Shown here: piece by piece, positions 1 through 64,000 of the stretch
Layout of the letters: each line of letters starts with the position of its first letter
Position numbering within the stretch: the stretch's first letter is position 1
Assembly: GCA_963847185.1 (NCBI GenBank)
Contig: CAWJYV010000001.1
Location: forward strand, 224,001 to 288,000
Direction: 5' to 3'
DNA from: an uncultured Methanosarcinaceae archaeon
Lineage (GTDB): Archaea; Halobacteriota; Methanosarcinia; Methanosarcinales; Methanosarcinaceae
Length of the DNA stretch: 64,000 nt
Position numbers and translations under genes: made by a program
The notes under the pieces: model-generated
The model's input: the letters and a program-made list of their open reading frames with translations, nothing else
Told to the model about the DNA's origin: nothing
Databases searched by the model: none

Positions 1-551
1 AAATACTGGCGGGTTCCAAAGATGGGAGGTTTCTTTACAGTACTGGCAATTCCTTCGAAGGCATGCACATGGTATGCCTGAACATCATGGGCATCTTCTT
101 TTCTGGCAGCCATGGGACCTACGGTATGGCATTCAATTACGCCTGTGATCGGGTTTGTACTGAGAACTCTCAAAGCGTGATATACAGGACATCCAGGGCC
201 TGCGGGACGGCCGGTTACTAGATCTCCTTTTTTAATATCCCATTTTTCTACAAGGTCTGCTCTGAAAGGCACTATGAATTTACGTGCTGAAGGCTCATTA
301 GGGAATGGAAGGAGGACAAAATCATACTCTTTCCCGGTAACGTCTGTGCCTGAGAAAGTGGGATTTCTCACCTGAAGCGATATTTTTTCTCGATTTGCAA
401 TTTTCTCCGGATACACGGTTTTCTCTATGCTGTAGAAAGGACACATATCTATCTCTATTAATCCAGCTTCGAGCCTGGAAACGAAGTCAGAACATGTCTG
501 AGAGCCGCAAGCCCCACAGTCTTTACCCGGAGGATTCCATACACCCACCAT
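1..551 (-). CDS. Fe-S cluster domain protein (partial, runs off the left edge)
   Basis: Manual translation from ATG at 551, overlapping the upstream stop as TGATG: MVGVWNPPGKDCGACGSQTC...MCPF. CGACGxxxC...CP is the putative Fe-S domain motif. Frame open to position 1. Confidence 0.8.
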   Translation of the reverse strand, partial: MVGVWNPPGKDCGACGSQTCSDFVSRLEAGLIEIDMCPFYSIEKTVYPEKIANREKISLQVRNPTFSGTDVTGKEYDFVLLPFPNEPSARKFIVPFRADLVEKWDIKKGDLVTGRPAGPGCPVYHALRVLSTNPITGVIECHTVGPMAARKEDAHDVQAYHVHAFEGIASTVKKPPIFGTRQY

Positions 552-1255
552 CAGTCACCTCTGTATAAGGGATCTGGCATATTCAGTGGTCTGATAACTC
601 CAAAATGGTTCTTCCATCCGATCTCTTTTTTCCCTATACATACAGTACATACACCAAGTGGAGGGGCACCTCTAAGCATGATCTGGTCAGGCCCTATATC
701 CGGATGCTCGGTAATCCGTCGCATCAGATATCTCAATCCTGTCCCCTGAATTGCATTTGTTTCTACAATGTCAATATTAGAGACAACTTTTCGGATACTT
801 TCCCTGAAAACCTCTTTTTCTGCCTGGGATACCAGGTCAGTCTTGGTTACAACTGCCACATCTGCAAGAGCAAGTAAAGGTGCCATTTTCAATGGGGAGT
901 TTGTTCCTGAGATTGCACTGACGACTGCAATTCCAAGAGATTGTGTAGTGTAAGGAGTACATCTGAGACAGAGGCCTGCACTCTCAATTATAAGGATGTT
1001 TCTTGAAAGACTCTCAGCCCAGCGTAATGCGTCGTCAAGGACCAGAATTCCCATATGGTCAGGACACACATCTCCGGAATAGATCTTTTTGACAGGAATC
1101 TCGAACTCTTCTGCAAGTTCTTGGTCCTCTGTTGCATGTACAACGTCAATTTTCAGGAAGGCAGGAAGTGATCCTTCAGGGAGATTTTTTATAACCTGAC
1201 GAATGACAGCTGTTTTTCCTCCGCTTGGAGGACCTGCGATAATGAGCAGCTTCAT
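551..1255 (-). CDS. HypB/UreG-like (G3E) P-loop GTPase
   Basis: GPPSGGKT Walker A, IESAGLCLRC, TKTD G4 motif, C-terminal CTVC. Confidence 0.85.
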   Translation of the reverse strand: MKLLIIAGPPSGGKTAVIRQVIKNLPEGSLPAFLKIDVVHATEDQELAEEFEIPVKKIYSGDVCPDHMGILVLDDALRWAESLSRNILIIESAGLCLRCTPYTTQSLGIAVVSAISGTNSPLKMAPLLALADVAVVTKTDLVSQAEKEVFRESIRKVVSNIDIVETNAIQGTGLRYLMRRITEHPDIGPDQIMLRGAPPLGVCTVCIGKKEIGWKNHFGVIRPLNMPDPLYRGD

Positions 1256-1261
1256 TTAAAT

Positions 1262-2080
1262 TCACACCCTATTCAGCTGCATTTTCTGTCCGGCTGGAGT
1301 CATCAAAATCTTTGAAGAAACTGATGAAAAAGCAGCTCCCTGTCTGAGTTTTTCTCTGATATGATGGAGCTTGTCTTCGATTAAAGCAAGATCTTCAATA
1401 AGATGCTGCTCTTCTCCAGTCGATTCTATTACAGACGCAACTCCCCCATGTCTCATCACTATGCGTCTGTCTGCCGTAAGAGCAAGATAAGGATCGTGTG
1501 TTACAAGGATGACTGCTTTGTTTCCTCCTTGAAGAGACTGGATGACACGGTCTTTAAAAATACCTGCATTTTCGATTTCATCAAGCAGAAGGATCGGGGT
1601 ATCACCGATTACAAGTGCGTCCGCGATCATAAGGGAACGAGTCTGCCCTCCGGATAAACCGCTCATTCGGCTTTTAAGGCTAATCGCTTCACCTGTAAAT
1701 GTATTTGCAAGATTTACGGTTTCATTAAGCAAGTCTTTCCTGCCTGGTTTCCGTGCCCTGATATGCATAAGCAGGAATTCTTCGACTGAAAGATCTGCCA
1801 GACAGCGTGTATTCTGGGTTATCAGAGCAATCGGTTTGAAGGCTGGTTCTCTTACATAAGATTCGGGAGGTTCCTGACCATCGATAAGGATTCGTCTGCC
1901 TGTAATACTGTCTCCCTGCGCAAGAGTTTCAATATCATTAATTAAAGCTGACTTTCCTGAGCCAGTTGGGCCTACAATCGCGAGAGTATCTCCTGGTCTT
2001 ATTTCTATGGTTTCAAATCCTTCCTTTTCTCCAAATCTGTTTTTCCCAGATTGAACCGTAAGAGTGAATTGCTTTGTCAT
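1262..2080 (-). CDS. Stand-alone ABC-type ATPase
   Basis: GPTGSGKS, LSGGQ, LLLDE, VTHD; no permease in this unit; ATG 2080 lies ~24 nt from a TTATAAAT box. Confidence 0.85.
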   Translation of the reverse strand: MTKQFTLTVQSGKNRFGEKEGFETIEIRPGDTLAIVGPTGSGKSALINDIETLAQGDSITGRRILIDGQEPPESYVREPAFKPIALITQNTRCLADLSVEEFLLMHIRARKPGRKDLLNETVNLANTFTGEAISLKSRMSGLSGGQTRSLMIADALVIGDTPILLLDEIENAGIFKDRVIQSLQGGNKAVILVTHDPYLALTADRRIVMRHGGVASVIESTGEEQHLIEDLALIEDKLHHIREKLRQGAAFSSVSSKILMTPAGQKMQLNRV

Positions 2081-2096
2081 GTACACAATTGTTAAG
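2081..2096. promoter_or_regulatory. Degenerate copy of palindromic operator (GTACACAATTGTTAAG)
   Basis: 13/16 match to GTTCACAATTGTGAAC; lies between the TATA box and the ATG of the ATPase gene. Confidence 0.6.
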
Positions 2097-2322
2097 ATTT
2101 GGTATTTATAAGTTTTTCCACAAAATAGAAGAATTTGTCCTTTAAAGTCAATATCTGAGTAAATCGTTTCCCAAATAGGAAATAAAATATGATAAAATGG
2201 AAAGAATGGATTAATTCAAAGCTATAATTTTTCCTCGGCGACAGTTTGAGGAAATTAATACAAAAATTAGATTGAAAACAGCTATCTGCTTCTTAAGATT
2301 GTGTGAAATTAATCACATATAC

Positions 2323-3315
2323 TCAAATATCTTTACCAGGTGTCAGGTCACATCCAGTACATTGAAGACACATTGTGCGAGATTCACATACACTCAGTGA
2401 CTGACAGTCAAGCATATTCTTGAGCATACCTCCAAGCTTTAGTAGCCTTGCAGCGTCTGGTCTATTGATCTTCACATTTTTTCTAAGAGGATGAGGAGAT
2501 ATAGGTCTGAGAATTGGAATTATGCATCTGCCCGTAAGAAGCTTGATACCCTTCTTGACTGTTTCGTCGCTTTCCCCAAGGCCGATAATGAAGTTTGAAG
2601 AGACCCGATTTCTACCAAATATATTCACTGCATTGTCGAGTGAATCAAGGACATTATAGAGTGAGAGGTCAGGACAAACACGACGGAAAAGCTCGGGGTC
2701 CATAGTTTCTACATTATATTTTATTTCGCATGCGCCTGCAGAGTACAGTTCTTCTGACGAATCATTTGTCGGATAAACAGAAACACCTACTGGAAGATTA
2801 TAATCCTTTGTAAGCTGCTTTACAACCTCTGCCATTCTCTGGACTTCTTTTTTTGGCGAAACAGCTACACCGCTTGTAAGAGAAATTGCCTTCAATTCAC
2901 CTGTCGAATAGGCCTCCCCAACCATCTGAAGAACTTTACTGATGTCTTTTATTCCACCCTGCATCTTCGGAACAGGACAGAACTGGCAGTCGTATATACA
3001 TTTTTCAGATAGCGTGATGTAGGCCTGTTCCGGACAGTGGCAAAGCGGACGCTCAAGCACTCCCCTGGCAATTACCTCATCACCCTTCAAGACGACAACA
3101 TGTTCATCTTCTGGCTCTATATGCAAAGGAGATAGGTTATTGATTGTGAGCCTGACCCTTCTCTTTCCCGATTTGAGGAAGATTGAAGTGCCACCTGCTC
3201 CGGGGCCAGCTGTAGCTTTGCTTTCAAGTTGATCAGGAAAAAGGGAATCATCTACCTGAACACTTCCTATGCTTATAAGATATGCCTTAATATTTGCATC
3301 AAGTTCTTTGTCCAT
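2323..3315 (-). CDS. Radical SAM protein (biotin synthase-related)
   Basis: CIYDCQFC (CxxxCxxC), YNVET, IIGLGES, C-terminal CLQCTGC. Confidence 0.85.
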   Translation of the reverse strand: MDKELDANIKAYLISIGSVQVDDSLFPDQLESKATAGPGAGGTSIFLKSGKRRVRLTINNLSPLHIEPEDEHVVVLKGDEVIARGVLERPLCHCPEQAYITLSEKCIYDCQFCPVPKMQGGIKDISKVLQMVGEAYSTGELKAISLTSGVAVSPKKEVQRMAEVVKQLTKDYNLPVGVSVYPTNDSSEELYSAGACEIKYNVETMDPELFRRVCPDLSLYNVLDSLDNAVNIFGRNRVSSNFIIGLGESDETVKKGIKLLTGRCIIPILRPISPHPLRKNVKINRPDAARLLKLGGMLKNMLDCQSLSVCESRTMCLQCTGCDLTPGKDI

Positions 3316-3385
3316 AATTATGCACTTCAGAAAGCAAAATATGAAGTGTATTTGCTCAGTACACTTGTCGCGTATTTATTATATT

Positions 3386-3425
3386 GTTTACAATTGTGAA
3401 CCAAATAATATTAACAATTGTGAAC
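3386..3425. promoter_or_regulatory. Two tandem operator copies upstream of the radical SAM gene
   Basis: GTTTACAATTGTGAAC (3386-3401) and ATTAACAATTGTGAAC (3410-3425), 24 bp apart. Confidence 0.7.
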
Positions 3426-3863
3426 TTAAAAAGGTTATGACTAGAATTTAATTTTTTTAGTAAGTTGAGTATGAACCGAAAACTAAAGAAGTTCTATTTT
3501 TAACAACTGACGAAGGTTCAAGCCTTTTGAATATCTCAAAATAAGCTCTTTTCGGTGTCTGGAATTTTAATCCAATTTCGATCTTGCGGATTCCACTGCA
3601 TTCCTACTAACGATCTTTTCTGCAAAACTGTCAGCAAGGAATTCAAGTCTGTCTTCCGAACGATTTTTCGTAAATTGATAATAGAGAGCTGTTTCTCTTA
3701 CTTCCCCGTTTTCCACTGATCTTTTGAATTCTCTGAGAGCCCCCTAAACCTTGCCTGCACTTAACAAAAGCAGTGGCTTACCCTCGGATCTTGGGATTTG
3801 TAGCAGTAGACAAATACAAAAGGCAAAAAAGAAATGGAATATGATGTGTTCATGAATTTTTGA

Positions 3864-4694
3864 TCACGTCTGAGAAACGAGCACATCAGAAGCTCGATAC
3901 TGAATTGGAAGTTTTGACTTAGATTGATGGTATTTTGTTTTATTAATAGATCTCAGATCAAATTCTCTAAATACCTCATCGCGTATCGCCAGAAAATCAG
4001 CACTTGTTCTATCCCTTTTTCTTGCTAAGGTTACATCAATTATTTTCTTCACTTTACCTGGACCAGCTGTCATAACAACAATCTTATCCGCCAGAAACAC
4101 TGCTTCTTCAATATCATGCGTAACAAACACTACTGTTTTTTTCTTCTCCTGCCAGATTTTTTCAATCTCCTCCTGCATGCTCATTCGTGTCATTGCATCA
4201 AGGGCTCCGAAAGGCTCATCCATAAAAAGAATCTCCGGATCAACTGCGAGAGCTCTTGCGATTGCAATTCTTTGCTGCATACCTCCAGAAAGCTGGTTTG
4301 GATGATGTTTTTTGTAATCCGACAAACCGACCAATTCGAGATATTCTTCAGCTATCTCACAACGTTTCTTCTCATCAAACCCTTTAGACTCCAGCCCCAG
4401 CTCTATATTTTTGATTACCGTTCTCCAAGGGAGCAGTCCAAAATTCTGGAATATAGCAACTCTATCAATTGAAGGTTGGATAACATCATCTCCGTTAATC
4501 TTAATAGTTCCAGTGGAAGGCCTGTCAAAGCCTGCTATCATATTCAGGAGCGTTGTTTTCCCACATCCACTCGGGCCAAGCAGGCAGATGAATTTTCCTT
4601 CTTCAATCGATAAATCGACTTTTTCAAGAGCTATAGATCTACTTTTGTCCTTCAGCTCGTATACTTTTGATACTCCTTCAACGGAAATAAACAT
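3864..4694 (-). CDS. Nitrate/sulfonate/taurine-type ABC transporter ATPase
   Basis: GPSGCGKT, LSGGMQQR, MDEPFGALD; SsuB/TauB-like. Confidence 0.92.
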   Translation of the reverse strand: MFISVEGVSKVYELKDKSRSIALEKVDLSIEEGKFICLLGPSGCGKTTLLNMIAGFDRPSTGTIKINGDDVIQPSIDRVAIFQNFGLLPWRTVIKNIELGLESKGFDEKKRCEIAEEYLELVGLSDYKKHHPNQLSGGMQQRIAIARALAVDPEILFMDEPFGALDAMTRMSMQEEIEKIWQEKKKTVVFVTHDIEEAVFLADKIVVMTAGPGKVKKIIDVTLARKRDRTSADFLAIRDEVFREFDLRSINKTKYHQSKSKLPIQYRASDVLVSQT

Positions 4695-4695
4695 A

Positions 4696-5478
4696 TTAAT
4701 TCACCCTTTCTAAGGACATTCCCCATTGCTTTTGAACCCAGTTTTCCAGAAGCCTGATGGTCTTATCCAATAAAAGCCCTGTTATACCTATGCAAATGAT
4801 ACCAGCAAGTACGAGGTCTGATCGAATAGAATTTCTTGCGTCAATTATTAAGTACCCCAATCCTGATTGAGCTCCAACCATTTCTCCTGCAACCAGAAAT
4901 ACCCAGGCTGATCCCAATGCCATATACAGTCCGTTTGTTATCATTGGAAAAGCTGCTGGAAAGATAATTTTTGACAATAAATATGGTTGTTTGATACCAA
5001 AATTCTGAGCTACTTTAAGGTATACAGGATCTACTTTTTTAACTCCGGAGATAGTTGATAGAAGAACTGGATAAAAAGCCGCTATAAAAATTATCACGAC
5101 AGCAGGCAAATCACCTATTCCAAACCAAAGCACTATAAACGGAAACCATGCAATAGGAGAAATAGGTCTTAAAACCTGCACCACAGGGTCGATAAAAGCC
5201 CACAATTTTCCATAAGATCCAAGAATTAGGCCTAAGATAATTCCTGCAACTGATGCCGTCAAATAGCCAGCTAGGAACCTTAATAAGCTAACTTGGAAAT
5301 GAGTCGTAAGACTGCCATCATTAATTAGTTCAACTATTCCTTCGAGAACTTTAAATGGAGAAGGAAGAAGAGAAGATTCATATCTTCCTGTAAGAACTAC
5401 CATTTCCCAGATCAGAATCAGCAAAGTGAGACTTACAATCGCAGTACCTAATTTTCTTATTTTTACCATTGTTCTCAC
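4696..5478 (-). CDS. Nitrate/sulfonate-type ABC permease
   Basis: Hydrophobic helices, RPISPIAW, VAGEMVGAQSGLG; SsuC/TauC-like. Confidence 0.92.
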   Translation of the reverse strand: MRTMVKIRKLGTAIVSLTLLILIWEMVVLTGRYESSLLPSPFKVLEGIVELINDGSLTTHFQVSLLRFLAGYLTASVAGIILGLILGSYGKLWAFIDPVVQVLRPISPIAWFPFIVLWFGIGDLPAVVIIFIAAFYPVLLSTISGVKKVDPVYLKVAQNFGIKQPYLLSKIIFPAAFPMITNGLYMALGSAWVFLVAGEMVGAQSGLGYLIIDARNSIRSDLVLAGIICIGITGLLLDKTIRLLENWVQKQWGMSLERVN

Positions 5479-6452
5479 TCTGCCGCTTCAATAAATGAGT
5501 TATCCACAAATTCTGAGTATTTAGGAGGATTCTTTAATTGCCCCATTTCCACAAGATATTGAGATAGTTCATTGTAATCTTTCTCTTCCAGCTTCAGGTT
5601 ATTGTAGGAAATCCATTGGAGTGACATGTCAAGTACATCAGGTTTGATTTTCATATATTTGGTAGCTGTATCTAATACCTCGGGGTCTTTAGACTCAGCT
5701 TTTTCGCCTGCCTTAACGTATTCCTTTATAAATTCTGCTGCAACTGTCGGATTGTTTTTGATGAAGTCGCCTCTAAGCACAAGCCCACAGCATACGGAAT
5801 CTTTCCATAAATCCTGTGATTCAAATAGTACCTTCCCGTTGCCACTTGCTATCGATATTGCTCCAAAAGGCTCGGCTACTATATATCCGGAAATTCTGCC
5901 TTCAGATAAAGCAGCTGGCATTTCAGGTGGCGGGAGCTCTACAATATTCAAATCATTGGATGTAAGATCATTTTCCTTTAACATTTTGTATAAAAGAACG
6001 TTATGAGTTGAAAGCCTGTGAGGAATTGCAAAAGTTTTTCCTTTCAAATCAGCAACCTGTGTAATATCCTTAGATACTATCACCACATTACCATCTCTAT
6101 GCCCCAGGGCAACAGTCTTCAGATCAATTCCTTGCTCCTTTGATTTCATAGCAAGCTCAATTAACATAGAAGCCCCGTCAACCTGACCTGTATTTACCGC
6201 ATCACTAAGTTCAGTCCAGGAGCCAAACTTTATCAATTCCACTTTAAAGTTCTTTGACTCATTTGCCGAAAGATCATTCTCAACATATAGAGGAAGGGCA
6301 TGGGTGAGCGGAAGATAACCAATTTTCACAGTCTTGACTTCAGTTTGCTCAGAGCCTTCTTCTTTATTACCCCAACTGGCAAGACTGAACACCAGGGACA
6401 TTAGTATGACAGCCAGAATAGCTATAGCAATTTTTTTCTTCATCATATCCAC
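5475..6452 (-). CDS. Nitrate/sulfonate-type ABC substrate-binding protein
   Basis: N-terminal anchor, IGYLPLTH, DLKGKTFAIP, AEPF (NMT1-like). Confidence 0.9.
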   Translation of the reverse strand: MDMMKKKIAIAILAVILMSLVFSLASWGNKEEGSEQTEVKTVKIGYLPLTHALPLYVENDLSANESKNFKVELIKFGSWTELSDAVNTGQVDGASMLIELAMKSKEQGIDLKTVALGHRDGNVVIVSKDITQVADLKGKTFAIPHRLSTHNVLLYKMLKENDLTSNDLNIVELPPPEMPAALSEGRISGYIVAEPFGAISIASGNGKVLFESQDLWKDSVCCGLVLRGDFIKNNPTVAAEFIKEYVKAGEKAESKDPEVLDTATKYMKIKPDVLDMSLQWISYNNLKLEEKDYNELSQYLVEMGQLKNPPKYSEFVDNSFIEAAE

Positions 6453-6493
6453 TTCAATTTAAATTTCATTCTTTTTATACTCAATTCGAGTTT

Positions 6494-8509
6494 TTACTTC
6501 CATCCAAGAACCTTTCTTTTCTCCTGAATGTCCGATACAATCCTGTTTGCAAGCTTTGCAGAATCTATTTCAACCACCATTACTGAACCCAGGGTCTTTT
6601 TGGTATCTTCATACAGGAATTTCGTGACTTTTTCCGAACCCTGTACAGGAGGGTGCACACAATGGTACGAATTTATTCCCAGTAATCTGAAACCAAGGGC
6701 AGCTCCCAAGCCCTTTTCATTTGACCATTCGGGGCTTGCAAGTGCAAATGGCATGTCTTTGATATCTTTACCTGAAGCATCAGATAAGGCTCTGAATAAA
6801 GCAGAAGCTCTGGCATTGTCAATACACTCTCCCATATGCCATACTGGTGGAAGGTCAGGCTCTAAAAATTCTCTTAGCTCTCTTCCGGTTTTTTCAAAAG
6901 CTGTTTGGTTGCAGAAACCCAGTTTCATTAAGGGGAACGAAGCGCAGCCATTGGTTAGGACCAGAATGTTATTCTCTATCAGTTTAGCTGCCACATCAGC
7001 AACTGCTTTTTCATAAATAACCCTTGTATTGTTGCATCCTACCAAATTTACTACACCGGCAATCCTGCCTTCTTTCAACGCATCTGCAATAACATTTATA
7101 CTTCCAAAGCGGTTTACAATATATTCCAGTGAAAAGCCTATTTCTGCTTTAACTTCATAATTGGGAATGAAGACCGGGACGTCTCTTCTCGATGCGAAAC
7201 TTTCAACTGCTCTTTCGACTATTCTTTTCGCCAAATTTTCTGTTTCTTTTAAATTTGAGTGAGTATGGTCATAACCATAATGCTCTGCACCTGGCAGCCT
7301 CGTTGAATCACTGGTTGTAATTACTGTTGTTTTAAAGCATTTTGCCACGTCCATGATTGTCGGGAAGATATCCTGAACGTCGGCCACCCAGAGGTCAATT
7401 GCACCGGTTCCGAGTATAAGCTCCGCTCCAATCGCATTTGATAGAGGTATTACCCCTCCATACCGATACATTGCAGAAAGTCCCGAGCAACATATACCAT
7501 AAAACTGAATTCCTTCTGCACCATTTTCTTTTGCAAGACTTACAAATTCCTCACTTCTCCCCTGCTTTATAATCTCACTTACGAGAAGAGGAGAATGCCC
7601 GTGAATTGCGATATTCACATAGCCTTTTTTTAAAGCTCCAATATTTGCCATAACAGTGCTTCTCTCCGGCAGACCGAAAAGACTGTCCATGGCTATTGAA
7701 GACCCGAGGGCGCTAGTCCATGCAAAAGCAAGACCACATCGCAGGAACTGCTGCATAACGTTCTTCCAATCTCCATCGGTTCCTGTGGTTGTTCTATGAA
7801 GAGCTTCAAATACTTCATGATAAGCGCCAACCGGAAGGATGTCTAGATCTTTCCATACCTCTATTCGCTCCGGCGTCGCAAAGGAATTTAATGTTTTATG
7901 TTTGTCAGGTACTGTTCTGGATAAATCCTCAAGAAGAGCATCGACTACCTTCAAAGCGATTTCTTCTATTGTTTTTCCTTCAGTATCGATGCCTAATTGA
8001 TCAGCAGATTTTCTTAATTTTTCCTCGCCTGCGATCGGTAATTTCAGGCTGCCTTCGGCGGAAGCTTTTAAGGCAAGCATTATTTCTCGTCCTCTGGCAC
8101 CATGCGCAGCCACTCCCGCAGCAACCCATCTTAGCAGGTTTCTGGCAACAATAAGGTCTGCGTCTGCTCCACATACCCCCCTGGGGCTTTTCCTGGTGAC
8201 CCTGCATGGTCCGTTATTACAATTGCGGCAGCATATACCCGCCATACCGAAGTTACAATGTGGCTTCTGCTGATCAAAACGATCAAAAGGAGTTTCACAG
8301 CCAACCTTCTCCATATGCAATAGCATACTTTTAACCGCTGGATCGGGAGTTTGTTTTAATACATCTTCCTTTGTTGGAAAGCTTTTTTTGTATTCAGATA
8401 CAGCTTCCGTATAATCAGTGAAGTCTTCCCCACCATGGTGATTGTGACGATCGTGCTTATCTTTGTGAAAATGATCATAAGGATGGGGGTGATTTTCAGG
8501 CAGCTTCAT
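6494..8509 (-). CDS. cooS: Ni-Fe carbon monoxide dehydrogenase catalytic subunit (atypical C-cluster)
   Basis: CNFGMAGICCRNCNNGPC...GVCG (D/B clusters), HGH, GICC, GCNN, GCAS, GECIDN, EK; His-rich N-terminus. Confidence 0.92.
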   Translation of the reverse strand: MKLPENHPHPYDHFHKDKHDRHNHHGGEDFTDYTEAVSEYKKSFPTKEDVLKQTPDPAVKSMLLHMEKVGCETPFDRFDQQKPHCNFGMAGICCRNCNNGPCRVTRKSPRGVCGADADLIVARNLLRWVAAGVAAHGARGREIMLALKASAEGSLKLPIAGEEKLRKSADQLGIDTEGKTIEEIALKVVDALLEDLSRTVPDKHKTLNSFATPERIEVWKDLDILPVGAYHEVFEALHRTTTGTDGDWKNVMQQFLRCGLAFAWTSALGSSIAMDSLFGLPERSTVMANIGALKKGYVNIAIHGHSPLLVSEIIKQGRSEEFVSLAKENGAEGIQFYGICCSGLSAMYRYGGVIPLSNAIGAELILGTGAIDLWVADVQDIFPTIMDVAKCFKTTVITTSDSTRLPGAEHYGYDHTHSNLKETENLAKRIVERAVESFASRRDVPVFIPNYEVKAEIGFSLEYIVNRFGSINVIADALKEGRIAGVVNLVGCNNTRVIYEKAVADVAAKLIENNILVLTNGCASFPLMKLGFCNQTAFEKTGRELREFLEPDLPPVWHMGECIDNARASALFRALSDASGKDIKDMPFALASPEWSNEKGLGAALGFRLLGINSYHCVHPPVQGSEKVTKFLYEDTKKTLGSVMVVEIDSAKLANRIVSDIQEKRKVLGWK

Positions 8510-8641
8510 TGTTCAAAGACCTCTATAAGTTTTACTGAATCCAACAAGGACATCTTCATTCCTGGGTAGTTTTTATCAAGTATCTAAGGGACTACGAGCT
8601 TTCAAGCTCACATCTGCCTTATATAATAGCTTTAGAGTTTT

Positions 8642-8657
8642 GTTCACAATTGTGAAC
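8642..8657. promoter_or_regulatory. Perfect 16-bp palindrome GTTCACAATTGTGAAC upstream of cooS
   Basis: Perfect inverted repeat ~17 bp upstream of a TTATATAA box (8618-8625). Confidence 0.75.
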
Positions 8658-9080
8658 TGGCAAAATACCAAACTCACTGCTGATATTTAAATGTTGATTT
8701 TAAGGCAAAAATCTCCTGGAAAATTCAGTACAGAGCACAAAGACTACAGAGAATATACAGAAAACCAAGAACCACAGCATGTAAAAGGCTATAGAGCAAA
8801 GGTTTCCATCAAATTAGTAAATAGTATCAGTTATATTGACTTATCAAATGTCAGTTCAATAAATGACTTACTTTCTTTTTTATTTATCTTACTATCTTCC
8901 TAATTTGCTTCTGCAGCAATAAGAATGTCAGATCGGTCTCTCTGGCAAATAAATTAAACAGAATTGGTAATAAAAATCGTTTAAGGCAGAAATTGCCTAA
9001 AAATGCCATTTTTTATATTAAGACTAATTCTAACTTCAAGCAGAAGAACTAGATATTAAACAAAAAATTCAGGTACGAGC

Positions 9081-9656
9081 ATGAAAGTTAGAGAGAGTGG
9101 TATGCCCAATGAAAAAAACTGGGCAGAATTCTTTGAGCCCGAAAAAATCTTGCATATTCTGGAGCTTGACCGCAAGGTAGAGGATGTTGTGGAATTTGGT
9201 TGCGGTTATGGCACTTTTACTATACCAGCAGCAAAAAAAGTAAAGGGGATAGTGCATGCTATTGACATTGAAGAAGAAATGGTAAAGAGAGTTGCTGAAA
9301 GAGCAAATGCAGAAAAATTAAACAATATAATGACGCTTCTTCTCGATTTTGTTAATGAAGGGTCTGGACTTGAAGATAAAAGTGTGGATTATGCAATGCT
9401 TTTCAACATTCTTCATGCAGAAAATCCAGAAGAAATACTGAAAGAAGCATATAGAGTCCTAAAACTAGAGGGGAAATTAGGTGTAATACACTGGAACTAT
9501 GATCCTGAAACACCTCGAGGTCCACCAATGACAATAAGGCCCAGACCAGAGCAATGCATCAAATGGGCTATTGAGAGTGGATTTAAGCTTGATAACAGGC
9601 ATGATCTGAAACCGTACCATTATGGTTTTGTCTTCTCAAAGCCTGGCAAGGAATGA
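9081..9656 (+). CDS. Class I SAM-dependent methyltransferase
   Basis: VEFGCGYG motif I, AIDIE, EAYRVLK. Confidence 0.88.
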   Translation: MKVRESGMPNEKNWAEFFEPEKILHILELDRKVEDVVEFGCGYGTFTIPAAKKVKGIVHAIDIEEEMVKRVAERANAEKLNNIMTLLLDFVNEGSGLEDKSVDYAMLFNILHAENPEEILKEAYRVLKLEGKLGVIHWNYDPETPRGPPMTIRPRPEQCIKWAIESGFKLDNRHDLKPYHYGFVFSKPGKE

Positions 9657-9680
9657 AATAGAGTGTTTTGCGTGATTAAG

Positions 9681-10091
9681 ATGAAGTTATTGATGTTCGA
9701 TGCCAATGATTTCTGGTATAAAACGTTCAGCAAGACTGTAGAATCTGCTGATACATATGATGTGGAAGAATCAATGACAGACTCCCTCATAATTTTCATT
9801 AATGTTGAGAAAGAAGATGAGGCCCAGAAAGATAAGGTTGTCAAGAAAGCTGTTAACAATATTAGCTGGCTGGCTAAAAAAACAGATAGAAAAAAAGTAG
9901 TGCTTCATTCTTTTGGACATCTATCAGATAGTAAATCTAGTATCGAGTTCGCGGAGAATGCCATTAAAGCTATCAAAGATAAACTAACTTCGAAAGGATT
10001 CGAAACTTCAATGACACCGTTTGGATATTTTTTTGAATTCAAAATTCACGTGAAAGGCGAATCACTGGCAAAGGTCTGGAAATCGCTGTAA
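9681..10091 (+). CDS. Free-standing archaeal ThrRS editing-domain-like protein
   Basis: MKLLM..., FINVEKEDE, FGHLS, PFGY..F.I..KG..LA match the archaeal ThrRS N-terminal editing domain. Confidence 0.8.
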   Translation: MKLLMFDANDFWYKTFSKTVESADTYDVEESMTDSLIIFINVEKEDEAQKDKVVKKAVNNISWLAKKTDRKKVVLHSFGHLSDSKSSIEFAENAIKAIKDKLTSKGFETSMTPFGYFFEFKIHVKGESLAKVWKSL

Positions 10092-10438
10092 TCTCACTTT
10101 CATTGTTTACTTTCAGAACTCACACACTTGAAATATGAAGTTGTGGGATGAATATTATTTGATGCAAAAATAATAAACGTCTACTGTCACTACTAACAGC
10201 TCCAGAAAATATAAAATGGTCGCACCTGAATCTAATTAATAGACTTTTAGCTCGTAGTTGCCCTTATTTCAACTCCAAACGTTTGACGCCTCTTTAATAC
10301 CTGAAAGCTTGATACATATTAAAGGGCAACTACTTATCTTCTCTCTTACTTTATCCCTAGACCTTATTACTTAAAAATCAAGCCCGGAAAATGCTCTACT
10401 ATCCTCTTAGCCAAGTTTTGAGCCTATTCTTGAGTAAT

Positions 10439-10840
10439 TTATTCTTCTTCCCCTATTTTCTGCCACAAACCCAGTGAGAACGCGGTGTTTGGGTCTTCAA
10501 TAGACATCTTAACTTTTTTCTTATCTTCTTGCAGGTAGTAGTCAGACTGGATCATTAGTTGCTTGTGCTCTCCAGCTTCTTCCCTGAGCAGCTGGTTATT
10601 GCATTTTACCGCCATTTCATCGCAAGCATTTGAAACCAGGTTGTAGATCCTGTATGTCATCCTTTGCGTGAACAATTTCGTAATCTTATCATGAAAACCG
10701 TTTTCCTCCCCCTTCTCAGCATAATATTCCTCTGCACTTTTCATGACCTTATTGCAGTACCTTCCTAGAAGGAAGAATGCCTTTTATGCGTTCGAATCGC
10801 CGTCACCAAAGAATTTCTTATTTTTTGCAAAATAGTCTTC
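10439..10840 (-). pseudogene. Disrupted protein resembling the Cas8b (TM1802 family) C-terminal/Cas11-like domain
   Basis: Frame extends upstream of ATG 10744 as EDYFAKNKKFFGDGDSNA*KAFFLLGRY (TAA at 10784-10786) and ends NTAFSLGLW; cut at 10841 by a MITE-like element. Confidence 0.5.
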
Positions 10841-10964
10841 GAGCTCATCCCTAAACTCAAAATCTATCCCCAAAATCTCGAATTTTGAACGATTAATCAA
10901 GTTTCTTATATATAGTTCAAAACATTTATTAATTCAAGAAGAAGCTTGGTTTTGGGATAAGCTC
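10841..10964. mobile_element. MITE-like element, GAGCTCATCCC family
   Basis: Terminal IR GAGCTCATCCCTAAAC / GTTTTGGGATAAGCTC; related copies at 36852-36982 and 12605-12661. Confidence 0.75.
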
Positions 10965-11072
10965 ATATACTAAAAAATTAAGAAAAATTAATGAAAAATG
11001 TACTTTCCGTTTTTCACAGTACTTCCCACCCTCTCTCAAAACATACTTCCCTAGGAACTTATCCCAAGGTCA

Positions 11073-11687
11073 TTATTGTTTATACTTGTCAGTATTGTTT
11101 ACACTTTCGTTTAATTTCGCTTCGAAATAACCGGCAGTTACCTCATCTTTATGTGCTGCGAAGGCAGCTAAGACTTCTTCTTTTTCTCGTTCTGGAACAC
11201 CGTAGTAATCGAGTGATTCTTTGAGATCTGCTGCGACCGCATCAAACTCCTCGGGTGAGATCCTCAAGTCGCGATGAGCTTCTTTGAGGCTTTTGCCTGT
11301 ATAGTTGAAAGGTCCACCTGCCACTGCGGCTACCCATAAAGTCCTCATGAATTTGAGGCCTGGCAATCTATCTAATTTATTGTTGCTCCATTCCCTCAGG
11401 GCAGGATTTTTTGAGTTTTTGCCAGCAATCGGATCGTTCACAACAGTATCGCTGAAACGATTCACTACCTTAGAAATGGCGTAGATCCCACCAAGGCGTT
11501 CATACAAAGATTTATCTTCATTCTGAGCCTTTTTCTCTTCCTTACACGTCTCGTTTACTACCTTATCTTCCGGATCATCAAGTTCTCCTCCAGAAGCATA
11601 TACTGCATTTACTGCCATAGCAGTTAGTGACACTAAAAAACAGACTGACAGTAAAATGGCTATTGACTTTTTGATTTGACTTTTCAT
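11073..11687 (-). CDS. Group I truncated hemoglobin with signal peptide
   Basis: SLYERLGG, GGPFNYTGKSLKEAHRDLRISPEEFDAV; N-terminal MKSQIKKSIAILLSVCFLVSLTAMAVNA; RBS AGGGGTG. Confidence 0.88.
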   Translation of the reverse strand: MKSQIKKSIAILLSVCFLVSLTAMAVNAVYASGGELDDPEDKVVNETCKEEKKAQNEDKSLYERLGGIYAISKVVNRFSDTVVNDPIAGKNSKNPALREWSNNKLDRLPGLKFMRTLWVAAVAGGPFNYTGKSLKEAHRDLRISPEEFDAVAADLKESLDYYGVPEREKEEVLAAFAAHKDEVTAGYFEAKLNESVNNTDKYKQ

Positions 11688-11871
11688 ATCTACACCCCTT
11701 ATTTTCCACTGTCTTTTTATGTGGCTAGTTACAGTAGCCAATTCAATAAAAAAGACTACATATGATTTCCCTAAATTGAATAAATAGAGTAATATTTATA
11801 TTGGCATATAATTTTTCACATTCTTCATAACATCAGCATGTATTCGATTAATAATAAATATAGAAAGTATA

Positions 11872-12063
11872 CTAGTACTGCGATTCCGAAGTATGTTCAT
11901 AAAACCTGACTTTTGAATCTACCCATTAATCACGAATTTCCTATTAAATAAGGAATTTATTTTGGAATCGAAGCACTAGTGTCGCGTCAGCGATAAAATG
12001 TCGTATAAATTCGATTACAATCATTTAGAATTTTTCAATCCTTGGTGATCGACGCGACACTAG
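11872..12063. mobile_element. Two abutting CTAG-bounded MITE-like elements
   Basis: CTAGTACTGCGATTCCGAA...TTGGAATCGAAGCACTAG (11872-11979) and CTAGTGTCGCGTC...GACGCGACACTAG (11976-12063) share one CTAG. Confidence 0.7.
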
Positions 12064-12227
12064 AAATATTGTTAAGAGATTATATCGTCCAAAATAAGAC
12101 AAACATTATCGAGAAAAGCGGTGATAAATAAACTATATATTTCTCACATATTTTGCATAGTGATAACTACATCCTCTTTTACAGCCAATTATAGGATTTC
12201 AAGTGAAATCCGCCAATTAAATTTTAG

Positions 12228-12364
12228 TTCATTTGGATTCGGTTAAGGAACAAAAAGTCAAAAAATGCTATTTTTTATACAATATCTAAGAGAATTCTCT
12301 TGGAAAATCACTATACGTGGTATTCGAAGTTGTGCATAAAATTCCTTAACCGAATCCAAATGAA
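12228..12364. mobile_element. MITE-like element with 23-bp perfect inverted repeat
   Basis: TTCATTTGGATTCGGTTAAGGAA / TTCCTTAACCGAATCCAAATGAA; near-identical copy at 37697-37827. Confidence 0.85.
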
Positions 12365-12512
12365 TTTTAGCTAAATTCATTTTTTCACATATTCAAGGGC
12401 TATAATCTTTAGATCCAATTTTGAGTTTTTTATACTGATCGAGGATAGGAAACAAGAGTTTAGACTTTACAAACTGGCAAGCCTATATAAAGGAAACCTG
12501 TACCCACCAAAA

Positions 12513-12556
12513 TAACCTCGAATATTGGCTCATATTTCTCTGAGCCAAGACTTTTT
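12513..12556. repeat. Short REP-like hairpin repeat TAACCTCGAATATTGGCTC...AGCCAA
   Basis: Further copies at ~13507 and ~16486, each with a TTGGCT-N-AGCCAA-type stem. Confidence 0.6.
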
Positions 12557-12604
12557 CTAAGTCAGATAAATAGAATACCCTTCAAATAAAATAGTAAATA
12601 TAAT

Positions 12605-12661
12605 GAGCTTACCCCAAAACCAATATTTTTATCCAAAAGTTCTTGATTTTCAGGATAGCTC
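12605..12661. mobile_element. Short, internally deleted GAGCT...AGCTC element
   Basis: GAGCTTACCCCAAAAC...TTTTCAGGATAGCTC ends match the 10841 family. Confidence 0.55.
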
Positions 12662-12681
12662 AAAAAGAAATTTTAATTTAA

Positions 12682-13011
12682 TTAACGCGGGATATAAAAC
12701 ATAATAAAAACACCTATAAGAGCAATTAACGCCCCTATAATTTCAAATTTGTCTGGTTTTTTCTTATCAACAATTGCTCCCCATATCAGGGATGAGACAA
12801 TAAATATTCCCCCATATGCAGCATAGACTCTGCCAAAATGAGCTGTCTGCAAGGTTGGAATGATCCCATAAATTGCCAGTATTATCGCACCCATAAGTCC
12901 AAAAAATATTCCTTTATTTTCCCTGAGCCACAACCAGACAAGATAGCCTCCTCCTATCTCAAAAAGTGCGGCAAGGAAGAACAGAGCAAGGGAAATTCCT
13001 ATTTCTATCAT
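12682..13011 (-). CDS. YnfA (UPF0060) family membrane protein
   Basis: FEIGGGYLVWLWLRE, FGRVYAAYGGIF. Confidence 0.9.
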   Translation of the reverse strand: MIEIGISLALFFLAALFEIGGGYLVWLWLRENKGIFFGLMGAIILAIYGIIPTLQTAHFGRVYAAYGGIFIVSSLIWGAIVDKKKPDKFEIIGALIALIGVFIMFYIPR

Positions 13012-13389
13012 ATGGATTCCTCTTTTCTAGGCCAGTAATAGATAATCGAAACGCCAATTAAGATAATTAAAGCCCCAATCAGATCATAAGTATCAGGGAG
13101 AGTTTTATCAAAAATCCAACCCCATAAAAGGGACATCACAACAAAAATGCCCCCATAGGTTGCATATATTCTATGGAAATATGAAGGTTGAAAAGTAGGC
13201 ACAATTCCATACAAAAACAAAATTATTGCTCCTGAAAACGCAAAAATCAAATTTCCACCTTCACGAAGCCATAACCATATCAGATATCCTCCTCCGATTT
13301 CAAAAATACCAGCAAGGATAAAAAGAAGAATTGTATACACAAAGCACTTTTTTCGAGACATGCAACTGGAATCAATATTAATTTTCATA
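13008..13389 (-). CDS. YnfA (UPF0060) family membrane protein, paralog
   Basis: FEIGGGYLIWLWLRE, FHRIYATYGGIF; start uncertain (13389 or 13361). Confidence 0.88.
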
Positions 13390-13844
13390 TAGGTAAGGTA
13401 CTGATTATGACATATATCTCTAATTATATAATCACATGTCCATAATAAGAATGTTCTCATTTATTCTTGTTTTGCTTCGCCTCAATAGGCTCCTTCTTTA
13501 TCCATATAACCTCGAATCTTGGCTCTAATACTCGAAGCCAAAATTGTGAAAATAACTGTAATATGATTACTCTTTAAATCGTATTTTACGCTTCGAATTC
13601 ATTCTCATTCTATCAGTTCCGTTGCAATTTCAATCATCTACTCAAATAAATTGATTATTATGCTAGTATTTAAATAATAATAAATCCCTTTGAAAAAGGG
13701 GAAGTTGGGCATATGGAATACTGAATATACGCTCAATTGTAAGTTTCAAAGTGACATCTAAAAATGGAGCTTACCGAAAACTAAAATTATTATTTTGGAT
13801 TTTGTAAGACTTTGTTTTGTAGCTGGATTTCATATAATGTTACA

Positions 13845-13951
13845 CTAGTGTCTCGAAAATTTAGTTCTGAGTCCTCATAATTAAAAAAGGGACTACGGAT
13901 AAGGTATTGTCTAAGTATTAATGCCCAGTAATTAAATTGCTATGACACTAG
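13845..13951. mobile_element. MITE-like element, CTAGTGTC...GACACTAG family
   Basis: 107 bp; similar copies at 20274-20378 and 20389-20487. Confidence 0.8.
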
Positions 13952-14115
13952 GCATAGAATTATTACTTACTCTGAGTGATGCTACCATCAGTATGTCCAT
14001 TAGTAACCTATAAGGAAAAATGCCGGGATCATACTATCTTTGAAAAGTATAATCTTTTAAAATAAAAATTAAGATGCTGGACTTAAAAGCCAAGAACGGG
14101 GGAAGTGATTATACT

Positions 14116-16248
14116 ATGGACAAAAAGAAGACGATTGATGAAAAAAGCAAAGACGACCAATTAGAAATATTTCATGAAGATCCAGAACGTGAGTTTCTGA
14201 CAACAAATCAGGGAGTTAGAGTCAGTAATACCGATATCTCACTTAAGGCGGGGGAAAGGGGACCAACTTTACTTGAAGACTTTCATTTTAGAGAGAAAAT
14301 AACCCATTTTGATCACGAAAGGATTCCTGAAAGAATTGTTCATGCCCGTGGATCAGGAGCACATGGGTATTTTCAGGTCTATGAGCCTATGAAGAAATAC
14401 ACAAGTGCAAAATTCCTGCAGGATCCTGATAAGAAAACACCAGTTTTCGTGCGATTTTCTACTGTTGTAGGATTTAGAGGTTCTGCAGATACTGTCAGAG
14501 ATGTAAGGGGTTTTGCAGTCAAGTTCTATACTGAGGATGGAAACTATGATCTTGTCGGCAACAACATTCCGGTTTTTTTTATTCAGGATGCAATTAAGTT
14601 TCCCGATCTTGTCCACGCAATTAAACCCGAACAGGATAATCAGATACCACAGGCATCGGCAGCTCACGACACTTTCTGGGATTTTGTGGCCTGCCATCCT
14701 GAAAATGCACACATGATCATGTGGGTTCTTTCAGACCGTGCACTTCCTAGGAGTTATCGAATGATGCAGGGTTTTGGAGTTAACACATTCCGTTTCGTTA
14801 ATGCAGAAGGAAAGGGTAGATTTGTGAAGTTCCACTGGAAACCTGTGCTTGGCATTCACTCACTTGTCTGGGACGAAACTCAGAAAATAGCGGGAAAAGA
14901 TCCTGATTTTAACCGTCGTGATCTCTGGGAAGCAATTGAGAATGGAGACTATCCTGAATACGAATTTGGTGTGCAGATCCTTGGGGAAGAGGATGAATTT
15001 AAATTTGATTTTGATATTCTAGACCCCACAAAGATCTGGCCTGAAGAGGATATTCCGGTTAAATGGATAGGAAAAATGACGCTGAATCGTAATCCTGATA
15101 ATTTCTTTGCTGAGACCGAACAGGTTGCGTTCTGTCCTGCAAATGTGATTCCAGGAATTGATTTTTCTAATGATCCACTCCTTCAGGGACGCCTTTTCTC
15201 ATACCTCGACACACAGTTAATCCGTCTTGGGGGTCCAAACTTCCATGAGATTCCCATTAACCAGCCTCTGGCACCAATAGCCAATAATCAGAGAGAAGGG
15301 TATCACCGTACAACAATAAACAAAGGCAAAACAAGTTATTTCCCTAATACCGTAGGGGAAAACCTTCCGCGTCCAGCCTATGCAGAAGAAGGGGGATATG
15401 TTCACTATATGGAAAAGGTGGAAGGTAAAAAAATCCGAGCCCGAAGTGAAAAGTTCAAAGATTTCTTCAGTCAAGCTAAATTGTTCTGGAACAGCATGTC
15501 GGAGCCGGAAAAGAAACACATCATAGAAGCATTCCATTTTGAAGTTGGAAAAGTCAATAATAAGAGCATAAGGAAGGCAATTGTTGAGTTGTTCAATAAC
15601 GTGGACGGAGATCTTGCAGTTGAGATTGCAAAAGGGGTAGGTGTCCCCGCTCCTGAACAGAGAGGCGGGTCTCCGATAACAAAAGAGTCTCAAAATGTCA
15701 GTCAGGAGCGTTCAGAGCATACGGCGAAGAATACAATTAAGACCAGAAAGATTGCCATTCTTGCTGCAGACGGGTACGATTACAAAGACTTCAGCACTGT
15801 AATGAAGGCTTTAGAAGCTGGTGGGGCAAGAGCTCACATAATCTCAAAACACCAGGGAATGCTAAAGAGCTCAAGTGGAGAAGAAATCGAGGTTGATAAC
15901 AGCTACGTTACCACTGCATCAGTATTGTATGATGCTATATACATCCCGGGAGGTAAAGAAAACGTAGACATTTTGAAGATGCAGGGAGATGCAATCCATT
16001 TCGTTAACGAGGCATTTAGGCACTGTAAACCTCTGGGTGCTACAGGTGAAGGGATTGAATTACTTAGGGCTGCAAATCTTCCTGATATCAAATTTGCAGG
16101 GAAAAAATCCACTGACATAGTGATTTCTGACAAAGGTGTTGTAACTGCCATGAAAAGTGATAATGATTCTTTCAATGATTACTTTATTGATTCAATTGCA
16201 AAACACCGTCACTGGGATAGAGAAAAGAAGGAACAGGTTCCAGCCTGA
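14116..16248 (+). CDS. katE: Large-subunit monofunctional heme catalase (HPII type)
   Basis: FDHERIPERIVHARG, RFSTV, RLFSYLDTQ, C-terminal DJ-1-like domain. Confidence 0.96.
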   Translation: MDKKKTIDEKSKDDQLEIFHEDPEREFLTTNQGVRVSNTDISLKAGERGPTLLEDFHFREKITHFDHERIPERIVHARGSGAHGYFQVYEPMKKYTSAKFLQDPDKKTPVFVRFSTVVGFRGSADTVRDVRGFAVKFYTEDGNYDLVGNNIPVFFIQDAIKFPDLVHAIKPEQDNQIPQASAAHDTFWDFVACHPENAHMIMWVLSDRALPRSYRMMQGFGVNTFRFVNAEGKGRFVKFHWKPVLGIHSLVWDETQKIAGKDPDFNRRDLWEAIENGDYPEYEFGVQILGEEDEFKFDFDILDPTKIWPEEDIPVKWIGKMTLNRNPDNFFAETEQVAFCPANVIPGIDFSNDPLLQGRLFSYLDTQLIRLGGPNFHEIPINQPLAPIANNQREGYHRTTINKGKTSYFPNTVGENLPRPAYAEEGGYVHYMEKVEGKKIRARSEKFKDFFSQAKLFWNSMSEPEKKHIIEAFHFEVGKVNNKSIRKAIVELFNNVDGDLAVEIAKGVGVPAPEQRGGSPITKESQNVSQERSEHTAKNTIKTRKIAILAADGYDYKDFSTVMKALEAGGARAHIISKHQGMLKSSSGEEIEVDNSYVTTASVLYDAIYIPGGKENVDILKMQGDAIHFVNEAFRHCKPLGATGEGIELLRAANLPDIKFAGKKSTDIVISDKGVVTAMKSDNDSFNDYFIDSIAKHRHWDREKKEQVPA

Positions 16249-16970
16249 AGGTTTCTGAGAATGAATAACTCATTTTTTATTTTTAATTGTGAGAACTCGG
16301 TTAAGGGATTATTTCCTGCTTGCATACTCTTAGCCAAGAGTTATATTAATTCTAGAGCAATTTTTTCTCCTTCCCTGTTATTTTAGAAAAAGGATAATAT
16401 AGTGGCACAGGAAATAAATGTCTGATCATATTTACTTTTTTACAAGCTGGCAACGCCCACATAGACAGACATGTACCTTCCAAAATAACCTCGAATATTG
16501 GCTCTGTATTCCTCTTAACCAGAATTTTTCTTGGGTCAGGTGTAATATGATTACCTTTGGATTTCCTACCCTTAAAAGAAGGCCTATTGCCTAAGTTTTC
16601 ATTCAAGCCGGGGGATTCATATCAAGGCGTAAACTTCCTTAAAGAAGGCAATTATTTCAGACCAAAGAAATTTCAACATTCCTGAATTTAGTTATTACTT
16701 CACCATCCTCATGACTGCACGTGCGTAAATTACCTTATAATTATACGGGAGCGCCGTCCGACTCTTCCTCTTTTACTTATTTCAAAATTATATTTTCAAT
16801 TTCAGTTCCCAACTTTCTCTGTCTTCTTTATGAATTCCTTCAAAAACTCGTATTTTTGCAAATAGAAAGTAAAGAAGCTGTTTTAACTATATGCAGAGGC
16901 TTTTACTCTTTTCTACTTCGTTCATGCCGAAGTTTACCCCGGGGAAAAGTAAGGCAGTTTATCTAATTTC

Positions 16971-17849
16971 ATGGCAATTAACTGGTTGAGCAAGATGTCA
17001 GTAGATCAAATTCCAATTGGTAAGTTTTCCTTCATGACCCGCCTCTCGCAAAAAGCTCTCAGGCTCTATGACAGGAAAGGGTTGCTTGTTCCGGAAGCAA
17101 AAGACCCTTTTACTGGATACCGTTATTATACCGTTCCTCAGCTGGAAAAAGGGATGAAAATTAAAACCTTAAGCTTCTTGGGTTTCTCCCTGGAGGAGAT
17201 TTCCATGCTTCTGGATGTGGAAAGTAAGGGGGAGTACGAGCAGATGGGGGCGTGCTTCAGGAAGAAACTTGAGGAAACACGAGCCGAAGTTGGGAAACTG
17301 CAAAGGATTGAAGGCATCTTGCAGGGCGCCTGCAAACATAATGGAAAAATCGTGGAGTTATTCAAGATGTCTGTTACAGAACCCGTTATTAAAGAAATCC
17401 CTGAGATTAGAGTAGTGAGCAAACGTGAGAAAGGAACATTTGAAATAACTATTGGAAAACTCATAGGTGAGATATGTGCATGCATCAGCGGTCCTGAAAA
17501 CCAGAGGAACAGGGTAAAGGTCACAGGTCCTATTATGTTCCTGTGTCATGATGAGGAATATAAAGAAACTGATGCCGATATTGAGATTGCCCTTCCGGTT
17601 TCAGGCAGAATTTCTATAGAAGATTCAAAAATGGAGATTAAGACTATACCGGCTGCAAGAGTAGTTTCCGTCATCTATCGGGGTCCGTATCCCGGAGTTG
17701 AAGCCGGTTACAACCGGATTTTCTCATATGTCAAAGAAAATAATCTGGAAACTTTCGGCCCCAGCAGGGAACTCTACTTTAATGATCCTGCAGAGGTTCC
17801 AGAAGAAGAACTGATGACTGAGGTCCAGGTTCAGGTCAGAGAGAGGTAA
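16971..17849 (+). CDS. MerR-family regulator with GyrI-like effector domain
   Basis: IGKFS...KALRLYDRKGLL.P...TGYRYY; C-terminal YRGPY, RELY.NDP. Confidence 0.9.
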   Translation: MAINWLSKMSVDQIPIGKFSFMTRLSQKALRLYDRKGLLVPEAKDPFTGYRYYTVPQLEKGMKIKTLSFLGFSLEEISMLLDVESKGEYEQMGACFRKKLEETRAEVGKLQRIEGILQGACKHNGKIVELFKMSVTEPVIKEIPEIRVVSKREKGTFEITIGKLIGEICACISGPENQRNRVKVTGPIMFLCHDEEYKETDADIEIALPVSGRISIEDSKMEIKTIPAARVVSVIYRGPYPGVEAGYNRIFSYVKENNLETFGPSRELYFNDPAEVPEEELMTEVQVQVRER

Positions 17850-17854
17850 TTTAT

Positions 17855-17902
17855 TCATTGCTCCAGAAACCTGGAGCAGTTCTCTTTTTTTCTCCGAAGT
17901 AC
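17855..17902. repeat. Imperfect 48-bp direct repeat of the NAS gene 3' end, with terminator-like hairpin
   Basis: TGCTCCAGAAACCTGGAGCAGT...TTTTTTTCTCC versus 20581-20628. Confidence 0.75.
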
Positions 17903-18592
17903 GGATAGAATGTTATTTCTGATTTTAATATGATATAACTTCTAATGTTTTTAATTTCCAATCTCTTTAACTTCTACTGTCTATTCAAAGTATGGCTGTT
18001 AAAGCAAAAATTAGGCGATATCATCAATAATCGACTAAAATGGCAAGAAGTATTTTCATTCTTTTTCTAATTTAATAAATATATTATTAATACCAAATTT
18101 AGGGAGGAGATTATCATCTCAACCATCTGTACATATGATTATAGAATCTACTTGCCGATTTGTCCAATATACTTCGTTCAAGAACATATGAACTTTCAAC
18201 TATTATTAGATTGAGCAAATAGGCACTATTTTTGTTGATTCTTGTATAAAATGGAAAGAATTATAGGAAATTTCATTGCTCGACAGATATCTGCATCAAC
18301 TCCGCTAGATAATTTCGAACTTTTATTATTATTGACTCCTAAATTATAGTTCTCTAAGTATTATATTATCTGAAAATTAATACTTTGTTGATACAATTTG
18401 AAACAACTTTCACTGGTACATACAGTAAGGACAGAATTTACCACCGTTATACTCTCTCGGAAATTAACGTGGAAAAATAAGTTAAGTTGGACTATTATTA
18501 GTAAATTAATATTTACATAGTTCATAAATTGAGAATAATAGGAAATCTAAGTCAAATTGTATCAAATTGAGACTAAATATGGGGTCATAAAG

Positions 18593-20251
18593 ATGAGAAA
18601 ACAAATATTTGACAGAACGAAGAAAATACTATGTTTCTTCACAGTAATTTTTTTCATGATATCATCGACAGCTTCGTCAGTCAGCGCAACGAACGGAGAA
18701 ATACCAGATGAAACTCCACCAATAGACAATGCAACAGAGCCTACTGTGATCGGACCTCCTGTAACACAACTTCCTATCACAGAACCGACAGTAATAGTAC
18801 CTAATGTAACAGAATCTATTGTAACAGTGCCTAATATGACAGAATCTACTGTAGTAGTACCCAATATGACAGAACCTGGAGGATCAATACCTGGCGCAGC
18901 AGAACCTACTGTAGTAGTGCCTAATATCACAGAACCTGTTGCAATAGTACCTAATATCACGGAACCTACTGTAATAGTGCCTAATATAACAGGACCCGCC
19001 GAGATAGAACCTAACGGAGCGGAACCTGACGTAACCGGGCCTCCAGAAGTACCTTCGGAAATAGAATCTATAGCAATCGAGCCTAACATAACAGCGCCTA
19101 GCGCAACAGTTCCTGAAGGACCTGAAGGAACAATGCCAGTTCTCTTGATACCACCAACAACCGAAGCCACTAATAATATCTCTGTAATTAATGAAACTAC
19201 AAACACTACAACCTCTGTGAATATAGGAAATAACTCCGGAGGAATTGCAGTGAATCCGCAGGGAACAAACGTATATGTAACTAATATTACCAACAATACT
19301 GTTTCTGTAATTAATACAGTTACAAACAACGTTACATCCGTAATTAATGTTGGAAATTACCCTGCTGGAATTGCAATCAATCCTTCAGGAACCAGGCTAT
19401 ATGTGACGAATGTCTACAGCAACACTGTTTCTGTAATTGATACATCCACAAACAGGGTTATAACCACAGTCAATGTTGGAAACTATCCTACTGGAGTTGC
19501 GGTTGCAGGAACAAACGTGTATGTAACGAATGCTTACAGCAACACTGTTTCTGTAATTAATACAGTTACAAACAACGTTACATCCATAATTAATGTAGGG
19601 AGCTATCCTGCTGGAATCGCAGTCGTGGGAAATAATGTATATGTAACCAACGTTTACAGCAACACTGTTTCTGTAATTGATATAACTACGAACACTGTGA
19701 TATCCACAATTAATGTTGGAAACTATCCTGCTGGAATCGTCGCCGTGGGGACAAAAATATGTGTAACGAACACTTTCAGTAACAATGTCTCTATAATCGA
19801 CACAGTCACAAACACCGTTACATCTACAGTGAATGTAGGAAGGTATCCTGCTGGAATCGCCGCTGTGGGAAATAATGTGTATGTAATGAACGTTTACAGC
19901 AAAACGGTCTCTATAATTAACATAACCACAAACATTGTTACAGCCACAGTGCCTGCAAGAAGTATTCCTATTACCTTTGGGCAATGCATATGTCCTCTTC
20001 CAGTAATACGTCCAGTACTTCCTGTTGCAAACTTCCGCAGCAATATCATTCTGCTGGTTAAGTTTACAGACCTTTCAAAGAATGCAACCAAATGGTACTG
20101 GGACTTTGGAGACGGAACAAATTCAACTGAGCAGAATCCTCTACACATATACAGTAAACCTGGAAATTACACAGTTAAGCTGACTGCAAGCAATAAAAAT
20201 GGCACAGCTTCAAAAGTTTCTGTAATCAATGTCTGTAACGGTACTAAATAA
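18593..20251 (+). CDS. Cell-surface protein: Pro/Thr repeats, YVTN beta-propeller, PKD domain
   Basis: Signal peptide, PTVVVPNxTE repeats, YVTN...NTVSVID repeats, WDFGDG. Confidence 0.92.
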   Translation: MRKQIFDRTKKILCFFTVIFFMISSTASSVSATNGEIPDETPPIDNATEPTVIGPPVTQLPITEPTVIVPNVTESIVTVPNMTESTVVVPNMTEPGGSIPGAAEPTVVVPNITEPVAIVPNITEPTVIVPNITGPAEIEPNGAEPDVTGPPEVPSEIESIAIEPNITAPSATVPEGPEGTMPVLLIPPTTEATNNISVINETTNTTTSVNIGNNSGGIAVNPQGTNVYVTNITNNTVSVINTVTNNVTSVINVGNYPAGIAINPSGTRLYVTNVYSNTVSVIDTSTNRVITTVNVGNYPTGVAVAGTNVYVTNAYSNTVSVINTVTNNVTSIINVGSYPAGIAVVGNNVYVTNVYSNTVSVIDITTNTVISTINVGNYPAGIVAVGTKICVTNTFSNNVSIIDTVTNTVTSTVNVGRYPAGIAAVGNNVYVMNVYSKTVSIINITTNIVTATVPARSIPITFGQCICPLPVIRPVLPVANFRSNIILLVKFTDLSKNATKWYWDFGDGTNSTEQNPLHIYSKPGNYTVKLTASNKNGTASKVSVINVCNGTK

Positions 20252-20273
20252 CGGAACAGTACTGTAATGTAAC

Positions 20274-20487
20274 CTAGTGTCTAGGAAATTTAGTTATGAG
20301 TCATTATAATTAGGAAAGGGACATGAATGAGGAGTTGTCTATGCATTAACACCTCATAATTAAGTTGCTTTGACATAGCACCTACACACTAGTGTCTAGG
20401 AAATTTAGTTCTGAGTCCTTATAATTAAAAAAGGGACTACGTAGAAGCATTGTTAAGTATTAACGCCCAATAATTAAATCACACTAG
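20274..20487. mobile_element. Two tandem CTAGTGTC-family MITE-like elements
   Basis: 20274-20378 and 20389-20487 both begin CTAGTGTCTAGGAAATTTAGTT. Confidence 0.8.
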
Positions 20488-20580
20488 GTAATATAACTAG
20501 AAACCGATAATAAAGCCAATAATAGACATGGAAGAAGAACTGGTAACTGATATCCTGATTCGGTATGAGAAAGTAGCCTT

Positions 20581-21528
20581 TTAATGCTCCAGAACCCTGG
20601 AGCAGTCAGTTTTTTTCTCCAAAAATACAACTGTGTTATATGCAGGAGGCTCGGGCTGTACTCTCTGTTCTTCAAAGCCTTGATGAAAATCAAAGAGAAT
20701 ATTTCTGCTTAGCAGTCTCATTAGCCCTTTCTCATAGATTCTGTAAGAAATCCTGCATCCAGCTGGCACTATCTTCAAAAGGTAATCAAGAATTTCTTTT
20801 TTAGGCTCGGCTTGCGCAGCTATCATAATGGCTTTGGCACCTGAATCAGAATTTATTAGATCAGCCGAACTAAGTGAAAAATGGTTTCCATTTATTATAT
20901 TGATATCTTCCGAAAGCCCCAGCCTATAAAGTACCTTTCTTGAGAAGTCTGCACTTGTAAAGTTCTTTTCTAACCCTATGCTTCTTATTCCGTACTGCTT
21001 AAGAAAAACAATGAGAGTCAAAGGAAGAGGTCCACTACCAAGAAATAAAACTCTGTCCCCGGGTTTTAGTCTAAAACCTTCGTATTCTGTCCTAACCAAC
21101 CTGAGATAGTTCTTGTAAAAGGGAAATCTCTCAAGGATGTCCCATGGTGATTGACTAGCAAGAATTTGATTTGCATACTGGGTTTCGAGCCTCACAGTAT
21201 ACAGGCTCCTGAACCTGTTTATTTCATCAAAAGCTGGCTCTAATTCCTGCTTTCTAAGAAGATTTAATGTTATATCATTTCCTAAATCCAGAGTGATTAA
21301 AGAATCCAGCTTATGGAACAGTTTCTCAATTTGATCCGAAGGACCATATAAGATATCTCCATCAGACAAAGGTCTAATATCTATATCTAAATTCAAAATT
21401 TCTTCAAGGATTGATTCTTGAAGCTCCAGGCCCTCGCTAACCTTAGTAACCCCGCTAACCTTAATAATTATACAAATCCCCTTATAATACAATGACACCC
21501 CTGGATATATTCCTATTGAGATTTCCAA
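20581..21528 (-). CDS. Nicotianamine synthase-like protein (start uncertain)
   Basis: SPWDILERFPFYKNYLRL, FLGSGPLPLT, AAQAEPK, YNTVV resemble archaeal NAS (MTH675 type). Confidence 0.8.
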   Translation of the reverse strand: MEISIGIYPGVSLYYKGICIIIKVSGVTKVSEGLELQESILEEILNLDIDIRPLSDGDILYGPSDQIEKLFHKLDSLITLDLGNDITLNLLRKQELEPAFDEINRFRSLYTVRLETQYANQILASQSPWDILERFPFYKNYLRLVRTEYEGFRLKPGDRVLFLGSGPLPLTLIVFLKQYGIRSIGLEKNFTSADFSRKVLYRLGLSEDINIINGNHFSLSSADLINSDSGAKAIMIAAQAEPKKEILDYLLKIVPAGCRISYRIYEKGLMRLLSRNILFDFHQGFEEQRVQPEPPAYNTVVFLEKKTDCSRVLEH

Positions 21529-21683
21529 AGTCTGAGAGCTAAAAAATAGATTTTAGTTATTATGATATAGAAGTCCAGAAAAACCCTGCCAAAAGCCCTA
21601 AAAATATAACCTGGCAGAGTATGGTTGATTAGTTCTGAGAAATGCATATTAACTGGCTTGCCAGATAATATCCTGGAGAGTAT

Positions 21684-22499
21684 ATGAGCGTTTACGAGTG
21701 CAAGACTATTGACATTGCCCCTACGATTTCAAGGCTGTTGAGAGTTCCTATGGTTCCGCCTACAGGCAGGCCGATTCCCGAGATGGAGAACTACGCAAAG
21801 GAAAAAGGCTGCAAAAGAGCTGTGATCATTGTAGTTGACAGTCTTGGATATTCCCTTTACAAGCACTTTTCTCTAATAATGAGGAATTTGACCGGATTTG
21901 CTGAGAAAGGACTTCTCTTTAAATGCAAGTCTCAAGCAACTATAACATCTCCTGCGATTGCGTCAATCTTTACAGGGTACCTGCCAGAAGAACATAAAGT
22001 CTATTCAACAAAGGACATTTATCTCGAAACAGCAAAAGATCCTGAAAATCCCAAACTTAAGAGTATTATGGAATGGGCTTATAGGGCAGGCTTGAAAGCT
22101 TCAGTAGTTATCGAATCTGAAGGTGCAGAAGTTTTCAGGGGGAGGGTAAAAAAATATTACGGAGTTCCGGATTCCGAGGATATCCTGGACTATGACAGCC
22201 AGATAACTGAGTATGCTCTATGTGCTCTCAGGGAAAAAACAGATATTTTGGCCCTGCATCTCAGAACTCTTGACCGTTTTTCCCACAGAGCCGAAAGCTG
22301 GGAGGAAATGAAACAGGCTGCAAAAGCAGTGGATAAAAATTTAGGTGAGATTTTCCGCAGCGCAGAAAAGGGGACAATTTTTTTCATATGTGGAGATCAT
22401 TCAGTTCATGGGGGGAAAAAATGGTTGAAAAATGCAACAGAAGAAGAGGTCAAAAACCACACGGAAAACCTTGTAGCTCTGATAGTGGGTTGTAATTAA
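21684..22499 (+). CDS. Alkaline phosphatase superfamily protein
   Basis: IVVDSLG, TITSPAIASIFTG, DRFSH, GDHSVH. Confidence 0.8.
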   Translation: MSVYECKTIDIAPTISRLLRVPMVPPTGRPIPEMENYAKEKGCKRAVIIVVDSLGYSLYKHFSLIMRNLTGFAEKGLLFKCKSQATITSPAIASIFTGYLPEEHKVYSTKDIYLETAKDPENPKLKSIMEWAYRAGLKASVVIESEGAEVFRGRVKKYYGVPDSEDILDYDSQITEYALCALREKTDILALHLRTLDRFSHRAESWEEMKQAAKAVDKNLGEIFRSAEKGTIFFICGDHSVHGGKKWLKNATEEEVKNHTENLVALIVGCN

Positions 22500-22536
22500 G
22501 AAGCCACTTTTGCCGCATTTTTTCTCTTCTTCTAAT

Positions 22537-24405
22537 TTATTTTTTCTTGCTTCTCTTGAGCACAAAAATGATGGAAACGATTCCAAGCATTTCCAGGGCC
22601 AGTGTAAACCAGAGAAGATTTTTTATATCAGTTTTAAATGCTGAGCTCTCTATGAAATTTTTAGCATTTTCTCCATTTCTGAGAACTTCATGCTCTATTG
22701 CAGATTTCAATTCTGCAGGAGGTCTGGTGCCAACAACAGATAAAGCAAAGTTCTCCGCAGACTCAAGATGTTCTTTGCTGAGAATTTTTGTACTTTTATC
22801 CTCTTCTCCACTTTTTGAGTTTGAGTTTTCCTCATCTGCTGCATTAGTTACCGCATCATTAGTATTATAATTATCTTGAGAATAAAAAACACTATCTGTA
22901 CCAGAGGTGCTATTGGCGTCTTCAACCTTAACTAAATTCATAATTTCCTTTAAATCGTTACCATATTCATTACTGACTTTCAGGCTCACAGTGTAATTTC
23001 CTGGAGTTGTGTAAGTGTGTACAGGACTTTTTTTAGTGGACTGATTTCCATCCCCAAAGTCCCATGTCCAGTCAATGGCATTTTCTGAAAGATCAACAAA
23101 GTCAACCGTAAGAGGAGCCTTTCCTGTGGTTACACTGGCACTGAATTTGGCCTCAGGAACTGATGTCGGAGTAGGTTTTAAAACAGTTATAACAGTACAT
23201 GTGGAAGAACTACCATTAGGATTCTTTACTCTCAGAGATACTGTATAGTTTCCTGGACAACAAAAGGTATGTCTTGGAGTTAAACAGGAGGAACTCTTCC
23301 CATCCCCAAAACTCCAATCCAGAGAATCCGCGTTTTCTGAAAAATCAACAAACTGAACAGTAAGAGGAACGTACCCACTTGTGACATTGACACTGAATTT
23401 GGCTTCAGGGAGTGCTGGAACGGACGGATCCTGGGCTTTCAAAACAATTATCGTTACATTTGTAGAGTCACTACCGTTTTCATTTGTAACATTCAGGGTA
23501 ACTGTATAAGTACCCTCTTTGATAAATGTATGAAGAATATCAGACCTATTAAAGAGATCAGATGAGTTTGAGACTGCCATGTCTCCAAAACTCCACGCTA
23601 AAGATGTAGCGTCCTCTGAAAAGTCTGTAAATTCTACTGTAAGAGGAGAATATCCGACTGTCACGTTGGAAGTGAAGATAGCCTCAGGAAATACAGGAGA
23701 TTTTGGAGTAAAATTAATTAGTGGCCTGTAATCCATACTATCTATCTGGTGATTAATGATATACAGCGTATCTCCGATGCCGTCTCCGTCTTTGTCCTTG
23801 CCTGTATAGTCGCTCCAGTAATTTCCTTCGGTAAGATTCCAGCTGTTAAGTTTATCGTCTACGACATTATTCGTATTGTTAAAACAGTTTTTATAGATTG
23901 TATTGCCTGTAGAACTCACCAACTTGATCCCACAGTTTATGTTAGAATACACAGTATTATCGTGCAGCGTATTATTGTTTGACTTATAAAGGCAGACTCC
24001 GATCTCGTTTTCTGATACATTATTGTTGTTAATCACGCAATTTTGAACACTATTGAGATAAATCCCGCAGTGTCCGCCAGTTATTGAGAACCCGTTAATT
24101 GTTACATTGACAGCAGTTATCTCGAATGCTTTGCTTTCGATTTCCTCACTTCTAATTAGAGTATTATCTGGATTTTGTGATTCAGACGTTATTGTCAGGT
24201 TATCCTGATTGATTTGAATACTCTCATTGTATACCCCTGGCTTCACAAAGATGGTATCTCCCGAAGATGCCACATTTACTGCAGCCTGGATGGACTCTCC
24301 TGGTGAAACATAAATGAATTCTGCGGCTCCGGTTTCTTGGATAGTGACCGGAGCCAAAAATATTAAGAATAGGCAGACCCATCTGAAAGTTCGAATTTTT
24401 GTCAT
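22537..24405 (-). CDS. Cell-surface protein: NosD/CASH beta-helix plus three PKD domains
   Basis: SIQAAV, GNYWSDY.G.D.DGDGIGD, three W.FGD PKD units, C-terminal TM anchor with basic tail. Confidence 0.92.
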   Translation of the reverse strand: MTKIRTFRWVCLFLIFLAPVTIQETGAAEFIYVSPGESIQAAVNVASSGDTIFVKPGVYNESIQINQDNLTITSESQNPDNTLIRSEEIESKAFEITAVNVTINGFSITGGHCGIYLNSVQNCVINNNNVSENEIGVCLYKSNNNTLHDNTVYSNINCGIKLVSSTGNTIYKNCFNNTNNVVDDKLNSWNLTEGNYWSDYTGKDKDGDGIGDTLYIINHQIDSMDYRPLINFTPKSPVFPEAIFTSNVTVGYSPLTVEFTDFSEDATSLAWSFGDMAVSNSSDLFNRSDILHTFIKEGTYTVTLNVTNENGSDSTNVTIIVLKAQDPSVPALPEAKFSVNVTSGYVPLTVQFVDFSENADSLDWSFGDGKSSSCLTPRHTFCCPGNYTVSLRVKNPNGSSSTCTVITVLKPTPTSVPEAKFSASVTTGKAPLTVDFVDLSENAIDWTWDFGDGNQSTKKSPVHTYTTPGNYTVSLKVSNEYGNDLKEIMNLVKVEDANSTSGTDSVFYSQDNYNTNDAVTNAADEENSNSKSGEEDKSTKILSKEHLESAENFALSVVGTRPPAELKSAIEHEVLRNGENAKNFIESSAFKTDIKNLLWFTLALEMLGIVSIIFVLKRSKKK

Positions 24406-24683
24406 TTCAACCCGCACATTTATCCAGAAATTCATGAATAATTTTTATAGGATTAGATATAAAATTATTGATTTAAAGAAATATTAGGCGAAAGAAATTA
24501 AAATTAATGTATTTAAAAATGTTTACTGAATAAATCTAAATTTCCTTTTTGTTGCTTCGTGAGATTATTATATAAAAAGGAGCTTATTAATAAATAAGAC
24601 ATTTATCCTAAATAAGGCATTTTATCCTGTGAACAGAGTTTAATTGTCAGAGTAAAGTAGCGGCTCCTGGGGTAAAGTAATGA

Positions 24684-24773
24684 ATTTAAGGGCCAAGGAT
24701 TTAAGGGCCAATGGATTTAAGAGCCAATAGATTTAAGAGCCAATAGATTTAAGAGCCAATAGATTTAAGAGCC
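24684..24773. repeat. 16-bp tandem repeat ATTTAAGAGCCAATAG, ~6 copies
   Basis: Directly visible, no spacers. Confidence 0.9.
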
Positions 24774-24817
24774 CCCTGTGGGTACATAATATTTTTCAAA
24801 TGCATCTTGACCGCTTG

Positions 24818-24864
24818 AAACTCTGTTTCCCTTTAAACTCTGTTTCCCTTTAAACTCTGTTTCC
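24818..24864. repeat. 17-bp tandem repeat AAACTCTGTTTCCCTTT, ~2.8 copies
   Basis: Directly visible. Confidence 0.9.
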
Positions 24865-25126
24865 ATGTGTCTATTTTTCGGTTTAATCTTTCCTGATATT
24901 CAGGCGTTTTCCTTGTATGCAGGCTCAGTTGTAAGTGTCCTGAATAAGTTTTCAATTAATCAAGGAAAATTAAGTAAGCTTGTCAATGATAATATATATT
25001 AATTATAATTCTCAATGTTTCTGGAAGAAATTTACTTACAAAAAGTGTTAAAGCCTGGGTTGAGCACAAAGATTTTTAAGCAAACCTCAAGTTAATTCTT
25101 GAAAATTCAGCTGGAGAAGATGAATA

Positions 25127-25681
25127 ATGCAGGAAAAAATAAAGGAAATTGCAGCTCGAGTCCGTGAAATGAGAGAAATCTCTGAAATCCCGGTAAAAGA
25201 AATGGCAGAGTATTTGCAAGTATCTGATGAAACTTACCAGAATTTCGAAAGTGGAAATGAAGATATTCCGGCAAGTATACTGTTCGAACTTGCACATAAG
25301 CTGAACGTGGACATGGCTACTCTCCTTACAGGAGAAGAACCACGTATGAATATCTTTACGGTCACACGGAATGGAAAAGGCGTCAGTGTAGAGAGAAGAA
25401 AACAGTATAAATATCAGAATCTCGTCGAGAAATTCGTCCACAAAAAAGCCGAATTTTTCATCGTTTCAGTCGAGCCCAAACTTTCTGGGGCAAAGCCGGA
25501 CACAAATTCCCATCCTGGACAGGAATTTAACTACGTGCTCGAGGGAAGTTTGAAGGTATATATTCACAATAATGAAATTATTCTGAATGAAGGAGACTCA
25601 ATTTACTTTGATTCCAATTACGAACATGCTATGGAAGCCATGGAAGGAGAACCCGCTAAGTTCCTGGCAGTGATATTGTGA
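25127..25681 (+). CDS. XRE-family HTH regulator with cupin domain
   Basis: N-terminal HTH; [12 protein letters not shown]...GDSIYFDS..H. Confidence 0.9.
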
Positions 25682-25812
25682 ATCTATCTGATATCTAACA
25701 AATTCGACATGAATCATAAATCCACTAAATACTATTGAAATCCAAAACGGGCCCTAAAGCCTTCTAAACTACACAAACATAAAAATAAAGGTAAATAAAA
25801 CGGGTGTCCACA

Positions 25813-27486
25813 ATGACTTCCTTGCTGAGCCAATTTGTTTCCAAAACCGATTTTGAATCTTATGAGGATTTCCAGGAAAATCTCAAAATCCTGGTTCCTG
25901 AAAACTTCAACTTTGCTTATGATATCGTCGATGCCTACGCAAGAGACGATCCTGAAAAAATTGCTATGATCTGGTGTGACGATAACGGGGAAGAAAGAAC
26001 CTTCACTTTCAGAGACCTCAAGTACTACAGTGATAAAGCTGCAAATTACTTTTTGAAGCATGGGATAGGCAAAGGCGACTATGTAATGCTCACCTTAAAG
26101 AGCCGCTATGAGTTCTGGTACTGTATCCTGGGACTGCACAAGCTGGGAGCTATTGCCGTGCCTGCAACCCACATGCTCAAAACACGAGATATCGTGTACA
26201 GGATTGAAAAAGCCGGCCTGAAAATGATTGTCTGCATTTCAGAGGACGGAGTTCCTGAACAGATGGACGAAGCTCATTCCCAGTGCGAAGATGTCCCGCT
26301 TAAAAAAGCAGTTATTGGAGGAAAACTCAGGGAAGGCTGGATTGATTTCAAAAAAGAGCTTGAGGAAGCTTCTCCAGATTTCGAGCGGCCTACAGGAGAG
26401 AATGCTACTAAAAATGAGGACATTTCTCTGGTCTATTTCTCTTCAGGAACGGCTGGCTTCCCTAAAATGGTAGAGCACGACTTTACCTATCCTCTTGGAC
26501 ATATTCTTACCGCAAAATACTGGCAGAATGTTGAGGATAACGGGCTGCATTATACAGTTGCAGACAGCGGCTGGGGAAAATGCGTATGGGGCAAAATCTA
26601 TGGCCAGTGGATAGCAGGCTGTGCGGTCTTTGTCTATGATTACGACCGGTTTGAAGCCAAAAATATGCTTGAAAAAGCCTCAAAATTCGGAGTCACAACT
26701 TTCTGTGCCCCTCCAACAATCTACCGCTTCCTGATTAAGGAAGACCTTAGCAAGTATGAATTCGGTACTCTGAAATATGCAGTCGTTGCAGGTGAACCTC
26801 TCAACCCTGAAGTGTTTAACCGTTTCCTTGAATACACAGGCATAAAGCTTATGGAAGGGTTTGGGCAGACTGAAACTGTTGTCACTATTGCAACTTTCCC
26901 CTGGATGGAACCAAAACCCGGATCTATCGGAAAACCGACTCCCGGATATAAGGTTGAACTTATGGACAGGGACGGCAGGCTCTGTGAGGTAGGGGAAGAA
27001 GGAGAAATAGTTATCAACACAAAGGAAGAAAAGCCTGTTGGACTCTTTGTACATTATGGAAAGGATCCTGAAAAGACTGAAGAAACCTGGCATGATGGCT
27101 ACTATCATACAGGAGACATGGCCTGGATGGACGAAGACGGCTATCTCTGGTTTGTGGGAAGAGCTGACGATATTATCAAGACTTCAGGATACAAGGTAGG
27201 ACCTTTTGAAGTTGAAAGTGCCCTCATCCAGCACCCTGCAGTACTTGAATGTGCAATTACAGGAGTTCCAGATGCTGTAAGAGGTCAGGTTATTAAGGCG
27301 ACTGTCGTGCTCACCAAAAATTACACTGCAGGAGAAGCACTTAAAAAAGAGTTGCAAGAGCACGTAAAAAAGGTTACAGCTCCCTACAAGTACCCTCGTA
27401 TCATAGAGTTTGTGGATGAACTTCCAAAGACGATCAGCGGTAAAATCCGAAGGGTTGAAATTAGGGAAAATGATCAGGTTCAATAA
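25813..27486 (+). CDS. AMP-forming acyl-CoA synthetase
   Basis: [38 protein letters not shown]. Confidence 0.93.
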
Positions 27487-27978
27487 ATAAGAGCTAATAG
27501 TAGTATAGTTCGGAACAGTTCAGTTCGGAACAGTTTAAAGCTTCTGAAGAATCCGAAAGGGCTTCTGAAGAATCAGACCGAGCTTTAGAAATCCAGATGC
27601 CTTTCCTCAAGAAGGAAAGGCAATATAAAATCAGGGAAAAGCTTTAGATTATATTATAAAGAGCGAAAAGAAAGGAAAGAATTAAGTACCTTTAACTTTT
27701 TCTGAAACGTTTGCTCTGAAAACCTACAGTTCTGGACTTACTTTACGTCTTAATCTTAGTTTTACCTTAATTCACGGAAATAAACAATTATACGGTTTGA
27801 AAAAACCACTTTAAACGACAGGTTTTCTTTCTGTCACACAAAATTTGTTCGAAAAAAAGAACTGGAAGGTCCGGTAAAATGATTGAAAGAATAGATCCGG
27901 ATAGTCCTTAAGCCCAGGGACAAACCTGAAACCGAAAGAGTCCTGAAGGCGACTAAATTAACAAACTGAGGCTCCGAT

Positions 27979-28227
27979 ATGACAAAGAGCGATAAAAAAG
28001 AACCATATCCTATTATCAATACTCTGGAATGCAAAGCCTGCGGGCGCTGCCTCCTCGCCTGCCCGAAAGACGTACTTTTCATGAGTGAGAGCCTGAATGC
28101 TCGAGGCTACCATTACATCGAATATAAAGGAGAGGGCTGTTCAGGATGTTTGAGCTGTTATTACACTTGCCCTGAGCCTCTTGCAATAGAAATTCACATT
28201 CCACTGAAAGGTGAGGAAGCCAGGTAA
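27979..28227 (+). CDS. vorC: 2-ketoisovalerate:ferredoxin oxidoreductase 2x[4Fe-4S] subunit
   Basis: [12 protein letters not shown] and [12 protein letters not shown]; first gene of the vor operon. Confidence 0.8.
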
Positions 28228-28247
28228 GGCAGAAAAGGAGGAAAAAG

Positions 28248-29303
28248 ATGGCAACACAACTCGTAAAAGGTAATTCTGCAATAGTCGTCGGAGCACTTTA
28301 TGCTGGATGTGACTGTTTTTTCGGATATCCCATCACCCCGGCAAGTGAGATTCTTCACGATGCATCCAACTACTTCCCAAAAATTGGGAGAAAATTCGTC
28401 CAGGCCGAATCCGAAGAAGCAGCTATTAATATGGTCTACGGAGGAGCATCTGCAGGGCACAGAGTCATGACATCCTCTTCCGGCCCCGGAATCAGCCTGA
28501 TGCAGGAAGGACTCTCCTACCTTGCAGGTGCAGAGCTTCCCTGCGTACTTATAGATATCATGAGGGCAGGGCCCGGTCTTGGGAACATAGGGCCTGAGCA
28601 GGCAGACTACAACCAGGTGGTAAAAGGCGGAGGGCATGGGAACTACAAAAATATCGTGCTTGCTCCAAATTCCGTACAGGAGATGTGCGACTTTACAATG
28701 AAGGCTTTTGAGCTTGCCTTCAAATATAGAAACCCTGCTGTAGTACTCGCAGACGGGGTGCTAGGCCAGATGATCGAGTCTCTTGAGTTTCCGGAAGAAG
28801 CTACTATCCCTGAGATTGATACTACCTGGGCGGTTAACGGAACGGCCGAAACAAGGCTTAACTTGATAACTTCAATCTTTCTGGACTTTAGTGAACTTGA
28901 GAGCTTTAATGAGAGGCTACAGGCAAAATACGAGCTGATCAGGCAGAATGAAGTGGATTATGAAGAATACCTTACTGGAGATGCCTCAATTGTCCTTGTT
29001 TCCTACGGAATCAGCAGTAGAATTTGCAGGTCAGCCGTGGATCTTGCCAGGAAGGAAGGCATTAAAGTAGGGCTTTTCAGGCCGAAAACTCTCTTCCCAT
29101 TCCCTGAAGCACAGTTGAAAGCTCATGCAAATAAAGGATGCTCTTTCATAGCCGTGGAAATGAGCAATGGGCAGATGAGAGACGATATCAAGCTTGCAAT
29201 CGGTTGTTCACAACCTGTAGAGCTGGTAAACCGTATGGGAGGAAACCTGATAACTCTTGATCAGATAATGGATAAAATCCGAAAAGCCGCAGGGGAGGTA
29301 TGA
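28248..29303 (+). CDS. vorB: 2-ketoisovalerate:ferredoxin oxidoreductase subunit (alpha type)
   Basis: [35 protein letters not shown]. Confidence 0.88.
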
Positions 29304-30751
29304 AAATGGGATCAGAAATAATTAACGGTGAAAAAGTTATCGGAAGGCCGAAAGCCCTCTACGCGGAATATCCACGTAAAGGAGGGGCAGCCCCGACAGC
29401 CACTCACTACTGCCCTGGCTGCGGGCATGGGGTTCTGCACAAACTTATTGCCGAGGCAATTGATGATCTGGGAATTCAGAACAGGACAGTTACAATCAGC
29501 CCTGTGGGCTGTGCAGTTTTTGCTTACTATTATTTTGACACAGGTAATATCCAGGTAGCTCATGGGCGTGCTCCTGCTGTAGGGACAGGGGTTTCAAGAG
29601 CAGAAGAAAATGCTGTGGTTATTTCTTATCAGGGGGATGGAGATCTTGCCTCTATCGGCCTGAATGAGACTCTTCAGGCGGCAAACAGAGGGGAAAAGCT
29701 TGCAGTCTTTTTCGTAAACAACACGGTTTACGGAATGACAGGCGGACAGATGGCTCCCACAACCCTTGTTGGAGAAAAGACTACCACATGCCCTGAGGGC
29801 CGAGATCCCCGTTTTGCAGGCTATCCTATTCATATGTGCGAGCTTCTGGACAATCTGAAAGCTCCTGTCTTTATCGAGAGAGTCTCGGTCTCTGACATTT
29901 CTCACATTAGAAAAGCCAGAAAAGCTGTGCGAAAAGCTCTTGAAATCCAGCGTGACGGTAAAGGATATACTTTTGTCGAAGTCCTTGCAGCCTGCCCGAC
30001 TAACCTCAAAATGGATGCACAGCAAGCTATCGATTTCATTAATGAGGAAATGGAAAAGGAATTCCCTCTTAAGAACTTCAGAGATAAATCCGAAGAAGCC
30101 GAGTTTCTGTGCCGTGGCGTAAGTGACTTCACAACTGAAACTCTGAATAAACTTTACGGTCTTGAGACAGATATCGAAGAGAAACCTGTAAGAACCGATT
30201 TTGCCCCTATCCAGACCAAGATTGCAGGATTTGGTGGGCAGGGAGTTCTTAGCATGGGTATAATCCTGGCCCAGGCCGGAGTAAAGGCAAACCTGAATGC
30301 TTCCTGGTTCCCGTCTTACGGTCCTGAACAGCGTGGAGGTACCTCTAACTGTTCGGTTGTGATTTCAGGCCAGTCCATAGGTTCTCCTACGGTTTATACC
30401 CCTGATATCCTTATAGCCATGAACCGTCCATCTCTTGAAAGGTTTGAAGGAGCAGTTAGAGAAGGAGGCTTTATCCTCTACGACTCATCCATTGGTGAAG
30501 CCGAAACACCTGCAGGTGTCAAGGCCATTCCAGTCCCTGCCACTGAAAAAGCTAAGGAAGCAGGAGATGAAAGGGCTGCCAATTCCTTCATGCTCGGAGT
30601 CCTTATGGGTATCAATGCAACGGGCCTGGAGGAAGAAGCCTTTAAGGGAGCTCTTGCTGAAAACTTTGCTGGCAAACCCAAGGTTATCGAGTTTAATCAG
30701 ATGGTGCTTGAAGAGGGCGCAAAGTGGGCAAGAAAATACGTTAAGTTCTAA
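29300..30751 (+). CDS. vorA: 2-ketoisovalerate:ferredoxin oxidoreductase subunit (beta-gamma fusion)
   Basis: [11 protein letters not shown]...NN TPP motif, then GFGGQG and YGPEQRGG. Confidence 0.88.
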
Positions 30752-31806
30752 GAAACGTTCTGAGTTACAAGAAAAGCTAAGTGTTTGCAAAGGCAGCAAA
30801 TTTTCCAAACAGGTGGAGGTATATTTTTCTCCGCCTTCGTTCTTTTTCAGAGTTTTTGCACTACCCACTCATATAATTTAACTTTCTATCCTTCCAGCTA
30901 AAATATAGTATCTAATCTTTTTATTGAAGAATAGATTCAGCTTTTTAGAAGGCATCCGTATATTTTTTCGATTTTTTCGGATTGTTTTAGTGATCAAATC
31001 AAAAGCTTTGCATTTAAATTTTTTCTTGCACCAAGGTTTGAAACTTGTACTTAAAGTCGGGACAATATGGCACTCTAAATTCAAATTCGATGTAAAAAAG
31101 TGTCGTTTGTATAATTCACCTATAAAATTTACCCATTTTCAAAAAAGGTATTTCTGTGTTAATCGGTTGATATTATTCTGAATCCACAACGGGAATCTTT
31201 TTTTCTACTCTACTCTTTGCAGGGTTGAACTTTTCTCGTCTGCAACGTAAAAAAGTAGCAGCTGAATTCATACTGTTATCAGAATAAACTGAATTCAAAA
31301 CTCTCTTCCCTGTCCGAAGAATACTTTTCTTAATCTCTGGAACTTCATAAAATTCATAGATAAATATAAGCGCCCCCGCCAGCTTGTCTGGCGGCCCTGA
31401 AAAAAGCAGAAAAAGGAAAAAAAGCAGAAAGTTATTAGTTTTCCCTGTCAATTTTATATGTTAGTTCTTTGAAGGGGGTACAGGTCGTTTTTTACTTGCG
31501 GGGTTATTTATATTCTTTTTTTCTTTCTGGGGATGCCCGCTCTCCTGCGTCGAGCGTGACAAGAACGACGCAGTAGGGAGAATAGGGATGTAAGGGTAAA
31601 AATTCAAGAATGTGAGTAAGAATTGTTTTTTCCAAAAATATAAACCATGTAAAGGTGGACGACCTAATAGAAAAGCTTTTTAATATACACTGAAGTGCAT
31701 TTTGAAATCTTATGTAAGTCGAAAAGAAATGAATTTTTACTTAACTATATGTGGAATCCGTAAGGTCATTCCCAAAAACGTATTCACCGAAAACGTACTC
31801 ATTTTG

Positions 31807-31995
31807 TCAGTTAACTGCTTCGGTTACAACTGCTTCGGTTATCGTGTTATCCAGTTCTTGGATTTCCTTTTCTAAGTTATCCAGCTTCACCTTCAGTTCA
31901 TTTACCCTATTTCTCATTTCCGCTTTTTTTAATCTGGATTTATCGCTGTTTTCCCTGAATATTATTCCCAATTCCGATCGAGTCTCCCAATCCAT
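31807..31995 (-). CDS. Small coiled-coil hypothetical protein
   Basis: RBS AAAGGTGG before MDWETRS; heptad pattern. Confidence 0.6.
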   Translation of the reverse strand: MDWETRSELGIIFRENSDKSRLKKAEMRNRVNELKVKLDNLEKEIQELDNTITEAVVTEAVN

Positions 31996-32429
31996 TGAAC
32001 CACCTTTCAAGAAATGAACTCAATTAGATATATAAGCTACGAATTTGGCTTTTTATTTTAAGCGGGTGATAATATTAGTGTCAGCTGACTGACTGATAGG
32101 GTCGTGATCACTTGTGGGGCAGTTTCTGGGTGCGGGTTACTGACAATAAAAAGAGTCATAGAAACAGGAAATAGGTGGGATTAGCCCACAAACATTTTTT
32201 CCGGGTATTGAAACGTAATCACTATAAATAACGTTTAATCTGAGACCCAATTCCAGTATTCTGGAGTCAGGAATGAAAAAATTAAACTAATTAATGTCTG
32301 AGCAGCCAGCTTTCTCTAGTTTTTTCTTCTGAAACGCAACCTCTAAAAGTAAAAAACACTTTCTTAATTAAACGAGTTATACAGTTCTCATGATACGAGC
32401 GTTGATTCATTTCATCAGGAGGCATTTAA

Positions 32430-33545
32430 ACGACAAGTAAAAGTAAGGTATATTTTGCAGATCTTAGAGCGAAAAATCCGCAGGAAAGTACAATCAGCAA
32501 AATCCAGAAACTCTTTGATGAGGCAGGTTTTGTTGAGCTTTTAGGTGCAGAAGATCTGACTGCAATAAAAATCCATTTTGGAGAATATGGAAACGATGGG
32601 TATATCAATCCTGTTTTTGTCCGGCAGGTAGTAGAAAAAATCCGGGCAGCCGGAGCAAAGCCATTCATTACGGATACGAATACCCTGTACTCCGGAAGCA
32701 GGTACAATGCAGTTGACCACCTGACAACAGCGATAGAACATGGTTTTGATTTCTCCGTTGTGAGAGCTCCGCTTATTATTTCGGACGGGTTAAAAAGCCA
32801 GAATGTTGCAGAAGTTGATATCGGACAGAAACAATTTAAGTCCGTAAAGATAGCCTCAGATATTGCTGCCGCAGATTCAATGATTGTAATGTCTCACTTT
32901 AAAGGGCATATTGTTGCTGGCTTTGGGGGAGCTATTAAGAACCTGGCAATGGGTTGTGCCCCTGCTGCTGGCAAGAAGGATCAGCATTTCAGGACAAGTC
33001 CGCATGTTGTTGAAGAAAAATGCATAGCTTGCGGGAGGTGCGTGCAGGTTTGTCCCGTAGGGGCTGCTTCCATTTTAGGGGAGTCCTCGATAATCGAACC
33101 AAATATCTGCATAAGCTGCGGACAATGTATGGAAGCCTGCCCTGTAGCTGCTGTCGATATAGATTGGGAACATGACATTCCTGAGTTTCTGGAATGCCTG
33201 ACAGAATATGCATACGGTGCAGTAAAAGGAAAAGAAGAGAGGGTAGGTTATATCAATTTCCTGATCAAAATCACGCCTGATTGCGATTGCGTACCATGGA
33301 GTGATGCTTCGATTGTACCTGATATCGGAATTCTTGCTTCAAAAGACCCTGTTGCCCTTGACCAGGCAAGTTACGATCTTGTAAACAGGCAGAAAGGACT
33401 TGTCAGCTCCTCTTTGCACTGCAACCATGAGGCAGGTGCCGATAAGTTCAGGGGCATATGGCCCAATGTCGATGGAACTCACCAGCTTAAATACGGGGAA
33501 ATAATAGGTCTGGGAATCCGGAAGTATGAACTTATTGAAATTTGA
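32430..33545 (+). CDS. DUF362 domain Fe-S protein with ACG at the expected start
   Basis: Frame open from ACG 32430 after RBS AGGAGG; AIKIHFGE, TDTNTLY, SHFKGH..AGFGGAIKNL, two CxxCxxCxxxCP, PDCDC. Confidence 0.85.
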   Translation, partial: TTSKSKVYFADLRAKNPQESTISKIQKLFDEAGFVELLGAEDLTAIKIHFGEYGNDGYINPVFVRQVVEKIRAAGAKPFITDTNTLYSGSRYNAVDHLTTAIEHGFDFSVVRAPLIISDGLKSQNVAEVDIGQKQFKSVKIASDIAAADSMIVMSHFKGHIVAGFGGAIKNLAMGCAPAAGKKDQHFRTSPHVVEEKCIACGRCVQVCPVGAASILGESSIIEPNICISCGQCMEACPVAAVDIDWEHDIPEFLECLTEYAYGAVKGKEERVGYINFLIKITPDCDCVPWSDASIVPDIGILASKDPVALDQASYDLVNRQKGLVSSSLHCNHEAGADKFRGIWPNVDGTHQLKYGEIIGLGIRKYELIEI

Positions 33546-34340
33546 GTTTAACCTCTTGGACCTAACTTGTTTGATTTAAGCTAATTCTTTTGAATTAGCT
33601 TTCTTTATATTCTGATTTTTATTCAGCTGGTTTTGAATGGAGCAACTTTCCGGAAATTTCTGATTTTTGGTTTCAAGATAGATTTCCGGTGTTTATAAAA
33701 CTCACAAGTTAATTTATGGTACTTTTTCCTTAATTCTCAGCCAATCTTTATAATCCCTTTTTATCACTAATAAAGAAAGCTGTAACTGCCCCTGTTAAGA
33801 GTTTTCCCCCCTTTTATTTTCTTGCCAGCATCATACCCGCGTAATCCTGGAGTTTCTTTGGTTTTAACTGACTGGCTATCTAAAATTGCTGCATTCGGCT
33901 CTGATTATACCATATGCAATTCTCAGTTCAGTTCTTAATGCAGTGTTTATACGTTCCCAAAGTCCTTCTAGATGCCAAAGACGGAAGTAGGAATAGACAG
34001 TTTTCCAGTGTGGATTATTTTAATTTTAAGACAGCCTCTAAGGAAAGTTGAATAAAAATAGTAAGTTAAAAGGAATAAAAGGCTGTAATATTTAAATCAG
34101 TACTCTAAAAAAATTATAGCAGGAAAAAGGGGAAAAATGAAAGAATATAATAGAAAAATAACTTATAAAAGCCAATTTTATTCCTTTTTCTAGCGCTTTC
34201 CAACCAATTTGGAAAAAGTAATATTATTAGTAGATCAGTCATACTATCTAAATAATGTTAGTTCAATGAGATAATTATATATAGTCAGTATTTGTATTTT
34301 ATATCAACGTACAATTAAAAAAAATTAAAATGGGGGAAAA

Positions 34341-34748
34341 ATGAAAATTAGAGTAGTCAGTTCAAGAGAAGAAATCTTTACATTAAACCCAAATGAAAAG
34401 ATTGTTCACCTGGCCTTCAGGCCTTCTAATAAGGATATATTTGGATTGGTCGAAACCTGTCCTAAGGTTGAAGCGGTTCAGTTACCTAAATCTTACATGC
34501 GTACGGTTTCAAAATCCATAGAAATGTTCCTTGAAATGCAGAGGATCAAACTTCTCGAAGGAGATGTCTGGGGTCACAGGAAGGATATAAACGAGTACTA
34601 CGCAATTCCTTCCTCAGTAATTGAAAAAATAAAAGAAATGAAGGTCGAAGGGAAATCCCCGGAAGATATTGAAGCAAAGGTCTCAAGGGAAAGCAAACTT
34701 AACCCTGGAATGGTCGCTTATCTCATGACCAAAGAAATTCCGGCTTGA
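34341..34748 (+). CDS. DUF1699 family protein
   Basis: MKIRVVSSREEI...VHLAFRPSNKD...GDVWGHRKDINEY. Confidence 0.85.
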   Translation: MKIRVVSSREEIFTLNPNEKIVHLAFRPSNKDIFGLVETCPKVEAVQLPKSYMRTVSKSIEMFLEMQRIKLLEGDVWGHRKDINEYYAIPSSVIEKIKEMKVEGKSPEDIEAKVSRESKLNPGMVAYLMTKEIPA

Positions 34749-34800
34749 ATTCAAAGAAAAATCTCTCTGAATTCAAAATAAAGATCTAAGATACAAACAT

Positions 34801-34896
34801 CCTCCGAATTTAAGATTAAATACCCTCCGAATTTAAGATTAAACACCCTCCGAGTTTAGTCTTAAATGCCCTCTGAATTTAAATGAAACGTCCTCC
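34801..34896. repeat. Degenerate 23-bp tandem repeat CCTCCGAATTTAAGATTAAAYAC, ~4 copies
   Basis: Units start at 34801, 34824, 34847 and 34870. Confidence 0.8.
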
Positions 34897-34904
34897 AAGA
34901 AATT

Positions 34905-34960
34905 ACTGGAGATTAGATTAAACGAAATGGCGGCTCATGTTTCGTCATCTAATCTCCAGT
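34905..34960 (+). terminator. Long hairpin downstream of the DUF1699 gene
   Basis: ACTGGAGATTAGAT...ATCTAATCTCCAGT 14-bp stem plus inner ACGAAA/TTTCGT. Confidence 0.5.
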
Positions 34961-35595
34961 TTAAATTTTGATTGAAACTCATATGCAACTTGGGATGAGT
35001 TACTCATATGATCTTTTCGTTCCTTTCTTTTATCGTTATTTTGTAATTCAATACAGAGAGCTTGTTTTCCTCTCAATCTGCATACTAAACTTAGTAAATT
35101 TATTATATATGTTTGCAATTTGTAGTTTGTGGCTTTTATGAATACTCCAGGTTGTTAGTTTACATTGTCCGCATCTTTGCGCTTGTTCTAGTTCTTGTTT
35201 TTGGTTTTATCTGGCTTGCAGCTTTATACGCCTCAAAAGGATAAATCATCTGAAATTTTGTTAAGGCAAACTTCAAAGGCTGTTTAATCTTTTAATGCCC
35301 TCCAGTCACTATGGAAATTCTCAAACTTGTTTGTAATTAGTTTTATATGTTTTTTTGCCAGTTTGTGCGCATAATCCTGCAGAGGTAGAAAAAACAGATC
35401 CTTGCAGGAGCCCCACATAAATAACTTTTATACAGATATTTTCCACTCATTCTCTGAATTTTCAGTTAGGAAACTAATGCGTAGGCTGTCTTAACAGACC
35501 AATTTTAACAGAATAATCTTCAGAACTATTGTTTCAAAAACAATTTTAATTCAAATTATATATTTTTTCTGTAAAATATATAGGGATGGTATGGA

Positions 35596-35751
35596 ATGAA
35601 CTGCAACGATTTGAAAGAAGGACAAGTTCTTATTTGTGAGAGATGCGGGCTAGAACTTAAAGTGGTAAGTAAGTGCGAAGATGAACGCTGTACTACAGGC
35701 TGTACTGGAGATATGGACTGCTGCGGAGAACCAATGAAACTGAAGGAGTAA
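35596..35751 (+). CDS. 51-aa Cys-rich desulforedoxin-like protein (not in ORF track)
   Basis: MNCNDLKEGQVLICERCGLELKVVSKCEDERCTTGCTGDMDCCGEPMKLKE; purine-rich RBS region. Confidence 0.8.
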   Translation: MNCNDLKEGQVLICERCGLELKVVSKCEDERCTTGCTGDMDCCGEPMKLKE

Positions 35752-35953
35752 ACAAGCTAAATGACCAGAGCTTGTAAAGGATGAGAATTTGTAGAGAATT
35801 AATCTGAAAAAAATAATTAAAGATAAACCAAAAAGGGTTTTTGAAACATATATCAAGTTTCTGTGAAGCATGCAGAAATTAGAGTTTTTTGAAGCTAGCC
35901 TTAGACTTCCATAATTATTTACTTCAAAGCTGCACAAAGCTTAAAACTTTTTA

Positions 35954-36064
<111 letters not shown>

Positions 36065-36082
36065 CTATCTATTTTCCTCATT

Positions 36083-36120
36083 AGGATCAGGGATAATATT
36101 GAGGATCAGGGATAATATTG
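36083..36120. repeat. 19-bp perfect tandem duplication AGGATCAGGGATAATATTG
   Basis: Two exact adjacent copies. Confidence 0.9.
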
Positions 36121-36356
36121 ATCTCTTGGTATTAGGTCAAAAAAGTATTAACGAGCTGATCTAAAAAACCTTATCTAAATGTATTCTGTCCCAAATAATT
36201 CAGATTTTCTTTATGCAAAAACCTAATACGCAGCTGTTGTATTTTTGATATAAAGAAAAACTTTGAAGGACCTAATTTCTCCAGTTTCACGAAAAGATCA
36301 ATAATAAGGAAAATTAATTCTAATTGCTTTATATATGTTTGATTTATATATGTGCA

Positions 36357-36462
36357 ATTGTGGGGGCGAGTTATAAATTGAATCTGGAAAATGAGTGTTC
36401 CTCCTTGTTTGACCTACTTGAAAAATTTTAGTTTACAGTCCTATGTAACTGACCCCCATAAT
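36357..36462 (+). ncRNA. Candidate sRNA
   Basis: TTTATATA at 36328; 5' ATTGTGGGGG..AGTTAT pairs with 3' GTAACT..CCCCCATAAT; internal TTCCTCCTT. Confidence 0.45.
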
Positions 36463-36851
36463 CAAAAATTTACATTAAACAGGATTTCTTACTTGGAAAT
36501 TTATTCAGGCGTTTTTTGCCGTAAAATATGAGTTTTAATACAACATTATACATTTCTATATATGCAGGTCATTAAATGTGAGGACTCATTAAGCAGGGGA
36601 TTTCTATGTATCTAAAAGATATTTACCACCGGAACTCTTTGAACATACGTTCAAAATTTATAAGATGGGTGTACTTGCTTGTACATCCTTTGTTAAAGTG
36701 ACTGGTAAATCTTTATATAATAGAACATTTGGTTTTGTAGAAGTTCTCAGTTTAATCCAGGTTATTTTAACAACTTTTTTTATCGATTTTGAATTATTGT
36801 CAGGATTCCAAATTCCTTGGATTCTATAGTCGTAATCTCCTTTTTATACAT

Positions 36852-36982
36852 GAGCTCATCCCAAAACTCAAAATTGATCCTCCTAAGTTCGAATTATGTA
36901 TAATCAATAAAATTCCTGATCTTGAAAATAAGTCCTGAAATCCTTATTGACACGAGGACAAAATTGGTTTTAGGATGAACTC
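36852..36982. mobile_element. MITE-like element, GAGCTCATCCC family
   Basis: GAGCTCATCCCAAAAC...GTTTTAGGATGAACTC; similar to 10841-10964. Confidence 0.75.
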
Positions 36983-37696
36983 TATCATTATAATTAGATA
37001 TTCTTCAGTTTCCATGATAACCAATGTTTTTGCTAATTTTTATTCTTCCTTCTCTTTTTGATTTTCTTTTTTGTACTTAAAGCAAGCATAGGGTCAGATT
37101 AAACTACCAGTAAGAAAGTGGGAGTCAGGAGGATATCATACAAAATTCCTACAAGGGGATGTCACAGTTTAAGGGATATTCCTCAATCTTGGATCGGGCT
37201 ACCATCTATCAATCATAATATAATCTCTATAATCTGCTTCTTTTCAAAAAAGATTATTTGCAAAAAAATATTTACTGTCACAAGTTAATATAAACAAATA
37301 CGTACAATGTTGAACGTAGCCCGGATTTGATGAAATCTCCAGTTTATAGTAAACTGACTTTTCTAATTAATCGAGATTAAATTATCTGCACTCAGGTTTG
37401 ATTTTTCTTCTTCTTGAAAAATAATTTGCTTTATATTAATGAGCCATTATAAAATAAAAGTCACAAAGATCAGTGATATCCAATGAACTATATAAGAAAA
37501 ACTTGTCCGATTTGCGGGAAAGAATTTTTAGTTCTGAAAAGCGCGGAAGAAAAGGCAATTTACTGCACCATTAAGTGTTTTTTGGAGTCTCAGGGCCAGA
37601 TGAATGAGGATGGAATTTCTTCTTTACTGCCTGCATAAATCTACTTGTAGCCTGTTACATAGGAACCTTTGATGACGTTAATGTAAACTTTTTAAC

Positions 37697-37827
37697 TTGG
37701 ATTCGGTTAAGGAGCAAAAAGTCAAAAAATGCTATTTTTTATGCAACATCAAGTGAATTCTCTTGGAAAATCACTATACGTGATATTCGAAGTTGTGCAT
37801 AAAATTCGTTAACCGAATCCAAATGAA
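37697..37827. mobile_element. MITE-like element, second copy of 12228-12364
   Basis: TTGGATTCGGTTAA...TTAACCGAATCCAA with nearly identical interior. Confidence 0.85.
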
Positions 37828-38510
37828 ACTTTTTAGTTCTATACTGTGATTATTTTCGGAACTATGCATCTATTTGGAAATTTGCATACCAGTCAATTTG
37901 TACTCGGTTAAGGTACGCTTTAAAAGAGGTATTTTATACTTCTGGAGTGTAAGGTTATAAATATCCTGCCTTTCAGACCGGTGGCAAAGTGAACCTAGCC
38001 TTTTTTGTGTCCTTTAAACCTTAAATCATCCTTCTTTGAAAATGAATTTTTTTTGGTGCCATAATTGTTAGTTGGGAATGTAACAGTTGATCACTTACTT
38101 AGGGCAGGGGCTGGATACAATCTGATCCCATTACTTTATTTGTTCTAAGCCTATAAAAATTATCGAGATATTGTAACAGTATTCAATTTGACATTAACAA
38201 ATCTCTTAACTGCAAAACACACAAAACTAAAAAACAAAAACTTTATATTCGAACTTTACGTACTTCTTCCCGCAGCATTGTACATTGATGAGCATCACAT
38301 TTCCATGGTATAGAGATAGAATAGAGTTAATATAATATACATTTTAGGGTTCTTCAAGATTCTTAAAAACAGTTTTGAAAATGATTTGAGAATCAGGTTT
38401 TCTTTTCATTTTATATATTCCCTTCCAAATTTTCAAAATTATTCAAAGCTATCCAATTATTCAATTTGTGGAATTTACTAAATATTACCCACGATCCGAG
38501 ATGAGCTTAT

Positions 38511-40469
38511 TTGACTGACAAAAAACTGTTAATGGGTAATGAAGCCATTGCACTTGGAGCCATAGAGGCTGGTGTGCAGGTGGCTACGGGATATCCGGGG
38601 ACACCTTCGACTGAAGCTCTGGAAACGATTATCCGGTATGCAGACAGGTGCGGGATCTATACCGAATGGTCAAGCAACGAAAAGGTTGCACTTGAGACAG
38701 CTGTAGGGGCAGCTTACTCAGGAGCAAAGGCACTTGTGACTATGAAACAGGTGGGGTTGAATGTTGCATCCGACCCCCTGATGAGTTTGAGTTACATCGG
38801 CGTAAAAGGGGCACTTGTCTTACTTGTTGCCGATGATCCGGGGCCTCATTCTTCGCAGACAGAGCAGGATACGAGGGCTTTCGGGCACTTTGCAAATATT
38901 CCTGTCCTTGACCCCGCAACCCCTCAGGAAGCGTATGAACTTACAAAACTGGCTTTTGAACTTTCACATGAATTTGAAATTCCTGTTATTCTAAGAACTA
39001 CCACTCGGGTTTCCCACGGCTGCGGGGATGTTGAAGTCGATGTCGCAGAGCCTGGAGCTGTTAAAGCTTCCTTCGAGGGTTTTGTAAAGGACAGACGCTG
39101 GACGATATTTCCAAGGCTTACTGCAGAGAGGCACCCATGGCTTGAAAATGTACAGGTGCAGCTTTCAGAGCTTTTTTCCGGGCTTTCTTATAATTCGGTT
39201 TCTGGAAGTGGAAAAATAGGGATTATAGCTTCCGGAGTCTCGGCTCTTTATGTAAAGGAAGCTGTAAGAGGTTTTAGCGACTTTGATGAGCTTTTCACAA
39301 TCTTTCAGGTCGGGACAGTGTATCCGTTTCCCGAAAGGGCAGCTCTATCTTTCCTGAAAGGAATTGACAGGGTTATAGTTGTAGAAGAACTGGACGCTTA
39401 CCTTGAAGAACAGATGCTCCAGCTTCTCGGAAAAACTCGCCTGCCTGTTGATGTTTACGGAAAAAAGAACGGTTTCTTCCCTGTAAGCGGGGAATATAAT
39501 GTAGATATTGTTATTGATGGCATTAACAGAGTATTTTCTGAATTCGGAGAGAGTCCTCGCCTTTCCCATGCTTCTCCTGAGGTTTTGAGAGAAGAGCTTC
39601 CTCCTCTGCCGATCAGGGCTCCTACTCTCTGTGCCGGCTGTATGCACAGGACTGTTTTTTATGCATTTAAGCAGGCTGCAAAACAGCTAAAAAAGGATTT
39701 TCAGACATCTCAGGCTGCTCAAGTTGCTCAGACTGATACGATTTTCTCTGGAGATATCGGCTGTTACACGCTTGGAAACGCCCATCCCCTTAATATGGTA
39801 GATACCTGCCTTTGCATGGGGGCAGGAATGAGCATAGCAGGAGGACTTTCCCGCACAAACCCGAAAGCAAAACATGTGGCTTTTATCGGGGATTCAACTT
39901 TTTTTCACTCAGGCATTCCTGCTGTAATAAATGCAGTATATAATAAAGCAGACGTCACCCTTGCAGTCCTTGACAACCGCACAACTGCAATGACAGGGCA
40001 TCAGCCCCATCCAGGAATAGGAATAACTGCTCTCGGAAGCGCTTCAAAAGCCATTGATATTGCAGACTTGGTTAAAAGCTGTGGGGTTGAATTTGTAAAA
40101 ACAGTATCTATTGACAGCCTCGGAAATAGCCAGAAAAATAATCTCGAAAATAGTCTGGAAAAAAATAGCCAGGGAAGTAGCCTGGAAAGCTGTATCGAGG
40201 CCGCAAAAGAAGCCATGCGATTTCAGGGCCCCTCTGTTGTTGTATTCAAAGGAAAATGCGTCGCGATTACAAAATCTGACAAACGTTACATGATAGATCT
40301 TGAAAAATGTACAGGCTGCAGCTTCTGCGTAAAGCAGCTTGGCTGTCCTGCTATTTTCCTTCCTGTGGGAGAAGATAAGCCCTTAATACAGGGAAGCTGC
40401 AGCGGTTGCGGACTCTGTGCGCAGGTATGTCCATCTGGAGCCATCCGAATACAGGAGGTGGGGTTGTGA
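38511..40469 (+). CDS. iorA: Indolepyruvate:ferredoxin oxidoreductase alpha subunit
   Basis: GNEAIA, GYPGTPSTE, NEKVALE, SSQTEQD, GDIGCY, GDSTFFHSG, C-terminal ferredoxin; TTG start. Confidence 0.92.
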   Translation: MTDKKLLMGNEAIALGAIEAGVQVATGYPGTPSTEALETIIRYADRCGIYTEWSSNEKVALETAVGAAYSGAKALVTMKQVGLNVASDPLMSLSYIGVKGALVLLVADDPGPHSSQTEQDTRAFGHFANIPVLDPATPQEAYELTKLAFELSHEFEIPVILRTTTRVSHGCGDVEVDVAEPGAVKASFEGFVKDRRWTIFPRLTAERHPWLENVQVQLSELFSGLSYNSVSGSGKIGIIASGVSALYVKEAVRGFSDFDELFTIFQVGTVYPFPERAALSFLKGIDRVIVVEELDAYLEEQMLQLLGKTRLPVDVYGKKNGFFPVSGEYNVDIVIDGINRVFSEFGESPRLSHASPEVLREELPPLPIRAPTLCAGCMHRTVFYAFKQAAKQLKKDFQTSQAAQVAQTDTIFSGDIGCYTLGNAHPLNMVDTCLCMGAGMSIAGGLSRTNPKAKHVAFIGDSTFFHSGIPAVINAVYNKADVTLAVLDNRTTAMTGHQPHPGIGITALGSASKAIDIADLVKSCGVEFVKTVSIDSLGNSQKNNLENSLEKNSQGSSLESCIEAAKEAMRFQGPSVVVFKGKCVAITKSDKRYMIDLEKCTGCSFCVKQLGCPAIFLPVGEDKPLIQGSCSGCGLCAQVCPSGAIRIQEVGL

Positions 40470-41050
40470 AATACGATATCCTGATTGCAGGTGTTGGCGG
40501 GCAGGGGGTAGTGCTTGCTTCTCGTGTACTTGCACTTGCTGCAATGAGAGCCGGCTTCCACGTGAGTACTGCCGAAACTATAGGAATGGCTCAAAGAGAA
40601 GGTTCCGTGAGCAGCCATATAAGGATAGGAAACGAAATTTCCGGATCTCTTATTCCTGCGGGGCAGGCTGACTTAATTTTAGGTCTTGAACCTGCTGAAA
40701 CCGTAAGAAATTTGCCTTTCCTCAGAAAAGGCGGAAAAGTAATAATAAATATCCATGCTGTTCCTCCCGCATCAAGACCTCCGGGAAGCCCCGATTATGA
40801 TCCTGTGGCTTTGCTTGCTTTTCTTAATGAACACTGTCCCGAGATTCTCTGTTTTGATTTCACTGAGCTTGCAGAAGAGGAAGGTACATACAGGGCTGCA
40901 AACGTTGCAATGCTTGGAGCGGCTGCAGGCACAGGAATATTGCCTTTTCCGAAAGAAACCCTGCAGGCAGTACTGGATGCCGAAATCCCTGAGAAATACA
41001 GGGCTGTAAACAAGGCTGCATTCGAAAAAGCAATGAAATGTATCAGTTAA
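40466..41050 (+). CDS. iorB: Indolepyruvate:ferredoxin oxidoreductase beta subunit
   Basis: GVGGQG, ETIGMAQREGSV; GTG overlaps the iorA stop, RBS GGAGGTG. Confidence 0.9.
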   Translation: MKYDILIAGVGGQGVVLASRVLALAAMRAGFHVSTAETIGMAQREGSVSSHIRIGNEISGSLIPAGQADLILGLEPAETVRNLPFLRKGGKVIINIHAVPPASRPPGSPDYDPVALLAFLNEHCPEILCFDFTELAEEEGTYRAANVAMLGAAAGTGILPFPKETLQAVLDAEIPEKYRAVNKAAFEKAMKCIS

Positions 41051-41106
41051 ATTTCCTGATTTTAAATGGGAAATAAGACCTTAGACGGAAAAAAAGGTGA
41101 GATAAA

Positions 41107-42414
41107 ATGTATGAAGCATCCAAGGAGTCTGAGCTCGATCCAGATATCCAGCTATGTCATCCAGAAATTTCGGAAAAAGCTACTCTTGATAAATTGAAGG
41201 CCCTGCTGAAGCGTGTAGTTGGAAACAGCCCTTTTTACCAGAAGAAGTTCAGGGAAGTGAACGTGGATATCGAAAAAATCAACTCTCTTGAAGACTTGAA
41301 GCTTCTTCCTTTCACACATAAAGAGGAACTCAGGGACGCTTATCCTCTGGGATTGAAGGCAGTTTCCGAGACCGAAGTTGTCAGGATTCATTCCTCGTCG
41401 GGAACGACTGGAAAACCTGTGATCATCCCATACACCCGAAAAGACGTAGACATCTGGGCTCTGATGATGATGCGCTGCTATATGCTGGCAGGCCTTACAA
41501 GTCAGGACAGGATTCAGATCACCCCAGGGTATGGGCTCTGGACTGCAGGGATAGGGTTTCAGCTTGGGGCTGAACGTCTGGGAGCAATGGCTATACCAAC
41601 AGGTCCCGGAAATACCGAAAAACAGCTTGAGATGCTTGTTGACCTGAAATCCACTGCCCTTGCAAGTACTTCTTCCTATGCGCTTTTGCTTGCGGAAGAA
41701 ATTCAAAGGCGAGAGCTTAAAGACCAGATACATCTAAAAGTTGGGATTGTAGGCTCGGAACGCTGGAGCGAAAAAATGCGCAGCAGAATCGAGACCGAAC
41801 TCGGAATCGAGACTTTTGATATTTACGGGCTGACCGAAATCTATGGACCTGGAATTGCCCTTGACTGTTCTTTCCATGAAGGAATGCATTACTGGTCTGA
41901 CCACCTGCTCTTTGAGGTCATTGATCCTATTACAGGAGAACAGCTTCCTGAAGGTTCACTCGGAGAACTTGTAATTACTACCCTTACAAAAGAAGGAGCT
42001 CCTCTTATTCGCTACAGAACAAGAGACCTTACAAGAATCATTCCAGGACTCTGTAAGTGCGGCTGTCCTTTCCCTAGAATTGACAGGATCCTGGGAAGGT
42101 CTGATGACCGTATAAAGTTCAAAGCTGTGAATATCTATCCAGGCCAGATTGAAGATATCATCCACAGAGTCCCAGGCGTAAGCAGTGAATACCAGATTCT
42201 CCTTACCCGAAAAGACGGAAGGGAAAGCATGACTTTCAGGGTCGAAATCGAAGATGCAGAAGATCCCACAAAAAAACAAAAGACAGAAAAAGCTCTCGGA
42301 AAAGCCTTCAAAGACTTTATAGGAGTAACAGTGGACGTTGTAGGTGTAAAGATAGGAGAACTTCCCCGCAGCATGAAGAAAACAAAAAGAGTAATTGATG
42401 AAAGAGAGCTTTGA
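41107..42414 (+). CDS. paaK: Phenylacetate-CoA ligase family protein
   Basis: HSSSGTTGKP, YGLTE, RYRTRD, GRSDD. Confidence 0.88.
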   Translation: MYEASKESELDPDIQLCHPEISEKATLDKLKALLKRVVGNSPFYQKKFREVNVDIEKINSLEDLKLLPFTHKEELRDAYPLGLKAVSETEVVRIHSSSGTTGKPVIIPYTRKDVDIWALMMMRCYMLAGLTSQDRIQITPGYGLWTAGIGFQLGAERLGAMAIPTGPGNTEKQLEMLVDLKSTALASTSSYALLLAEEIQRRELKDQIHLKVGIVGSERWSEKMRSRIETELGIETFDIYGLTEIYGPGIALDCSFHEGMHYWSDHLLFEVIDPITGEQLPEGSLGELVITTLTKEGAPLIRYRTRDLTRIIPGLCKCGCPFPRIDRILGRSDDRIKFKAVNIYPGQIEDIIHRVPGVSSEYQILLTRKDGRESMTFRVEIEDAEDPTKKQKTEKALGKAFKDFIGVTVDVVGVKIGELPRSMKKTKRVIDEREL

Positions 42415-42456
42415 AAACCCTTTTCCCAGTTTTTTATTTTTTCGATTTATTTATTT

Positions 42457-42568
42457 CTTTCCAATTTTTATTTCTTTCCGGTTTCTAATTAGCTCTCTTT
42501 TATCTTTCGTTTTAACCTTTCCAATTTTTATTTATTCCTGATGTCTAATTAGCTCTCTTTTATCTTTC
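42457..42568. repeat. 60-bp-period duplication spanning the mscS stop
   Basis: CTTTCCAATTTTTATTT...CTAATTAGCTCTCTTTTATCTTTC at 42457 and 42517. Confidence 0.85.
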
Positions 42569-43662
42569 AACAGGCTCCTCAAATCCTCTTTATCCGGAGA
42601 AATTGTTTTATTGATCTCTCTAGTCTTTTCAAGGTCTGTTTTATATACGATAGTCCTGTACGGATACGGAATCTCTATTCCTTCCTTATCGAAGCGCTTT
42701 TTAATGGCTTCTCTAATTGCACATCCTGAACTGTATGCAATGCTCCTGTCCTTGAACCATACAAGCATGCGGAGATTTACTGCAAAGTCTCCCAGCTCAG
42801 TGACGTTTACTTTAACTTCTCCTCTTTCACGGAAATCAGGGTCCACGGCATGGAGTACAGGTGAGTCAAAAAATCCAACTTTAAGGGTTTCGGATTTTAT
42901 GAAACTGGGTTTTACTACGCTATATTTCAGTTCCTGGGGAGGCATAACATTCGGATGCTTCCTGGCTTCTTCAATCATTATTTTTCTTGCCAGATCAATG
43001 TCGGTATCATAGCTTATTCCTACATCTATCGGCCAGATTACCGCAGGGTCTTCGATTGTCCAGTTAATTATTGCCTCATTGCTAATTATGGAATTTGGGA
43101 TGATAAGGCGCCTGTTATCCCAGGTTATAATGACGGTATGCCTGAGGTTAAGGTCTGTGACTTTCCCGTACTCGTTCATTATATTCAGCCGGTCTCCAAC
43201 TCTGAAGGGTTGAAAAAGTGCGAGGGAAAGACCTGCAATTATGTTGCTCAACGTACTCTGGGCTGCAAAACCGAGAACAATACCTGCAATTCCTGCCCCA
43301 GTAAAGAGAGCAACAGAGAGGCTGCGAAGCCCAGGGATGCTGAATATAACAACAATAATTCCCAGGAAATAGATTGCTGCAATCGTGATGTGTCTGAACA
43401 TTCGAAAAGCGGTTGTGTTCATGCGGAGTTTGCTGCTTGCTTTTTTAAAGTAGCTCTCCATCAGGCGGTTTACAGTACGTGCAATGATAATGGTACTCAA
43501 TCCAACAAAAAGTATGAACAAAAGCGTACCGATATTAGTTGAAAACCATGCAAATGCCTGCTCTAATCCTTTGTCAACATAGGACATATTTGCTGCAAAA
43601 GAAGAGTTTTGTACTAAAGAGGGTTGGGTTTCAGGGGTTTCCATGTCCTGCAGTTTTGACAA
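42532..43662 (-). CDS. mscS: Small-conductance mechanosensitive channel
   Basis: GFAAQSTLSN, PFRVGD, IIPNS, GIEIPYP; start uncertain. Confidence 0.9.
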   Translation of the reverse strand: MSKLQDMETPETQPSLVQNSSFAANMSYVDKGLEQAFAWFSTNIGTLLFILFVGLSTIIIARTVNRLMESYFKKASSKLRMNTTAFRMFRHITIAAIYFLGIIVVIFSIPGLRSLSVALFTGAGIAGIVLGFAAQSTLSNIIAGLSLALFQPFRVGDRLNIMNEYGKVTDLNLRHTVIITWDNRRLIIPNSIISNEAIINWTIEDPAVIWPIDVGISYDTDIDLARKIMIEEARKHPNVMPPQELKYSVVKPSFIKSETLKVGFFDSPVLHAVDPDFRERGEVKVNVTELGDFAVNLRMLVWFKDRSIAYSSGCAIREAIKKRFDKEGIEIPYPYRTIVYKTDLEKTREINKTISPDKEDLRSLLKDKRELIRHQE

Positions 43663-43713
43663 GAGGCTTTAAATAAATACTGATTTAAAATAGGTTAAAA
43701 GTTATGAGGAGAC

Positions 43714-43841
43714 TAAGAGCCTATCCGAAGAGTCATATGGCATCGAGTATATCAACCTGGTTATACTGCATATACTTTCTGTTTTATGGTATAGCTATCG
43801 TAACTGTTGCGTTGGACACAGTACATTTCGAATAGGATTTA
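43714..43841. mobile_element. MITE-like element abutting the VOC stop codon
   Basis: TAAGAGCCTATCCGAA...TTTCGAATAGGATTTA imperfect IR; another matching end at 44399-44417. Confidence 0.5.
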
Positions 43842-44231
43842 AGCAGAACTATTCTGCACCATCTGTATGAGGTTGCCACAAGTGTCATCAAATACGGCAA
43901 TGATTGTTGTTTCCATTTTTGTTGGTTCTTGAGCAAATTTCACGCCAATTTTTTTCATTCGTTCGTATTCTTTTTGAATATCGTCCACGAAAAAAACTGT
44001 TAATGGTATCCCCTGATTATAAAGTGCCATTTGGAATGTTCTAGCAGCTGAATTATCGTTTGGCTCAAGAAGTAATTCAGTACCTTCAGGTTCCTCTGGA
44101 GAGACAACTGTTAACCACTTGAATTCCCCCACTGGTATATCGGTTTTCTTAACGAAGCCCAAAATCTCAGTATAAAAATTAAGAGCCTTATCCTGATCAT
44201 CTACAAGTACACTGGTTAACTTAATTCTCAT
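43839..44231 (-). CDS. VOC/glyoxalase family protein
   Basis: VDDQDKALNFYTEILGF, FDDTCGNLIQ. Confidence 0.92.
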   Translation of the reverse strand: MRIKLTSVLVDDQDKALNFYTEILGFVKKTDIPVGEFKWLTVVSPEEPEGTELLLEPNDNSAARTFQMALYNQGIPLTVFFVDDIQKEYERMKKIGVKFAQEPTKMETTIIAVFDDTCGNLIQMVQNSSA

Positions 44232-44594
44232 ATTTGCTTCCTCGAAAATATCTAATTCTATTTATAGAGTCTTCTTTGGTTTACTTAAGATGTTTACAGC
44301 TTTCCAAAGAGTAAAATAGCACGTTGTTAATTTCTCATTAGATAGAATATATCACTGTCGGTTATATTATTCCAATTTTAATAATAGTAGTTCACAACAC
44401 TTTTCGGATAGCTATAAGTGTCTCAATGTATCTCAAAAAAGAGTGCACGAAATCTTATAAAAAAGAATGGACAAACCCAATAAAAACTCCAGTAATCTAA
44501 ACAAAAAGGGCTGACAAAATTTGCAAAAGAGTATCGGAAAAATAATAGGTCATTTTCTGCATGCGATTATCCATAGTTTAAAAAAGTATTTAAG

Positions 44595-44614
44595 CCCCGC
44601 AGATTTCTGCGGGG
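44595..44614. terminator. GC-rich hairpin CCCCGCAG-ATTT-CTGCGGGG
   Basis: 8-bp perfect stem; T-run follows on the minus strand. Confidence 0.55.
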
Positions 44615-44717
44615 TATTAACCTGAAAAATGTATATGTTTGGTATTGCTATGTCATTTATTTCATTTGCTGGAAGAACTAAATTACTTTCGTTCACGCTT
44701 TTTTTGCCTTTAACGCT

Positions 44718-44786
44718 TTAGTTTTCTCCCATTTCTTTTCGGAATTCTATGTAGTCAATCTCGACTTCTTCAAGTTCGTATTCCAT
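44718..44786 (-). CDS. Candidate 22-aa acidic peptide MEYELEEVEIDYIEFRKEMGEN
   Basis: RBS AGGGGGAT, TTTATATA box ~44900-44908, downstream hairpin. Confidence 0.45.
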   Translation of the reverse strand: MEYELEEVEIDYIEFRKEMGEN

Positions 44787-45031
44787 TTTATCCCCCTATT
44801 TGTGGTTATAATAACAGTATTTTATTATTCTATTTGTTTATTTATGGAAATTTTTAATTAAAATTTCCTCTGATCCCCGTTTTGAAAAATGCTCTAAACT
44901 TATATAAAGTTTTCTGTCAACCAATGTATCATATTATTCTCTATTTAAAGTTAACATTTATTTGTCTTAATTACAATACTGTATGTCTGATTAGATATTT
45001 TTAAATGAAACTTGTTGTATTTTCTGTTTTC

Positions 45032-46228
45032 ATGCATAAAAGTTCAAAACCTGAACTCGTTCTGGGCATCAGGAATCTCGCAGGGCTTGAGGCCTGTTAC
45101 CATTATGCTGATGCTGTTTATTTCTCTACCGATAAGCTCAGCCTGAGGGCAAAAGCAAAAGAGATTACTCTGGAAAATCTCGACGATTTTGTTTCTGAGG
45201 TGAAGTACAGAGGACTGAGAGCTTATCTGGCTCTAAACTCAACAGTAAATGAAGACAGACTTGAAGATGTATCCGATGTTGTAAATGCAGCAGTAAAGGC
45301 AGAAATAGATGCCGTCATTGCCTGGGATCCTGCTGTGATTCTTAGAGCACGGAAAGCCGGGCTCAGAGTTCATATATCCACGCAGGCAAATGTTACTAAC
45401 CATGAAACTGCAGAATTTTATAAAACTGTGGGGGCAGAGCGCATCGTATTTTCGAGGGAGCTTTCCCTTAAAGAAATCAGGAAAATCAGCCAGCGGACAG
45501 AAATAGAGATTGAAGCCTTTGTCCACGGCGCGATGTGCATGGCGATTTCAGGAAGGTGTCATCTCTCGGCTTATGCGCTGGGTAAATCCGGGAATTGTGG
45601 GGAGTGCACCCAACCCTGTCGCTGGGAGTGGGAGCTTCATGGAGAGAACGGGCTTGTTGCAGAAAGCTTCGGAAAATACCTCCTTAGCGCAAAAGACCTC
45701 TGTATGATAGGGCACATTCCGGAACTTATTGAAACCGGAATTAGCTCTTTTAAGATCGAAGGAAGGCTTAGGGACCCCGTTTATCTTGAGACTGTTTCCC
45801 GCTGCTACAGGGAGGCAATTAATGCCTTTAAGGAAGGAGATTATACTCCGGAAAAAGTGAAGGTCTGGGAACGTGAACTGGCTTCTGTCTATAATAGGGG
45901 GTTTTCTACGGGTTTTTACTTTGGGGTTCCTGGTCTCGAAGGCTTTTCGTCTGAAAAAAATATGAATATGTCTGAAAAGAAGCGTCGAGCTGTGGGAGTT
46001 GTTGAGAACTATTATCCAAAAAAACAGGCTGCAGCAATCAGGCTTCTCGAAGAAGGAATTGGAGTTGGAGACAAAATATTAATTGAAGGAAGCACAACAT
46101 ATCTGAAGCAGCAGGTTAGTTCTCTAAAAAAAGATGGCAAAGACCTTAAAAGAGCTGAAAAAGGGGATGAAGTGGGCCTTTCTGTTGACGGTATAGTAAG
46201 GAGAAATGATCGTATTTTCATAATTTAA
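45032..46228 (+). CDS. Peptidase U32 family protein
   Basis: ADAVY, HISTQAN, SRELSL, HGAMCMAISGRC, GECTQPCR, KIEGR. Confidence 0.92.
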   Translation: MHKSSKPELVLGIRNLAGLEACYHYADAVYFSTDKLSLRAKAKEITLENLDDFVSEVKYRGLRAYLALNSTVNEDRLEDVSDVVNAAVKAEIDAVIAWDPAVILRARKAGLRVHISTQANVTNHETAEFYKTVGAERIVFSRELSLKEIRKISQRTEIEIEAFVHGAMCMAISGRCHLSAYALGKSGNCGECTQPCRWEWELHGENGLVAESFGKYLLSAKDLCMIGHIPELIETGISSFKIEGRLRDPVYLETVSRCYREAINAFKEGDYTPEKVKVWERELASVYNRGFSTGFYFGVPGLEGFSSEKNMNMSEKKRRAVGVVENYYPKKQAAAIRLLEEGIGVGDKILIEGSTTYLKQQVSSLKKDGKDLKRAEKGDEVGLSVDGIVRRNDRIFII

Positions 46229-46578
46229 TTAAAATATTATAACAGTATCTATTTATTAGATTCCTCCTATACGGATAACAAATTACAGGAAAGAGTCAAT
46301 TATAAAATTCCGGTAATAATTTCGATCGGCTGGACACCTTTCTATCAACAAATACTCTGTCTTTAACCCCGATTGGCCGACAAACCTTCACCCGGGTTAA
46401 CTGTTCCGATTAATACGGTCCTCTGATCGATAAACGATTGTTGATTGGAAATATTCTTGATGATAATATATCTGACCGATAAACAGTCCTCATGCATCAT
46501 GAAGACTCCTCTAAGGATTATTTTCTGGCTGAATGAGAACATTCTCCTGTTTATTCCAGAACTAGTAAAGGTGATACT

Positions 46579-47544
46579 TTGATAAGCGTCAATGAAATGG
46601 GATCCTACGTTATAGAAGAAATGCTCGACTGGAGCGAAGACCTGAAAACCGAAGTCACAAAGCTCGAAAACGGAGCTACAATAATTGACTGTGGAGTTAA
46701 AGCTGAAGGCGGATATGAAGCCGGAATGTATCTGGCAAGGCTCTGTCTGGCTGACCTTGCTGATCTTAAATACACCACCTTTGACTTGAAGGGACTTAAC
46801 TGGCCTGCCATCCAGGTAGCAACTGACAACCCCGTAATTGCCTGTATGGCTTCCCAGTATGCAGGCTGGAGAATTTCTGTTGGGAACTATTTTGGAATGG
46901 GCTCAGGTCCTGCACGTGCACTCGGTTTAAAACCAAAAGAACTCTATGAGGAGATAGGATATGAGGATGACTTTGAAGCCGCAGTCCTGGTAATGGAATC
47001 TGACAAACTTCCTGATGAGAAGGTTGTTGAGTATATTGCAAAGCACTGCAGCGTAGATCCCGAAAACGTAATGATTGCTGTTGCCCCTACGGCCTCAATT
47101 GCAGGTTCAGTCCAGATTTCGGCCAGAGTTGTAGAAACCGGAATTCACAAATTTGAATCCATAGGGTTTGACATTAACTGCATTAAGAGCGGATACGGCG
47201 TTGCTCCTATTGCTCCTGTTGTAGGAAACGATGTGCAGTGCATGGGCTCAACCAATGACTGCGTAATTTACTGCGGCGAAACCAACTACACAGTGCGCTT
47301 TGATGGGGAACTGGCAGAACTAGAAGAGTTCGTAAAGAAAGTTCCTTCAACGACTTCCAGTGACTTCGGGAAACCATTCTACCAGACCTTCAAGGCAGCA
47401 AACTTTGACTTCTTCAAGGTTGATGCAGGCATGTTCGCACCTGCCAGACTTACTGTAAACGACCTCAAGAGCACAAAAACCATAACTAGCGGTGGACTTT
47501 ATCCGGAAATTCTTCTCCAGTCCTTCGGAATAAGGCAGGTATAA
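46579..47544 (+). CDS. mch: Methenyl-tetrahydromethanopterin cyclohydrolase
   Basis: [46 protein letters not shown]; TTG start after AGGTGA. Confidence 0.96.
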
Positions 47545-47581
47545 AGAGTAATGTAGATATAAAGGGCAGATGCCCTTTTAT

Positions 47582-47641
47582 TTCTGTTTTGTTCTCTTCT
47601 GTTTTGTTCTCTTCTGTTTTGTTCTCTCTTCTGTTTTGTTC
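47582..47641. repeat. 15-bp tandem repeat TTCTGTTTTGTTCTC, ~4 copies
   Basis: Directly visible after the mch terminator hairpin. Confidence 0.85.
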
Positions 47642-48551
47642 AATTTTCGGTTTAATCTCTTTTTCGATCTCATTTTTCACTTTATTTTCGTCTATTAGCT
47701 TAGATACCTCAAAGAGAAAATGGTTTTCCTGATCTTGGAAACAGAAAACTGCGGAGCTCAACGGAGAGATTGCATAAAATAGACAAGCTATGAAGTGGAC
47801 TGACTTCAGACATATGACAGAGAATAACATGGGCAAGTCGGATATTTCCATCAGAACTTTCTAAGGATTTGGTTAAAAAGTTGGAAAAAAATGAATTACC
47901 TGTTTGGAAGTATCTTAAAGATTTACAAAGTGATAGCAGTAATATGTATAAACTGATAGGTACACAAATAAAATTGATTTTAACATTCGATAAGTGATAT
48001 AAAAATGCAAATATTGAGCTTAATATCTTATATGGCCTGCTAAAATAATACTTACTTTATTTAATGTATTTTTATGGAATTGTATTTATTTAATGAGCTG
48101 AAGCCACAAACTTTGAAAATCCGTTATAATCTTTATAATTGTGGAAGATATCTGGATAGCTTATGAATACCGTACCAAAAAGTATTATTTAATCTTATGA
48201 AATTGAAAAATGTAACAAGCACATTATGCAATTAATGTAAAACTATACTTTTACATATTTATATTAAGGAATAATTATGTATTAAATTATTTAATATGAC
48301 AAGTAATCATTGAAAAAAGAACTCTAGAATTGTGTCAAACGTATATTACATAACGAAAACAGGTACTGTTAGCTATAATATTCTAATCTAAATTCTTTTA
48401 ATCCTCTCAAAACTTTTCCTAAAAATCATGTTCATTTATATCCTAGAAAGTCCAAAAAAGTATAAAAAATTATAATTGTTCGGAAAACTGTATGAACTAA
48501 TTTCGTAAAGTACCAAAAATACTTTATAGTAGTACCACATAAGCCATGTTT

Positions 48552-49196
48552 GTCAACTCAGGAATTCAATAATAGTTGAATTAAGTCTTTTGAATGGAAT
48601 CTTTTCGGAAGAGAGTTGACCTGGCTAAAAGCCGTGACCAATAAAATAAGAGGCATTGACCAGAAGGGGTAATATCCCATGGTCAGTAGCAAATTTTGAG
48701 TAGGAGAAGCCAAAACTTCTCATGTCCGGCCACCTCCGATGACCAGTCCCTAGAAAGTGATTGGAGAGTGGAGACTCTGTGTGTAACTTGTCCGCCCCAC
48801 ATAAATCGCAGAGAACCGAATTGGATAAGGTTCAAAAATATTACGCAGACGTAATATGAATTTTTGAATGACAGTATAGAGCCGACCTGATTAGAGTATC
48901 TAACCCCTAATTAGATATGACTGGATATGTCGGAAAAAATGTATTACGAGTACGTAATGAATTTTAAGAAAATACTTGGGAAAAAGTATACAGTTACCCT
49001 ATAACTTTGACTATACTTCAACCCTACAACGATCCAACCCAAAGGTGATACAATGCTGAGAAAACAGCTAGGAAACCCTATTCCTGGTAACATACCCTAC
49101 TTAGGCAACCGTATCGGCTTTGGGAAAAACATACAATAACCCAAAAAAGATTTTGAGTAAGCTCGAAATCTAAAAACTCAACCCAAAGGTGATACG
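48552..49196 (+). ncRNA. Candidate large structured RNA / 5' leader (~645 nt)
   Basis: TTTATAGT box at 48523; at least ten consecutive hairpins, the first starting at the predicted TSS; no long ORF. Confidence 0.6.
49053..49139 (+). CDS. 28-aa uORF, a frameshifted copy of the downstream gene start
   Basis: MLRKQLGNPIPGNIPYLGNRIGFGKNIQ*; same CAACCCAAAGGTGATAC RBS context as 49197. Confidence 0.5.
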   Translation: MLRKQLGNPIPGNIPYLGNRIGFGKNIQ

Positions 49197-50084
49197 ATGC
49201 TAAAAAGACAACTAGGGACCCTATTCCTGGTCACATGCCTTATTTTAACAACCGTACCGACTGTATTTGGCGCTCAAAGTACACAAGTGATAACTGTTGC
49301 CGGAGATGGAAGCGGAAACTACAATGTTGATGGAAAAGACGATCACGTGCAAATTAACCAGGCTCTTGAATATGCAGCAAATAATCCAGGTACAACTGTC
49401 CACCTCAAAGGCCCATTTACATATGACATCGGCGATTCTCTTATGCTTGGCAGCAACACAATCCTTGAAGGTGATTCCAGCGTAACAATTAAACTTGCCA
49501 AAGGATTGCCAGCATGGGGTGGTCGAGAGAGCAGCATTTCAGAAAAGAAAGCCATGCTCATGATTAGAGGCAACTCTGCAAATGATGTCACAATTAGAGG
49601 CTTTACTGTTGATGGCAGTCAGTCAGACTACTATCCTAGCGTCAGGCTTGGAACTTCCATGTACAACATGGCAACACTCATAGGTGTTAACGGGCTAACA
49701 ATTGAGAAAGTTACATTCCAGAATGGTTGTAACGATGCGATGCTTATCTCAAAATCCAGCAACATAATGATAGACACAGTAACTGTAAACAAATGTGGGC
49801 ATGATGGTGTATATGCCTATCATGTAACTGGAATTACAGTTAAGAATTCCAAATTTATTAACCGGACTAACTCATCCATTAGATTAGATTCCGCTACCGA
49901 TGGAGTGATTACAAATAATGACTGTACCACGTCTGGCGGTGGATATGCAGGTGTAGAATTACAGGGAACTCTTAAAAACATAGAAATCTATGGCAACTAT
50001 TTCCATGACTTACCTGTTGATCCAATAGTACACTTAAACACAAATGAATCTAATGTGAAAATCCACGACAACAGAATCGAGTAA
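49197..50084 (+). CDS. Secreted right-handed beta-helix protein (disaggregatase-related)
   Basis: Signal peptide; VAGDGSG...DGKDDHVQINQAL...TTVHLKGPFTY typical of Methanosarcina disaggregatase-like proteins; GHDG. Confidence 0.8.
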   Translation: MLKRQLGTLFLVTCLILTTVPTVFGAQSTQVITVAGDGSGNYNVDGKDDHVQINQALEYAANNPGTTVHLKGPFTYDIGDSLMLGSNTILEGDSSVTIKLAKGLPAWGGRESSISEKKAMLMIRGNSANDVTIRGFTVDGSQSDYYPSVRLGTSMYNMATLIGVNGLTIEKVTFQNGCNDAMLISKSSNIMIDTVTVNKCGHDGVYAYHVTGITVKNSKFINRTNSSIRLDSATDGVITNNDCTTSGGGYAGVELQGTLKNIEIYGNYFHDLPVDPIVHLNTNESNVKIHDNRIE

Positions 50085-50111
50085 GTATTCTATATAAACT
50101 CGATTAAATAG

Positions 50112-50163
50112 ATAGTTTGGAAAAACTATTGCTAGAAAAACAGATGTAGTTTGGAAAAACTAC
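50112..50163 (+). repeat. Two GGAA-tetraloop hairpins in the 3' region
   Basis: ATAGTTT-GGAA-AAACTAT and GTAGTTT-GGAA-AAACTAC, 34 nt apart. Confidence 0.75.
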
Positions 50164-50638
50164 TGTTAGAAGAATGTATATTCTTCGCTGAATTATAAAG
50201 TAATAAACTGAAGAAGTGACCGGAGTAGCACCTCCGTCCTTCCTTTTAATTTTAATTCTGCTTTTGATGTGATTTTGCGTTTCTGCTATCTTTTTTCTAT
50301 TGAGTTGTTTCTGTTACATTTAAAGACCTTTGCTTCTTGAAATACGCTGCCGAGAGTCTTATTAAATATAAAATATAGTCATCGCGGTAAGCCTATTAAT
50401 TTTCTGTTTTTTGGTATTCTAGTTTCACGAGTATTTTTGGTTATCTTTAGTACCTATTCTGTGAAATTAATATGATAATAATCTTTAGTTGAAAATATAT
50501 TGGCTTTGAGATAAGAAAGGCTTTTAACTCAACCTATTTAAGGTAACGACCCCAATCTTATTTCAGAAACAAAAAGTGCTACAAATATATGCTTAAAAAA
50601 CAAGATTTTAACGAAAGGTCAATAAGGAGAAAAGTTTT

Positions 50639-51106
50639 ATGCCAATAATAAATACATCTCAAGGAGTAGGAGGCATTCTGAACAGTTTCAAGAGCATTGT
50701 GGAAGGAGCAGAAAAGATTACTTTTGTGGGAACCCCTGGTTTCTGTACCCCCTTTGCCGAACTTCTCAGTTTTGTAGTAAGAGATAGAAAACTTGCTTTT
50801 GTTTCCAACATGGATTTTGGGAAAGCGCGATCAATCCTGATGACTCCCGAGGGCATGCAGCTTGGAGAGCTCACGGATGCACACGCTGATGTTGTTGTCC
50901 TCCTGGGAGGGCTTGCTATGCCAAAAATGGGAACAAGCCCTGAAAAAGCGATAGAAATTTCCAGAAAGGTTCTCGAAAACTCGGGAAAAAAGAAGGTTAT
51001 AGGAGTATGTTTTCAGTCTATGTTTACGCAGCAGAAATGGGATGAGATAATCAGTTTTGATTACATTATCAATTCAGATCTGGCTGTCGAAGTACTTGAA
51101 ACTTGA
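50639..51106 (+). CDS. DUF2124 family methanogen protein
   Basis: GTPGFCTPFAEL, LGGLAMP, GVCFQSMF. Confidence 0.8.
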   Translation: MPIINTSQGVGGILNSFKSIVEGAEKITFVGTPGFCTPFAELLSFVVRDRKLAFVSNMDFGKARSILMTPEGMQLGELTDAHADVVVLLGGLAMPKMGTSPEKAIEISRKVLENSGKKKVIGVCFQSMFTQQKWDEIISFDYIINSDLAVEVLET

Positions 51107-51256
51107 GAGATTCTACAATTTGATTGATTTTCGGGCTTATTTCAGAACTGTTGTCCTGAAATTATTGAAACCACTATTATTTTCTTTCTTATTTAAACAT
51201 GAAATCAACACGGACAACAAGCAATTTTTCATATTTCAAAATCCGATTTATCCTTC

Positions 51257-51814
51257 ATGGCTGCCTTATGGTCCCAATCTCATAATCTTGGAATAAAACA
51301 AAAAGCTTTTTCCTGGAGAATGGACAGACATGGAAACATCTTCATAAAGAGGAAGTTCAGGAGAGGCCGATTTCCAAAGATTGATAAAATTAGCTGTAGC
51401 TATCTCGATAAGCTCTGCAAGTTCATGCAGGATATTGAGTGGAAAGGTCTTTCAAATGATGTCTCCAAGTTGTATACAGGAACTGAAAAAGAAGGTATCG
51501 GAAAATTCCTGTACAGACTCAGGCCAGAAATTCAGTATGCTCAACTCTCTAGCCATTTAGGAGCTATTTTTTACTTCTCTGAAGTATGGAAATGGAACGG
51601 GCAGAAAAGGGGTATGAAGTTTCTGTTGCTTTCAGAGGATTGGCAGGAAAATACACTGATATATTACAGGAATTCGCTGAACGCTGAAAAAGGAGGCAGT
51701 TTTCTGGATAGTTTCCTTGAAAACACGGAAGGAAAAGAACAAAAGCAGGAAGCAAAAGAAGAAACGACTCCGGAAGTCAAGCAGACAAAACTTTCAGCAT
51801 TTTTCAATATTTAA
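51257..51814 (+). CDS. Hypothetical protein (start uncertain)
   Basis: Long ORF ending QTKLSAFF, which resembles a PCNA-interacting (PIP) box. Confidence 0.55.
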   Translation: MAALWSQSHNLGIKQKAFSWRMDRHGNIFIKRKFRRGRFPKIDKISCSYLDKLCKFMQDIEWKGLSNDVSKLYTGTEKEGIGKFLYRLRPEIQYAQLSSHLGAIFYFSEVWKWNGQKRGMKFLLLSEDWQENTLIYYRNSLNAEKGGSFLDSFLENTEGKEQKQEAKEETTPEVKQTKLSAFFNI

Positions 51815-51971
51815 AGGAATATTATAGAAAATTTTAAAATAGTCATGTTACTTTAAAGTTTTTAAATTCAACACTTCTTGAAAAGTAGTTTTATAAATTT
51901 GATAAGTAAATATTATAACAGGAAAATATTATATGTATAACTGGGCGAATAGTTAAAGAGCAGGAGAAAAA

Positions 51972-52610
51972 ATGATAGCCGAAAACCTCGGGTTTTTCAT
52001 CTATACTTTCACATCCATGTTTGTGGTTGTCAGTCCAATCAGTGGAGTAGTGACTTTCATCTCCCTGACCAGCAAGATGACACAAGAGGAAAAAAACAAA
52101 ATCGCAAAAAAAGCAGTCATGCTGGCATGTTTTATTGCTCTTTCTTTTGCAATCACAGGAAGCTTTATACTTAATCTCTTCAGCATTAGTGTGGATTCAC
52201 TGCGGGTTGCCGGAGGGCTCCTGCTTTTCAGCATTGCCTTTGACATGATGCATGCTAAGGTTTCAAGAGAGAGTATTACTGATGAAGAAATTTCTCAGTC
52301 TATGGAACGAGAGGATATCTGGGTTTTTCCTATAGGTCTTCCGCTCCTTACAGGTCCGGGTACGATCAGTACTGTCATTGTTCTTATGGGTGGGGCAGAA
52401 ACCATCGAGCAAAAAATAATGATTCTTGCAGCAATTATACTGACATTTATTTTCTGTCTGTATATCTTCCTTTTCTCAAGGAGGATTCACAAACTTATTG
52501 GATATAACGGAATGCTAGTCTTTACAAGGTTGATGGGCCTGTTGCTTGCAGCTCTTGCAGTGGACCTGACTGCTCTGGGGATAATAAACATATTCCATTT
52601 AACAGTCTGA
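51972..52610 (+). CDS. MarC family membrane protein
   Basis: SLRVAGGLLL, FPIGLPLLTGPGTI, RLMGLLLAA. Confidence 0.92.
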   Translation: MIAENLGFFIYTFTSMFVVVSPISGVVTFISLTSKMTQEEKNKIAKKAVMLACFIALSFAITGSFILNLFSISVDSLRVAGGLLLFSIAFDMMHAKVSRESITDEEISQSMEREDIWVFPIGLPLLTGPGTISTVIVLMGGAETIEQKIMILAAIILTFIFCLYIFLFSRRIHKLIGYNGMLVFTRLMGLLLAALAVDLTALGIINIFHLTV

Positions 52611-52630
52611 AATAAAATAATTAATTTAAC

Positions 52631-53350
52631 GGCTCTGTAGAAATCCTCTAAATATTATTTTGTCCAAAAATATTATGAAAACAGGGTTGTAAAATTGCTT
52701 CTTAATTTTTTGTCCTCACAAAAAACGAAGGAGCATCCTATATTGAAATCAAATAAGTATATTAAATTTGTTGATTTCAGTCTGAAAGCTGTCCAGTCTT
52801 CCAGACTGAACGTTTATTCTTTATATTCTTACGTGGTTGAACTGAATAATCAATACCTTGAAATCAACCTAAAGTACATCAGATTTATTGAGTTATGTCT
52901 ATTAATCTTGATTTTAAACCTCAAGTGCGTAAGTCCTATTCTTGTAAGTATTCCAAACGTGTTTATATCCAGCATCAACTTCCAGTTCTTATTTTATTGA
53001 AGAAATATATAAGTACAGATTATCGCGATTTTATAGAACTCATTGATCTTATGAGTGATATAAACGAAAAACTGAACCTTGAAAAAACTCCTTATTTCAC
53101 TACCCTTCAAAAATTTGCACCCAGAGTTCTCTCTTCTTTGTTTGACCAGATTCAATCAAGGATTCTAAAGCTGTTTTACTTACACGGAGAGAACATTTCC
53201 ATTGCAGGAATTGACACAACAGGATTTACGAGTTCTTATGCAAGCCATTATTATTCACGAAGAACAGGGAAGCTCCGGCGGAGCTTCCTGAAAACTTCAC
53301 TATCAGTAGACACAATAATAAAAGCCTTGAAGATAAGATTTACAACGGCC
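52631..53350 (+). mobile_element. Degenerate, truncated IS5-family insertion sequence
   Basis: Left end GGCTCTGTAGAAATC; frameshifted transposase with [32 protein letters not shown], stopping at KTSLSVDT; possible right end GATTTACAACGGCC. Confidence 0.8.
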
Positions 53351-53635
53351 TTACAGATTCTAAAAAAGAGAAGTGCAGGAAGCTTTGTGAGCAGTGGAAC
53401 ACTACTCGCTCTTATCCTGGTGTAAGCAGACAGTCAGCAAAGATATTTTTCAATGATTATTTAAGGTTTTACGGTTAGGGATGTAATCAATCTTATTCCC
53501 GAATATCGTGAAAAATAAGGAATCAAGAATTATATATTGGAAAAGCATTGACAAACCTTAAAAGTTTGTGAGCTCTTGACTCTCAATTTTCGTTTGCTAC
53601 CTTTCCTTTAGAGAACTTTGAAATGTAATTGTTAT

Positions 53636-53935
53636 TTACTCGATCTTCACATCCACTAATTTATCTAAAGGCTGTAGATACGGAACTGTGACTTTAAGTA
53701 CACCATTTGAATATTTAGCAACTGCCTTTTCCGGATTTACAGGACAGCAGATTGAATAGCTGTCCACGTACGTAACTCCTTCTTTCCTAGCTCTTATATA
53801 AAAGCTAACATCAGTAATCTTAAATGAAATGTTTTCCTTTTCTACTCCTGGAAGTACGACTTCAATTTGAAGATTTTCGTATTTATCGTCAGGATATGCA
53901 CAAGTGACCGGTGATAATCTCAAAGTTTCCACCAT
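53636..53935 (-). CDS. Hsp20/alpha-crystallin family protein
   Basis: EVVLPGVEKENI, AKYSNGVLKVTVP. Confidence 0.85.
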   Translation of the reverse strand: MVETLRLSPVTCAYPDDKYENLQIEVVLPGVEKENISFKITDVSFYIRARKEGVTYVDSYSICCPVNPEKAVAKYSNGVLKVTVPYLQPLDKLVDVKIE

Positions 53936-54203
53936 ACATTTACCCCCAAACAATGTCAGCAATTACCATATTTATATATTCGTATTCGGTTAAGCAATTT
54001 ATTAACGTAAAATGACTACTTCAGTCATTTATCTGCTTCTCTATACATCTCTGGATTTGCAGAAAAGGCAACAAAAGCAGGTCCGTGAAAGTCGACTATC
54101 CGCTATTTCATTGGCAAGTTAAATGTTTTTTGAACCAAAAAGTCTCAAAAAGTTTTTTCTGAATCAAAAAAGTCTCAAGGTTTTTTGATTTCTTCGGATG
54201 CTC

Positions 54204-54776
54204 TTAAATTGTATGGATTTTTTTCAATATCCAGGCCATATTCTGACCAAGATTTTTCATGTTTTCAATGCCTTCATGGTCATGTTCAACCTCGCCTATA
54301 GCGTTCCCGTAAACCATGTTCCAGTAACTGGAACCCACTAAAAACATCTCTTTGCTATATAAAAAATTATTTAATGTATCAAAAGCGCTGATAGCCGCCT
54401 CTCCGAGCAGCTACTACTGATGCTCCTACTTTATGTTTGAATAGTCCTCTATTTCCTGCCAGAACAATACTGGCCCGATCAATTAAGGCTTTCATTTGAG
54501 AGGTTACACCGGCTGAATATACAGGAGAACCAAGAATAATCCCGTCTGAAGCTACCATTTTCGCAAAGCACTCATTAAAAAAATCATCTGTGATGACACA
54601 TTGTTTTTGTTTTTATGGCAAGCCCAGCAGGCTTTACAACCTTCTATATTTTTCCCGGATAATTGGATAAGTTCTGTTTCAATCCCTTGTTTTGTCAATT
54701 CATCAAATACGATTTGAATCAGAATTGCAGTATTCCCGCCTTTTCGTGGGCTTCCGTTAATGCCAATAACTTTCAT
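54204..54776 (-). pseudogene. Iron-sulfur flavoprotein (Isf/flavodoxin family) pseudogene
   Basis: GSPRKGGNT, CKACWAC; frameshifts near 54600 and 54395; downstream frames give GSPVY, KALIDRA, GSSYWN, NLGQNMAW. Confidence 0.85.
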
Positions 54777-54887
54777 GATTTTTCAATCACTATTTGTTGT
54801 AATTTTCAATATTACGTTTCATGAGTGTTTTTTTCACAAATGCTACGTTTCACAAAGTATTTTTTCCACAAAATGTTTTCCACACAT

Positions 54888-55577
54888 TTACCTTACGAAA
54901 CCTTCGTCTTTAAGACTTACGTACCTGCCGTCCCCGATGATAATATGGTCCAGCACGTCGATTCCAAGAAGTTTGCCTCCTTCTACCATTTTTTCGGTAA
55001 CCATTATATCCTCTCTGCTGGGACTCGGATCCCCAGAAGGATGGTTATGAACCATGATTACTGATGCCGAAGATTCCATAAGGGCTGACTTGAAAACCTC
55101 GCGCGGATGAACGATGCTTGCGTTCAAGCTGCCTATAGATACTATTTCTTCTTTCAGGATCTGGTTTTTCGTATCAAGATAAAGTGTTATAAATTTTTCT
55201 TTTTTTTGTTCACGCATCTTAGGGTACATGAGAGCATATACGTCCTTTGGGGAACATATCTTCCTTTTAGGCTCTTCTACAAAAGTCTCAAGCCGTCTGG
55301 CAAGTTCGAAAACCGCAGCTATCTGAGCAGCTTTTGCTTTCCCAACCCCATGCACCTGCATAAGTCTTGAGACATTTGCAAGACTGAGCTGTTTTATGCT
55401 GTATTCCGATAGGATTCGGCTGCACAGACTGACAACGTTTTCTTCCTTTGATCCTGTTCTCAGGACTATTCCAAGCAGTTCCGCATTTGAAAGGGATTCC
55501 GGCCCGTTTCGGATAAGCCTCTCTCTGGGACGTTCTTCTTCCGGGATGTCCTGAATCCTTACTTTATTTATTTCCAT
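54888..55577 (-). CDS. radC: RadC (UPF0758, JAB domain) protein
   Basis: RPRERL, GVGKAKA, HPREVF, HNHPSGDPSPSRED. Confidence 0.93.
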   Translation of the reverse strand: MEINKVRIQDIPEEERPRERLIRNGPESLSNAELLGIVLRTGSKEENVVSLCSRILSEYSIKQLSLANVSRLMQVHGVGKAKAAQIAAVFELARRLETFVEEPKRKICSPKDVYALMYPKMREQKKEKFITLYLDTKNQILKEEIVSIGSLNASIVHPREVFKSALMESSASVIMVHNHPSGDPSPSREDIMVTEKMVEGGKLLGIDVLDHIIIGDGRYVSLKDEGFVR

Positions 55578-55823
55578 AATCTACCCCCTCTTCTCATATT
55601 CTGAATGATCCACGTTTAAATCGGGAAGACTCTTGTTAGATACTTACTCTTAATAGATATTATCAGAGTTTCAATATTTGAATCTTCACAAGAATAGTTA
55701 TTCAGTTTATTTCTTGAGGTCAATCGCAGAACCTGCTTTAAAAACAGTGATTAAAGATGCGTGAGGTGCCGGCCTTTACTTATACCGTCTTTACTTATAC
55801 CGGAAAGTACATAACGCTCTTTA

Positions 55824-56669
55824 ATGAAAGTCGTTTCAGTTGTTGGGTACAAAAAATCTGGCAAGGCCGCCCTTGTAACAGCTCTTGTCCGGAAGCTCTC
55901 CGAATTCGGGAAAGTAGGCACTGTAAAGCATATGGGAGAACAGCGCTTCAATCCCGTAGAAACGGACACAGGCAGTTATTTTGATGCAGGCGCTGACATG
56001 GTCATAGGAATAAGTGGCACCGGCACAACAGGCACGGAACTTGTCAGCTTCTCAAGAGACCTTGACCTTGAAGACGCACTTGATATGCTTTGCGACCAGG
56101 GCTTTGATTTTGCTGTGGTAGAAGGTTTCAAAAACAGCAGCCTTCCTAAAATTGTTATTGGGGATCTTCACGATGTCTCGAACGTAGTTTTCAGGATGCC
56201 GGAAGACGTTGATTTTCATGAAGAACTTACAGCTTCCCTCGTAGGAATAGCCCTTACCCAGCCTGACCACTACACCCTGGAAGCCCTCATAAAGAAAGCC
56301 CGAAAAAACCCCACAATCCGGAAATCAGGCGCGATTGGAACTTTTACAGGCATTGTCCGCGAACTTGCTGACAACGAGAAAACAAGCAAACTCGAATTTG
56401 AGAAATACGAACCAGAAGCCTCCAAAATCCTGGATAAAATCAGGGAAGACCTCAAGCAAAAAGAAGGAATCCTGGAAGTGCTCCTTCACCACAAAACAGG
56501 CGTCATCAAAGCCGGAGAAGACATAGTCTACATTGTTATTGCATCCGGGCATAGGAAAGAACTTTTCCCTGTTCTTAGCGAAGCCATAGAGCGTATAAAG
56601 GCAGAAGTCCCGATATGGAAAAAGGAATTCACAGAAAAGGAAGAATTCTGGGCCCACGACAAAGAATAA
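55824..56669 (+). CDS. MobB-MoaE fusion
   Basis: N-terminal VGYKKSGK, TVKH, VVEGFK; C-terminal GAIGTFTGIVR, HR, PIWKKE. Confidence 0.9.
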   Translation: MKVVSVVGYKKSGKAALVTALVRKLSEFGKVGTVKHMGEQRFNPVETDTGSYFDAGADMVIGISGTGTTGTELVSFSRDLDLEDALDMLCDQGFDFAVVEGFKNSSLPKIVIGDLHDVSNVVFRMPEDVDFHEELTASLVGIALTQPDHYTLEALIKKARKNPTIRKSGAIGTFTGIVRELADNEKTSKLEFEKYEPEASKILDKIREDLKQKEGILEVLLHHKTGVIKAGEDIVYIVIASGHRKELFPVLSEAIERIKAEVPIWKKEFTEKEEFWAHDKE

Positions 56670-56778
56670 CAAACGATAATCAAAGATTTCAAGGAACAGG
56701 ATAAGAACCAAGCCTGAAAATTGAATAAAAAATAGAGTTCTCCGTAAAAATAAATGAAAAGACTCCGGATACGGTTAA

Positions 56779-57483
56779 ATGAACGGAAAAACAAAGCCAG
56801 CCCAGCTTGAAGAAACTGAACCTGGAAAATCCGAGAAAAAGGAAATAAAGACTAGAACTGCCATCGTTCTGGCAGGAGGCAGGGGCACAAGAATGGGAAT
56901 GGTCGAAAAAGCCCTTCTCGAATTTGAAGGAAAAACTATCATTGAGCGTCTGCTGGAAAGCCTTTTTCATGCCGTGGACGAGGTTATCCTTTCAGTTCGG
57001 GACAGAACCCAGAAAGAGAAGTTTAATCCGGTGATTGAAAAATTCCCTGCCCGTGAAATCCGCTTTTGTTTTGATACTTTAAAGGATGCAGGCCCCCTCG
57101 AAGGCATTCGGGCAGGACTGCTCGAGTCCAGGTCAGAATATTCCTTTGTCTGTGCAGGGGATATGCCTTTTGTAAATTTCAGAGTTGTAGGCCTTCTGTT
57201 TGAAAAAGCAAGCGGGCACGATGCTGCTCTCCCAAAATGGGATGATAGAATGTTTGAGCCTCTGCATGCAGTCTATTCTAAGAAATTGATTCCTGGAATT
57301 GAAAAAGCCTTTGAGAAAGGAAAGCGATCTGTACTTATGTCGGTTTTAGAGATGAAGGATGTAGTGTTTGTTGAGGTTTCAGAAATTAAAGATATGGATC
57401 CTAAACTGAGGACTTTTGCGAACATCAATACGGTTGAAGATATTGAGACTATGACTTTATCCGACGGTATAAAGAAAAGGTAA
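56779..57483 (+). CDS. mobA: Molybdenum cofactor guanylyltransferase
   Basis: LAGGRGTRMG..KA, GPLEGI, DMPF, EPLHAVY, NINT. Confidence 0.92.
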   Translation: MNGKTKPAQLEETEPGKSEKKEIKTRTAIVLAGGRGTRMGMVEKALLEFEGKTIIERLLESLFHAVDEVILSVRDRTQKEKFNPVIEKFPAREIRFCFDTLKDAGPLEGIRAGLLESRSEYSFVCAGDMPFVNFRVVGLLFEKASGHDAALPKWDDRMFEPLHAVYSKKLIPGIEKAFEKGKRSVLMSVLEMKDVVFVEVSEIKDMDPKLRTFANINTVEDIETMTLSDGIKKR

Positions 57484-57670
57484 TAAATCCTGCTAATCTC
57501 TGATGATCGATTTTATCTAAATTATAGTTATATATTTGTCTTTTTAGTTCGATCCTTTGCAGGACTTTTTCGTCCTATATTCTACGATTGTTGCACAGAA
57601 TCAAGTTTTGTCAGTCACAAAGATTAGTGCTTATATTTTACACTTTGTTCTAGTATTTTTCACGAAAATG

Positions 57671-57691
57671 CCGGTCGTCAGAGACGACCGG
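57671..57691. terminator. Hairpin between convergent genes
   Basis: CCGGTCGT-CAGAG-ACGACCGG. Confidence 0.45.
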
Positions 57692-57802
57692 TGAGAGCTT
57701 GGAGTTAAGGGCCGACTATCTCCAACGATTCTGCCAGTTGAAGCAAAAAATTAACTTTTATTTCTTGTTCTCAAGCTAAAATTCACTTAATCTATCAGTT
57801 TT

Positions 57803-58333
57803 TTACTTATCAGCATCTTCTATCTCAAACTTTATATTTCTCTTCTTAAGCTCTTTTATAATCTCTTCCATAAACACACCAGGCCCCGGCGCATGGCTGT
57901 GGTGGAATTCTTTTACCTTTCCCGGCTCTCCGCCTACGCTGGTTAGTTTCACACCGCAGGAGGGGCTTTTTGGAACACCGATTATTTTTATATTTATGCC
58001 GTTGGCTGCAAGGTCTTCGAGAAGGTCTGCAAAAGGAGTAAAGAGGTTCTGGCAGAAGCGCCTGTAGGCGGGATGGTCGAGCTGATTTTTAGTGATTTCA
58101 CGGCGCCTCATTCCAAAATACATGGCTTCGGGGCAGGGGAGCTGGATTATGTTTGCGCCTTTTGTGTCAAGAGGGGAAGTAGATTTTATGCCTTTGACTC
58201 TTGCAAGGGGGTTAAGAAGGCAGTGGCCTATAACGATTACTTCATTTGTGCTACTATCACTATTGCTTGTGGCTGATTCTTCGGAATTTTGTTCAGTAGT
58301 TTGGGAACAATTGTAGTTTTCCAGCTTTTTCAT
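57803..58333 (-). CDS. DUF523/TudS-related putative desulfidase
   Basis: HCLLN, QLPCPE, SPSCG, GVFMEE. Confidence 0.75.
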   Translation of the reverse strand: MKKLENYNCSQTTEQNSEESATSNSDSSTNEVIVIGHCLLNPLARVKGIKSTSPLDTKGANIIQLPCPEAMYFGMRRREITKNQLDHPAYRRFCQNLFTPFADLLEDLAANGINIKIIGVPKSPSCGVKLTSVGGEPGKVKEFHHSHAPGPGVFMEEIIKELKKRNIKFEIEDADK

Positions 58334-58540
58334 CTGAGGACCTGCTATACTGCTCTTTATACTGCTATTTTATTTGTTATTCTGAGTACGAAAATAAGAG
58401 ATTATATATTTATCTTCTGCATATGTATCCGAAAATGGTATCTGTGAGCCTGCATACAAATTACACTTTTGCGGTCAGTAAGGGTTATGGCTGCAAAAGG
58501 AATGCAGGAGCACGGCTTTATAATTGGAAGGTCATGGCAC

Positions 58541-59446
58541 ATGCATGAAGATTTTAGAACAATTATTAGCAGAGGATTCAACAGCTGGACTAGAAATCTG
58601 AACATCTGTATTCCATTTATCCTTAGCTATTTTACCAGCATGATTCTTTTCTCCTTCTTGGCTGTCTTGCTGGGCGTTTTGCTTTTTTCTTCAAATGCGG
58701 CAATTATAGCTGATCCTACTGCTCTTTCAAATGAAGAAATTGTCTCTATGGTCATGAAGGGGTTTACGGAAAACCTTGGAACTTCCATACTTCTGATTAT
58801 TGTGTTTTTACTGCTTGAGATGTATGTCCGTTCTTTTTTTTCAGCAGGAGCTGTCGGAATGGCAAAAAAGGCAGTAGAGACCGGAGACACAGTCTTTACT
58901 GATATGCTGGTTTCAGGCTCCAAAAACACATACAGGTTTTTCCTCATAAATCTGTTAATGTTCCTGCTGCTACTCAGCGGAATCATATTCATAGTGCCTG
59001 GGGCCCTTAAGGTTGGGGATTTCAGCGAGTTGTTCGTAAATCCGGAAGCTCAGTTACCTGGAATGGGACTATTCATTCTTGGAACTATTTTCTGGGGCTT
59101 ATATCTAATTTTCATAGGTATGATGTTTTCTCTTGCTCCATATGCCCTGGTAATTGACGAGCTTGATCCCCTTGAAGCTCTGAAAACAAGTTTTGGTTTT
59201 TTTAAGGAAAACAAACTCGATATTTTCTTAATCTGGATAATTTACATTGGACTGAGCTTAATTAATACTTATGTCGGCGAATTACTAGGCTCCGGAATCC
59301 CTCTAGCTTCAGGCTTTAAATTTCTGGTTCCGCTTGTCATTTTACAGCCGCTTCTAGCTGTTTTCTTGACACGTCTCTATATCAGCAGGAAAGGAAAGAA
59401 ACTCTATGATCCCTCAGATCTCCTTTCTATTCCAGATGGTTTCTGA
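58541..59446 (+). CDS. Multi-pass membrane protein
   Basis: Several hydrophobic helices; AGAVGMAK, APYALVI. Confidence 0.75.
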   Translation: MHEDFRTIISRGFNSWTRNLNICIPFILSYFTSMILFSFLAVLLGVLLFSSNAAIIADPTALSNEEIVSMVMKGFTENLGTSILLIIVFLLLEMYVRSFFSAGAVGMAKKAVETGDTVFTDMLVSGSKNTYRFFLINLLMFLLLLSGIIFIVPGALKVGDFSELFVNPEAQLPGMGLFILGTIFWGLYLIFIGMMFSLAPYALVIDELDPLEALKTSFGFFKENKLDIFLIWIIYIGLSLINTYVGELLGSGIPLASGFKFLVPLVILQPLLAVFLTRLYISRKGKKLYDPSDLLSIPDGF

Positions 59447-59578
59447 TTTGTCCTTTCTTGTATTTGCTTTCCATTTCGAATGCGTTCTGACCTTTCTTCC
59501 ATTCCGAATGGTTTCTGATCTTTCTTCCATTCAAAAAGGCCTTTAAACGTTCCTTTTTCCGTTTTCATTTCCTTCTAT

Positions 59579-60487
59579 TCATTTCCGGCCGAGCAATTTG
59601 CAGGCCTGGCATATATCTTCAGTACAGGTTTCCCCACAGATCCTGCACTTTTCTATTTTTGCAGGAGGCAGCTGTTTTGCAAGAGCGTCGGTAAGCTTGT
59701 CAAAACCCCGCAGTAGAGAATACTTTGTTCCCGGATGTTTTGCTTCAAAATTGTTTAAAATTTCCCTTACTTCTCCTCGAAGGGCTTCTCCTGCATACGG
59801 ACACTCGCTAAAGTCTACTGGAAGGGAATTTAATAGCGCATAGAGGGCTACTTCTTTTTCAGGAATGTTTCTCAGAGGTTTTGCCCGCAGTACAAGGCCT
59901 TCTACAACCGCAGGCTGGGCGAGCCTGACCATTCGCTCCATATCCCCTCTGAAATGGTTGAGAAGAATTGTCTGGGCTTCGTCATCCAGATTGTGCCCGG
60001 TAACCAGTTTAGTTGCTCCGATTTCCTGAGCTAACTTATTGAGGATATTTTTTCTAAGGACGCCACAGTAGCTGCATGCACCTTTTTCCCGCTCCATTGC
60101 TGCCAGTTCGTCCATGGTTACTCCATGTACTTCTTTGAAAGACTTTATTACATGCCTGACTCCAAGCATGCTGGTGAGACCTTTTGCAAGTTTCAGGGAC
60201 TCCAGACGGTATCCGTGTATTCCTTCATCCACCGAAATTGCCACAATTTCGATATCAGGTCTATTCCCCAGAATTTTGTGCATCATATATAATGCAACTG
60301 AACTATCCTTCCCTCCGCTCAGGGCGACTGCTATCACATCATTTTTCTGGATATTGTATTCTTTCCGAATTGTCAGCTTAATTTTTCTCTCAACATCTTC
60401 CACAAAATGCTTCTTACAGAGGTGCATTCCGGAATATTTCTGAAAAATGATAGCTTCATGATTACATTTTTTGCATTTTATTGTCAT
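59579..60487 (-). CDS. tRNA 2-thiolation enzyme, TtuA/NcsA (TIGR00269) family
   Basis: N-terminal CxxC...CxxH, SGGKDS, CSYCG, GHNLDD, ECPY, C-terminal CxxC..CxxC. Confidence 0.9.
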   Translation of the reverse strand: MTIKCKKCNHEAIIFQKYSGMHLCKKHFVEDVERKIKLTIRKEYNIQKNDVIAVALSGGKDSSVALYMMHKILGNRPDIEIVAISVDEGIHGYRLESLKLAKGLTSMLGVRHVIKSFKEVHGVTMDELAAMEREKGACSYCGVLRKNILNKLAQEIGATKLVTGHNLDDEAQTILLNHFRGDMERMVRLAQPAVVEGLVLRAKPLRNIPEKEVALYALLNSLPVDFSECPYAGEALRGEVREILNNFEAKHPGTKYSLLRGFDKLTDALAKQLPPAKIEKCRICGETCTEDICQACKLLGRK

Positions 60488-60599
60488 TTAAAATCCTTTT
60501 TTCTGCCAATTCCCTGGAAATATTTTTAAAAAATTGATATGAGTTTATCAACTCTAATGAATTTAATTTTGCAGCTTTCTTTCAGGAAAGTGACCTCTC

Positions 60600-61796
60600 C
60601 TATATATGGTTTCTTACTTCCTTGGCATTTCCTTTTTGCTGCGCAAGTTTATTTCCGGCCTTGCTTACAACTTCTTCACTGGGAACACCAGCTCTATTCA
60701 TTTTCCACTGGAACTTGAAAGTGGACCAATCATCGGCTATATCTCTAAACCGTTTATATTCCATATTGTATGGTGTAAGGTCAAGCTGTTCATCAATTAC
60801 CTGGTTTACATATTCTTTATTTGTCTCGAAAACAACCAGTGGCTCGATAACGTCAGCATTTAAGATATCCATTATATCTCTGCCTTCATATCTTTCAATT
60901 AGTTTAGCGCATGCCTCAAAGTGTGAAATTTCCATTTTTGCAAAATTTTCCCAGATGCTCCTTATTCTTGAATCAGTTTCAGTTTGTGCGCAGGAGAAGT
61001 AAATGTAAGCCTCACAAAGCTGCATGAGTGCCGACTTTTCAAGCATTGTTTCCCGTGGGTCCCCAAGTAGCCCGTACTGGGTCACATGCTGTTCCTCCAC
61101 ATCAGCAATCTAGGAATAAATTTGCCTTGCGAGCTCGTCAGAATACATGTTCCCGTGAGTCTTGTAGAAAAGCTCTGTCTGCTGCTCACCTGCAACAATA
61201 GTAAGATAATTCATTTTTGTTTTGATATCAGCCGTATCTTTATCATAGTGCTTGCGCATGGAGTCGTTTGGGTGACGATGCTCTACAACCGTCGGTCTTC
61301 CTGGTTTTACTTCGGTCTTACCCTGAACGATAGACTCATAGTCTCCTCCCTCCAGATAATCGTAAAGGCAGCTGTAACGATAAAGATGATCGAAATCTTC
61401 GAGCAGAGCGAAATCCAGAGTTTGCTTTACATATGGGTCGGGCTCGTTCCTGGCAAGGTTAGCAGTAAGATCAACAGCTACCTGTTCATACCCAAGTGTA
61501 GTTTCTATAATAGTCTGATTAGCAGGATTTAACCAGTCGACAGTCTGCTGCTGCATGGAATCAACGCGTCGGATTAATGCCATTTGACGCTTGATCTCGG
61601 GATCAACAGTCATTCGCTCAATGGCGTGAGACATAAGAACTGAAGCATTCTCAATCCCATTCATGAGAATCACCCTAGTTCGAGTATAGGCATCTACAGA
61701 ATTCTTGTTATACGGAGCTTTGACAATTTCTTTCCAGTTCATGAACTGTTCTTCTATTGGAATACTATCCATTTCAAAAGGTCTAAACTGTGCCAT
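60600..61796 (-). CDS. Ferritin-like (ExxH repeat) protein with in-frame TAG at codon 229; pyrrolysine readthrough or pseudogene
   Basis: ORFs 61110-61796 and 60600-61100 share a frame: ...IYS*IADVEEQHV...; motifs EDFDH, EEQH, EISH. Confidence 0.8.
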
Positions 61797-62360
61797 TATG
61801 GTTTCCCCCAGAATTTTTTACCAGCTCGATCTTTTAATGTGGTCTGAATTTGTTGGTATGGTCAGATTTTTTAGAAATCTAATATCTGAACAGCCAATTG
61901 TCTGAACAGAATTCCACAAAGAGAGATCTTGACCTGTTGCCACAGCTTCTTCTCAGCAGAGTCTCCATAAATCTGCGATAATCCCCCTTAAACTCCTATG
62001 ATCCCCACTGTAAGGCAAGACAACTGGCATCAGCTGGTCAATTTAATCCACGTTTAATAATTTGTTTTTCGTGTTTCATTATTTTAACATAATAGTATTA
62101 TAATTTGATCTATATAATAATCATCATATATTAATTTTAGAAGGAGTAGCGGATTTTTTTCATGATGATATTAGTATTCGATATGGCTATAATAGCTGGA
62201 CCGCTATAAAATTATATTAACAGTTTTTAATAAATAAAATTTTATAATATCGATTTTCTAGTTTGAGAGCTAGAATGATAACTTATAGTACCAGCTTCGA
62301 ACTGATAGCTGGAAGGTTATAGATTTGTAAAATTTCAGGAGTTAAACTCGAAGGGATACA

Positions 62361-63455
62361 ATGGCAGATTCATCGGATATGCTGATTTTCTGGGCTGTGG
62401 TTATTGCGCGTTTCTTTGTGCCATTAGCCATTCCCAGGTACCCTCTTCCGGCAGTAATAGCTGCTATGATCCTTGATACCGTAGACCAGACAATATTTCA
62501 GCAGTTTACTTCCCTGCCTCTGGAAGGCTACCAGGGCTATGATAAGGCTCTTGATATCTATTATCTGACAATTACATACCTTTCAACCCTGCGAAACTGG
62601 TCAAACCTTTTCGCCTTTAAAGTAAGCCGCTTCCTTTTCTATTACAGAATGATTGGAGTGACCCTTTTCGAGCTAACACACCTGAGGGCACTGTTGCTGA
62701 TTTTTCCCAATACCTTTGAGTATTTCTTTGACTTCTACGAGGCCGTCCGCCTGAAATGGAATCCTCTGGTGCTTACAAAAAAGAAAATAATTACAGCTGT
62801 AGCTCTTATATGGATTTTTATCAAACTTCCGCAGGAATACTGGATACATATTGCAAAACTGGATACTACTGACTGGATAAGAGCCAATCCCGCAAATGCC
62901 CTTATTCTGATTGGCTATGCTGTATTCCTGCTCGGCATGGCATGGTGGCTGCTTCGGGACATGCCTCCCATGAAATCCGGCTTCTCAATTGCAGCCGACC
63001 CTCTATCGGCTGCTCCAATAGCTTTTTCCGGACAAGAAAGTGAAATACATTTTCCGATGATTAGTTCAGCAGAACGCTTCTTCAATAACGCCCTTGTCGA
63101 AAAGATAGTGCTTGTATCCCTCCTGAGCATAATTTTTGCCCAGGTACTTCCTGAAGTTAAATCAAGCAACCTCCAGTTAGCAATAGGCATGGCTATTATC
63201 ATAATAATAAATACCGCATTGAGCCACTGGCTTGCAAGACGCGGGAATGAATGGAAATCTATAATTCAGGAGTTCATAGTGATGTCCCTGGCAAACCTGG
63301 GCATAGTTCTTGCATTCGACTTCCTGCTGCCCAGATATAACGGCTCAATAAATCTTTTCAATACACTATTTTTTGTCCTTCTCCTGACCCTGAACGTAAC
63401 CCTCTATGATAGATACCGCGTGTTGCACACAAGAAACAATGATAGAAACAGTTGA
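62361..63455 (+). CDS. Multi-pass membrane protein of unknown function
   Basis: Long hydrophobic ORF; YQGYDKALDIYY, FPNTFEYFF, KLPQEYWIH. Confidence 0.8.
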   Translation: MADSSDMLIFWAVVIARFFVPLAIPRYPLPAVIAAMILDTVDQTIFQQFTSLPLEGYQGYDKALDIYYLTITYLSTLRNWSNLFAFKVSRFLFYYRMIGVTLFELTHLRALLLIFPNTFEYFFDFYEAVRLKWNPLVLTKKKIITAVALIWIFIKLPQEYWIHIAKLDTTDWIRANPANALILIGYAVFLLGMAWWLLRDMPPMKSGFSIAADPLSAAPIAFSGQESEIHFPMISSAERFFNNALVEKIVLVSLLSIIFAQVLPEVKSSNLQLAIGMAIIIIINTALSHWLARRGNEWKSIIQEFIVMSLANLGIVLAFDFLLPRYNGSINLFNTLFFVLLLTLNVTLYDRYRVLHTRNNDRNS

Positions 63456-63533
63456 TTTTCCAGGGTAAGAGGTGAAAGGATAAGGACTCTAGAAAAAGAA
63501 AGAATAAGACCCTAAAAAAGAGAGAATTTATAA

Positions 63534-64000
63534 TTATGTTCTTTCCTTCAGCTCATAATAAATATCCAGTAATTTGAGCGTGTTATCCGAGACCCGAACC
63601 TCCATGTTCTTGCCAGGTCTGAAAAATGCAAAATGGTGAATCTCGCTTCTCGGTTCTGGCTTCCCTTTTGCCTCAATTTTAAAAACCTTGGACGCATGAA
63701 ATTTGAAAAGATACTTTACATTGTATGCCAGAAGCCCTGTCTCTTCTCTTAGCTCCCGAATTGCGGCTTCAATGCTTGCTTCACCTTTTTTCGGTTTTCC
63801 ACCCGGAAGCCGGTAGTAAGATCCGGAACTGCTCACAAGCAGGACTCCTTCATCGGTTTCAACTATTACCGAGCCTCTTCGATTGTCGTACGCGCTGGAA
63901 ATACCTTTACCCCCTTGAGAAGATTGTGTTTTACGGTTTACTGCCTGTTGATCAGCAGTAGCCTGAAAATTAAAAAGCCAAATGGAAAATAATGTTACGT
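63534..64000 (-). CDS. NUDIX hydrolase (partial, start beyond the right edge)
   Basis: Nudix box GGKPKKGEASIEAAIRELREETGL; frame open from 63998. Confidence 0.85.
   Translation of the reverse strand, partial: VTLFSIWLFNFQATADQQAVNRKTQSSQGGKGISSAYDNRRGSVIVETDEGVLLVSSSGSYYRLPGGKPKKGEASIEAAIRELREETGLLAYNVKYLFKFHASKVFKIEAKGKPEPRSEIHHFAFFRPGKNMEVRVSDNTLKLLDIYYELKERT

Follow-up and report, generated by a model that had tools for sequence, protein, structure and literature searches.

A leader RNA of Methanosarcina without a match among described RNA families and its probable control over the making of matrix-degrading enzymes

The gene of a secreted right-handed beta-helix protein in an uncultured Methanosarcinaceae archaeon is preceded by a large, densely structured RNA element. 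No described RNA family matches this element, which has a probable role in controlling the production of matrix-degrading enzymes. The element was studied in the window, i.e., the whole stretch of 64,000 nt that was analysed, and in its homologs from related genomes. On balance, and with modest confidence, it is read here as a genus-specific, cis-acting 5′ leader RNA of ~490 nt setting translation initiation and/or mRNA fate.

In the window, the element occupies the interval 48552-49196 between mch (46579-47544, Pfam MCH) and an ORF of 295 aa (49197-50084). The ~600 bp directly 5′ of the leader are very AT-rich (GC 0.21-0.27 at 47900-48500 vs 0.36-0.48 within the leader at 48500-48900), and the longest ORF within 48552-49196 encodes 52 aa; hence, the GC enrichment and the lack of a long ORF pointed out in an initial annotation of this DNA were both borne out, as was the position directly ahead of a secreted beta-helix gene. 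According to Pfam, the 295-aa protein harbors Beta_helix (8.7e-12) and NosD (4.5e-07) domains only; Disaggr_repeat (PF06848) and Disaggr_assoc (PF08480) are absent from it. The protein has 406 homologues in Methanosarcina spp., named at source as right-handed parallel beta-helix repeat protein or polygalacturonase, and it was from these source names that the genus was placed as Methanosarcina. A search by sequence returned no PDB relative of the protein. The features of the locus are as follows (percentages of pairing refer to the aligned copies):

48512-48530 (+), putative archaeal-type promoter: an A-rich BRE-like stretch and a TATA box (48523-48530)
48552-48559 with 48613-48620 (+), H1: 8 bp, arms GTCAACTC/GAGTTGAC, enclosing a variable inner region
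48563-48569/48576-48582 (+), inner H1 hairpin: AATTCAA/TTGAATT, merely 60.8% paired across copies
48623-48633 (+), H2: small 4-bp hairpin GGCT/AGCC (48623/48630), 89.0% paired
48655-48662 with 48680-48687 (+), H3: 8 bp and a short apical stem, 93.1% paired
48704-48721 (+), H4: hairpin GAGAAG/CTTCTC (48704/48716), inner four pairs 89.7% paired, outer two 78%
48730-48740 with 48760-48771 (+), H5: 11 bp with one bulge, CCAC-CTCCGAT/ATTGGAG-GTGG
48742-48744 with 48756-48758 (+), apical extension of H5
48776-48812 (+), H6: 6 bp around an almost invariant internal loop of ~25 nt, 88.9% paired
48813-48817 with 48829-48833 (+), H7: hairpin GAACC/GGTTC, its loop of 11 nt conserved, 92.2% paired
48838-48857 (+), H8: first twin hairpin, stem ATTACG/CGTAAT, loop CAGA
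48882-48933 (+), H9 domain: closing stem CCG/CGG, a ~9-bp stem and an apex that varies in length
48943-48958 (+), H10: the other twin hairpin, sharing its stem with H8 but with loop AGTA, 97.9% paired and practically invariant
48976-49119 (+), copy 1 of the SD module (a putative decoy here): H12 enclosing H11, SD, AUG and uORF
48976-48980 with 49038-49042 (+), H12: long-range helix whose 3′ strand abuts the SD, 90.7% paired
48984-48990 with 49012-49018 (+), H11: AAGTATA/TATACTT (48984/49012), with AU 33 / GC 14 / GU 9
49044-49049 (+), SD GGTGAT of the putative decoy start, with an AUG at 49053 and a 28-codon uORF (49053-49139)
49120-49262 (+), copy 2 of the SD module (the real one): SD 49188-49193, AUG 49197
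49120-49124 with 49182-49186 (+), stem of copy 2: TTGGG with CCCAA
49148-49157/49162-49171 (+), hairpin of copy 2: arms AGATTTTGAG/CTCGAAATCT (49148/49162)
49214-49218 with 49224-49228 (+), predicted conserved hairpin within the coding sequence
49197-50084 (+), downstream gene: 295-aa secreted right-handed beta-helix protein

The plus strand of the interval 48548-49060 folds with an MFE of -135.7 kcal/mol as compared with -106.9 +/- 6.0 for the shuffled sequences (z -4.81), and none of 100 dinucleotide shuffles folded as well. The pairing was further examined in 72 distinct homologous copies (alignment A2; the whole leader was found in all 72 by nhmmer) for 98 proposed pairs in 17 helices, comprising 6814 cells; partners slid by one to three columns and 500 shuffles served as the controls. 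Standard pairs made up 87.5% of the cells vs 33-39% with the slid partners, a control in which the proposed structure enjoys an advantage, being partly derived from the window sequence. Two-sided changes were recorded in 144 cells (36-69 in the slid controls), the covariation score amounted to 0.129 (0.041-0.061 with slid partners), and none of the 500 shuffles attained any of the five measures obtained for the full 98-pair structure. The plus strand is also favoured as the RNA by the excess of G-U over A-C cells (547 vs 271); together with the lower fold score of the opposite strand (z just -2.27 over the same interval), this led to the rejection of a minus-strand RNA.

Thus, the large structured plus-strand RNA proposed in the initial annotation is retained (z -4.81, 87.5% pairing, G-U over A-C), and its secondary structure is conserved according to the comparative data, albeit through few independent events. 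On the tree of the copies, each large compensatory count comes down to one or two events at the clade level, and the neighbouring lineages show wobble or mismatch intermediates. Two-sided changes exceeded the slid controls in the structure as a whole (144 cells vs 36-69) but not in H5-H8, the core being too invariant to covary: taken alone, it had 18 cells with two-sided changes vs 10-24 with slid partners, and 72 of the 500 shuffles reached its covariation score. An all-against-all scan yielded many spurious covarying column pairs, attributable to subfamily splits and clade-specific substitutions. Since these swamped the scan, no pseudoknots or extra covarying pairs are claimed.

All eleven helices enumerated in the initial annotation, as well as the TATA-like TTTATAGT, are present in the sequence at the coordinates given for them; the list missed H7, H8, H10 and H12, and one of its members, TTCAAAAAT/ATTTTTGAA (48831/48860), competes with H7 and has its 3′ positions gapped in up to 20 of the 72 copies. 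In H1, 94.4% of the cells are paired and six of the eight pairs display two-sided change in the 72 copies, e.g., CG 58 / UA 6 at one of them. H3 holds the TGACCA/TGGTCA pairing (48657/48680), with GC 53 / GU 17 wobble at one pair; H5 (94.3% paired in A2) is mostly invariant, with AU 36 / GU 27 at one pair. H6, with CTCTG/CAGAG arms at 48775/48809, lacks two-sided change; its loop is invariant in A2 and A3 and contains a GTG/CAC mini-stem in most copies. Compensatory variants occur at two pairs of H7 (GC 66 / AU 4 and CG 54 / UA 4). In the H9 domain, CCGAC/GTCGG (48882/48929) encloses TATCTAA/TTAGATA. Its length varies from 46 to 88 nt across copies; most of the distinct variants, when folded, keep the closing and the ~9-bp stems under differing tip hairpins, and compensatory pairs are found here as well (UA 43 / CG 21 / UG 7; AU 45 / GC 15).

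A peculiarity of the leader body is the presence of two hairpins with identical stems. The six inner pairs of H8 are formed in 67-72 of the 72 copies and almost never vary. The twin motif ATTACG-N4-CGTAAT occurs seven times in the 4.04-Mb genome, six of them within three leaders. Such invariant twin hairpins look like sites for an RNA-binding protein. Long unpaired stretches within the conserved helices are invariant, too, e.g., in the internal loop of H6, in the loop of H7 and at the junctions.

The leader seems to begin with a promoter of its own. Sequence similarity among the copies starts abruptly at 48512-48530 and extends to the start codon, the DNA 5′ of the promoter being unalignable. 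The promoter columns, including the TATA-like box at 48523-48530, are invariant or at least 90% conserved (alignments A1 and A2). By its consensus, this stretch likely functions as the leader's own promoter, which would place the transcription start just before H1. A cis-acting leader is suggested by this conserved promoter, by the unconserved DNA 5′ of it and by the constant placement and orientation of the element ahead of the SD.

The 3′ part of the element is modular. Positions 49120-49262 constitute a tandem copy of 48976-49119 with 74% identity; since the last 144 nt are thus a duplicated SD/AUG module, the size of ~645 nt proposed initially was an overstatement, and the basic leader measures ~490 nt, to which one extra module has been added. 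H12 covaries at one pair (UA 36 / CG 18, with C-A intermediates). The pairing of the leader in H12 with bases touching the SD, along with the conserved hairpin in the coding sequence, likewise suggests a cis-acting leader. In the RNAalifold consensus of 27 single-module loci, H10, H12 and the hairpin in the coding sequence are predicted, and the SD and AUG are unpaired; neither an SD-sequestering alternative nor a terminator fold was found in this consensus. The SD being unsequestered there, no off state is visible in the consensus fold, an observation that goes against the cis-leader reading.

By pattern count in the 72 loci, a single module is joined directly to the gene in 28, two modules are present in 19 and three or four sites in 17; the other 8 have a truncated or different 3′ part. 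One or two sets of SD, AUG and short ORF stand ahead of the real start in 36 of the 72 loci, whereas 28 loci have none. The uORFs span 2 to 337 codons (mostly 25-34); their frame differs among loci, and several are frameshifted, including that of the window, whose 28-codon uORF, when translated, turned out to be a frameshifted relic of the signal-peptide start of the gene. Judging by these sequences, tandem duplication gave rise to the uORFs as truncated versions of the signal-peptide start of the gene itself.

Parts of the stretch were located by an index search in 20 sequencing runs from 11 studies, 19 of which are recorded as RNA. The contigs from four runs of four studies were mapped onto the window: they span 48570-49136 (X2, 3 differences), 48575-48857 (X7), 48667-49111 (X9, 3 differences) and 48621-49024 (X1), and one from a relative (X7, 48828-49241) runs from the leader across the AUG into the coding sequence. 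Contigs assembled from RNA libraries indicate presence and cannot prove transcription, strand, ends or a single transcript. The stretch 48300-48543 is covered by no contig of the four runs, such a gap being no evidence of the start; the contig depth is higher over the leader than over the coding sequence (25.8 vs 6.1 in X2), a difference that cannot rank the parts of the gene. Two contigs that directly follow adapter letters begin within the loop of the inner H1 hairpin (X2 at 48570, X7 at 48575); a relative's contig of X2, likewise adjoining adapter letters, begins at 49192, 5 nt before the AUG. These adapter-adjacent starts may be RNA or fragment ends.

The leader is typically present in several copies per genome and seems to be confined to a single genus. 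The genome under study bears three full copies: that of the window and two more, 83% (C8) and 78% (C7) identical to it, the latter followed by a fragmented gene. DNA matches to the leader were found in 54 of 59 genomes of the genus, including this one, at 69-83% identity and usually several per genome, with >240 matches within the genus. The family-wide DNA search retrieved it from 53 of the 58 other genomes of the genus and from none of 118 genomes representing 15 other genera. A similar picture emerged from a covariance model of the H5-H8 core (R2; 131 positions, 35 pairs, structure drawn by the authors), which replaced an earlier one (R1, based on the RNAalifold consensus of A3) that kept just five base pairs: R2 matched 32 of 34 sampled genomes of the genus, with one to four matches per matching genome, vs none of 116 genomes of other genera. 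One locus (L079) was covered by the nhmmer scan only.

Among the genomes without a leader match, two of high completeness (G027 and G031) lack a close orthologue of the gene, their best protein matches being 43% and 41% identical. In G027, a diverged version of the leader with the same promoter, H1 and 5′ half (nhmmer E 2.8e-10) lies upstream of the 43%-identical homologue. In another genome, 81% complete (G052), the gene is present at 67% identity, and nothing resembling the leader lies 5′ of it. In the genome under study, a paralogue (L005) has retained the SD-proximal part in the absence of the leader; hence, this type of gene can exist without it.

The genes residing behind the leader are related but diverse. 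In 68 of the 72 loci, the leader is followed by a same-strand tblastn match to the protein of the window, beginning at residue 1. Most of the proteins are 65-91% identical to it and comprise 293-313 aa; in 19 loci, the identity is merely 27-33%. Three of these 19, when extended, proved to be 584-672 aa long with the Pect-lyase_RHGA_epim, Beta_helix and Disaggr_repeat domains (the latter with E 3e-88 to 7e-88); others are beta-helix proteins of 322-351 aa. Of the four loci lacking a tblastn match, three encode a ~290-aa protein that shares the signal peptide and has no match in Pfam, and the fourth (L030) has no gene in the flanking DNA examined. The initial annotation had called the downstream gene disaggregatase-like: the protein of the window itself has no Disaggr_repeat, but this domain is present in all three long homologues examined behind the leaders of other genomes. 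From the sequences compared, one can thus regard the leader, together with the SD and the start of the signal peptide, as a cassette placed ahead of diverse secreted proteins, its RNA part being much more conserved than the proteins.

The search for known RNAs with Rfam 15 gave no match at the gathering score in the whole 64-kb window, as anticipated in the initial annotation, which had recognized no known family. At E ≤ 10, only ST7-OT3_3 (17.6 bits, threshold 50) and TtnuCD32 (14.7 bits, threshold 100) appeared on 48450-49300, both with E of 6-7. A mobile element was rejected as well, the element being always tied to one gene family. A protein-coding leader was dismissed: the most populated 5-column bin of starts of ATG-ORFs (at least 15 aa) is common to just 11 of the 72 copies, windows of 120 columns are stop-free in 1-45 of them, and no ORF is conserved.

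Several further ideas were considered but not adopted. The H7 loop TTGGAT could pair with ATCCAA just 5′ of the SD (A2); no compensatory change accompanies this match, which is expected by chance in 500 nt. The 5′ strand of H5 resembles the 3′ end of 16S rRNA; still, the loci with the SD GGCG instead of GGTG show no matching change in H5, so an anti-SD role of this helix was not adopted. In the window, H8 and the five T residues behind it resemble a terminator; among the 72 copies, however, one position of the T-run is occupied by C in 26, and up to 20 are gapped there, so that an attenuator is not claimed.

According to the mechanism favoured here, the leader would be transcribed from its own BRE/TATA promoter as the front of the mRNA for disaggregatase-family, beta-helix glycosidase-like genes. 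The H1-H10 body, in which a constant array of hairpins is combined with numerous invariant unpaired bases, may provide a platform for an effector, preferably a sequence-specific RNA-binding protein recognizing the identical hairpins H8 and H10. The 3′ module would set the SD and AUG between H12 and the hairpin located 17-32 nt inside the coding sequence. This module is repeated once or twice in about half of the loci, and in the upstream repeats a decoy SD is followed by an AUG and a short uORF. As the output, we propose that translation initiation and/or mRNA fate is controlled; the transcription start, the effect on expression, the effector and the physiological signal are all presumed.

An alternative is an independent stable ncRNA of ~450-600 nt, made from the same promoter and ending before the gene, which would act in trans or within an RNP, the gene being served by a proximal promoter. 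We consider this unlikely, though worth keeping in mind. The strong conservation of the leader's own promoter fits such an RNA. The same is true of the conserved T-runs (TTTTGATTTTAC) followed by a TATA-like CTATAAAAA in the region 30-60 nt ahead of the AUG in most copies. The TATA-like sequence lies ~28 nt 5′ of the AUG and, together with the relative's contig beginning 5 nt before it, would be compatible with a proximal promoter distinct from that of the leader. Of the near-identical contigs, that of X2 stops at 49136 and that of X9 at 49111, i.e., before the true SD, with the relative's contig starting at 49192; contig ends, however, are no evidence of RNA ends, and one RNA contig (48828-49241) crosses the AUG. 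The paralogue which keeps the proximal part without the leader is also compatible with a stand-alone RNA. Against it speaks the arrangement itself: the leader always stands directly upstream of one gene family in the same orientation, contiguous with the SD, and it is linked by H12, a covarying helix, to the bases abutting the SD.

Less probable still is a true riboswitch or ion sensor, in which the invariant loops would form a pocket for a small molecule or a divalent cation whose binding remodels the 3′ module. The long invariant unpaired stretches mentioned above would suit such a pocket, no conserved DNA site is found upstream beyond the core promoter, and both aggregation and the matrix depend on osmolarity and on the conditions of growth according to a review (PMC12369344). 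At the same time, no known aptamer matches in Rfam, the consensus fold offers no alternative terminator or anti-SD pairing, the gene context suggests no ligand, and the size of the element with its twin identical hairpins better fits recognition by a protein. Finally, the absence of any RNA function (a DNA-level regulatory region, or upstream sequences of paralogues homogenized by gene conversion) is very improbable: although the element is multi-copy, its tandem modules look like products of unequal recombination and the independent compensatory events are few, the leader is conserved at 69-83% (DNA) genus-wide while the proteins diverge to 27-33%, pairing is kept via wobble and compensatory changes, the stems persist under tips of variable length, G-U exceeds A-C in a strand-asymmetric manner, and the leader is present in RNA libraries.

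The cis-acting leader, if confirmed, would be of interest for the biology of Methanosarcina aggregates. We know of few large structured regulatory RNAs in archaea, and none dedicated to the remodelling of the Methanosarcina cell surface was found in the literature searched. The leader marks a coherent set of secreted proteins, i.e., beta-helix proteins both short and long, those with Disaggr_repeat and one family without a Pfam match, which makes the respective genes natural candidates for encoding the enzymes dissolving the methanochondroitin matrix. Matrix dissolution has been characterized only in M. mazei and its control is open, as stated in a 2025 review (PMC12369344). The leader represents a testable handle on the regulation of aggregation and dispersal, Methanosarcina species being genetically tractable, and a new RNA family on offer for structural and RNA-protein work. 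A bolder view is that a large archaeal sensor RNA, riboswitch-like or RNA-protein, acts as the post-transcriptional master control of the aggregate/single-cell switch in Methanosarcina. Such a view is speculative and probably goes too far; if true, the sensor would make the production of the set of secreted matrix-degrading enzymes dependent on an environmental cue, be it divalent cations, osmolarity or growth phase, and the modules with the decoy SD and uORF would adjust the yield of the individual paralogues.

Full-text searches of the literature yielded no description of this leader; according to the main text of a Ribo-seq paper on M. mazei (PMC11456600), its Supplementary Data 5 and 8 list sORFs in 5′ UTRs, and these, like any published start-site tables, might already include starts or uORFs of orthologous loci.

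The T-box, the M-box and similar elements are likewise long structured 5′ leaders with invariant unpaired bases situated directly upstream of the SD, and they also recur before functionally coherent sets of genes. Unlike them, the leader described here is archaeal, is limited to one genus, is much larger (~490 nt) and has no Rfam match at the gathering score; unlike riboswitches, it showed no terminator or SD-sequestering alternative fold in the consensus. The large orphan RNAs OLE, GOLLD, HEARO and ROOL are known as bacterial or phage RNAs, mostly stand-alone. They are similar to the leader in size and number of helices, but the latter is physically joined to the SD and AUG. Control by uORFs or leader peptides likewise involves an SD, an AUG and a short ORF before the real start, an arrangement seen here in 36 of 72 loci; in contrast to leader-peptide control, the frame of the uORFs is not kept here, and 28 loci are devoid of them.

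The likeness within the same genus is with the 5′ UTR of the Methanosarcina S-layer gene slmA1, conserved over 154 nt and of unknown role (PMC3361143). A conserved promoter and a conserved structured UTR precede a secreted surface protein in this case as well. The slmA1 UTR has one third of the length and is that of a single gene (PMC3361143), whereas the leader reported here is multi-copy and equipped with repeated SD/uORF modules.

At this locus, the 3' end of the leader, the conserved many-hairpin RNA element preceding secreted beta-helix (disaggregatase-family) genes, is built of repeated units: window positions 48976-49262 are a 144-nt module duplicated in tandem and containing the long-range helix H12, one hairpin, a Shine-Dalgarno sequence (SD), an AUG and the start of a signal peptide. 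At other loci, up to three such SD/AUG modules are found. The upstream module copy of the window opens a short upstream reading frame:

49053-49139, uORF of 28 codons, frameshifted

Most leader copies also harbor a TATA-like CTATAAAAA approximately 28 nt upstream of the AUG, and in the RNA-library run X2 a contig of a relative (4 differences) starts right behind adapter letters at window position 49192, 5 nt 5' of the AUG. It could be that a proximal start lies here, or that the RNA is processed at this site.

In the source genome, the leader copy on contig C7 (L003, G000:C7:330197-333838) carries three SD/AUG modules, and the ORFs 3' of it are fragmented: a 90-aa ORF without a Pfam match, a 215-aa ORF with Beta_helix and a 150-aa ORF with PKD. 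The gene behind this leader may be broken or rearranged. A beta-helix gene paralogue on the same contig (L005, G000:C7:398792-401879; 76% DNA identity) retains about 30 nt of SD-proximal sequence; its upstream region is AT-rich and unrelated and lacks the leader. Beyond the three leaders of this genome, the hairpin motif ATTACG-N4-CGTAAT, typical of the twin hairpins H8 and H10, occurs as a single copy, at G000:C7:71467.

Two further ORFs in the window are listed here together with their neighbors, DUF2124 and MarC:

47486-47851, minus strand, ORF of 121 aa, no Pfam match above the cut-off
50639-51106, DUF2124
51257-51814, plus strand, ORF of 185 aa, no match in Pfam or NCBIfam
51972-52610, MarC

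At some other loci, partial second leader copies lie directly 3' of the first beta-helix gene (L014, 3234-3580; L015 and L028, near 3030-3130), which suggests that leader-gene cassettes there form tandem arrays. At three further loci (L019, L029, L045), the gene behind the cassette of leader and signal peptide encodes a secreted, roughly 290-aa protein without a Pfam match; these proteins are a separate family behind the same leader.

A diverged variant was revealed in G027, a genome which had scored as devoid of the element:

L081 (G027:C5:88537-92418), locus positions 2558-2827, minus strand, diverged leader variant

Hairpins H8 and H10 are unrecognizable in it; the promoter, helix H1 and the 5' half are shared with the leader, and the downstream gene is a longer homolog, 43% identical.
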